DNA of 40,542 nucleotides from Candidatus Heimdallarchaeota archaeon (lineage in GTDB: Archaea; Asgardarchaeota; Wukongarchaeia; Wukongarchaeales; JBHIFL01), in the NCBI GenBank assembly GCA_046761065.1, contig JBHIFL010000039.1, positions 1 to 40,542 on the forward strand. Reading direction: 5' to 3'. Below, one piece after another: positions 1 to 40,542 of the stretch; within the stretch, counting starts at the first letter, position 1, and every line of letters starts with the position of its first letter. The notes beneath the pieces were generated by a model. The model did not search any database, was not told the origin of the DNA, and was given only the letters and a program-made list of their open reading frames with translations. Both the position numbers and the translations under genes were made by a program.

Positions 1-31
1 GGTAATCGAACTGGAATCGGTTAACTAGAAG

Positions 32-52
32 ATAGCTTGGGCAACAAGCTAT
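32..52. terminator. 8-bp stem-loop, possible terminator of a + strand gene ending at the window's left edge
   Basis: ATAGCTTG-ggcaa-CAAGCTAT, just after TAA (22-24) and TAG (26-28) stops. Confidence 0.3.
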
Positions 53-149
53 TAAAGTTACAAAAATCTCAAAAATTCATTTTGCTTCTTTGGATTATCT
101 AACCTATATTGATCTCTTATTTCCAAAGATTAAATAAAATAAATATGGA

Positions 150-167
150 TATAAAAAAGAAGGGGGG
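150..167 (-). terminator. C-run/U-tract archaeal-type terminator of APC permease 1
   Basis: Minus strand CCCCCCTTCTTTTTTATA ~30 nt after the stop; near-identical motif after permease 2. Confidence 0.5.
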
Positions 168-195
168 ATTTGGAGTGCTTTTTAGATTCTGACGG

Positions 196-1782
196 TTAGG
201 CAGGCGGGATTTCCTCGTATATAAGGTCAAGGTCGATTCCTTGTCGTTTTCTAACAATACGGCTGATAATGTAGACTACAATCGCTAGTATGGGGAAGAA
301 GAGCCAAAATGCCAGATAAGCCCTTAGACCATACACGAAATACACATCTGGGTCGAATAACCCATAGAACGCGATACCCATGAAGAGTGCTGATATGATA
401 CCTGCGATGGTAATCAACGGTATTCCAGCAATAGATTTATCCGCAGGGGATCCCTTGTAGAGTTCTTTTCGCCTAAATGGGAAAACAATCCCACCGATTG
501 CTGTTACAAAGTACGCGAGTGTACACATACATGTAACGACTCCAATAAAGGTCCCAAAACCTGGCCAGTAAGTATATAGAGTTAGGGCAAGTTCTGTCAC
601 TATAAATATGAATAGGATTGCGTATGTTGGGGTATGATACTTTTCATTGACTTCAGAGAGCTTGTCGGGTAAAATTCTGTCGAAGGACCATGCCATCACT
701 GCCCTGCTTGTAAATGTGAACACGAATATCATAGTCCCAAAAGGCCATAAGACGAACCCAAGTCCCATCAAGACAATAAACGCCGTGTTTGGAGCCGCAA
801 TTCCAGCGAAGAGGTTGTAGGAAGGTTGAGCAAGAACTGGATACTCTGGAAGGGGATCATAGTTGTTAAATAACCATCCCATCGCGCCGATGAATTGAGT
901 CCCAAAAGTACGTTCCATTCCTAAAGCCATAAGGATGCTTAACGGGGCAAGAATGGCTAAGGAGCCCATAATTGCTACAGTCATGTTTTTTCTGGGATTC
1001 TGAAGCTCTCCACCAGCGTAGACACTGTTCTGGGTGTAGATAACTGTCAATCCGGCATAACCAATACCAATGAGAGCGGGTGCGAGTTGGTTCCATTTGA
1101 TTACTGGGAACCCTTGAGCAGCTGCGTCACTAATTACTTGGTTATAATCTCCATACTGATTAAAGTTACTGACGAATGTGTTGTGAGAAGTGAACAGCAC
1201 AATGAAGATAGCTAAACCAACACCGATCATACCGATGATGAACATAATCTTCATCAGAAGCAAACTTCGCTTTAATCCGGTTAAAACTATTAACATTGCT
1301 AAGACAGTCATTGCAGTCGCGATGATAAAGGTGATGTTTTGCCCCGACAAATCCCAGGCTAAATTGATCAAATTTTCATTGTTAGTAACAGTACCTAAAG
1401 TCTCAAACATTGCTGCCAAACCAATAGTCATCGCCCAGTTCCCGTAGATGGCAATGAACCCACCTGCAGCTGAAATCACAGAAACATTCGCAGCAAACCC
1501 GATTATGGGGTGTAATGACCTGCTGTTATAGACGTAATCTCCACCCGAGACTGGGAACGTAGCACCGAATAATACATAGACTATGTTCATGAAAAACGCG
1601 GCAATTGTTGCAAAAACCAATGACATAGCAAGAGATGCGCCTTGGAATAGCAGTGGAACGAGCAATAACCCAAATGAACCGAAGATGAGATTCGCTAGGA
1701 GCACATTTCCGACGAGTGCGTCGATTCCTGACATACCTCTGACAAGACCGCTTGCCTCTCGAGTAAAAAGTTCTTTTGCCAT
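196..1782 (-). CDS. APC-family amino acid permease (paralogue 1)
   Basis: ~12 hydrophobic segments; LFTREASGLVR N-terminus, FPVSGGDYVYNSR, GGELQNPRKN, SRAVMAWSFDRILP..V..KYHTP; ATG 1782 preferred to GTG 1791. Confidence 0.9.
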   Translation of the reverse strand: MAKELFTREASGLVRGMSGIDALVGNVLLANLIFGSFGLLLVPLLFQGASLAMSLVFATIAAFFMNIVYVLFGATFPVSGGDYVYNSRSLHPIIGFAANVSVISAAGGFIAIYGNWAMTIGLAAMFETLGTVTNNENLINLAWDLSGQNITFIIATAMTVLAMLIVLTGLKRSLLLMKIMFIIGMIGVGLAIFIVLFTSHNTFVSNFNQYGDYNQVISDAAAQGFPVIKWNQLAPALIGIGYAGLTVIYTQNSVYAGGELQNPRKNMTVAIMGSLAILAPLSILMALGMERTFGTQFIGAMGWLFNNYDPLPEYPVLAQPSYNLFAGIAAPNTAFIVLMGLGFVLWPFGTMIFVFTFTSRAVMAWSFDRILPDKLSEVNEKYHTPTYAILFIFIVTELALTLYTYWPGFGTFIGVVTCMCTLAYFVTAIGGIVFPFRRKELYKGSPADKSIAGIPLITIAGIISALFMGIAFYGLFDPDVYFVYGLRAYLAFWLFFPILAIVVYIISRIVRKRQGIDLDLIYEEIPPA

Positions 1783-1892
1783 ATTCTTCACCTTTTACTT
1801 TTTTTCGAATGTCTTGAGTATAAAAAGATTACTCCAAACAAAGGGACTATAATTAATATAGGAGATATAGACTTTTTGAATAAACAGAAGTT

Positions 1893-2942
1893 TTATAAAG
1901 AATCTTGCTTTTTCCAATCTTCTAAAGCCTTGAAAAGAGCAGGAATGATTTTCTGGGAGTCACCAACAATTCCATAGTCTGTGATCTCAAAGATAGGTGC
2001 TCTCTTGTCCCGGTTAATCGCGACAATAGTCTCTGCCTCTAACATCCCTACTGTATGCTGAATCATGCCTGAAATCCCAATCCCTATATACAGCTTCGGA
2101 CGAACAGTCTTCCCACTTTGTCCTATCATCTGATCTTTAGAGATCCATGTCACATCAACAGCAGGTCTGGTTCCTCCAATCGCTCCCCCTATTAGTTGTG
2201 CTAACTTTTCTACAGTTTCAAAATTCTCCCGGGTACAGACTCCATACCCTACCGCTAACACAATATCAGCTTCTTCGAGTGGACTCTCTTCGGTGGTACC
2301 TTTGAATTGCTCAATGATTCTAATATTAAGAGTTTCAGGTTCTATTTTGGGTAGGAATTGGTGAATGATCCCCTGTCTTGTGAGATCTTGGTCTGGGAGG
2401 CGCATTACTCCTGGGCGGACTGTAGCAATTTGAGGACGATGGGTTGGGCAAACAACTTTCGCAAAAATATTCCCTCCGAGAGCAGGTACGATTGCCACTA
2501 GATGACGATGTGTGTCTATGTCTAACTTCACACAATCCGCTGTAAGCCCAGTTCTTAAGTTCGCCGCTATTCTTGGCGCCAAATCGCGTCCAAAGGTGGT
2601 TGCGCCAAGGAGTAAGATTTCTGGCTTAAATAGACTGGCCAGATCCGTAATTATTGTAGTATAGGCATCAATTTGAAATGGGACAAGTAATGGGTCCTTT
2701 ATCTGTAAAACTGTATCTGCACCGTGAGTAATCAGTTTATCTCCCAACCCATTGATTTCGGCTCCCATAAGAAGAGCTACCACTTTGATTCCCATCCGAG
2801 TTGCGAGCTTTCGACCTGCTCCTAAGAGTTCAAATCCGACACGCAGCAGTTTACCAGCTCGCTGTTCTGTGAAGACCCAAACTCCTCCGCGCTCTACTGG
2901 TATCTGAATGTCGGTCTCCTTTTCCTCTTGAATCAGAGCCAT
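1893..2942 (-). CDS. etfA: Electron transfer flavoprotein alpha subunit (EtfA/FixB)
   Basis: GRDLAPRIAANLRTGLTADC, PQIATVRPG, GGTRPAVD, IGQSGKTVRPKLYIGIGISGMIQH, AINRDKRAPIF; ATG 2942 abuts the etfB stop. Confidence 0.93.
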   Translation of the reverse strand: MALIQEEKETDIQIPVERGGVWVFTEQRAGKLLRVGFELLGAGRKLATRMGIKVVALLMGAEINGLGDKLITHGADTVLQIKDPLLVPFQIDAYTTIITDLASLFKPEILLLGATTFGRDLAPRIAANLRTGLTADCVKLDIDTHRHLVAIVPALGGNIFAKVVCPTHRPQIATVRPGVMRLPDQDLTRQGIIHQFLPKIEPETLNIRIIEQFKGTTEESPLEEADIVLAVGYGVCTRENFETVEKLAQLIGGAIGGTRPAVDVTWISKDQMIGQSGKTVRPKLYIGIGISGMIQHTVGMLEAETIVAINRDKRAPIFEITDYGIVGDSQKIIPALFKALEDWKKQDSL

Positions 2943-2943
2943 C

Positions 2944-3750
2944 CTAGACCATACCTCGTTCATGTAGTTTATGAACTAACAAGCGACTAACCTTGTCGGG
3001 AGGGCCTTTTAGTATTTCACCTTGTCGTTTTTTGAGTTTGGGGGTGAATAATTCCTTAGTTTCAGTTGGAGACCCTTTCGCACCAACTTTCGTGGTATTT
3101 AAATTAATGTCTTTGACTGTTAGGTATGTAATCGTCTTCTTTGCCGCATCAGCGATTCCCATTAAGGAAGGGTACCGTGGTGTATTGATCTCCTTCACCA
3201 CAGCTAGTAGGGCTGGCAGTTGTGTTTCCATTAGGAGATACCCCTCTTCTATGGTACGTTCGACTTGGATAATAAAATCTTCAATGAAATGGATCTTTCG
3301 TACATAAATGATCGCAGGGATGTCCAGCAACACTGCTAATTGGGGACCCACCTGACCAGTACCACTATCCACCGTCTCATTGCCACAAAGAATCAAATCT
3401 ACTTGGTTAAGGGTCCGGATTCCTGCCGCGAGGGTATAAGATGTTGCTAACGTGTCGGCACCTGCAAAGGCTTGGTCACAAAGAAGAATGGCCTCATCGG
3501 CGCCCATGGCCAAGGCTTCCCGTAACGTTTCCTCTGTTTGGGGCGGACCCATACTCAGAATAGTCACCCTGCCCCCCTGTTCGTCCTTTAACTGCAAAGC
3601 TGCTTCCAACGCATGTTTATCGAGCGGGTTCATTTCTGCAGGATATTCTTCGCGTCTTAAGGTCTTCGTGATAGGATCTATTCTCACTTTGGGATAGTAG
3701 TCTTGTTTAATGACTTGTTTTATACACACAACGATTTCAAGTTCTGGCAA
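2944..3750 (-). CDS. etfB: Electron transfer flavoprotein beta subunit (EtfB/FixA)
   Basis: IVVCIKQV, MNPLDKHALEAAL, SMGPP, FAGADTLATSY, GTGQVGP, INTPRYPSL, GSPT; TTG start after an AGGTGGGA RBS-like sequence. Confidence 0.93.
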   Translation of the reverse strand: MPELEIVVCIKQVIKQDYYPKVRIDPITKTLRREEYPAEMNPLDKHALEAALQLKDEQGGRVTILSMGPPQTEETLREALAMGADEAILLCDQAFAGADTLATSYTLAAGIRTLNQVDLILCGNETVDSGTGQVGPQLAVLLDIPAIIYVRKIHFIEDFIIQVERTIEEGYLLMETQLPALLAVVKEINTPRYPSLMGIADAAKKTITYLTVKDINLNTTKVGAKGSPTETKELFTPKLKKRQGEILKGPPDKVSRLLVHKLHERGMV

Positions 3751-3794
3751 GAAGATCCCACCTTAGTTAGTATTTGGGGGTAGCGTCCGACCTC

Positions 3795-4931
3795 CTAATG
3801 AAAGATGGACCTTGAAATGATCACTTTTTGAATGTGATTTGTTCCAGCTGCACTCATCATAGGGATCGTATCTCTTAGATAACGTTCTACAGGGAAATCT
3901 TTGAGACTTCCATATCCGCCATAGATTCCCACTGCCCTAACCGCCGCTTTTCTTGCGGTTTCTGTAGCTAAAATTTTTGCTCGCGCCACTTGCGTATCTA
4001 ACCGAGAGATCCCTTGGTCAACAAGCCACGCCGCATAGTAGGTCAACCACTTGGCGGCTTCCAACTCCATATCGATCTCTGCTAACTCGAATTGAATACT
4101 TTGAAAGTTTGAAATCGATTTCCCTGACAAAGTTCGTTCTTTGGCAAACTTGATTGCGGAATCCAGCGCCGCTCGTGCAACACCCAATGCAAGGGCACTA
4201 ATTCCCAATCGTCCCATGATGGTAATTGAACTGAGTCCAATTCGTAGTCCATCTCCTTCATTTCCAATAAGGTTCTTTTTTGGTATTTCACAATCCGTAA
4301 AAACCACTTCTGAGAGGTCACAGCCCCTCAATCCAATTTTTTTCTCCTGTTTACCGGAAGTAAATCCCGGCGTTCCTTTCTCGACAATGAAAGCGGACAA
4401 TCCTTTTGCCCCTTCACCCGTTTTAGCGAATGTTACACACGTTTCAGCCACTGAGCCATTTGTAATGAAATTCTTCCGCCCATTCAAAATATACTGGTCA
4501 CCCACTTGTTCCGCTTTTGTTTGCATTCCCAATGGATCAGATCCGCCAACGGGTTCGTTAAAAGCAAAACACGCTAATTTCTCGCCCTTTGCTAAAGATG
4601 GAAGATATTCCTGCTTTTGTTCTTCGGTTCCATAATTTAAGATCGGGGTCATTCCAAGCTGATCCAAACTTAGCGTAAAAGCTGTTGAAGCACAAGCACG
4701 TCCCAATTCTTCCACAATAATTGTTCGTGAAATATAGTCGAGTCCTGCACCTCCGTACTCCCGAGGAACAACAACTCCCATAAAACTCAGGCGAGCCATC
4801 TTTTTCAGAATATCCCATGGGAATTCCGCCTTTTCATCGATCTCTCGAGCTTTTGGCGCGACTTCCTTTTCGGCAAATTCTTGAGCAGCCTTTCGGAGCG
4901 CATCTTGGGTAGGTGTAAACTCAAAATTCAT
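3795..4931 (-). CDS. Acyl-CoA dehydrogenase family flavoprotein (atypical active site)
   Basis: PREYGGAG, EPVGGSD, LNGRKNFITNG, KIGLRG, FQSIQFELA, GGYG..KDFPVERYLRD; likely start MNFEFT at 4931 (the ORF-track extension looks non-coding). Confidence 0.92.
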   Translation of the reverse strand: MNFEFTPTQDALRKAAQEFAEKEVAPKAREIDEKAEFPWDILKKMARLSFMGVVVPREYGGAGLDYISRTIIVEELGRACASTAFTLSLDQLGMTPILNYGTEEQKQEYLPSLAKGEKLACFAFNEPVGGSDPLGMQTKAEQVGDQYILNGRKNFITNGSVAETCVTFAKTGEGAKGLSAFIVEKGTPGFTSGKQEKKIGLRGCDLSEVVFTDCEIPKKNLIGNEGDGLRIGLSSITIMGRLGISALALGVARAALDSAIKFAKERTLSGKSISNFQSIQFELAEIDMELEAAKWLTYYAAWLVDQGISRLDTQVARAKILATETARKAAVRAVGIYGGYGSLKDFPVERYLRDTIPMMSAAGTNHIQKVIISRSIFH

Positions 4932-5363
4932 CTGATTTACTCTCCTGCTAGGAAGTTCGAGAAGCTTAGTTGAAAAATGTTTCCCGTTAATATATATCAC
5001 ATTTTGGAGATGATCTCTAAAGCACATAGCAAAAAAGAGGAAGAATTATCAAACTAAGAATGTGAACAAGAGATTGGAAAAAGCCAAATATATGTTGTAT
5101 TGATTAAAATAATAAAAATATTCGAATCAACTAGATGTAAATTGACATATTAGAAATCTAGATCCCAGCAAGAACTTTGTTTGGTATATAAATCCCATAA
5201 AGCTGATTAAAGATTATCTGAAGTGAAAAAAACTAAAACATGTAAATTTCACTATTCTTGTTGTTTAATTGCTCTAAATATGTATTCACAGCAAGAACGA
5301 AGATAAACAATTATCAAAATTACTGCATATGTTTGTGATATTCAATTAAAAAGGAGATAAAAA

Positions 5364-6554
5364 ATGTCTTTCAATTTAAGTGAGAAGGGGCCATTAGTAA
5401 ATCTTTCCAAGAATCTTAAGAAAACAATAGGAAGCAAATTTTATACGCTTCTAGAGGAAAGGGTAGGAGGTGCTCCTTTTATTGAGGCATTAGGGCAGAA
5501 TTTTGTACCGGTTCTAACTCGATGGTCATTGGAAGCAATTCTTAACTTTTGTACCGATCGTGGGGTTTTTTCGACTCTTGAGGATGGTAAAACAGTGATA
5601 GAATTGCTCTTTGATTTAGAATGGAAGAATGAAGCAATGTTAGAAGATATACTAGATTCTCTCGTTGAACAGACAATCATACAAAAACATCGGCGCGAAT
5701 ATCGGCCTTTAGATACTCCTAAACGAATATCAGCTGATAAATTTTCTTGGTCCCGTGAATGGATTGGTCTGAGAGAGACCGATAGAAAATGGATAGAACA
5801 TTCATTTAACTATCAAATTGTTTTTCGATTTTATAACCGACTACTTTTGAATTTTGTAATGGAATCGATGACTAAGGGCATTCCAACGGTCAAACTGGGA
5901 TCTGAAGCTCCGCAACTCTGTGCCGCCTTCGACAGTCTTCTCAGATCTCCTGCGCATACAATCCCCAGGATGGCTGCTGTGGCTGCTGGTATTGTAAGAC
6001 GCGACCCAAAAACCATTCTAAATTTGAATAGCAAATCGGGTTGGGGTATCATAGAAGTCCTTCTTTGTAAAAGTGATGTAGATTTCATTCTCGGAGTAGA
6101 CTCAAATAACTATCAACTCGAAATCGCGAAAAAAAATATTGAATTGTCTCATGACAAACTTGCGTTTAAGGAAAAAGCCATCGATTTTCGAGTGATTGAC
6201 GATTTTTGTTCTCTAACAGATCAGTTGAAAGAATTTCGGGGGTCATTCGATATGGTCCTAGTTGACCAACTTCCTGCTTGGCTGCCAAAAGAAACTCATA
6301 CGACATTGGTCAACGAAATCTGGTGTATGCTGCATCCTGATGGTATTATTGCTTTATATCAACCCTTTCGGCCATCACCGGCAAGTCCATGGCCTGATGA
6401 ATGGATTCTACGTACAATTGATGGTTTTTATGGATATCCCACCGAATTTGAATTTTTGAAACTATTAAAGCGCCGTCCTATTGGAGTCACTGAATCGATT
6501 TCTACAAAATCGCAAACAATAATCCCACTTCTAGCCTATTTAATCTACATATAA
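5364..6554 (+). CDS. Class I SAM-methyltransferase-like protein with N-terminal helical/wHTH-like region and degenerate motif I
   Basis: AGGAG RBS; C-terminal half TILNLNSKSGWG..ILGVDSN..QLEIAKKN..GSFDMVLV..MLHPDG follows class I MTase strand order. Confidence 0.6.
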   Translation: MSFNLSEKGPLVNLSKNLKKTIGSKFYTLLEERVGGAPFIEALGQNFVPVLTRWSLEAILNFCTDRGVFSTLEDGKTVIELLFDLEWKNEAMLEDILDSLVEQTIIQKHRREYRPLDTPKRISADKFSWSREWIGLRETDRKWIEHSFNYQIVFRFYNRLLLNFVMESMTKGIPTVKLGSEAPQLCAAFDSLLRSPAHTIPRMAAVAAGIVRRDPKTILNLNSKSGWGIIEVLLCKSDVDFILGVDSNNYQLEIAKKNIELSHDKLAFKEKAIDFRVIDDFCSLTDQLKEFRGSFDMVLVDQLPAWLPKETHTTLVNEIWCMLHPDGIIALYQPFRPSPASPWPDEWILRTIDGFYGYPTEFEFLKLLKRRPIGVTESISTKSQTIIPLLAYLIYI

Positions 6555-6749
6555 ATCATGATTTTAAGACATGAAACGGTAGAGATAGTACTATAGTGTA
6601 AATTTCATTTCTCCAGCTATTTTTCTCTGAATGAATTATTTATCACTTTTTTTCAAAATGACAAAATCTTAATCAGACTCTTGTTAGGTTATTATAGCGG
6701 CTTAATCCTTACAATAGGGGATTATTCTTGCGTTGTAGTACTTATACAC

Positions 6750-8108
6750 TTACCAAACCATCGAATATTTTGCAAGCTTTTCATCAGCTACGTTTCCCAT
6801 TTCAACATCCTCGATGGCTTTTTCCAATCGGACAAGGCCTATTTCTGCTTCGTCTTGAGTAATGATAAGTGGAGGAGTAATTTCAATGACATTTGCATGA
6901 ATTCCCATCACAATTGTTGTTAATCCAAGTTCCCAAGCCCTATAACAAATTTTTGCCGCCGCTGCGGCCGCGGGTTCTTTTGTGTCTCTATTCTTCACTA
7001 ATTCTATGCCAATAATGAGTCCTTTGCCTCGGACATCCCCAATTATAACGTGTTCCTCTTTCATTTCTTCGAGCCGTTGCAAGATATAGATTCCTTGTTG
7101 CTTTGCGTTCTCAATTAATTTTTCCTCTTGAATTACTGCTAGAGTAGCAAGACCTGCTGCACAGGAAACAGGGTGGCCTCCCACTGTAAAAACATGAGCT
7201 CCCGTGACCGCATCCAAAACTGGTTTACGAGCCACAACCGCACTCAAGGGCATTCCTGATGCTATCGATTTTCCCAATACCACAATGGCTGGATCCACTT
7301 TCTCGTGTTCAATCGCGAACATTTTCCCCGTTCTGCCAAAACCATGTTTTACTTCATCTACTGCAAAGAGGATATCATGTTGTCTGCAAAGTTCCTCAAG
7401 GTTTGCCATATATCCCTCCGGAGGAACAATTTCCCCTCCATCAGACTGGATTGGTTCGACTAATAGACATGAGGTATCTTCTGGGGGACATATTGTTGTG
7501 AATACCTGGTCTTCTATATACTCTACACATTGCATTCCACAGCTGGGATGTTCAAGACCGAAGGGACAGCGATAGCAATACGCATAAGGGACTTTAATTA
7601 TATTTGGGAGCCCTATCACCATCTGGAGTGCTGTTAGACCGGATAGGGAATATGCACCCATGGTTTGCCCATAATAACCTCCCATGAATGAAATTATCCG
7701 CTGCCGTTTTGTAGCTAAAGTAACTGTCTTGTAAACACAGTCATTCGCATCAGATCCTGAAAGTCCAAACCATACTTTCTTCTCGAATTGACCTGGTGTG
7801 AGTTCAATTAACTTTTCTGCTAGGCTCACAGCAGCAGGATGAGAGTGAAGGACAAAGGCATTGTGTGTCACCTTTTCAACTTGCTCCTTGATGGCTTGCA
7901 AAATTCTCGGGTGGCTATAACCAGTTCCTGCTACAGCTCCTCCCGCACAAAAGTCGATGTATTCATTTCCATCAATATCTCTTAGAATTACGCCTTTAGC
8001 TTTTTCCACGATAAGTGGATAGAATCTTACCTTCGCGGTGACTCCAATCGCATTTCGATCACGCTCTAGAAACTCCCGGGCTTTCGGGCCAGGCACCTCT
8101 TTTTTCAT
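6750..8108 (-). CDS. Class-III (fold type I) PLP enzyme; 4-aminobutyrate aminotransferase-like, probably an amino-acid racemase/epimerase
   Basis: DIDGNEYIDF, FGLSGSDAND, EPIQSDGG, DEVKHGFGRTG, GKSIASGMPLS (PLP Lys), GDVRGKGL; GGAGG RBS. Confidence 0.88.
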   Translation of the reverse strand: MKKEVPGPKAREFLERDRNAIGVTAKVRFYPLIVEKAKGVILRDIDGNEYIDFCAGGAVAGTGYSHPRILQAIKEQVEKVTHNAFVLHSHPAAVSLAEKLIELTPGQFEKKVWFGLSGSDANDCVYKTVTLATKRQRIISFMGGYYGQTMGAYSLSGLTALQMVIGLPNIIKVPYAYCYRCPFGLEHPSCGMQCVEYIEDQVFTTICPPEDTSCLLVEPIQSDGGEIVPPEGYMANLEELCRQHDILFAVDEVKHGFGRTGKMFAIEHEKVDPAIVVLGKSIASGMPLSAVVARKPVLDAVTGAHVFTVGGHPVSCAAGLATLAVIQEEKLIENAKQQGIYILQRLEEMKEEHVIIGDVRGKGLIIGIELVKNRDTKEPAAAAAAKICYRAWELGLTTIVMGIHANVIEITPPLIITQDEAEIGLVRLEKAIEDVEMGNVADEKLAKYSMVW

Positions 8109-8149
8109 AATTTATCCTCCAAACATTTTTCGAATCCCATACAAACTTA

Positions 8150-8860
8150 TTATTTCGAATCCCGCTTTCTCTTTACTCGGTTTCGACCTTGTGGCATTTC
8201 CACATAAACTGTAAACGTGTCCGAAATGAGACCAGGTTCTTTTATTGTTTTAATTCCTTTATAATCATTGTAGAAAAGGTCGAATAGTATTTTTGAGGGA
8301 TCTTTAATTCTTTTTTTTCGTAATTCTCTCGGAATCATATCTAAATAATATTGTACAACCTTCTTCATCCGCACATCAGTTCGAGTACGTCTGAGATGCT
8401 GTTTTGCAGCAATTCTAACCTTAAATTTAATATGTCCCCGTAAAACTATATATATGGCTAGCAAGAGACCGATAAATGTCATGGTTGTCGGGTTAAGTAC
8501 TATGGATGCTAATGGTCTCAAAAGAATAGGAATACCTCCTGTCATAAATAATGTCATGAAAATAGCCAACGAAGCTCCATATACTATGCAAATCGTTATA
8601 ATAATTTCATTGACCCTTATCTTTAATGCAAGTCCACCCGGCGCCGATTTTATAATTGATAATGTCTTATTAATCACATTTTGGCCATATTTCAGATTGC
8701 TTCTACTATCCTTAACATTCTTAGTTCGTTCTTCTATATTTCTTGGGGTATGAAAATGCCCATCACGGACACTATCAAAATAACTAACCAACGAAAGAAG
8801 GTTTTCTATTTCATTATCTTTTAAGATAGGATTTTCCTTTCTCTTTCTGAATAAGAACAC
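8150..8860 (-). CDS. Hypothetical basic membrane protein (2 predicted TM helices)
   Basis: 236-aa ORF between permease 2 and the PLP enzyme, same strand; two hydrophobic stretches flanked by K/R-rich domains. Confidence 0.7.
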   Translation of the reverse strand: MFLFRKRKENPILKDNEIENLLSLVSYFDSVRDGHFHTPRNIEERTKNVKDSRSNLKYGQNVINKTLSIIKSAPGGLALKIRVNEIIITICIVYGASLAIFMTLFMTGGIPILLRPLASIVLNPTTMTFIGLLLAIYIVLRGHIKFKVRIAAKQHLRRTRTDVRMKKVVQYYLDMIPRELRKKRIKDPSKILFDLFYNDYKGIKTIKEPGLISDTFTVYVEMPQGRNRVKRKRDSK

Positions 8861-8977
8861 TTTTGTTTCGCCCCTGAATTGTTGGGATCCACTAATAAGA
8901 AATTGTAAATTATCATTATAAACATCATGAACTGCGGGGTCATACGATATAAATAAAAAAATCTTTTCATAACAATC

Positions 8978-8995
8978 TATAAAGAAAAAGGGGGG
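8978..8995 (-). terminator. C-run/U-tract terminator-like motif after APC permease 2
   Basis: Minus strand CCCCCCTTTTTCTTTATA ~30 nt after the stop; matches 150-167. Confidence 0.45.
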
Positions 8996-9023
8996 AGGGG
9001 ACTGGGAAGTGTGGACGGGTGGG

Positions 9024-10661
9024 TTATGCAGGTGGAATTTCCCGCCACAATGCTGCTACATCAATGCCTTTGCTCTTATTATAAAACCAATAAATTATGT
9101 AAATCGCTGTACCTATGGTAAACCATACGACCTGGAAGATTATCCCTATCCAATCGCCTGCCATCGAAACAATTGTTGCAAAAAGCATGAATGTCATCAT
9201 TGCTGCGCTGATAAGTCCGATGATTGTTGATAGTGGAACTTTTAGGAATTTCCATGTATAACTCCGCTCGAATACCTCAGGACGGTTCAATGGAAGCAGC
9301 ATGGCAGCCCATGACAAAAAGAGGTATCTGAAGATGGCTCCTGGTAGAGTATTTACTAGAGTCTGATACTTTGCATAGACGTGTGAATAGGCAAAGAACA
9401 ATGAAATCGCGCAAACAAAAATCACACCCCAGTGCGGTGTGTGGTATTTATCGTTTACTTCAGCAAAGAATGATGGTGCGAAGCGATCGAAGGCCCATGC
9501 AACTTGTACTCGCGTCAGGATGATGATATAGACTATAGGAACGACATACCATCCAAAACTTGGTCCTATCAGCATAATCAGTGCTAGGAACGAATTAGTG
9601 CTTGCAAAAGGTCCTCCTGTGAAGACTTGCATCGATGGAAGAACCGCGGGTAGTTGTTGCGGAGTAGCCGAGAGTTCAAAACCGTACAATACGTATGAGG
9701 CTTTTGAGATCCAGACGCCGTAAGCTTTGAAACAGGCAAAATTGAAGATAGCCATAAATATTGTCATGAGAACAAAAGAAATAAGTGCTCCGAGTGCAAA
9801 AGTTTTCTTGGGGGTCTTAATTTCACCTGCCGCTACATTCGCAACTTCATAACCCCAGACCGCAAATCCTGCAGGGACTATAGCTAAGGCTGTTTGACTT
9901 CCTACCGTTCCACCTGGCCAGCCCCAGTTATTTGTACTACCTGCTGCATCACTTACATAACTAGCCCAGCCACTATTATCTGCAATGGTTTCAACTTCTT
10001 GCCACGCACCAGCTCCAAATGAACTATTCCACATGCTCATTGCCCGGTCGACTCCACCTGCGGCGATGTAGAGAATCCCTAGAACGGAGAGCACCATTGA
10101 TACTATATATATGCCGAATGCGACTGTGATCACAGGGCCAGTGTATCGAATACCTAAGATGCCAAGAATCGCGTAGATTATTACAAAGATTACTACGATA
10201 GCTAATAATTTAACGGGATCTACACCAACTAGTGTTTCACCGATGCTCATCAAGCGGTCACTGCCTCTCGCCATTCCTAGAACGGAAAAAGCATTTCCTG
10301 TCAAGATACTACCATACATGGCAGCCCCTGAGATCCAAGGAACAATAGCCATCCAAAGACCGACACTTGATAAATAGCCAATATATGGTGAGACAACACG
10401 TGAAATTGCTACATAATCACTTGATGTTCTTGGAAAAGCTGCCACGAGAAACATTGCACAGAACATTGACCACCCCCAAATGAGAGGTGCAATCAAATAT
10501 GTCAATGGGACATTGGCGCCAGGGTACTCAACCAACGCAAAGAATGGTAAGAAGTGCGCTGCAAGATACGTAAATGTGAAACACATAGCAGCCACTGACC
10601 ATGTTCCAATACCTCGAACTAGTCCGGTAGCTTTCCTCACAAATAGAACTTCTTCACTCAT
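9024..10661 (-). CDS. APC-family amino acid permease (paralogue 2)
   Basis: LFVRKATGLVRG, FPRTSSDYVAISR, AGEIKTPKK, RVQVAWAFDRFAP..VNDKYHTPH, C-terminal EIPPA; ~12 TM segments. Confidence 0.9.
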   Translation of the reverse strand: MSEEVLFVRKATGLVRGIGTWSVAAMCFTFTYLAAHFLPFFALVEYPGANVPLTYLIAPLIWGWSMFCAMFLVAAFPRTSSDYVAISRVVSPYIGYLSSVGLWMAIVPWISGAAMYGSILTGNAFSVLGMARGSDRLMSIGETLVGVDPVKLLAIVVIFVIIYAILGILGIRYTGPVITVAFGIYIVSMVLSVLGILYIAAGGVDRAMSMWNSSFGAGAWQEVETIADNSGWASYVSDAAGSTNNWGWPGGTVGSQTALAIVPAGFAVWGYEVANVAAGEIKTPKKTFALGALISFVLMTIFMAIFNFACFKAYGVWISKASYVLYGFELSATPQQLPAVLPSMQVFTGGPFASTNSFLALIMLIGPSFGWYVVPIVYIIILTRVQVAWAFDRFAPSFFAEVNDKYHTPHWGVIFVCAISLFFAYSHVYAKYQTLVNTLPGAIFRYLFLSWAAMLLPLNRPEVFERSYTWKFLKVPLSTIIGLISAAMMTFMLFATIVSMAGDWIGIIFQVVWFTIGTAIYIIYWFYNKSKGIDVAALWREIPPA

Positions 10662-11013
10662 TTGTGTACAATCCTTTAAGTTTCCTAGCCGTTTTCAACT
10701 ATTCCTATAAGAATTTTTTGGGTAGGAAAATATTTTATATTTCATTTAGAATAATTAGAATTACTAAAAATCAATATTAATTCAAAATTAAATTTGAAAA
10801 ATCTAATTAGCTTAAGTTGTTGGTCAAAAACATTTTCATCAGAAAACATCTCAATTTCTAAGCTTGAGATTTTCTTGGTTTAATTCCATGCAGAAACCGC
10901 ATAAATACGAAAACACATCGAATTTTACATTCTGAAACTCTAAGCATGATCGCGGTGAGGGGCGAGCTCGCTCTTCAATCGTCTAAAGATCTAGCCCGAT
11001 TTCGCCAAAGAAG

Positions 11014-11970
11014 CTAGCCCGAAATAAACCACCATTTTTCAAGTTTGTCCTTGCTAATTTCAAAGATAAATCCTTTAAGTATTCCTTCGCCGTATTCTGA
11101 TCCCGGATTCACTGCAAATGTGTCTCCTATTTTTTCATATCCAGAAGACTCATGAATATGGCCATGCAGCCCTAAAAACGGATTATATCTTTTTAAAAAG
11201 TTAAGAACTGCCTTGCTTCCAACATTTTCCATTTCTAATGCCCCCATCTTAATGACAGGCTTCATATCCTTGTCAAGTTTTGGAGCCGCATCTAGTGCTG
11301 TTAAATACGGAGGAGGATGGAAATTGCAGATTAGCTGATTTGGATCAACCGTTGTAAGTTCCAATTGCCTTTCTAGTTTTTCCATAAGTTCTTCCTCAGA
11401 ACACTCACGAGGACTATCCCACGGTGTTGGATTGACATAATCCATGCTTATCATCTCATAATCGAAGCATAAATTGATCGCTTTTCCTAAAGGATAGATA
11501 ACAGTTTCAGATTGCTCTATTAGAGGATCAATTTCGAAAATATCGTCATTACCTGGCATCACAATTGCTTGGACATCCCTTGAGACCTTTTCTGCAAGTA
11601 GTTTGATCCACCTTTTAATCCCCTTTATCATCTCTTGGTTGAACAGTGCATCAACCTTCTTAGGATCTTCCTGTAGCTCTGCAACCTCCTCAGGGGTAGT
11701 GACATAGGGATAGTAGCCGCTAAATCTGATTTTTTCTTTTATTTTAGGTACTTCAGTCTCATTTTTTGCAACCATTTTCTGACCGAATACAGAGCATGTA
11801 TATCTTCCATTAGGTTGTCTTATAATTGGTACGATCATTTTACCCGTAAGATCTCCGCTAAGGATTATAATATTGGCTTTGTATACATCAGGGATGGCAA
11901 GCCATTTTCTCCAAACTTGATCACTACCATGAACATCGCATGAAAACAAAATTCTTTTAATCGTTGCCAT
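11014..11970 (-). CDS. Calcineurin-like metallophosphoesterase (Icc-related)
   Basis: All five metal-binding motifs: DVHG, GDLTG, PGNDD, FHPPP, HGHIHES, plus NPGSEY. Confidence 0.9.
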   Translation of the reverse strand: MATIKRILFSCDVHGSDQVWRKWLAIPDVYKANIIILSGDLTGKMIVPIIRQPNGRYTCSVFGQKMVAKNETEVPKIKEKIRFSGYYPYVTTPEEVAELQEDPKKVDALFNQEMIKGIKRWIKLLAEKVSRDVQAIVMPGNDDIFEIDPLIEQSETVIYPLGKAINLCFDYEMISMDYVNPTPWDSPRECSEEELMEKLERQLELTTVDPNQLICNFHPPPYLTALDAAPKLDKDMKPVIKMGALEMENVGSKAVLNFLKRYNPFLGLHGHIHESSGYEKIGDTFAVNPGSEYGEGILKGFIFEISKDKLEKWWFISG

Positions 11971-11987
11971 TTCGAATCAGATGCAAG

Positions 11988-12013
11988 CAAGAGGAATTAA
12001 TTTAAATCTCTTG
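11988..12013. promoter_or_regulatory. Inverted repeat enclosing a TATA-like box in the 90-bp divergent promoter
   Basis: CAAGAG-gaattaatttaaat-CTCTTG, ~20-40 bp upstream of the phosphoesterase ATG. Confidence 0.4.
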
Positions 12014-12060
12014 TGTTTGATTTCTCTATTTAACTATCTGTAACCCAATTTAGGGTAAGG

Positions 12061-12843
12061 TTGATTAAAGTGTCGGATGAATCTATTATAAATGAAGCCA
12101 TGATCATAAGCGACAAAACACAAAAGGCAGGGTTGACCCTGAAAATTCTAGGAGCGGGTGCTATCCGGATTCACTGCTCCAATTTTGCATCACTCCATAA
12201 GGCAATGAAACGAACACTAACTGACATCGATTTTGTAGCACCTAAAAAGCAAAAGAAAGATGTATTAAAATTTATGGAGACCCTCGGCTATGGAATGGAT
12301 CGGCATATGCGTTATGTTATGACGATTTCAGAACGATATATTCTAACAAAACCTGGGTGGGGTGTTCATGTTGATATTTTCTTAGATAAATTAGATATGT
12401 GTCATCTCATTGATTTACGTTCCCGAATGCACTTGGATCACCCTACTATTCCTTTAGCGGATTTATTGTTGGAAAAAACTCAGATTGTCCAAATAAATGA
12501 AAAAGATATAAAAGATGTAATAGTGCTTCTAAGGGAGCACAATATAGGGGCTGGAGAAGTGGAAACAATCAATGCTCAATATATCGCTGACCTATTGAGC
12601 AAAGATTGGGGGTTTTACTACACAGTAACTACTAATCTGAAAAAGATAGAAGAATTTCTTATAAAGTACGACGTACTGACCGAAGATGATGTCTTGGATG
12701 TGAAAACAAAAATCCAAACCTTGCAGGACAAGATTGAACAGAAACCGAAGAGCCGCCGCTGGAAAATGCGTGCAAAGGTAGGATCTAAAAAGAAATGGTA
12801 TAAAGATGTGGAGGAAGTCTACGAACGCGAAGAACTCCACTAA
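12061..12843 (+). CDS. Uncharacterised Pol-beta-superfamily nucleotidyltransferase-like protein
   Basis: hhGAGAh..H...TDIDF motif plus a third acidic residue in VHVDIF; LLLEKTQIVQINEKDIKD helical C-domain; start TTG 12061 or GTG 12070. Confidence 0.75.
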   Translation: MIKVSDESIINEAMIISDKTQKAGLTLKILGAGAIRIHCSNFASLHKAMKRTLTDIDFVAPKKQKKDVLKFMETLGYGMDRHMRYVMTISERYILTKPGWGVHVDIFLDKLDMCHLIDLRSRMHLDHPTIPLADLLLEKTQIVQINEKDIKDVIVLLREHNIGAGEVETINAQYIADLLSKDWGFYYTVTTNLKKIEEFLIKYDVLTEDDVLDVKTKIQTLQDKIEQKPKSRRWKMRAKVGSKKKWYKDVEEVYEREELH

Positions 12844-13032
12844 AGATAGAAAGGAAGGGGATACTATTTAAATATAATTAGTTATATTACAGGATATAGT
12901 AAAACCCGAAACATTTATTGGGAGAGAGATGGGGAGGTTCGAAAAGAGAAAATAGAGTAGAAGTGGCTTAAAAATCGAAAAAGACGGTTAAATGTTATTC
13001 TTTTGCTGGATAATTATTAAAGAGGTTTTGAT

Positions 13033-14352
13033 ATGGTGAGCTCACAAGAACAAGCTATATTGGATGGGATCGATCCGTGGAAGATGTATGAATGGGATCG
13101 TTATCTCTCCCAAGAGATTGGGAGTCGCATGTCGGGTACTGAAGGTGATCGTAAGGCTATAGAGTGGATCTCGAATCACTTTGCTGCTCAAGGGTTGAAA
13201 ATAGAGCTCGATCGATTCAACACACTGTCTTGGGATTACCAAGGCACGACCTTTAAAGTGAGGTCTCCTCTAAACGTTGAATTCTCTTCTCGCGCTGCAT
13301 ACTACTCTTATCCTACGCCAAAAGGTGGAGTGGAGGGGGAATTAGCCTTCGTTGGCAAGGGTACGGAAGAGGAGTTCGCTGCTACCTCAGTAAATGGCAA
13401 AATCGCTCTGGCGCAAGCAAGCTCCGCGGATCCGCTTTTTTGGCTGGGAAGTTTCATCACACGAGCTAAGCAACATGGAGCAGTAGCTTTTGTGGTCGGA
13501 AATGGTAGTCCAGTGGCATTCACCCCGTCAGCCTCTTATGGGAGATGGGATCACAGCCGTGGCTGGGAACATGAATACCCATCAAAAGATCAGAGCGTGC
13601 CATGTGTGACTATTAGTAGCACAGATGCCATGGAATTGCTTCACGCAGTTGGGCGTGGAGGCGTTCGTGCACAAATAGAGGTGGATTGTATAACCGAACC
13701 TCGTGATGGGGTTAATGTTCGGGCGTTTATACCTGGTACAGAAAAACCAAAAGACAAAGTGTTAATCCACGCACATCGCGATGACGGTGCTTGCAGCGGT
13801 GCCAACGACAACGGTACAGGAACTGTAGCTATAATGATGCTCGCAGAAATTATGGCCAAACTCCCTACACCGAAACGTACTATCGAATTTATTTCTACTG
13901 GATCAGAGGAGGGGATCTCCGATGGAATGGTACAGTACATTGCTAATCGAGAAAGAGATGGAACATTACTCGATGCTGTTGCTGGTTTTAATATAGATAT
14001 GGTAGGTGTTGGTGGACCTGCATGTATTGTTGACGGTGGGACGTACCCGGATCAGCCCGATCACAATGTCAAGCATAATAAGGAGTTAAATGACTTCGTT
14101 GAAAACGTGGGTAAGGAAATTGGAGTGTTCTTAGGTCATCTCTGGGGCAGTTGGGGTACGCCTGAACAGGGCCATTTAAATGAGCATGGTGTGCCTGGTA
14201 TGTGCATTTGGAAGGCTGATGACCCCAACTATCATAGCAACAACGAGCACGTCGACTTAATCGATTGGAACGCGGTCAAGGCCGTGGCTCAGGTTATCGG
14301 CGTATCTGCTTGGCGAGTAGCCAACGACACAACGATTGTCTTCCCGCGATGA
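13033..14352 (+). CDS. M28-family zinc peptidase/amidohydrolase with PA domain
   Basis: HAHRD, GANDNGTG, GSEEG, NIDMVG, YHS ligands; PA insert (GELAFVGKG..VNGKIAL). Confidence 0.88.
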   Translation: MVSSQEQAILDGIDPWKMYEWDRYLSQEIGSRMSGTEGDRKAIEWISNHFAAQGLKIELDRFNTLSWDYQGTTFKVRSPLNVEFSSRAAYYSYPTPKGGVEGELAFVGKGTEEEFAATSVNGKIALAQASSADPLFWLGSFITRAKQHGAVAFVVGNGSPVAFTPSASYGRWDHSRGWEHEYPSKDQSVPCVTISSTDAMELLHAVGRGGVRAQIEVDCITEPRDGVNVRAFIPGTEKPKDKVLIHAHRDDGACSGANDNGTGTVAIMMLAEIMAKLPTPKRTIEFISTGSEEGISDGMVQYIANRERDGTLLDAVAGFNIDMVGVGGPACIVDGGTYPDQPDHNVKHNKELNDFVENVGKEIGVFLGHLWGSWGTPEQGHLNEHGVPGMCIWKADDPNYHSNNEHVDLIDWNAVKAVAQVIGVSAWRVANDTTIVFPR

Positions 14353-14444
14353 GCAATAGAAATCTTGGACATCACAGAATATATTCATTAAAGTAAAGAA
14401 TGGAGGGAGTAACCAACCAACTTTCATTTGTATGAGGTGGGAAT

Positions 14445-16358
14445 ATGCGATATACTTCGTATAAAGAAGCATATGATATGTCTCTTAAGAACCCAGAAGA
14501 ATTTTGGCGAAAAGAAGCCGAAAATCTACATTGGTATAAGAAATGGGGTAAGGTTTTAGATGATTCCAACTATCCTTTCTTCCACTGGTTTGTTGGTGGC
14601 AAGACCAACCTCTGTTATAACGCCATTGATCGTCATGCTTTAGGTGAGAAAAGAGGAACAGCCGCAATTATCTGGGAAAGTCCCGAAACAAGACAATCAA
14701 GAATCTATACTTATTATCAACTTTATAAAGAAGTTAACAAGTTTGCTGGGGTGCTAAAGAACCTTGGTGTCAAGAAAGGGGATCGAATCATTATTTACAT
14801 GCCCATGGTCCCTGAATCGGTAATTGCAATGCTTGCATGTGTTCGCATTGGAGCTATTCATTCGGTTGTTTTTGCTGGGTTTAGCCGCGATGCCCTAGCT
14901 GATCGCATTAATGATACCAACCCAAAACTCCTGCTTACTTGCGATGCAGGAAGCCGAGGTGGAAAGGTTGTCAAATTAAAAGGCATTGTTGACGCTGCTC
15001 TAGAAAAAGCCACTGTAAAGGTTGACTATGTAATAGTTAAGAATCGAAACCTTGATCCCGACTTTCCAAGAACCGAGGGTCGCGACCTCGATTGGATGGA
15101 ACTTCTTGAAGCTAAGGGGATGAACTATGTTGTCCCTGAAGTCTTAGATAGTACAGATCCATCATATATTCTTTACACCTCTGGTACAACGGGTAAGCCA
15201 AAGGGGGTCTTACGAGACACTGGGGGTTATATGGTTGCGCTTTCCACCTCCATGTACCAGATTTATGACTGTCAAGCAGACCGAGATGTTTTCTTCTCTA
15301 CTAGCGATATTGGATGGGTTGTTGGGCATTCATACATCGTTTATGCCCCTTTCCTTTTAGGAATTCCTTCTATTCTTTACGAAGGTACTCCAGTCTATCC
15401 TGATCCAGGAATTTGGTGGCGAATAATTGAAAAATATGGCATAACCGTTGTTTTCTCAGCACCCACAGCATTACGTATCCTCAAAAAGTTTCCGGAAAAA
15501 TGGATAAAAGAGCGAGATCTTTCATCGCTGCGTTATTTCTTCCTTGCCGGAGAACCCCTTGATACCCCCACCTATCATTGGGCTACCAAGACTCTTGGAA
15601 CAACGGTCATTGACCATTACTGGCAAACTGAGAGTGGATGGCCTATGTTGTCAAATATGCCTGGAATTGAATTTCTCCCAATAAAGCCTGGGTCACCAAC
15701 TAAGCCCGTTGTTGGATATGACCTCCTGATTGTTGATAATCGGGGTGAAGAACTTCCAAGTAATCAAAAGGGTATTCTTGTTGTTCGACCACCTCTACCT
15801 CCAGGAAATTTAATGACTATTTATGGTGATGATAAGCGTTACAAGCAGGCGTATTGGGAAGTATTTCTGAACAAGAAACTCTATCACACCGGCGACTATG
15901 CGATAAAAGATGAACATGGATATTTTTGGGTTCTGGGTCGATCTGACGAAGTCATAAAGATCGCCGGTCATCGACTGGGCACCCGTGAAATCGAAGAGGC
16001 CGTCTCCTCCCATCCGGCAGTAGCTGAAACATCTTGTATCGGAGTGGAAGATGAGATAAAGGGAACAGTTGTTATTGCTTTTGTTGTCTTAAGAGAGAGA
16101 TATGATCCTTCAGAGGAGCTGAAGAAGGAAATTATCCAAGTTGTGCGTGACACAGTTGGTCCAATCGCTGCTCCAAAAGCCGTTGAAATAGTTAAAATGC
16201 TTCCTAAAACCCGTAGCGGAAAGATCATGCGGCGTATTTTGAAAAGGGTTTACGAGGGCAAACGATTAGGTGACTTAAGCACGATCGAAGATGGAACTAG
16301 CATTGAGGAAGTCTCAACTGCTATCAAACTAATGAAAGACGAACTTGATCGAGATTAA
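14445..16358 (+). CDS. prpE: Propionate/acetate--CoA ligase (PrpE-type)
   Basis: YTSGTTGKPKGVLRDTGGY, DIGWVVGHSYIVYAP, FLAGEPLD, DHYWQTESGWP, GHRLGTREIEE, LPKTRSGK; these variants are PrpE-like rather than AcsA-like. Confidence 0.85.
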   Translation: MRYTSYKEAYDMSLKNPEEFWRKEAENLHWYKKWGKVLDDSNYPFFHWFVGGKTNLCYNAIDRHALGEKRGTAAIIWESPETRQSRIYTYYQLYKEVNKFAGVLKNLGVKKGDRIIIYMPMVPESVIAMLACVRIGAIHSVVFAGFSRDALADRINDTNPKLLLTCDAGSRGGKVVKLKGIVDAALEKATVKVDYVIVKNRNLDPDFPRTEGRDLDWMELLEAKGMNYVVPEVLDSTDPSYILYTSGTTGKPKGVLRDTGGYMVALSTSMYQIYDCQADRDVFFSTSDIGWVVGHSYIVYAPFLLGIPSILYEGTPVYPDPGIWWRIIEKYGITVVFSAPTALRILKKFPEKWIKERDLSSLRYFFLAGEPLDTPTYHWATKTLGTTVIDHYWQTESGWPMLSNMPGIEFLPIKPGSPTKPVVGYDLLIVDNRGEELPSNQKGILVVRPPLPPGNLMTIYGDDKRYKQAYWEVFLNKKLYHTGDYAIKDEHGYFWVLGRSDEVIKIAGHRLGTREIEEAVSSHPAVAETSCIGVEDEIKGTVVIAFVVLRERYDPSEELKKEIIQVVRDTVGPIAAPKAVEIVKMLPKTRSGKIMRRILKRVYEGKRLGDLSTIEDGTSIEEVSTAIKLMKDELDRD

Positions 16359-16506
16359 GAGTTAACTTTGGTCTCATCTGCTTCATCAACTTTTTATTAG
16401 GTTTTTATCGGATCAATAACTGATTACGTTGTGTTGATCTAGAATAAAGCCGAAAATGTTATAATTGCTCTGATTCAAACGATGAAATACCATTGGAGGT
16501 TTCTGA

Positions 16507-16821
16507 ATGAAAGCAAAACGTGGAGATTGGGTCCAAATTCATAAAATTATACTTCAACCAGGTGAACGATCTCCCCGATCCCCCGAGGACACACAGCAAG
16601 TCCCTTATGAGATGCGAGTAAAGGGGTTTCTTTTAGACAATGAAGCTAAAATTGGTCAAGAAGTTTCAATTCGAACTCTTATTGGAAGAACTTTCTCTGG
16701 AAAGCTGATCGCCATCAATCCAACTTACCCTCATAATTTTGGGGAACCCGTTCCAGAGCTTTTGTCAATTGGCATTGAGCTTCGAGAACTCTTAACAAAG
16801 GAAGAAGGTGGAATAAAATGA
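16507..16821 (+). CDS. ortA: 2-amino-4-ketopentanoate thiolase alpha subunit
   Basis: GDWVQIH..IL.PGER.P..PEDT..VPYEM.VKGFL and PTYPHNFGEPVPEL; ATGA overlap with ortB. Confidence 0.9.
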   Translation: MKAKRGDWVQIHKIILQPGERSPRSPEDTQQVPYEMRVKGFLLDNEAKIGQEVSIRTLIGRTFSGKLIAINPTYPHNFGEPVPELLSIGIELRELLTKEEGGIK

Positions 16822-18242
16822 CTATGAAAGGCAGTTTCACAGATATTATGGAGCGACGAGGCGAGATCCTGAAACGTACAACTGGAATTGATTATGAAAA
16901 ACTAACGCAAGGAAAAATCGCATTTGATTATGAGGGATTGTTTGCAAGTACTGGGTATAGTCTAGAAAATGTCCGGGCCATTCAAAGGAACCTGCGTGCG
17001 GGGAATACTCCTCTTCTGGAACTTAAGAATATAACACGGCTCGTGCGAAAAATCACCCAAAAAGGTAAAGGGGCCCGAATATTTGTAAAAGACGAAGCTG
17101 CAAACCCCTCAGGAAGTTTCAAGTATCGCAGAGCTTCGATGCCGGTTTATCATGCGAAAAAGACAGGTTATGAAGGTGTAGCTGTAGCAACTAGTGGAAA
17201 CTATGGCGCGGCAGTAGCTTCTGTAGCCAACGTGGTCGGAGTAAAATGCATTGTCATCCAAGAAGTGTTTGATAGCCGAGGTATTGGCCAGCCAGAAATT
17301 ATTGAAAAGGGCAGAAAATGCGAAGCTTATGGTACAGAAGTGCTGCAAATGACTGTTGGCCCCGAATTACAATATATGCTTCTGCGCGTTCTTGATGAAA
17401 CTGGATTTTTCAGTGCGGGGTTATACACACCCTTTGCGGTGTTGGGAATCGAAACGCTTGGGTATGAGATCGGAACTGCGATACTAGAACTAGAAGGTCG
17501 CCCTCCGGATGCGGTGGTAATTACCCACGCTGGAGGGGGCAATATTACAGGAACTGCCCGGGGTCTTCAAAAGGCTGGCTGCAAGGACACCCAAATAATT
17601 GCTGCCAGTGTGGATCTCTCTGGTTTGCATATGGCGAGTGACAAAGATTTCAACCGCAAGAGCTTCACCACGGGTCACACCGGATTTGGAGTGCCCACGG
17701 TCACATGGCACGATCGGATGGGGGATGTACCTAGGAATGCGTGTAGACCGCTTCGTTACATAGACAGATACGTCACGGTCACCCAAGGTGAAGTGTTTTA
17801 CGTTACAGAGATGTTGGCTCAGCTTGAAGGTCTCGAACGCGGTCCAGCTGGTAACACATCCTTAGCCGCGGCCTTAGCGCTTGCCCGAGAAATGGATGAA
17901 GATCAAATCTTAGTCATCAATGAAACTGAATACACGGGTGCGGGAAAGCATCCATCGTCGCAATTAACTTTCGCAAGACAAAATAATGTTGAAATTCGAA
18001 GAGGTGATCCAGTTGAAAATGTTCCAGGGAAAGTTATCGTCATTCCCAACCATCCAAGTCAAATTAGAGCTAAAGACCTTGATCTTCTACATTTCCAGAA
18101 AGCAAATATACGAAATTCTGTTCAAAATGCAGGAACCAACATTGTTTCTGAGATAGACGTACATTTTATGGCCGAAGACATTCAAGCTGATCGGAGGTTT
18201 GTCCGACAAGTCCTTTCGGATCTTGATGTACAAGTCAATTAA
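16818..18242 (+). CDS. ortB: 2-amino-4-ketopentanoate thiolase beta subunit (PLP fold type II)
   Basis: KDEAANPSGSFKYRRA, ATSGNYGAAVAS, GQPEIIEK, FNRKSFTTGHTGFG, ERGPAGNTSLAAA, ETEYTGAGKH. Confidence 0.92.
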   Translation: MTMKGSFTDIMERRGEILKRTTGIDYEKLTQGKIAFDYEGLFASTGYSLENVRAIQRNLRAGNTPLLELKNITRLVRKITQKGKGARIFVKDEAANPSGSFKYRRASMPVYHAKKTGYEGVAVATSGNYGAAVASVANVVGVKCIVIQEVFDSRGIGQPEIIEKGRKCEAYGTEVLQMTVGPELQYMLLRVLDETGFFSAGLYTPFAVLGIETLGYEIGTAILELEGRPPDAVVITHAGGGNITGTARGLQKAGCKDTQIIAASVDLSGLHMASDKDFNRKSFTTGHTGFGVPTVTWHDRMGDVPRNACRPLRYIDRYVTVTQGEVFYVTEMLAQLEGLERGPAGNTSLAAALALAREMDEDQILVINETEYTGAGKHPSSQLTFARQNNVEIRRGDPVENVPGKVIVIPNHPSQIRAKDLDLLHFQKANIRNSVQNAGTNIVSEIDVHFMAEDIQADRRFVRQVLSDLDVQVN

Positions 18243-18359
18243 ATCCTAGTGGCATTTTGCTAACATGAACAATCATAATCAATTTCAAAAATAGTTTCTC
18301 CTACGCCCATTTTCTCATAAATCTCCATGCATATTTGTTCAAGAAGAGTAAAGTTGGCT

Positions 18360-18680
18360 CTACTCTTCTTGACTACGTTTTTGCATCTCATCGACGAATT
18401 GATCAACTAGCTTATTCACGAAATCTCCAAAGGCTTCTGGCTCATTCATTACCAAAGAGCCAGCGTTCTCAAGTTCTTGTTTTATTTGTTGCAAAAATCG
18501 ATCTTCTTTCAATTCCGTTACGTATAGCGGGAAGTCTGCTAATTTACCGATGGTCCTAAGCATTCTTAAGGGTGCATAATGCTTATTAAATGGATCAAGA
18601 CACTCTTTGGCGCACATAACCAGAAATGTAGCAATCTCGAATAAGAATGCATTCCCTGGATGTTCATCATATGTATTCAT
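18360..18680 (-). CDS. Small helical protein, DUF6092-like
   Basis: LFEIATFLVMCA..C.....HYAPLRML pattern recalls DUF6092 (from memory, needs an HMM check); ATGA overlap with the nitroreductase. Confidence 0.6.
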   Translation of the reverse strand: MNTYDEHPGNAFLFEIATFLVMCAKECLDPFNKHYAPLRMLRTIGKLADFPLYVTELKEDRFLQQIKQELENAGSLVMNEPEAFGDFVNKLVDQFVDEMQKRSQEE

Positions 18681-19201
18681 TCGGTTTCACCCCATCGAGT
18701 CAAACATCCATTTATATAGACAAGTTCACTAAGCGACCGTCTGGGAGGCATCTTCGGAGTTTGTGCTGGATACCCTATAGATATTAGGAGTTTCACCGCT
18801 AGTGTGTCAGGAACATCAAGGATGCGGTTGATAGCTCGCGAGGTGAAAGAAGCAATTGCGCAGGACCCTAGACCTAACGCGTATGCGGCAAGCATAATGT
18901 TTTGAGCCGCCATCCCAAGATCTAAGCAAACATCGTAACTAGATTTCATGATCCGTTCTTTTTCAAGGCAAAGTACGAGAACTAAGTTAGCTTCTTCTCC
19001 ATAGAAGCCTGGTGAGGCCATTTTCAGCATTTTGATCTTCTTTCGATCTGTAACTGCTATGAATTGCCAAGGTTGTCTGTTTCCTCCAGATGGAGCCCAA
19101 CGTGCGGCTTCGAGCAACTTGATAAGGGTATTATGCTCTAATTCTTTGTATTTGTATCTCCGGATGCTTCTACGTCCTTTAATCGCTTCAAGGACATCCA
19201 T
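18677..19201 (-). CDS. Nitroreductase-family flavoprotein
   Basis: AIKGRRSIRRY, AARWAPSGGNRQPWQF, AAQNIMLAAYALGLGSC, ISIGYP. Confidence 0.93.
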   Translation of the reverse strand: MDVLEAIKGRRSIRRYKYKELEHNTLIKLLEAARWAPSGGNRQPWQFIAVTDRKKIKMLKMASPGFYGEEANLVLVLCLEKERIMKSSYDVCLDLGMAAQNIMLAAYALGLGSCAIASFTSRAINRILDVPDTLAVKLLISIGYPAQTPKMPPRRSLSELVYINGCLTRWGETE

Positions 19202-19414
19202 TATTATCCCTCGAGTTAAACTCTCTATCTCAAAGGGTTTTTATTTTTTTACTGCCGCCTCGCCAAAAGGTGATCATGAAGATCTAATCTTAGCTATATG
19301 TTTTTTTACTTATATAATGGACGCCTTGTAACTCTTTGCCTTTATTTACTTAAAGAAATCAAATATATAGAAACATGCCTATCGAAGGTCTGAGTATGAG
19401 GAGGGGCAGAAATA

Positions 19415-20308
19415 ATGCCCAAATTTGACATCTGTATAATAGGCCATGTTACAAGGGATATTATCCGAATACGGGCTGTAGAATGGAAGAATCCCGGTGG
19501 AACTGCATACTACACTTCCCTTCCTCTACAACGTCTTGGTCTAAAAGTCGCAGTAGTTACTAAAGTAGCTTCAGCAGACCAAACTTCTCTTCTTAATGAA
19601 TTAAAGCAATGTGGGATCACTGTCTTTTGCGGAGAAAGCCCCGAGACCACCTCCTTTCAAAATATCTATCTTGATGTTGCTAGGAGTGATCGCGTTCAAA
19701 AGGTACAGGCTATAGCTACCCCTTTCTCTCCTCGAGATGTTGATCCTGTCTCTGCCCCTATCTTCCACATCGGGCCATTGACAAAGAAGGATATCCCTCT
19801 TAAGCTCTTAGAAATGCTCTCAAGACGGGATGTGTTGATTTCATTAGATGTTCAAGGATTTATTCGATGTATCGAAAAAGAAATAGTAAAAGAACACGAT
19901 TGGGATGAAAAACAGAAAGGGCTCAGCTATGTGGATATTTTAAAAGCAAACATTAACGAAGCAAGAATTTTGTCAGGGGAAGACAATGTAGAGCAGGCAG
20001 CCACCCAACTTGCTGAATATGGTCCGAAAGAAGTCATCGTCACTCTTGGGAATAAGGGGTCAGTGATCTACTCGAACAAACAAATTTACAGAATTCCCGC
20101 TTTTCGTCCTAAAAGATTTGTTGATCCCACTGGTTGTGGAGACACATATGTTGCTGGATACCTTTATCAACGACTTAAATCCAGGGGTCTCGATAAAGTA
20201 GGAAGATTCGCAGCGAAATTGGCCACTTTAAAGCTAGAAATGTCTGGTTCGTTAAGATTGGAAGATAAAACCTTTAGAGCTCTTACCTCTAATCTATTGA
20301 CATTATGA
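19415..20308 (+). CDS. PfkB-family carbohydrate/nucleoside kinase
   Basis: IGHVTRD, PGGTAYY, LDVQG, KANINEA, VTLGNKGS, VDPTGCGDTY. Confidence 0.9.
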   Translation: MPKFDICIIGHVTRDIIRIRAVEWKNPGGTAYYTSLPLQRLGLKVAVVTKVASADQTSLLNELKQCGITVFCGESPETTSFQNIYLDVARSDRVQKVQAIATPFSPRDVDPVSAPIFHIGPLTKKDIPLKLLEMLSRRDVLISLDVQGFIRCIEKEIVKEHDWDEKQKGLSYVDILKANINEARILSGEDNVEQAATQLAEYGPKEVIVTLGNKGSVIYSNKQIYRIPAFRPKRFVDPTGCGDTYVAGYLYQRLKSRGLDKVGRFAAKLATLKLEMSGSLRLEDKTFRALTSNLLTL

Positions 20309-20439
20309 GTCGAAAATTAGACATTTTGTTGAAAAGTAAAGGGTACAGGCAATACAAACGCTCATTCTTGGAAATTTTCCCACCATGAGGTCAACTAACT
20401 ATATTACAAAAAATGGATCTCTATTACTGTATTTGTTTA

Positions 20440-21072
20440 TCAATTAGACTGAAGGGATAGACACAATAACCGGATTGCCATGATCTCTATCCAAAGCAAG
20501 GATACCCCCATAGAAAGTCTTTGGAATACTCCCGCCCATGGCTCAAACACCATATAAGCGCTAGCAATAATTGCTGTTACAATCCAGGTCAGTAGAGAAT
20601 ATAATTGAAAATCCTGCCATAATTGATCGTTTTTCACTTTATAGGAAATAGCTAATGCTGCAAAGATCATTGCGAAAGCGGCAATTGTTGCTATAATCGA
20701 GTGCATTTTACTAACTAAAGTCACATCAATGCAACCTGGGTCACAACGAAAGATTCCTGATCCAATTAACCCTCCCCCACTCAACACTATCAAACTAGGA
20801 CCAAGCAACGAACCTTCTCCTTTATTTATACCACGATGGAGGCCGATAGCAAAGGCAATCAACAGGAAACCCAACAAGGGAAATCCTATGGTATTCATGA
20901 TGATAGCATTTGGTCCACCAACCTCCCCTAACTCGCTCATAGATTGTGTGACGTGGCTATAACCCGGTCGTAGGAGACCAAGAGTAATCAGCACAATTGT
21001 GTAGAAGATAGGACCTATAATCCCACAAAAAGCCAACACACTTAGTGTTCTATCTGGTTGATGATTAGACAT
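20440..21072 (-). CDS. DUF998-like membrane protein
   Basis: PGYSHVTQSMSELG, F.CDPGC, MH, GVFQR with 5-6 TM segments. Confidence 0.8.
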   Translation of the reverse strand: MSNHQPDRTLSVLAFCGIIGPIFYTIVLITLGLLRPGYSHVTQSMSELGEVGGPNAIIMNTIGFPLLGFLLIAFAIGLHRGINKGEGSLLGPSLIVLSGGGLIGSGIFRCDPGCIDVTLVSKMHSIIATIAAFAMIFAALAISYKVKNDQLWQDFQLYSLLTWIVTAIIASAYMVFEPWAGVFQRLSMGVSLLWIEIMAIRLLCLSLQSN

Positions 21073-21208
21073 CTATATCACTTTAGAAGGAGCCGTGAAA
21101 ATTATGTTTTAAAAGGTTTTATGGGTATTTAAAATATGTGTACGACGAATTATGACTTGAAGGAGTTATTAAAAGCAATTTGAAGTAATTTTTGGTTTCT
21201 CTATTCTA

Positions 21209-21691
21209 TTATTTCTGTACCCGCCGGAAAATACTTAGAAAGAAATTTATCCTGGGTACAGTATGCATATCGCGATTATACTCATCACCAAATTTTTTAA
21301 GACTTCGCTCCTCTCCTGTAAGAATAATAAAGTACGTGCAAATAATCGCCACAAGGCTCGAAATTACAATGATCCAATGTTGAATCATGAATGGATGAGA
21401 TAAGAACAAGATCATCGCCCCTAGATACATTGGATGTCGCACAATTCCGAATATCCCGCTATCAATAGTAGCACTCCCCCCCTTTTCTACGAAGCGTGAT
21501 TATCGAGAGAATGACAAATATAGCACCAATTCCGAGTAATACATATCCTACAACTACCAATTCTTCTATAATTGGGACAATTGGTATGAATACTGGCAAC
21601 AGTAAATTTAGGAAAAAAATAAGTCCAACAATACTCAATAGAATATTTCTTTGATTGTCTAAGTATCTTTAATTGCTTTATCCGAACTCAT
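21209..21691 (-). pseudogene. Isoprenylcysteine carboxyl methyltransferase (ICMT/PEMT-like) family gene with two frameshifts
   Basis: ATG 21691 MSSDKAIK | one base missing | RYLDNQRNILLSIV...TLRRKG | extra G in a G7 run at 21476-21482 | GSATIDSGIFGIVRHPMYLG..EE..L..FGDEY..VPR. Confidence 0.8.
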
Positions 21692-21732
21692 AATAAAGCT
21701 CCTCCATTTTTTTTCTTATGGTTTAATGATTT

Positions 21733-22248
21733 TTATTCACGTTTTTGACGTCGTAATCGCCGGTAAACGCCCAATAGAATATTTATTCGTGGCACATTTT
21801 GCATATAATGTTTATAAGAATCACCAAATCTCTCAAGAGTGGTTTTTTCTTCTATTATCATGATTCAGTACATCGATATTATCAATGGGATAGAAGCCAG
21901 CACACTGAACCAGTGCTGCGAAAAGCAAACTAATGCAATGAACAGTAATATAAAGGAAAAATAGATAGGGTGGCGAATCACACTGTAAATACCACTGTCC
22001 ACCAGAATTGTTGTACCTCCATAGCTTTTACCCTCTGGTACACCTCCTTTTTTCTGCAAAACGTTGGAATAAAAGAATAAGACCATTGCGCCTACCATGA
22101 GGATAAATCCACAATAGAAGATGATGTTGAGGCTAGCAAAGTTGTAGAAGAAAATACTCAATAGAATTTGGGCAATAAACAAAGCTCCTAGGATGGAAGC
22201 ACCAATCCAAAATTTCAAGGTCATCTTATATTTGTGTTCGTCACTCAT
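21733..22248 (-). pseudogene. Second ICMT-family gene with one in-frame TGA
   Basis: LVDSGIYSVIRHPIY, TGA at 21867-21865, then in-frame IMIIEEKTTLERFGDSYKHYMQNVPR to TAA at 21735-21733. Confidence 0.82.
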
Positions 22249-22527
22249 TGGATCCAACTTTTCAGATAAACTGTTTTGGAGTGGATTAAATATATACTGC
22301 CGAACAACTTCGGCTATCTATTAAAAATAATTTTACTTGATGGAGAGTCTCTAGATCTTTTTTTAAAATCTAGAACAAAAATAGAAATACTCATAGAAAA
22401 GGTCTTTAATAAAATCAAAAAATCTTGATCAAATCAATTGCTTTGATAGTAGATAGTTTTCCTCAAAAGGGTGAAATTAATCTTGAGTAGCCAGCAAACA
22501 AAACTTATAAGCAATCTTGAAGGCATT

Positions 22528-23451
22528 TTATTTTATTTGAAGTTTTTTAAAGAGTTCTTCATCATGATCCATTAACCCAACTTCGGGTAGTTGTTTGATC
22601 AAGTGCTTTAGGTTTGGATTGAGGCGTAACGCTTCCTTTAAGGCATTTACAGCTTCGTCCTTTCTGTTTAGCCTTAACAAGATTAATGCTACGGTTATAT
22701 GTGCGTCGTCAATTTTCGGGTTTAAAGAAATCGCTTTTTTAGCAGTGGCTAAAGCATTTTCAAGGTCACCTGCCGTAAATTGCTCTTCACTTTCGTCGTT
22801 CAAATAGTATACACGGAATAAGTTTAACAGGCGTCTTAACTCTTTTATTGGAGTGGGGTGATCTTCCACTCGTAGATCGATGTATCTGTCTCCGTAACCT
22901 CCTCGTCCCCCGTCTTTTCTGACCACAAGTAAAGAGGCAGATTGCCTTCCACGGGAGTCCCCTCCCGCTTCCTGCCCGCCTTCTAACGCAGCAATCAATT
23001 TACCCGCCAAATCCTCATTTGAGGACTCAAATCTTTTCCCCATGTTACTTACAACTGTTTCTCCAGCTAAAATGTTTCCTTGTGCTGCGTAATTGGTACC
23101 AATCTTGCTTCCAGCCCACTTTAAGCATTTTTCCCCTGTAAACGCTGCAGCATTCCCCTTTGCATCAATTATGCCAAGTTGTCTAAAGTCTCTACCCTCA
23201 TCTGGATTCGTCAACTTTTCGATGACCTCGGTTACAGTTAAGCCGTTTTGTAACAATTGAAGTCCTTGCGGTCCATAAGATACATTCACAAATGATTGGG
23301 TTGCAATGGCACCAACCCCGGCTTCTGCCCAGGGCACGACTGAACCGACAGAAAAGTAACGAGACTGAACAGCTACTCCCAAATCTTTGGTTACAGGGTC
23401 AAACGCCACAATAGAGAATGTGGCGACACAACAGTTACATTTGGGATACAT
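22528..23451 (-). CDS. DUF1028 (Ntn-hydrolase-like) protein with C-terminal TPR helices
   Basis: TFSIVA.DP...GVAVQS, GAIATQS, RQLG, QGNIL, AGGDSRGRQSASL, DLRVEDH; TPR-like AKKAISLNP..ALRLNP. Confidence 0.88.
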   Translation of the reverse strand: MYPKCNCCVATFSIVAFDPVTKDLGVAVQSRYFSVGSVVPWAEAGVGAIATQSFVNVSYGPQGLQLLQNGLTVTEVIEKLTNPDEGRDFRQLGIIDAKGNAAAFTGEKCLKWAGSKIGTNYAAQGNILAGETVVSNMGKRFESSNEDLAGKLIAALEGGQEAGGDSRGRQSASLLVVRKDGGRGGYGDRYIDLRVEDHPTPIKELRRLLNLFRVYYLNDESEEQFTAGDLENALATAKKAISLNPKIDDAHITVALILLRLNRKDEAVNALKEALRLNPNLKHLIKQLPEVGLMDHDEELFKKLQIK

Positions 23452-23707
23452 GAAGCAAATGGGTTACTAAATTGTATTTTACATTTTTGTTGCTAACTCA
23501 ACTGCTATCAAAATAAAAGTGACCCATGTCTCTTCGAAAGTGACTATTGACAATATACTGTCTTAAACCCAATCGTTAAAGCTACGGCTAAAGGATTATA
23601 TGTAAAATAAGCAGAGTTCGAGAGTCTTCAGAGGATCTCCATGGATCTAACTTGGCTAAACTTATTAATGGATAACTAATTCATTTCAATATGTAAGGTG
23701 CATTATT

Positions 23708-23944
23708 TTGTGTACTCCCACACCAAGCCGAGTTCCCCCACCACCCATTCTCCCTCGTTCTTTAGATGAAATACAAAGAGAACATTGGAACTACCTTCGT
23801 TCTAAGAAAAAGAAATGGAAATTCTTGATTATGTTATTATTTATTGTGTTGCTCATTATCTCTATCTGGAGAACAGACTCTGTTTTAATTATATCTTCAT
23901 TAATATTTTTTAATATATTAATGTTTTATATTTTGTTTTATTAA
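23708..23944 (+). CDS. Small hypothetical membrane protein (Pro-rich N-terminus, 2 TM)
   Basis: TTG start after AGGTG; PPPP motif, KKKK, two hydrophobic helices; converges on the GyrI-like gene. Confidence 0.45.
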   Translation: MCTPTPSRVPPPPILPRSLDEIQREHWNYLRSKKKKWKFLIMLLFIVLLIISIWRTDSVLIISSLIFFNILMFYILFY

Positions 23945-24005
23945 AATGAAATCCCCGTTTGTGTTTTAATTTATGGAACTAACATTTTATTTCAAATATA
24001 TTGTA

Positions 24006-24629
24006 CTAAATAAATGGCTGTCGTATAATCGTCTTCAGTTTTTCCGGTTTTACTCGATTGGGATCACTAAGATAAATTTCATGGTGTTTTTGTTTATGGC
24101 CATGAAAAGTTCCACCTTGTTCCTCTATATATTTGTGGATTTTTTCTATCGTTGGTCTTTCTTCCGAATAAGGTCCTATATGCAGAATTTGGGCACATTT
24201 TCCTTCGTGGTATTTTTCCAAACGTAATTTTGAGATTACAACTGGAATATCGGGTTTATTTTCTTTTGTGATTTTAATCGCTTCATCAATCATTTTTCGT
24301 GTGATCCAATCTGGTTGCATTATCATCGATGTCCATTTCCATTGATCTCTATTGCCGGTTATGAAATTATTCATGTCGTCGGCCCACCACAGGCCTTCTA
24401 ATGGGGGAACAACATAATCTTTCCCCTTTGCTTTGCTCAAAAATTTGGTTTTAAACGCTACAGGGTATAAAACAGCAAGTGAATCTAGATATTCTTGTGC
24501 TTCCCCCGGAGAGCCCCTCCCATCAATCATCAAGAATTGCATCTCAGGTACAATTACGGTTACGACTTCTTTTGCACTGGGTTGGTATAACTCTTTCAAG
24601 GTCTTTTTGAAATCTACTTTTTTGGGCAT
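24006..24629 (-). CDS. GyrI-like small-molecule-binding domain protein
   Basis: FLMIDG.GSP, DYVVPPLEGLWW, W.W..MIMQP, HIGPYSEE, HHEIYLSDP, KTIIRQP. Confidence 0.9.
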   Translation of the reverse strand: MPKKVDFKKTLKELYQPSAKEVVTVIVPEMQFLMIDGRGSPGEAQEYLDSLAVLYPVAFKTKFLSKAKGKDYVVPPLEGLWWADDMNNFITGNRDQWKWTSMIMQPDWITRKMIDEAIKITKENKPDIPVVISKLRLEKYHEGKCAQILHIGPYSEERPTIEKIHKYIEEQGGTFHGHKQKHHEIYLSDPNRVKPEKLKTIIRQPFI

Positions 24630-24965
24630 AATTATCACTTCTTTTCAATTTTTAAGCTTATTTCTGAACGATTAAGAAAAAATATGCTTCTTAATAGATT
24701 TTAAATTTCTGTTTGTGTTGGTTTATTCTATTCTATGATAGAGGCACGTTTGCTTTCCCAAGAACTGTAGAGTTTTCGGTCATCACAAAGGGGTTCAAAA
24801 ACTAAATTTGCCCTATCAAAGGCATCTTTGGAATCCAAGGTGGGGGTGAATAAATAAGTGGTTTCTTTTGCCATTGTTATTCCCTATTTTAAAAAAAGTA
24901 ACGCAATTAAAACTATTTGATAATTCAAAATTTATTCAATTGAAACAAAAGCAGTCTGAAACAAC

Positions 24966-26423
24966 TCAGAGATCATGAGGTAGATATGAGACCTCTATTC
25001 GTTTTGCCGCATCCCGCATGATATGTTTGAGTTGATTGTCACAATCTTCGGGTAATGGTTCGTGGACATGATCATCTAGGATCTGAGTGACGCGTGTTTG
25101 GGCCCGATCAATTATACTTAACTCACCATCTTGTCTCCATTTTTGCAGATCTTTTCGATCGATTACCTCCGATGGGATAAATTGATCGTGCCGGAACCAC
25201 TTTAACGTATGAAATACCGTTAGAAAACTGCCATGGGGACCAACCTCCCGGAAAAGATCTACCGCTAGTGCATCCTCATTCACTTCGATACCCTTGACCA
25301 AACGTTTGGCCATCCCACAGATCTCATTGTCAATCACTAATTTTTCTAAACTCTGACTATTCTCAAAATTCAGCATTCCGGGACCGGAAACTACATTGAT
25401 ACCTGCAAGTGTTGCAAGGATTAGTCCCAGCCCTGTTTCAAGACCGGATTGGGTATCAATTCGTTTGGCATCGGAGAGACCCATGTACGCGTGGGTGGGA
25501 AATCCTAACATCTTTCCAATGGATGCGTATGCGCAGTCAATCATCATCGTTTCAATGGCACCCACTCGTGTTGTGCATTCTCTTTGGTCGAATACTGCTG
25601 GACCCCCTCCCCATATGACGGGAGCGCCGGCCTTTGTGAGTTGACTTAGAATAACTCCTGATAACGTTTCTGCAGTGTGTTGTACGAGCGCACCTGCGAG
25701 ACTGGCCGGTCCCGTAGCCCCGATGAGGGGCGCAGAGACGTACTCGACAGGAATATCAAAGTGCGCACAATCTATAAGGTGTTGAGCGGTCTGTTCACTC
25801 CACATCAGTGGAGGGGAGGGGCAGACATCAAACACCGCCAATGGCTTTTTGGAGAGGTCTTCCCCATAAGCCTCCCGGACCGCTACTAACATGTCTTTCA
25901 TGTCTTTCACCCCATGGGTGGTAAATGCCCCTGTGTCAACCGGCTTTTTGGCATACTTCAGGACGAGATAGAGTCGGTATCTATCTGCCAAGCGCTCATC
26001 AATATCCGAAACAACCATCGACGTGCTTTGATAATGCATATTCGGGAGGTTGTCTGTCAATCGAATGAATTTTATGAAATCATCAGTTACAGGTTCTCGA
26101 ATCGTCCCATCTGGATCTAAAATGGTCATTGCCGCTGAACCAGGAATGTAATGCACATTATCTCCCTTGATCGTCAAGGTAAGTTCCCCATGACGATCAT
26201 AGAGCTTTATCGCATTAGGTGCTTTCCGAACACACTCTTTTACAATTTCTTCTGAAAAAACTCCAATTTGCGAATTGGGTTGGAATTCAATACCCCCATC
26301 TTTCAAGATCTTCAGTGCATTCTCATTTTTAATTAGAATTCCTGTTTCACTAAGTACTTGAAGAGCACTCTCGTATATTTGCTCTTTTTCTTCTTTTGAG
26401 ATGATTCCAAAGCTTGGTTGCAT
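24966..26423 (-). CDS. Trimethylamine:corrinoid methyltransferase (MttB) superfamily protein, non-pyrrolysine type
   Basis: ALQVLSETG, PSPPLMW, GATGPASLAGALVQH.AE.L.G, SDAKRIDTQSGLE, GPGML, EKLVIDNEI, VGPHGSFL; no in-frame TAG. Confidence 0.9.
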   Translation of the reverse strand: MQPSFGIISKEEKEQIYESALQVLSETGILIKNENALKILKDGGIEFQPNSQIGVFSEEIVKECVRKAPNAIKLYDRHGELTLTIKGDNVHYIPGSAAMTILDPDGTIREPVTDDFIKFIRLTDNLPNMHYQSTSMVVSDIDERLADRYRLYLVLKYAKKPVDTGAFTTHGVKDMKDMLVAVREAYGEDLSKKPLAVFDVCPSPPLMWSEQTAQHLIDCAHFDIPVEYVSAPLIGATGPASLAGALVQHTAETLSGVILSQLTKAGAPVIWGGGPAVFDQRECTTRVGAIETMMIDCAYASIGKMLGFPTHAYMGLSDAKRIDTQSGLETGLGLILATLAGINVVSGPGMLNFENSQSLEKLVIDNEICGMAKRLVKGIEVNEDALAVDLFREVGPHGSFLTVFHTLKWFRHDQFIPSEVIDRKDLQKWRQDGELSIIDRAQTRVTQILDDHVHEPLPEDCDNQLKHIMRDAAKRIEVSYLPHDL

Positions 26424-26802
26424 TATTCAGCCTCAATAATTCGACTCATATTGATTGCCTTCTATATTTGATAGGGTCAGTTCAGCTCATGACTAAAATA
26501 TTCATGTTTCAATAATACTAATAAAAAGCATATCTGACAGAATAAGTGACAAAAATAAGATATGAAATCGATAAAAAGCCAAACTAATCACAATTATCGA
26601 CAGTTACACCTTATTTATCATATCCATCTGAAAAATCACGATTCCTCCAGAGAATTTTTTTGGGGGACCCAAGAAACGTTTTTTACAAAAGATTTAGATG
26701 ATCACTTTATGAGTACATTGACACTAATTAACAGAAAAATAACGTGTGGATACTCTTTATCATGGAATCTTGAATCATCTAGGCGGTAAAACAGTAATTT
26801 TC

Positions 26803-26848
26803 AAAAGTTGGGCGCTTCAAAATTCTTGGTTTTGAAGCTTTGACTTTT
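26803..26848 (+). other. Long hairpin in the MttB/SDR divergent intergenic region
   Basis: Perfect GCTTCAAAA/TTTTGAAGC core extended by G-U pairs to AAAAGT/ACTTTT. Confidence 0.4.
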
Positions 26849-26989
26849 CTTCGTTTGATTCACTGAATTTTAGACGTCTCTTGACACTAACTGGTGGGTA
26901 AATCAATTCACTTTTTTGTTATGTCTTACCCAAGGGCAGACATTATTAAAAGAATCAACTATCATTTTTCTAATACTGAGGTGAAATAT

Positions 26990-27706
26990 TTGAAGTTGAA
27001 GGATAAAGTTGCCATCGTAACGGGAGCGTCACGTGGAATCGGACGGGCAATTGCTTTAACTTTAGCAAGGGAAGGTGCTTTCGTTGTTGGAGTAGCAAGG
27101 TCAAAGTCGCAACTGGAGGACCTAGTTGCACAAATCACGGAAGAAGGAGGAGTTGCGTTAGCAGTCAAAGCCTCCGTGACAGATGAGGGTGCTGTTAATG
27201 ACCTTGTCAAGCGGACTATTGAGCAGTTCGGTACAATCGATATCCTTGTCAATAATGCAGGAATTGGGCGTTTTGCAGAAGTTGTAAACTACAAATTTGA
27301 TGATTTCACAGCACAGGTCGAGACCAATCTGTATGGGGTGTTTTTAATGAGTAAGGCAGTCTTGCCCACCATGCTGGAGAAGAAGGTGGGTAGCATCGTC
27401 AATATTGTGTCTATCGCGGGAATAACCGGATTTGCTGGAGGATCAGGTTACTGTGCCTCGAAATTCGGTGTTATGGGCTTTACAGAATGTCTTCATGAAG
27501 AAGTGAAAGCGCAGGGTATTCGTGTGACAGCGATCCTCCCTGGATCAGTGAACACACTGTTTTCAGGTAAAGAACTGCCTAAAGAAGAGGCTGAAAAGCG
27601 AATTCAACCGGAAGACCTCGCGAAGGTAGTTTTAGATGTCTTAACAATTCCGGAAACGTCCTTAATTAGTCAAGTAATTGTAAGACCACCAAAAAAGTAT
27701 AGGTGA
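26990..27706 (+). CDS. Short-chain dehydrogenase/reductase (SDR)
   Basis: TGASRGIG, NNAG, S..G, YCASKF, PG; probable TTG start 26990 after GAGGTGA. Confidence 0.92.
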   Translation: MKLKDKVAIVTGASRGIGRAIALTLAREGAFVVGVARSKSQLEDLVAQITEEGGVALAVKASVTDEGAVNDLVKRTIEQFGTIDILVNNAGIGRFAEVVNYKFDDFTAQVETNLYGVFLMSKAVLPTMLEKKVGSIVNIVSIAGITGFAGGSGYCASKFGVMGFTECLHEEVKAQGIRVTAILPGSVNTLFSGKELPKEEAEKRIQPEDLAKVVLDVLTIPETSLISQVIVRPPKKYR

Positions 27707-27802
27707 GTATTGATGTAAATGGATATGGCTGCTTATATATCAATAAAGAAATAATACCAATCAATATCTGCTATTTTTCCCATCGGCTTCGAAATGACTA
27801 TC

Positions 27803-28234
27803 TCACAATGAAAGAATACGCCATCCTTTGTTTATCCGCTCTATCTTTCCGTTTTGAAGTAATTTTTGGAATCGTTGAATTTGTTCTTGACCTAAACCAT
27901 TATCATACAGAATTATCCCATCCACTAGGGCTTCCCATACAAGTGTTTGACGGTTTTCAACAGCACGTGAAAATTCTTGTCTTGTTAAAATAAATGGTTG
28001 AACGAGCCCAATAGAAAGAGCAAAAGCATTTTGATGTCGGATAAACCAATCTGCTCCCATGTCATCTGTCACTATTAACAGGTCAAAATCACTTCGATCA
28101 GTGTTCGTTCCTTTAGCTGTGGAGCCAAATAAGATAATCGTATCAATCTGATATTTCCCTAACAATTGCAGGCAGAAATGTTCTAATTTGTATATCTTAG
28201 AATGATTTAATGTCTTAAAGGCTGCTTTGAACAA
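27803..28234 (-). CDS. Minimal nucleotidyltransferase (MNT), partner of the HEPN protein
   Basis: IILFGSTAKG....SDFDLLIV, GIILYD; overlaps the HEPN gene by 20 nt. Confidence 0.85.
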   Translation of the reverse strand: MFKAAFKTLNHSKIYKLEHFCLQLLGKYQIDTIILFGSTAKGTNTDRSDFDLLIVTDDMGADWFIRHQNAFALSIGLVQPFILTRQEFSRAVENRQTLVWEALVDGIILYDNGLGQEQIQRFQKLLQNGKIERINKGWRILSL

Positions 28235-28607
28235 AGGTTAAAACCTCCTCCGCATCCTCTATCGCCCTAATAGCTTGTTGTTCGATAAATTTATTTGCTG
28301 GAGCGCCTGAAGGGAACGTATCAGGATATCTAGTAGGAATATAATAAAGATTTAACTGTGAACAAGCTTCAACAACTATTTGGGGTACAGATATTATTTG
28401 TTTAACCCGTTCTACAAGATCCACAAGGTCATGTCCCCATGATGGTAAGTTTTTTTTCTCAAGAAGAGCCTTCAAGGCTTTTTCAGCAGCTTGATGTGCT
28501 ATAAAATATGCCCAAGAAAATTTTTTGTTGTCTTTAAGGGTTTTAGTTGTAGAAAGGTCAAATTCTGCTTGTTTAAGCCAATCTTTCGGCCGATCCAAGT
28601 TTTCCAC
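28215..28607 (-). CDS. HEPN-domain protein (HEPN-MNT pair)
   Basis: W..QAE.DL, AHQAAEKALKA, GHDL..L, YIPTRYPD. Confidence 0.88.
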   Translation of the reverse strand: MENLDRPKDWLKQAEFDLSTTKTLKDNKKFSWAYFIAHQAAEKALKALLEKKNLPSWGHDLVDLVERVKQIISVPQIVVEACSQLNLYYIPTRYPDTFPSGAPANKFIEQQAIRAIEDAEEVLTFVQSSL

Positions 28608-28815
28608 CAGTATGGTAAATCATAAAACACTTGACAAACTGCTAGACATGATAAAATACTCATTCTTGAGGAATTACTTTTCAGACATTTAATTGATATT
28701 AGTTATATTTCGAAGTTGATATGGGGCATTCGGCTCCATCTGCAAGATATGTAGGTATAGTTTAGTTTCTCAATGTTAACCTTACCTTTTTAAAACTCAC
28801 TTGCATTTGTATATT

Positions 28816-29487
28816 ATGCACTGCGAAAAAGTTGAAGGCATATGTATCGTCGATGAAAATACCAATTGCGCAGAATGTGAACTCAACGGACAAGTGCTCT
28901 GTCATTTTACAAAACACTTTGCGAATAAATTCTTCTGGGGAAATATCTCCTATCGAGTCTTGGCCACACTAATCATGATTTTAGCGGGTTTTCTTACAGA
29001 ACAATGGTGGATGACACCAACTTATATCGTAGCAGTACTTGTAACATTCTCAGTAATTGAGCCACGTTTGCTCTGTTGCTATTGCCCTCACTATGCCAAG
29101 GAAGGGAAAGTATTAAAGTGTTGGGCCTTGCGTAATATGCCTAAACTCTGGAAATATCGCCCGGAACCGATTAATGAGACCGAAAAAAATATTATACTAC
29201 TCGTTGGCGGATTTATTGACCTGTTCCCATTTATCGCAGCTGGTGTCGGGATTGTTGGCACCTTTATCATCGGAATCGAAGGTGAGCTCAGTTTCGGCAT
29301 GTTGGGGTTATTAATCGTGCTTACCGTGACTTTTACAATGTTAGCGTGGTATTTCGATAAATTCCTTCGAGGAGGCACATGTAAAAAATGTTTAAATTTT
29401 TCATGTGCGATGAACAAAACTCCCAAAGAGATTCAGAAAAAGTTCTTCCAAAAAAGCCCTACCATGGCCAACGCGTGGAAATCATGA
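28816..29487 (+). CDS. Cys-rich hypothetical membrane protein (4 TM, 12 Cys)
   Basis: CAEC..CH, CCYCPHY..LKC, CKKCLNFSC clusters interleaved with TM pairs; ATG 28816 preferred. Confidence 0.75.
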   Translation: MHCEKVEGICIVDENTNCAECELNGQVLCHFTKHFANKFFWGNISYRVLATLIMILAGFLTEQWWMTPTYIVAVLVTFSVIEPRLLCCYCPHYAKEGKVLKCWALRNMPKLWKYRPEPINETEKNIILLVGGFIDLFPFIAAGVGIVGTFIIGIEGELSFGMLGLLIVLTVTFTMLAWYFDKFLRGGTCKKCLNFSCAMNKTPKEIQKKFFQKSPTMANAWKS

Positions 29488-29568
29488 TCTTTTATCCTAG
29501 TGGTCATAATTATATAATATCAAGGACTTCTCACACCACTATTGAAGTGTGATTTGGGGGTATCATAG

Positions 29569-30285
29569 GTGACAATTGTTCAAATTGAGGTGCGAAATGT
29601 CGTTAGAACATTTGAAATGGGTGAAACTACCGTTTATGCGCTTAATGGAGCGTCCATGTTTGTGAGAAATGGTGAGTTCGTTGTTATTCTTGGTCCGAGT
29701 GGCTCAGGAAAGACAACACTGCTCAATATGATTGGTGGAATTGATAAACCCACCACTGGTGAAGTAATTATTGATGGGAAAGATTTGACAGAGTTATCCA
29801 TGACCGATCTGACTACATATCGACGTAACTCAGTGGGGTGGATTTTTCAGTTTTACAATCTCATTCCATCCCTTACTGCTTTAGAGAATGTTGCTCTTGC
29901 TCTTGAACTATCAGAAGATACTAAAAACTTGGAACAACGATCACTTAACGCCCTAACAATGGTGGGTCTCAGTGACAAAGTAGATCGATTTCCCGCACAG
30001 CTTTCTGGAGGTGAACAACAACGAGTAGCAATTGCCCGAGCTCTCGTCAAGAACCCGACAATATTGGTAGCGGATGAGCCAACAGGAAATCTCGACCGAT
30101 CAACAGGAGAAAAAGTCGTAAAAGTGATGCGTGAGTTGAATCAGAAGGAAGGGATCACCTTTGTTGTAGTTACCCATGATACCAGTCTAACTCAGGTAGC
30201 AGACCGAACCTTGTACTTACAAGATGGAGTGATTATCAAAGAAGAAGAGATGAATGTGAAGCTAGATATAGAGAAGGCTGAATAG
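29569..30285 (+). CDS. ABC transporter ATP-binding protein (LolD/MacB type)
   Basis: [43 protein letters not shown]. Confidence 0.95.
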
Positions 30286-30287
30286 CA

Positions 30288-32678
30288 ATGAGTATCCTAC
30301 GAAAGAAGATCTTACGAGACATTTTCCGCTCGAAATTCCGCGCGAGTGTCATTGTCTTGACAATCTTTGTCTCGACTGCCCTTGTAGTGGGTTTGAATAA
30401 TGCAGCCATAGATGTAGACGAGTCTTTCAAGAAGTCCTTTGAAAAGTTAAATGCCTATGACCTCTCTGTGATCACCGGATTTACCTCAATGAAAATAGCT
30501 CAAGAACTTAAAGCAACTATTACAAACGTAAAAGATATAGAAACGCGGCTTTTTTTAAAGGCAGAACTCCTTGAGCTCGAACCGGCAAGAGATTTTAATG
30601 GGCATTGGATTTCAATTCCAGGAGGGAGACGGCCACTGGTTAATGATATCAAGCTCAGCGGCCAAGGAAGCTATTTTTCCGGACCATATGCCGCGGAATG
30701 CCTTGTAAATGTACAATTCGCCAAAGCCCGTGCTATATCTATAGGACAAAGTTTGACCCTCAAATATGGCCCACTCAAAACACAGTTTTCGGTTATCGGT
30801 ATTGTTATGTCGCCTGAATATTTTTATGTCGTAGATGAGGAAACAGGAATCTTAGCACCCACCAACCTTGGAATAGTTTTCACACCTCTCGAACTCACTC
30901 AGTCTCTTCTCAACCTGACAGGGATGGTCAACCAGTTTTCGATTACACTTAAGGACGAAGGGCAAATAGATGATACAATCACATCAATCCAAGCCTTCCT
31001 TGTCCAAAAAGGGGTAGTTGTGGAAAACATCATCAAACGCAGCGAATCCGCAGAAACAAACACATATGAGGTAGACGTGGGCAGCATGGACTCTATGGCA
31101 TACGCTTTTAGTTCTATTATCATGGTTGTAGCAATCGTTTCCATCTATAATAGTGTCACAAAACTCATTTCAGTTCAGCGTAATTATATTGGCGTAATGG
31201 CCGCCTTAGGAGGAAGAAGGTGGAAGATAATTCTTCACTATTTTAACTTTACTCTTATTCTCAGCAGTGTGGGAATAATAGTCGGATTGGTCGTGGGGGT
31301 GGGGTTTTCCTGGATCACTACGATATGGGCCGCGGATCTGTTGCAAATCCCATTTGTGCAACGTTCCCTTCATCTAGCACCGTTTGTAGAAGGAGTTGCT
31401 TATGTGTTAAGTGTTGCACTGGTCGTAGGCCTGTGGGGGGCATATCAAGCTACTAAGATTACCCCACGGGAAGCAATGACCTCAAGTTTCATCACCGAGG
31501 TATTTGCTCGAAAACCACTCATGGAACGATTTTTTGACATTCTTACTGGCCATCACCGAAGAACCTTTCTTACGAGAATTCCACTCCGGAATTTGTTTCG
31601 CCGAAAAAAGCGTTCAGTCGTAACGATCTTTACTATTGCGATTTCAATGATCTTGATTATAACATCACTCTCTATGGTGGACTCGTTCTTTGGGGCAATT
31701 GACGTCAACTTTGAGAAAAATGAAAAATATGATTTGCAGGTTCTTTTGGATCAACCATATCCTCAAAATTCTGTCTTGGATAATGTAACCCAAATCCCGG
31801 GGGTTAACCATGTGGAGGCTTATATTCAGTCTCCTTGTATAGTTATGACCAACTCTTTTAGTGAGCCGCATTTCGCGTTACTGAAGGCGTATGCTAAGAG
31901 TTCTATCTTGCGAAGCTACCACGTTGTTAAAGGAACGGATACTCTCGCTCCAGCTTCTGTGCTAGTAGGAGAAATGCTCGCAGATGAGTTAAACCTCGTA
32001 ATCGGAGATTGGCTCTCCCTTGGTCTCACCACTATGAAACAGGTCAAAATCGTTGGGATAACGGGCGAACTGGTGGATGTCACTTTCATGACAACCATCG
32101 AAGAAGCTCAAGAGATCCTTGGTTTTGATAATGCTATTAATGGCTTTGTTTTAGACATTGAACCAAGTCAAAAACAGGCAGTTCGTGAAGCCCTAAGGGA
32201 TAATCTCCCGGTGCAAAACGTATTTGATCCGGATGAGGTTAAAAAAGGAATTCAAGACTTATTAGATCTTGTTCTAGTGTTTATCTGGATGCTAACAGGT
32301 TTTGGTATCTTTATAGAGGTGCTATTCGTTTTTAATACCATTTTATTGAATGTCTCTGAACGCGAAATGGAATTTATTACCCTAAAAGCACTCGGAACCT
32401 CGCGAACACAAATTTATAAATTGATTCTCTATGAAACCCTATTCTTGTCGAGTGTTGGTCTTTTGGTCGGGCTTCCTCTCGGATATTTCGCTAATGCCTA
32501 TACGATTAGAGAGATGGCAAGCGGCTTCATATATGTAATTCCCGTTATACCGTTCTCTGTGATATTCTTCGTGATTGGCGTAGGGTTGTTGACAGCAGTT
32601 GCTGCGGGCCTTTATTCTGCGAGACGGGTTAACCACCTGAACCTTGTAGATTTCATGCGTGAACGAGTCATTGGTTGA
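30288..32678 (+). CDS. FtsX/MacB-like ABC permease (duplicated extracellular + 4-TM halves)
   Basis: QRNYIGVMAALG and EREMEFITLKALG repeats, RNLFRRKKRS; 2 nt after the ATPase stop. Confidence 0.9.
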   Translation: MSILRKKILRDIFRSKFRASVIVLTIFVSTALVVGLNNAAIDVDESFKKSFEKLNAYDLSVITGFTSMKIAQELKATITNVKDIETRLFLKAELLELEPARDFNGHWISIPGGRRPLVNDIKLSGQGSYFSGPYAAECLVNVQFAKARAISIGQSLTLKYGPLKTQFSVIGIVMSPEYFYVVDEETGILAPTNLGIVFTPLELTQSLLNLTGMVNQFSITLKDEGQIDDTITSIQAFLVQKGVVVENIIKRSESAETNTYEVDVGSMDSMAYAFSSIIMVVAIVSIYNSVTKLISVQRNYIGVMAALGGRRWKIILHYFNFTLILSSVGIIVGLVVGVGFSWITTIWAADLLQIPFVQRSLHLAPFVEGVAYVLSVALVVGLWGAYQATKITPREAMTSSFITEVFARKPLMERFFDILTGHHRRTFLTRIPLRNLFRRKKRSVVTIFTIAISMILIITSLSMVDSFFGAIDVNFEKNEKYDLQVLLDQPYPQNSVLDNVTQIPGVNHVEAYIQSPCIVMTNSFSEPHFALLKAYAKSSILRSYHVVKGTDTLAPASVLVGEMLADELNLVIGDWLSLGLTTMKQVKIVGITGELVDVTFMTTIEEAQEILGFDNAINGFVLDIEPSQKQAVREALRDNLPVQNVFDPDEVKKGIQDLLDLVLVFIWMLTGFGIFIEVLFVFNTILLNVSEREMEFITLKALGTSRTQIYKLILYETLFLSSVGLLVGLPLGYFANAYTIREMASGFIYVIPVIPFSVIFFVIGVGLLTAVAAGLYSARRVNHLNLVDFMRERVIG

Positions 32679-32967
32679 TTACACCACATTAAGAGTTCTT
32701 CTCTTCATTTTGATTATCCTTTATTAATTAGTAAGGAATATAATCTAATATAAGTCGAATTCAGGAAAATAGGACAAAATAAACCTTAAAAAATACTTGG
32801 AATGCTTTTATATGAAAGTTTATCTATATAAAATCCTATTAAATGGATTTTCAATAACAATTAATAAATATCTGAGCATTAGTTACTAACTATAGTCTAA
32901 ATAACCATGCCAGAAGGTTAAATAGGCTATCTCGTAAATGAATGTTACACATTTTCGGAGATCTTTC

Positions 32968-34137
32968 ATGATGAGTACAATTGAAAAAATATCCATGTAT
33001 CCAATTAGTATTCCGTATAAACAAACAGCTGGATTCGCAGGTGACCCTTACCAATCTTTATTGAATGCTGTAATTGTTTCAGTTCAGACCTCTGATGGTG
33101 AAACAGGATATGGAGAGGCTCTCCCTGATATGCATTTCACTGGAGAATCCATCGAGACGGTTGTTATAATTATCAAGCATTATCTTGCTCCTGCCATTTT
33201 TGGGTTTAATGTGTTTGCTCTTGAAGAAATTCACTCAGCTATGGATGCCGCGTCCGTTGAAGGAACGAATCCTAGTGCGAAGGCCGCTCTCGATATGGCG
33301 CTCTTTGATCTTATAGGCAAGATGACAAACCAACCAGTCCACCAACTCTTGGGAGGTGCCTTTAGAACCCGAGTGCAACAAGTTCCCGAGATTGTGTTTG
33401 ATGACATTGATGTTGCAGTAAGTCGCTGCCAAGAAGCTGTCTCACAGGGTGTCCAAGGGTTAAAAATCAAAGTTGGTCGGTTCCCAAAGAAGGATGTAGA
33501 ACTGGTCAAAAGGATTCGGCAAGTGGTTGGAGAGGATATTGATCTCATTATAGATGCTAATCAGGGATGGAGGAACTATTGGACTGCTCAAAAGATTGGG
33601 CGAAAATTCGAAGAGTATGATATTGCTGTACTGGAACAACCCTTGCGGGCACATGATCTGAAAGGACATGCAGAACTTCGGATGGCATTAGATATACCGA
33701 TTATGCTTGATGAGAGTGTGTGTTCGTTGCGAGATGCCATTGCTGCAATCGAATTAGACGCCTGTGATCTCATTAGTATGAAACTCCATAAGTGTGGCGG
33801 TTTGTGGCGGGCTCATCAATTAGTCAATTTTTGTGCAACACAAGGAATTCCTGTGCATTGTGGGACAATGTGGGAGACTGAGCTCGGTTGGGCAGCAAAT
33901 CTCCATGCAATAGGTGCCTTGCCAGGTATTTGCCTATGGGATGCATACTCTCCCACAGAAATTTACTGGGGACCAGAAGCCGGAATTGCCAGCAAACCGA
34001 TCCAAAGTACTATTCAAGAAGGTATTCGAGTGGTTGAAATTCCTAAAGAGTCAGGATTGGGAGTTACGGTTGATCTGGCGGCAGTTAAAAAGTACCTGAT
34101 TCAAGAACCAATCCACTTAGAAAATCCAGCTCATTAA
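32968..34137 (+). CDS. Enolase-superfamily (MLE subgroup) racemase/dipeptide epimerase-like protein
   Basis: GYGEA, KIKVG, DANQGW, EQP, DES, KLHKCGG (two catalytic Lys); start likely 32968 or 32971. Confidence 0.88.
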   Translation: MMSTIEKISMYPISIPYKQTAGFAGDPYQSLLNAVIVSVQTSDGETGYGEALPDMHFTGESIETVVIIIKHYLAPAIFGFNVFALEEIHSAMDAASVEGTNPSAKAALDMALFDLIGKMTNQPVHQLLGGAFRTRVQQVPEIVFDDIDVAVSRCQEAVSQGVQGLKIKVGRFPKKDVELVKRIRQVVGEDIDLIIDANQGWRNYWTAQKIGRKFEEYDIAVLEQPLRAHDLKGHAELRMALDIPIMLDESVCSLRDAIAAIELDACDLISMKLHKCGGLWRAHQLVNFCATQGIPVHCGTMWETELGWAANLHAIGALPGICLWDAYSPTEIYWGPEAGIASKPIQSTIQEGIRVVEIPKESGLGVTVDLAAVKKYLIQEPIHLENPAH

Positions 34138-34395
34138 AGTTTAGTTAATTCTTCTTTTATAGGATCGAGCTTTTTCTTCTCCCCTTGTTCGTTTCCATTC
34201 ATGTTCGAACAGTTTGTTAAGCAAAGAGATTGGCAATATAATCTTTTATGTTGTTCAATGATACCCTTTTGGACTTTCTTCTCATTAGGTTACGACATTT
34301 GCTGATTTTGCCAAAAGGTTTATTTTTTTCTTTCCTCCATTAATATAAAATATCGAGTCTTGAGATGATTTAGCATTCCATGTTTATTATTTGTT

Positions 34396-34749
34396 TTAGC
34401 TCAAGAAGCCGATGATCCCAAAGGTTTCCTTAATTTCCGAACGGGACAGGATATAGATTATGATTATTTGCATTATTAATGAAATGAAATCAAAGATTAA
34501 GATGGATGTGATTATGATGTATATTGATAGAATCTTGGTACATTGGTATCCCCATTTTTTCAGTTTCCAAAGACTGTATCCAATTACAAGCATGATAAAT
34601 CCTATAAGAAAATTTATAATGGGCATCAACCCTGCCATCAACGCTAGATATCCAAAGAACAGAAAAAGAACTCAGCTAATAAACTCTAGAACCACACCAT
34701 ATGTCACAAACGTTGGTCGTTCAACAACAACCTTTACTACTTCAATCAC
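34396..34749 (-). pseudogene. Degenerate paralogue of the adjacent small membrane protein, in-frame TGA
   Basis: GTG 34749 ..VERPTFVTYGVVLEFIS*VLFLFF..LWKLKKWGYQ..RSEIKETFGIIGFLS; TGA 34674-34672 aligns to Gly in the paralogue. Confidence 0.75.
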
Positions 34750-35086
34750 TTTAATTTCCTCATCAATTCGTTATCTATTGGTAACTTCCCTATAGCGAGT
34801 TTATCTGTTTTATATAGTTTTCTGTTTGCCTAGCAAATTTCTTTTAACTGGTCATTGCGTTTTGAACGAGAAAAATACATATAACGAGCGGTATTTATTA
34901 TCATCTTCTTTAATGGGTTTTTCACTTGTAAAAGGCATATACGAGTGGAATTGAATGTGAATATTGCGAATTAGATAGTAAAATTCCACCAAAGAGCCAT
35001 TGTAAATTATACTATGGCCAATTGGTTTTGGTAATTAGGACTTTATTAACCACCCTATTAAAAATGAGGGAAAAAAATACAGGATT

Positions 35087-35108
35087 CTGGGGTGCAATGG
35101 CATCCCAG
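35087..35108 (-). terminator. Hairpin plus U-tract after the 132-aa membrane gene
   Basis: CTGGGGTGC-aatg-GCATCCCAG followed on the minus strand by a T7 run. Confidence 0.45.
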
Positions 35109-35122
35109 GTTTGTTGGCTGTG

Positions 35123-35521
35123 CTAGCTCAGTAAGCCGGTGATTCCAAAGACATCTTTGATCTCCGGCCGGGTCAGGTAGTAAATGATGATAGCATCAAT
35201 GACGAGACTGATAATACTACCGGGGAGAGTTACGATAGCTACGATAATTCCTATTATTGCCAGGATCATTGCAATTTGATACGCCCATTTTCTCAAGTTC
35301 CAGAGTCCCCATCCAACAGCAAGGGCAAAAAGCCCTAAGATGAACGCAATACCTCCTAAGACTCCAGCTAACGCGCCAAATGATCCATATCCTTCGGCTG
35401 CTAAGAAGCCACCTACTGTTATTGCTAGAAGTCCGCCGATAATGCCTAGAATGCCTACAATGATCTCTAAAACTGCAAGAATTGTTACACCCGTTGGACG
35501 TTCAATACTTGTTTCTGACAT
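35123..35521 (-). CDS. Small 4-TM membrane protein (ERPTGVTILAVL type)
   Basis: GAGGAGG RBS; RPTGVTILAVL, GWGLWNLRKWAY, IIIYYLTRPEIK..F. Confidence 0.85.
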   Translation of the reverse strand: MSETSIERPTGVTILAVLEIIVGILGIIGGLLAITVGGFLAAEGYGSFGALAGVLGGIAFILGLFALAVGWGLWNLRKWAYQIAMILAIIGIIVAIVTLPGSIISLVIDAIIIYYLTRPEIKDVFGITGLLS

Positions 35522-35966
35522 TTATATTTCCTCCTCAACTCTTTATTGAGTTGTTACACCAATGAGAGGGTTTTTTGCTTTATAAAGGTTCTGATTACTT
35601 AATTAGCCGCTTCGCTTTATTCGTAATGTGTAGAAGGACGAGAAAACTCATTACGAGCGATATCTGGCACTTTTCACTTCAATAGTTTATTTCTTGGTCA
35701 ATTGCAAATTTCATTAGAATTAGAAGCATCTGAAGCAATTTAAACTGTTAAACTCATCGGAAAATCAATATTATTGGTTTAAATAGGTTCTAAGCTTTTT
35801 TGGCATGGATATCTTATTTATACTATCGGCATATGCAGATATTAGGGATGAAACAGATGAATTTTCTAATAAATGTCTCTCAACATTTCGAAAAACGCGT
35901 AAATAGCTTGTTATATGCTATATCTCAGGCACACTAGTTTATTATACTCCTTGACGACATTATTTG

Positions 35967-36012
35967 CTCAAACCTACATTTCCTCAAACCGAAAAAAGGA
36001 AAAACGGTTTGA
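35967..36012. promoter_or_regulatory. Operator-like TCAAACC repeats upstream of the M20 gene
   Basis: TCAAACCG-13 nt-CGGTTTGA inverted repeat (35984-36012) plus an extra direct CTCAAACC at 35967. Confidence 0.45.
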
Positions 36013-36054
36013 AATTGTTGAGTTTCATAAAGAACATGTGAGAGTCGATTCGAA

Positions 36055-37230
36055 ATGCCTAATCCTGTTGACCTAATCAATCAAACCCGACTCATCGAGT
36101 TAACTAAAAAATTGGTTTCTATTTCATCTATCACCAACCAAGAGCATGAGTTGTCCGATTGGACGTACGAATACTTCCAATCACTTGGTTTAAGTGGAGT
36201 GCAAAGGCTTCCAGTGGCTGAATCGGGAGATACCATTGTCGGTTGGATTGCGGGGCAAACCGATGGTCCGACTATGATGCTCAATTTTCACCTCGACACC
36301 TTCGATGTTTTCTTAGGTTGGGAGACCGATCCCTTTACACCTCACTTGCATGAAGGGCGGCTCTATGGCTTAGGATCTCATGATATGAAGGGAGGCGGAG
36401 CTTGTATTCTGGGTGTGGTGGAAGCATTACTTCAATCGGAGGTAGAATTGGGTGGAAAACTCCTTGTTACAGCGACTACAGATGAAGAAAATTGGTCTCG
36501 TGGGGCCCATGAGTTGATTAAAAGGGGGTTACTTAAAAATTGCCAATATTGTTTGGTTCCTGAACCCACTCCCCCAGATACGATCAGAATTGGTCAACGT
36601 GGACGACATGTCTTCCACTTAACCTTTTATGGGAAAACTGTTCATGCTGCGTACGATAAGGGAATCAACGCTGTTCTTGACGCTTCGAAAGTGGTGATTC
36701 AACTCTTGCGTGAAGGAGAAATTGATTTGGGCTATAATGAGGATTATGAGATTGGTGGAACGATAAATGTAATTGGGATTAAAGGAGGTGGTACCTTGAT
36801 CTTGGTACCTGAAGTAGCAGACGTCTTCATCGATCGCCATATCCTGCCTGGCCAAACAGTTGAGGAAGCGGCAGTGCAGATTCGCGCGGTGGTTGATCGG
36901 GCGGACATCCAATCCACCTATAAGTTAACTTGGGATGAACGCCCCACCCCTGCTCCTCCTCCCTTCTTGGTCCCCCCCGATTCCCAGTTTGTACAAACAG
37001 TCACAAAACATCTAGCTCGCGAGTTGGATCGAGACATCACACATACCATCGGGCGTTCTGTAGCCGATACCAATCACTTTGCAGTTCATGGAGGGGTTGA
37101 TACTCTCATTTGCGGCCCAACTGGAGGGAACACATGCGAATGTAATGAGTATGTTGATGTTACTTCTCTCCTAGTTATTGCACGGACTTATGTTCAGTCT
37201 GTATTGGATCTATTAGGAACTCGCTCTTGA
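36055..37230 (+). CDS. M20-family (ArgE/DapE-like) metallo-amidohydrolase
   Basis: HLDT, LYGLGSHDMKGG, TDEE, EPT, G..VHAA...GINA, GP.GGN...NEYV. Confidence 0.9.
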   Translation: MPNPVDLINQTRLIELTKKLVSISSITNQEHELSDWTYEYFQSLGLSGVQRLPVAESGDTIVGWIAGQTDGPTMMLNFHLDTFDVFLGWETDPFTPHLHEGRLYGLGSHDMKGGGACILGVVEALLQSEVELGGKLLVTATTDEENWSRGAHELIKRGLLKNCQYCLVPEPTPPDTIRIGQRGRHVFHLTFYGKTVHAAYDKGINAVLDASKVVIQLLREGEIDLGYNEDYEIGGTINVIGIKGGGTLILVPEVADVFIDRHILPGQTVEEAAVQIRAVVDRADIQSTYKLTWDERPTPAPPPFLVPPDSQFVQTVTKHLARELDRDITHTIGRSVADTNHFAVHGGVDTLICGPTGGNTCECNEYVDVTSLLVIARTYVQSVLDLLGTRS

Positions 37231-37337
37231 ACATTACAAATTATCGATTCTGATTTGGCGGTGATTCTCTATTCATTCAAAGGTTGCAAGCTCTTTAAGT
37301 AATAAACTTTGTTGCTTTATATAAGAAACGACACCAT

Positions 37338-37607
37338 CTAGTATCCTTTTTTGAGATTGTAGATGATTTTCAGTGGCACATCATAAACAAAATGTTTGAG
37401 ATTTTCGCAGACCAGCTCTTCAAGTTGATCACCGATGTAAGGAGAAGAGTGGTTGTCATGTGGGATAATAAACGCAGTCTCCATAACCCATAATGGATTA
37501 TCAAGAGATTATGGTTCAACTGCAAGACAATCTAGATAGGTCCTTGTTATCTATCCTTCTTCCAAGGCTTTCATCATTGTTGGTTCATAAACGATCGCAC
37601 GAAGTTG
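37338..37607 (-). pseudogene. C-terminal relic of a D-2-hydroxyacid dehydrogenase
   Basis: Manual translation: R.IVYEPTMMKALEEG*ITRTYLDCLAVEP*SLDNPLWVMETAFIIPHDNHSS...ENLKHF...PLKIIYNLKKGY*; two internal stops, N-terminus absent. Confidence 0.8.
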
Positions 37608-37729
37608 AATACCATCCAGGATACAATGGCTCTGTATGTATTCACTTCAGTCAATTCAACTATTAAAATAATAATATCATTTTTATATTATAAATTTATT
37701 AGTATAGAATCAATCGTATTTAAAACCAA

Positions 37730-37975
37730 GTGAGTAAAATGGTTAATATTTCGGTTTCTCTCGATGAAGAATTGCTAGCATGGTTAGATCAACTCATTCA
37801 AGAAGGAGTAATTAAATCTCGGAGTGAAGCGGTCAGAGGTGGTATATATGCGTTCATTCGTGAAAAACTTGGAATCAAAACGCGAGAAGCTTTAAAGAAC
37901 TTTCTGCGAGCTAGACAAAAGCGACCATTTCAGCCGGGAGTGGATGTAATTCGAGCAATCAGAGAGGAGGAATAA
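37730..37975 (+). CDS. Ribbon-helix-helix (CopG/NikR-like) antitoxin, VapB-like
   Basis: ISVSLDEELLAWLDQLI..G...SRSEAVR; ends IRAIREEE; start GTG 37730 or ATG 37739. Confidence 0.85.
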   Translation: MSKMVNISVSLDEELLAWLDQLIQEGVIKSRSEAVRGGIYAFIREKLGIKTREALKNFLRARQKRPFQPGVDVIRAIREEE

Positions 37976-37977
37976 CA

Positions 37978-38463
37978 CTGCTATTCTATCTTGACACTAA
38001 CGTTTTTTACCATGCGTATTGCCCTGTTGAAGATAGTTCTAGTGTAGAATGGTTATTTAGTCAATTCAGTAAAATTTGCCAAGGAATAACATGTGAATGG
38101 ACGATCCTTGAAATGTTTCGAGCTTTTAAAAAACAAGTTAATTTAGGAGTGATTAATGAAAAAGACGCTCAAATCGCTTTAGATTTCTTTATTGCTGATA
38201 TCAGTGAAATGTCTAAAAAATCAGTATTACAATTAATTCCAATTACAATGACAGCAATTATAACTACAAGAAAATTAATTTTTTCTTATAATTTGTTTGC
38301 TGCTGATGCGCTCCATGCTACTATAGCCATCAATTCCCAAGTCAATGCCTTTATTACCTATGATGAGAATTTTAAAGTGGATCTAGATGAGATTCCTATT
38401 CTAAACCCTCAAAAGGAATCATTCAGAAGTAAAATTGAAGAAATATTACATCGTAAACAATAA
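37978..38463 (+). CDS. PIN-domain toxin (VapC-like) with a non-canonical start
   Basis: In-frame upstream extension LLFYLDTNVF..EWTILEM, then ADALHATIA, FITYDENF; CTG 37978 lies 7 nt after GAGGAGG. Confidence 0.82.
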   Translation: MLFYLDTNVFYHAYCPVEDSSSVEWLFSQFSKICQGITCEWTILEMFRAFKKQVNLGVINEKDAQIALDFFIADISEMSKKSVLQLIPITMTAIITTRKLIFSYNLFAADALHATIAINSQVNAFITYDENFKVDLDEIPILNPQKESFRSKIEEILHRKQ

Positions 38464-38482
38464 AAATAATTCGTTAGAATTA

Positions 38483-40186
38483 TTAAAACTCTCCTCGTTC
38501 TCTCATTTTAGCTAACTCCTCGTCTCGGAGTTGTTTCTTATGGATTTTCATAACCGGAGTTAAAGGCAAAATTGGCCGAAACTCCACGAATTTCGGTATC
38601 GCGTAGGGAGGAAGATTCTCTTGACAATATTTCATAATATCTGCTCCTGTTACCTTTCCTTCGTACTCTGGCTTTAACACGATGAACGCTTTGATTCGTT
38701 CACTTCCAGGTCTTTCCGGATCGGGGACTCCAATAACTCCTGCTTCTAGGATCGCAGGGTGTTCAAATAACACATCATCAACGATCCGGGAGTATACTTT
38801 CATCCCTGAGACATTAATCATATCTTTTATGCGATCTACGATGTAAAAATAGCCCTCCTCATCCATTTTTGCAATATCACCGGTTGCCAGCCACCCGTAT
38901 TTGTCTAAACATTTACAAGGAGTTGGCCAATAGCCGAGCATGATCTGAGGTCCACGGACCCATAGCTCGCCGGCTTCTCCCAATGGGGCCTCCGCTCCCG
39001 TTTCTGGATCCACTATCTTCACTTCAGTATCTGCCACAGGAACACCAATAGATCTCTTCACCTCAGCCATAAATCCTGTTACCTTAGAAAATCCTGAAAG
39101 ATTTAAGTGAACACAAGGACTTGCTTCTGTCAATCCATAGCCTTCACCCAGTGGGACGCCTATTTTCTTTTCCCATTGCTTCGCCACATCTGGCGGAAGA
39201 GCCGCTGCCCCGGCATAGAAAAAGATCGGCATCTTTGGAATGTCTTCATTCAGCAAGAGCATGTAATGCGTTGGGACTCCCATGACTACAAACGGCCGAT
39301 ATTTTTTGATGAGTTCCGCTATTTTTTGAAGATCGCGGCCATCAACTAAGATGATGCGAAGCCCCCAACTAATACAAGCATGAACCCCCCAGTGACCCAT
39401 CTGGTGAAAAATAGGAACACAGATTTCAACAGCGGATTTCCCCTTAACACCTGGGGCGAGAGGGCTCATCATCCAATGTAGAGACTGGATCACGTTTGAA
39501 GTAAGGTTGTAGTGGCTGAGCATGGTCCCCTTAGGAACTCCGGTGGTACCTCCTGTAAATGGTAAGAGAACCACGTCGTTCATGGGGTCTATTTCCACAT
39601 TGGGGGGGTTTGGATCGGATGTTTTGATTAGGTCTTCGAAGCGATCCGCTCCAGGGATTTCTTCGAGATCAGGAGTAGAATACAAAGGATAAATGGGAAC
39701 GGGTGCCCAAATTATCGTCTTTAGTTTGGTTTTATTTTTTATGGCGTTAACCCGCTCAAGACGTCGATACGAACAAATTACGGTTTCTGCTCCTGATTCG
39801 TTGAGTTCATGCAACAGATCGGAAGCCTGGTGTAAGATACTGATTGGCACATGGATTGCTCCCAATCTCATGATGGCATAATCGCTTATGATGAACTGCG
39901 GACAAGACGGAAGGATGGTTGCGACGGTATCACCTTTTTTTACACCTAACTCAGCCAGGGCAGTCGCAAACTTATCCACTTGAAGTTTTAATTGCTGATA
40001 AGTGAATTCCTCCTCTAAATAGACGCACGCAACATTGTCGGGAAATTGTTGGGCGGCGTCATCGAGGAATTGGGTGACTGGGATCTTGGGATATGGTTCC
40101 ATAGTCTTTGAGAGTTTGAACGGCCCCACAAAATAACTTTTCAACCAGGGTTTGTCCGCATAAGTCAAGTTCTCACCCAACAGCAT
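38483..40186 (-). CDS. Long-chain acyl-CoA synthetase (FadD-like AMP-binding enzyme)
   Basis: FTGGTTGVPKG, EGYGLTEASP, GELWVRGPQIMLGYW, TGD, DRIKDMINVSG. Confidence 0.92.
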   Translation of the reverse strand: MLLGENLTYADKPWLKSYFVGPFKLSKTMEPYPKIPVTQFLDDAAQQFPDNVACVYLEEEFTYQQLKLQVDKFATALAELGVKKGDTVATILPSCPQFIISDYAIMRLGAIHVPISILHQASDLLHELNESGAETVICSYRRLERVNAIKNKTKLKTIIWAPVPIYPLYSTPDLEEIPGADRFEDLIKTSDPNPPNVEIDPMNDVVLLPFTGGTTGVPKGTMLSHYNLTSNVIQSLHWMMSPLAPGVKGKSAVEICVPIFHQMGHWGVHACISWGLRIILVDGRDLQKIAELIKKYRPFVVMGVPTHYMLLLNEDIPKMPIFFYAGAAALPPDVAKQWEKKIGVPLGEGYGLTEASPCVHLNLSGFSKVTGFMAEVKRSIGVPVADTEVKIVDPETGAEAPLGEAGELWVRGPQIMLGYWPTPCKCLDKYGWLATGDIAKMDEEGYFYIVDRIKDMINVSGMKVYSRIVDDVLFEHPAILEAGVIGVPDPERPGSERIKAFIVLKPEYEGKVTGADIMKYCQENLPPYAIPKFVEFRPILPLTPVMKIHKKQLRDEELAKMRERGEF

Positions 40187-40266
40187 CTAATATTCCAAGA
40201 ACGAGTACGGTATATGTAAATGTGTAAGATGTAAGCTCGTTCGGTTAATAAATCTCTTTACAAGAA

Positions 40267-40542
40267 TTAAGCAAGAAAGCTCAAATCCTTTAGGGTTGGG
40301 ATGAATTGCTTAAGAGTATATCAATAAAAGGTATAAAGCATCAGCTCATATACTTAACTGATGAGAATAGAGTCGCCTACTAAGCAATATAAATCAGACA
40401 ATCATCTAGTGTATAGTTGTCAATATCACGTTATTTTCTGCCCGAAGTACAGAAGACCTGTGCTTAAAGAGAGAATAGCAGAGAGACTTAAGGAGTTAAT
40501 TCTTGAAAAACAGAAGGAATACGAATATGAAATACTTGATAT
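40267..40542 (+). mobile_element. IS200/IS605-family element, left end (truncated by the window)
   Basis: Subterminal imperfect hairpin TCAAATCC-TTTA-GGGTTGGG inside a TTAAGCAA/TTGCTTAA outer stem, followed by tnpA. Confidence 0.8.
40361..40542 (+). CDS. tnpA: IS200/IS605 Y1 (HUH) transposase TnpA, N-terminal part
   Basis: Manual translation MRIESPTKQYKSDNHLVYSCQYHVIFCPKYRRPVLKERIAERLKELI...; not in the ORF track because it runs off the edge. Confidence 0.9.
   Translation, partial: MRIESPTKQYKSDNHLVYSCQYHVIFCPKYRRPVLKERIAERLKELILEKQKEYEYEILD

Follow-up and report, generated by a model that had tools for sequence, protein, structure and literature searches.

What does a cell gain by placing a metallophosphoesterase (MPE) gene head to head with a nucleotidyltransferase (NT) gene? 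We addressed this question for one such pair in a stretch of 40,542 nucleotides, referred to as the window, from an Asgard archaeon. An earlier note, made from the sequence alone, had described the two reading frames and the 90-bp gap between them, which are as reported, and had proposed that the two genes form a functional unit in an amino-acid catabolic locus. The features of the locus are collected in Table 1.

Table 1. Features of the MPE/NT locus and its surroundings
Feature	Position	Strand	Basis
Contig-edge permease of the APC subfamily to which 9024..10661 belongs	196..1791	-	AA_permease_2, E 4e-23; subfamily HMM, E 5e-131
Class-III PLP enzyme (aminotransferase/racemase-like)	6750..8108	-	PF00202, E 8e-100
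2-TM membrane protein, 236 aa, without Pfam family	8150..8860	-	found at 34 loci
APC-superfamily permease, 545 aa, ~12 TM helices	9024..10661	-	TIGR00909, motifs, adjacency
Metallophosphoesterase (MPE), 318 aa	11014..11970	-	ORF, motifs, PF00149, model
Divergent spacer, 90 bp (99 bp from GTG)	11971..12060	.	sequence read
Pol-beta-fold nucleotidyltransferase (NT), 260 aa from TTG	12061..12843	+	ORF, motifs, model

Motifs and folds of the two enzymes

The MPE is a calcineurin-like metallophosphoesterase by its motifs, its beta-sandwich fold and its match to PF00149 (23.0 bits, above the cut-off of 21.5). Its metal motifs, read from the sequence, are D12-x-H14, G39-D40, G140-N-D-D143, H218 and H269-G-H271-x-H273, and the superfamily references are DxH, GD, GNH[D/E], H and GHxH. 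All five are invariant in an alignment of 34 homologues, every one of which carries Asp in place of His in motif III (GNDD), as the earlier note had read in this copy; further family motifs are NPTPW..PRE and NPGSEY. The insertion that the note had placed between motifs II and III is likewise real: about 100 residues separate these motifs, and ~80 of them (roughly residues 44-128) are unmatched in the closest solved MPEs. The AlphaFold2 model (pLDDT 94.3) has the MPE fold (Foldseek E 2.5e-11) and is closest to aq_1956 (2YVT; Z 24.0 over 235 aligned residues) and then to TT1561 (1UF3; Z 21.8), followed at Z 16-19 by Mre11 and MPPED2 (both ~19, MPPED2 at 19.2), GpdQ and Rv0805 (16.3). When a profile of the MPE family was compared with PDB sequences, aq_1956 was the sole match. 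Both aq_1956 and TT1561 belong to the Metallophos_3 group and are structural-genomics proteins of 225-260 aa with no function assigned; they have the C-terminal GHxH...NPG region in common with the MPE but lack the ~80-aa insertion, and aq_1956 reads GKND where the MPE family has its invariant GNDD. With the Metallophos_3 model itself (PF14582) the MPE reaches 23.6 bits, short of the required 28.2, and many homologues carry a precomputed PF14582 match. An orthologue of the MPE is also present in Caldisericum exile.

The NT belongs to the Pol-beta superfamily by its G / DxD / D triad and its fold. The catalytic motifs are G31-A-G-A, D55-I-D57 and V104-D105, and G31, D55, D57 and D105 are invariant among 40 homologues; the triad of this stand-alone enzyme is intact, as the earlier note had read it. 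The superfamily pattern is an hG[GS] loop, [DE]x[DE] on a strand and a third carboxylate on a later one, and the model (pLDDT 92.6) agrees with it: strand 28-30 precedes G31, strand 55-60 carries D55 and D57, and D105 sits on the later strand 103-108. A late motif, K148-D149-x-x-D152, completes an RxTDxD + KDxxD layout, and D126, D149, D152 and D182 of the C-terminal domain are invariant. The chain ends in a conserved basic and aromatic tail, PKSxxWKxRAKxGxKKKWY, which carries a charge of +4 against -4 for the body and in the model packs onto that body with high confidence. Its best fold matches are ANT(2'')-Ia (Z 11.9 over 154 aligned residues), MenT1 (11.6) and LnuA (10.1), with JHP933 (9.6), MenT3 (9.2) and MenT4 (8.9) behind them, and every row returned by Foldseek is a nucleotidyltransferase.

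By sequence, the nearest family to the NT is NTP_transf_5 (PF14907), a distant sister group of which the NT is not a member, to judge from profile scores: the NT itself reaches 20.5 bits, under the gathering cut-off of 31.2, and E<=0.1 is reached by 26 of 40 family members, with 2e-7 as the best value, all Pfam scores being sub-threshold. PF08843 is touched by two of the 40 members (E ~1e-3) and PF10706 by one (E 0.05). A profile of the NT family found only spurious rows among PDB sequences (de-novo-TIM, IL-4), and the ESM Atlas returned only unnamed clusters of the kind 'nucleotidyltransferase family'. Longer forms of the NT also occur, namely an ORF with N-terminal AhpC/TSA joined to the NT (L082; also P0325), one of 451 aa whose linker is Pro-rich (L029) and others of 381 aa; a Pfam search of these gave no informative domain except AhpC. 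The true start of the NT is likely GTG at 12070, giving 257 aa, which is where an identical database record (P0005, 257 aa) begins. Upstream, two A/T-rich stretches of the spacer, TTAATTTAAAT (near 12000) and TATTTAACTA (near 12030), resemble TATA elements, and the spacer is presumably a bidirectional archaeal promoter. Because their catalytic residues are invariant and their models confident, both enzymes look catalytically competent.

A conserved gene set around a divergent permease

The MPE, the NT and a divergent APC permease, here together with a 2-TM protein, are a conserved module of which the enzyme pair is the soluble half. The permease aligns over its full length with TIGR00909 (E 2e-8, far below the model cut-off), and a Pfam search returned nothing for it at E<0.1; since the AA_permease models miss it, we place it in a divergent APC subfamily, whose 79 members keep the APC motifs PRSGGxY, GE and R..D..P. 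The source genome holds seven copies of the gene set (seven NT, seven MPE and six subfamily permeases), and its APC-type permeases comprise those six against one generic APC match. Among 41 related genomes the MPE is found in 20, all of which also have the NT (18 as a strong match, two in a cut or divergent form only), and neither gene is found in the remaining 21. At 80 NT loci in named public genomes from Bathyarchaeia, Thorarchaeota, Baldrarchaeota, Actinomycetota, Acidobacteriota and Chloroflexota, the MPE lies within 7 kb in 64 and the permease also in 64. Altogether, adjacency of NT and MPE recurs at ~100 loci and in every orientation, far beyond chance.

The three proteins have also diversified together. 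Across 65 triads their distance matrices correlate with Mantel r of 0.74, 0.78 and 0.88, values reached by none of 2,000 permutations although they overstate independence because kin share history, and nearest neighbours agree in ~60% of cases against 1.6% expected. Mean identity is 0.43 for the NT and 0.44 for the MPE against 0.25 for the permeases, and both enzymes carry many invariant non-catalytic polar residues. Natural NT-MPE fusion proteins of ~580 aa exist. The synteny in many archaea and bacteria, the co-diversification and the fusions bear out the proposal of a functional unit, and the copies are old vertical paralogues rather than mobile islands.

What surrounds the module is less constant. 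All of the neighbours named in the earlier note were found (the permease, the racemase-like PLP enzyme, an M28 peptidase and a CoA ligase, of PrpE/Acs type), and the window also holds OrtA/OrtB, DUF6092 and a nitroreductase; an Rfam search of the window gave no match. The class-III PLP enzyme, whose best NCBIfam matches are all below cut-off (Ala/Ser and Leu/Met racemase models among them), is here probably in the same transcription unit as the module. Elsewhere the trio of permease, MPE and NT stays constant while the catabolic flanks vary from clade to clade, through class-III PLP enzyme, MttB with a corrinoid protein and BKACE, DUF917, luciferase-like proteins and AOR; Actinomycetota copies are flanked by GS-like genes and PucR. 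The suggested tie to an amino-acid catabolic locus thus gives way to a tie to the permease. Of the co-occurring genes that the note had singled out, the permease holds up; the class-III PLP enzyme is frequent (21 of ~105 module loci) and not universal, and DUF6092 and the nitroreductase (4/25 of the first loci, 1/80 of the next) are not general.

The 2-TM protein, with conserved D29, R32 and K57 and a C-terminal motif DY.GI..K.P, accompanies 33 of 76 complete triads. These form a coherent clade that includes the present copy, so that the protein is a clade-specific fourth member and not a universal small membrane partner. The second permease, at the contig edge, is possibly the partner of another NT/MPE pair split off by an assembly break; no contig-end overlap was found that would join it to either of two contig-edge NT/MPE pairs. 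We found no description of the module in the literature on the gene combination, PF14907, PF14582, TT1561 or aq_1956, in agreement with the earlier note, whose author knew of no characterised pathway with this architecture.

What the pair may do at the permease

In the best reading of these observations, which we would put at a little under an even chance, every permease would be coupled to a switch that works by reversible nucleotidylylation. The NT, using an NTP, would put an NMP on a hydroxyl of a module-specific target, candidates being the permease that goes with the pair, the 2-TM protein and some bound factor, and the MPE would hydrolyse the NMP phosphodiester again. Each permease would thus have its own writer/eraser switch to gate the entry of an amino acid or an organic amine, and the imported compound would then be consumed by the neighbouring catabolic genes, different for each copy. 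GlnD (NT plus HD) and Rel/SpoT are bifunctional proteins in which an NT fold is fused to a phosphohydrolase and the two activities oppose each other, and the NT-MPE fusions match this design, which favours a switch. Much stronger conservation of the two enzymes than of the permeases fits a common acceptor chemistry combined with diversified transport specificity. Several observations count against a switch. The permease alignment contains generic APC motifs only, with no family-specific conserved cytoplasmic Ser, Thr or Tyr that might be the NMPylation site; more than half of the complete triads lack the 2-TM protein; the solved structures nearest to the NT in fold are of enzymes that modify small molecules (ANT(2''), LnuA) or tRNA (MenT) and not proteins; and two dedicated enzymes per permease make for expensive regulation.

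The main rival, which we consider rather unlikely, turns the pair on the cargo: the NT would nucleotidylylate an imported amine or amino-acid derivative and the MPE would cleave the adduct, so that the compound, once taken up, would be trapped, activated or detoxified in a manner resembling group translocation. That the best NT folds (ANT(2'')-Ia and LnuA) are small-molecule O-nucleotidyltransferases speaks for this chemistry, as does a context that is always organic-nitrogen catabolism; seven co-diversified pairs would fit seven substrate specificities, and D126, D149, D152 and D182 of the NT could bind ammonium groups, the sole feature common to APC substrates. However, the substrates implied by the flanks (betaines by MttB, amino acids by PLP enzymes, hydantoin-like compounds by DUF917) have no common hydroxyl, and the permeases have diverged far more than the NT and the MPE. 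The price would be two phosphoanhydride bonds per molecule, and a fermenter that feeds on the very molecules it imports could not afford to turn ATP into AMP for each of them; moreover, an adduct made only to be hydrolysed serves no purpose, except if the MPE breaks the bond on the opposite side of the phosphate. These costs, and the constancy of the trio while catabolic flanks change by clade, lead us to favour the switch over substrate chemistry. A local circuit built on a nucleotide second messenger appears improbable. The NT would make a signalling nucleotide or oligonucleotide and the MPE degrade it, with the permease as sensor or regulated effector. Cyclic oligonucleotides and alarmones are indeed among the products of Pol-beta-like folds, CdnE and Rel/SpoT occupy low ranks in the NT fold lists, the MPE resembles the cyclic-nucleotide phosphodiesterases MPPED2 and Rv0805, and the fusions parallel Rel/SpoT. 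Yet a diffusible signal leaves seven private synthase/hydrolase pairs per cell unexplained, the closest folds of the NT are not CD-NTases, no CD-NTase or other defence/signalling model matches it, and no known nucleotide-binding domain was seen on the permease with Pfam and NCBIfam profiles.

Two further readings start from the resemblance of the NT to MenT. In one, which we judge quite improbable, a MenT-like NT would extend tRNA 3' ends and the MPE would trim or repair them, tying translation to the supply of the imported amino acid. MenT1, MenT3 and MenT4 rank high among the fold matches of the NT, the motif layout and the conserved basic, aromatic tail point the same way, and in fold the MPE comes near Mre11/SbcD/Dbr1; but the tail is packed onto an acidic body in a confident model, the genes are linked to a permease and not to translation genes, and any MPE gives Mre11-type matches. 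The other reading, a toxin-antitoxin or anti-phage pair of an AbiEii/MenT-type toxin with an enzymatic antitoxin, has very little probability in our view. The several copies in one genome, the fold similarity to MenT and JHP933 and the faint PF08843 hits would suit it. Against it, no AbiEi- or MenA-type antitoxin lies beside the NT in the window or at the ~100 loci, and no HEPN family (MNT-HEPN) was found among the scanned neighbours, as the earlier note had observed; PADLOC gives no match for the NT and a generic C-terminal one only for the MPE; the link to a 540-aa permease inside catabolic operons is constant; and the copies are not mobile. We therefore rejected the defence reading.

Taken more broadly, the module may represent a new way to control or drive solute uptake, in which each permease of a large APC subfamily has a private NT/phosphodiesterase pair that would NMPylate and de-NMPylate the transport machinery or nucleotidylylate its cargo by group translocation, the arrangement being conserved from Asgard and Thermoproteota archaea to Actinomycetota; we offer this tentatively, as a real possibility short of an even one. 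Nearly all APC-type permeases of the source genome belong to the module, which suggests a role central to the cell's acquisition of organic nitrogen and carbon. Few sediment organisms are more abundant than Bathyarchaeia and their relatives, which feed on methylated amines and on amino acids from detritus. We know of no characterised precedent for a dedicated enzyme pair per transporter. Solving the module would assign a function to ~3,000 NT sequence clusters and to more than 7,000 MPE relatives labelled 'hypothetical' or 'Icc-related phosphoesterase', and might bring to light a new principle by which secondary transporters are regulated or energised.

Comparison with known nucleotidyltransferase systems

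In structure, the N-terminal 160-180 residues of the NT are matched best by the small-molecule enzymes ANT(2'')-Ia (AadB) and LnuA, which have the same catalytic triad. Sequence identity to them is 14-18%, and the NT has no Pfam membership. Unlike these enzymes, it continues C-terminally into an additional helical domain and ends in a basic tail, and its context is not that of a resistance gene and always includes an MPE and a permease. MenT/AbiEii (DUF1814) and NTP_transf_5 are like the NT in their two-domain layout, RxTDxD and late KDxxD, with fold Z-scores of 9-11.6. The earlier note had named clustering with AbiEii-type toxins as a finding that would tell against its proposal, and here the outcome is mixed: in fold the NT resembles MenT/AbiEii (Z 11.6) no less than ANT(2'')/LnuA, and by sequence it lies outside the toxins and has no antitoxin. 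The module differs further from MenT/AbiEii in being chromosomal, old and permease-linked, not mobile or defence-related. As for CBASS and its CD-NTases, CdnE appeared in Foldseek only at low rank and low TM-score, and PADLOC did not match the NT.

The closest likeness in design is to GlnD, PII (GlnK) and AmtB, and to GlnE acting on glutamine synthetase, where, as in the module, a Pol-beta NT is paired and sometimes fused with an opposing phosphohydrolase. The erasers differ, being an HD or second NT domain in GlnD and GlnE and a calcineurin-type MPE in the module; a Pfam domain scan found neither an HD nor an ACT domain in the module NT or MPE. Whereas the GlnD system is one global sensor, the module has one private pair per permease, and there is no PII protein in its loci, while GS-like genes border the module in Actinomycetota and nowhere else. 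In the GlnD/PII/AmtB system the output is control of the uptake or assimilation of nitrogen compounds through a membrane transporter, and it is in this respect that the module would resemble it, as a functional analogy only.

Catalytic motifs, folds and genomic setting of the two enzymes

The two ORFs singled out in the earlier note, a calcineurin-type metallophosphoesterase (MPE) and a Pol-beta-type nucleotidyltransferase (NT), are present as described, and its list of neighboring genes is correct. They lie in a 4.4-Mb MAG (91% complete, 8% contaminated) whose closest relatives carry Bathyarchaeia/Thermoproteota names; no Rfam element matched the window. The NT ORF opens with a TTG codon at 12061 (window 12061-12072). 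A database protein identical to this one (257 aa), and a relative 89% identical to it, start instead at the GTG codon at 12070. That codon follows a GGTAAGG-like purine stretch and is probably the real start; with this start considered, the MPE-NT spacer is 90 to 99 bp.

Features of the window discussed in the text
Feature	Position	Strand	Remarks
Sixth permease of the NT/MPE-linked APC subfamily	196-1791	-	subfamily HMM E 5e-131
Class-III PLP enzyme	6750-8108	-	
2-TM protein	8150-8860	-	no Pfam family
APC permease	9024-10661	-	545 aa
MPE ORF	11014-11970	-	318 aa, calcineurin-type
NT ORF	12061-12843	+	260 aa, Pol-beta-type
PrpE/Acs-type CoA ligase, then OrtA/OrtB	14445-18242	+	2-amino-4-ketopentanoate thiolase (OrtA/OrtB)
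Non-Pyl MttB-superfamily methyltransferase	24966-26423	-	PF06253 E 3e-84; 12 kb from the module

Both enzymes keep full catalytic residue sets. Residues G31, D55, D57 and D105 of NT are invariant among 40 homologues, as are R51, H115, K139, Q141, D149, D152, D182, N192, K230, W234 and W246. The MPE motif set (D12xH14, G39D40, G140NDD143, H218, H269GH271xH273) is fully invariant across 34 aligned homologues, including the unusual GNDD, which replaces GNH(D/E). AlphaFold models of both proteins are confident (pLDDT 92.6 for NT and 94.3 for MPE). By fold, NT is placed between ANT(2'')/LnuA and MenT/AbiEii: its nearest structures are ANT(2'')-Ia (Z 11.9), MenT1 (11.6), a fungal NTase-like protein (11.1) and LnuA (10.1), followed by JHP933 (9.6), MenT3 (9.2) and MenT4 (8.9). 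By sequence it is a sister of NTP_transf_5, with a sub-threshold score. MPE matches PF00149 marginally, at 23.0 bits above a cut-off of 21.5, and its model most resembles the function-unknown structures aq_1956 (Z 24.0) and TT1561 (Z 21.8), then Mre11, MPPED2, GpdQ and Rv0805. It forms a distinct branch beside aq_1956 and TT1561, with the GNDD motif and an insertion of ~80 residues between motifs II and III, absent from the closest structures, as its own features.

Extended forms of NT also occur. In a 436-aa ORF of one homologous locus (L082:2859-4169, +), an AhpC/TSA peroxiredoxin domain at the N terminus precedes a complete NT domain; the database representative P0325 has the same length, with NT at residues 192-436, and this form may be a redox-sensing variant. 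Elsewhere, a second NT of its locus (L029:9170-10525, -; 451 aa) is extended N-terminally by an alpha/beta domain of ~110 aa and also has a long Pro-rich linker; no Pfam match was obtained.

Distribution and co-diversification with a dedicated permease

Comparing gene neighborhoods across archaea and bacteria, a check proposed in the earlier note, we found that the pair recurs together. MPE was detected at E < 1e-60 in 20 of 41 related genomes and NT in all 20 of these (strongly in 18; the other 2 have just a contig-cut form or a divergent one of 381 aa), whereas searches with each protein found neither in the other 21. In nearly all cases the matches are adjacent, and divergent, convergent and both co-directional arrangements occur. 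Among 25 loci from relatives, NT and MPE are each present in 23 and the permease in 17. When one genome was scanned for every prokaryotic species, 439 NT loci were found; the best 80 belong to Bathyarchaeia, Thorarchaeota, Baldrarchaeota, Actinomycetota, Acidobacteriota and Chloroflexota; within 7 kb, MPE and the permease each occur in 64 of these 80, and many of the loci without one or the other are truncated contigs. The genes are present in 111 of 301 sampled genomes of the phylum, clustering at 50% identity divides the NT family into 2,990 groups, and MPE relatives number more than 7,000 among the matches listed.

The membrane protein beside the pair matches no Pfam permease model but aligns over its full length to the APC amino-acid transporter model TIGR00909 (E 2e-8) and retains the usual APC motifs. 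This genome encodes seven NT, seven MPE and six subfamily permease genes, with only one other, weak APC match. The NT and MPE genes lie on the window (C39) and on contigs C46, C55, C57 (three pairs) and C64, and when flanking ORFs were clustered, a permease paralogue was found beside five of the seven pairs. The remaining two lie at contig ends without a permease (the end of C57 and the start of C64). The sixth permease, 195 bp from the start of the window's contig and adjoining ETF and acyl-CoA dehydrogenase genes, may therefore be the missing partner of one of them. In one coherent clade, to which the window copy belongs, the 2-TM protein is a fourth member of the module.

NT and MPE are inherited and co-diversify with this permease. 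Across 65 complete triads, distance matrices correlate at r = 0.74 (NT-MPE), 0.78 (NT-permease) and 0.88 (MPE-permease), values matched by 0 of 2,000 permutations, and nearest neighbors agree in ~60% of cases versus 1.6% expected, although shared species history inflates both measures. Paralogues within the window's genome share 37-53% identity, compared with 52-56% to their best orthologues; judged by sequence, they predate the split between families, and much of the correlation signal thus lies at the level of the module. Natural NT-MPE fusions of ~580 aa form 8 database clusters; in one, P0247, residues 1-252 share 46% identity with the window NT, and residues 268-575 share 44% with the window MPE. 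Such fusions are classical Rosetta-stone evidence, pointing to joint working of the two enzymes.

Catabolic surroundings

Recurrent neighbors of the trio are class-III PLP aminotransferase/racemase-like enzymes (21 loci), non-Pyl MttB-family methyltransferases (17) with corrinoid proteins (13) and BKACE (7), aldehyde:ferredoxin oxidoreductase (AOR; 13), S-Me-THD/DUF917 (9) with Asp/Glu/hydantoin racemase, and luciferase-like oxidoreductases (10), as well as SDRs and Fe-ADH. On a concatenated tree these types sort by clade, and the window copy falls in the 2-TM clade, beside copies that have AOR or MttB/corrinoid/BKACE/PLP sets as neighbors. What these contexts share is the uptake and breakdown of amino acids and organic amines. 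What the earlier note called an "amino-acid catabolic locus" is thus the variable part, and the constant one is the permease. Some of these permeases may carry quaternary or methylated amines, as hinted by sister loci in which the trio directly adjoins MttB pairs together with a corrinoid protein and BKACE.

Within the window, the class-III PLP enzyme scores highest with aspartate/acetylornithine aminotransferase models and also matches Ala/Ser and Leu/Met racemase NCBIfam models, every score being below cut-off; from its sequence it may be either a racemase or an aminotransferase. OrtA/OrtB are accompanied by no other oxidative ornithine pathway genes in the window. In three Actinomycetota loci (L086, L091 and L106) the trio is flanked by one or two glutamine-synthetase-like genes and a PucR-type regulator, with AllG in one. 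Pathways that use polyamines, ethanolamine or monoamines by gamma-glutamylation typically have this gene set.

Possible roles and relation to known systems

How might the pair serve the permease? The earlier note proposed a reversible nucleotidylation switch. This interpretation is supported in part: the premise of a functional unit is upheld by the synteny, the co-diversification and the fusions, and both catalytic sets are retained; the writer/eraser chemistry is a tentative reading, in which NT and MPE would run a cycle of nucleotidyl transfer and hydrolysis coupled to the permease. We lean toward such a covalent switch, while giving it somewhat less than even odds, because the pair is indifferent to downstream chemistry and because a fermenter could not afford to spend ATP to AMP on each imported molecule. 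NT and MPE are also much better conserved than the permeases (mean identity 0.43 and 0.44 against 0.25), with many invariant polar residues outside the catalytic sets, which points to a shared acceptor alongside transport specificities that have diversified. Known combinations of an NT fold with an opposing phosphohydrolase, GlnD and Rel/SpoT, are regulators, which likewise favors a switch. Against it, no family-specific Ser/Thr/Tyr stands out in the permease alignment, the 2-TM protein is not universal among trios, and the proteins closest to NT in fold have small molecules or tRNA as substrates.

The main rival, that NT nucleotidylylates the transported cargo directly, would fit seven specificity-matched pairs and an acidic C-terminal pocket, yet we consider it unlikely. 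A private second-messenger circuit is improbable, and a MenT-like system acting on tRNA ends slightly more so. We give very little credence to a toxin-antitoxin or defence pair: both proteins fall outside every such family searched and, as the earlier note had remarked, no HEPN or AbiEi partner was found.

Our literature search found no description of the NT, MPE and permease combination, in agreement with the earlier note, which knew of no characterized pathway with this architecture. The module is real, widespread and uncharacterized. Its closest analogue in function is GlnD/PII/AmtB, from which it differs in having no HD domain, ACT domain or PII protein, and of which it is not a member.
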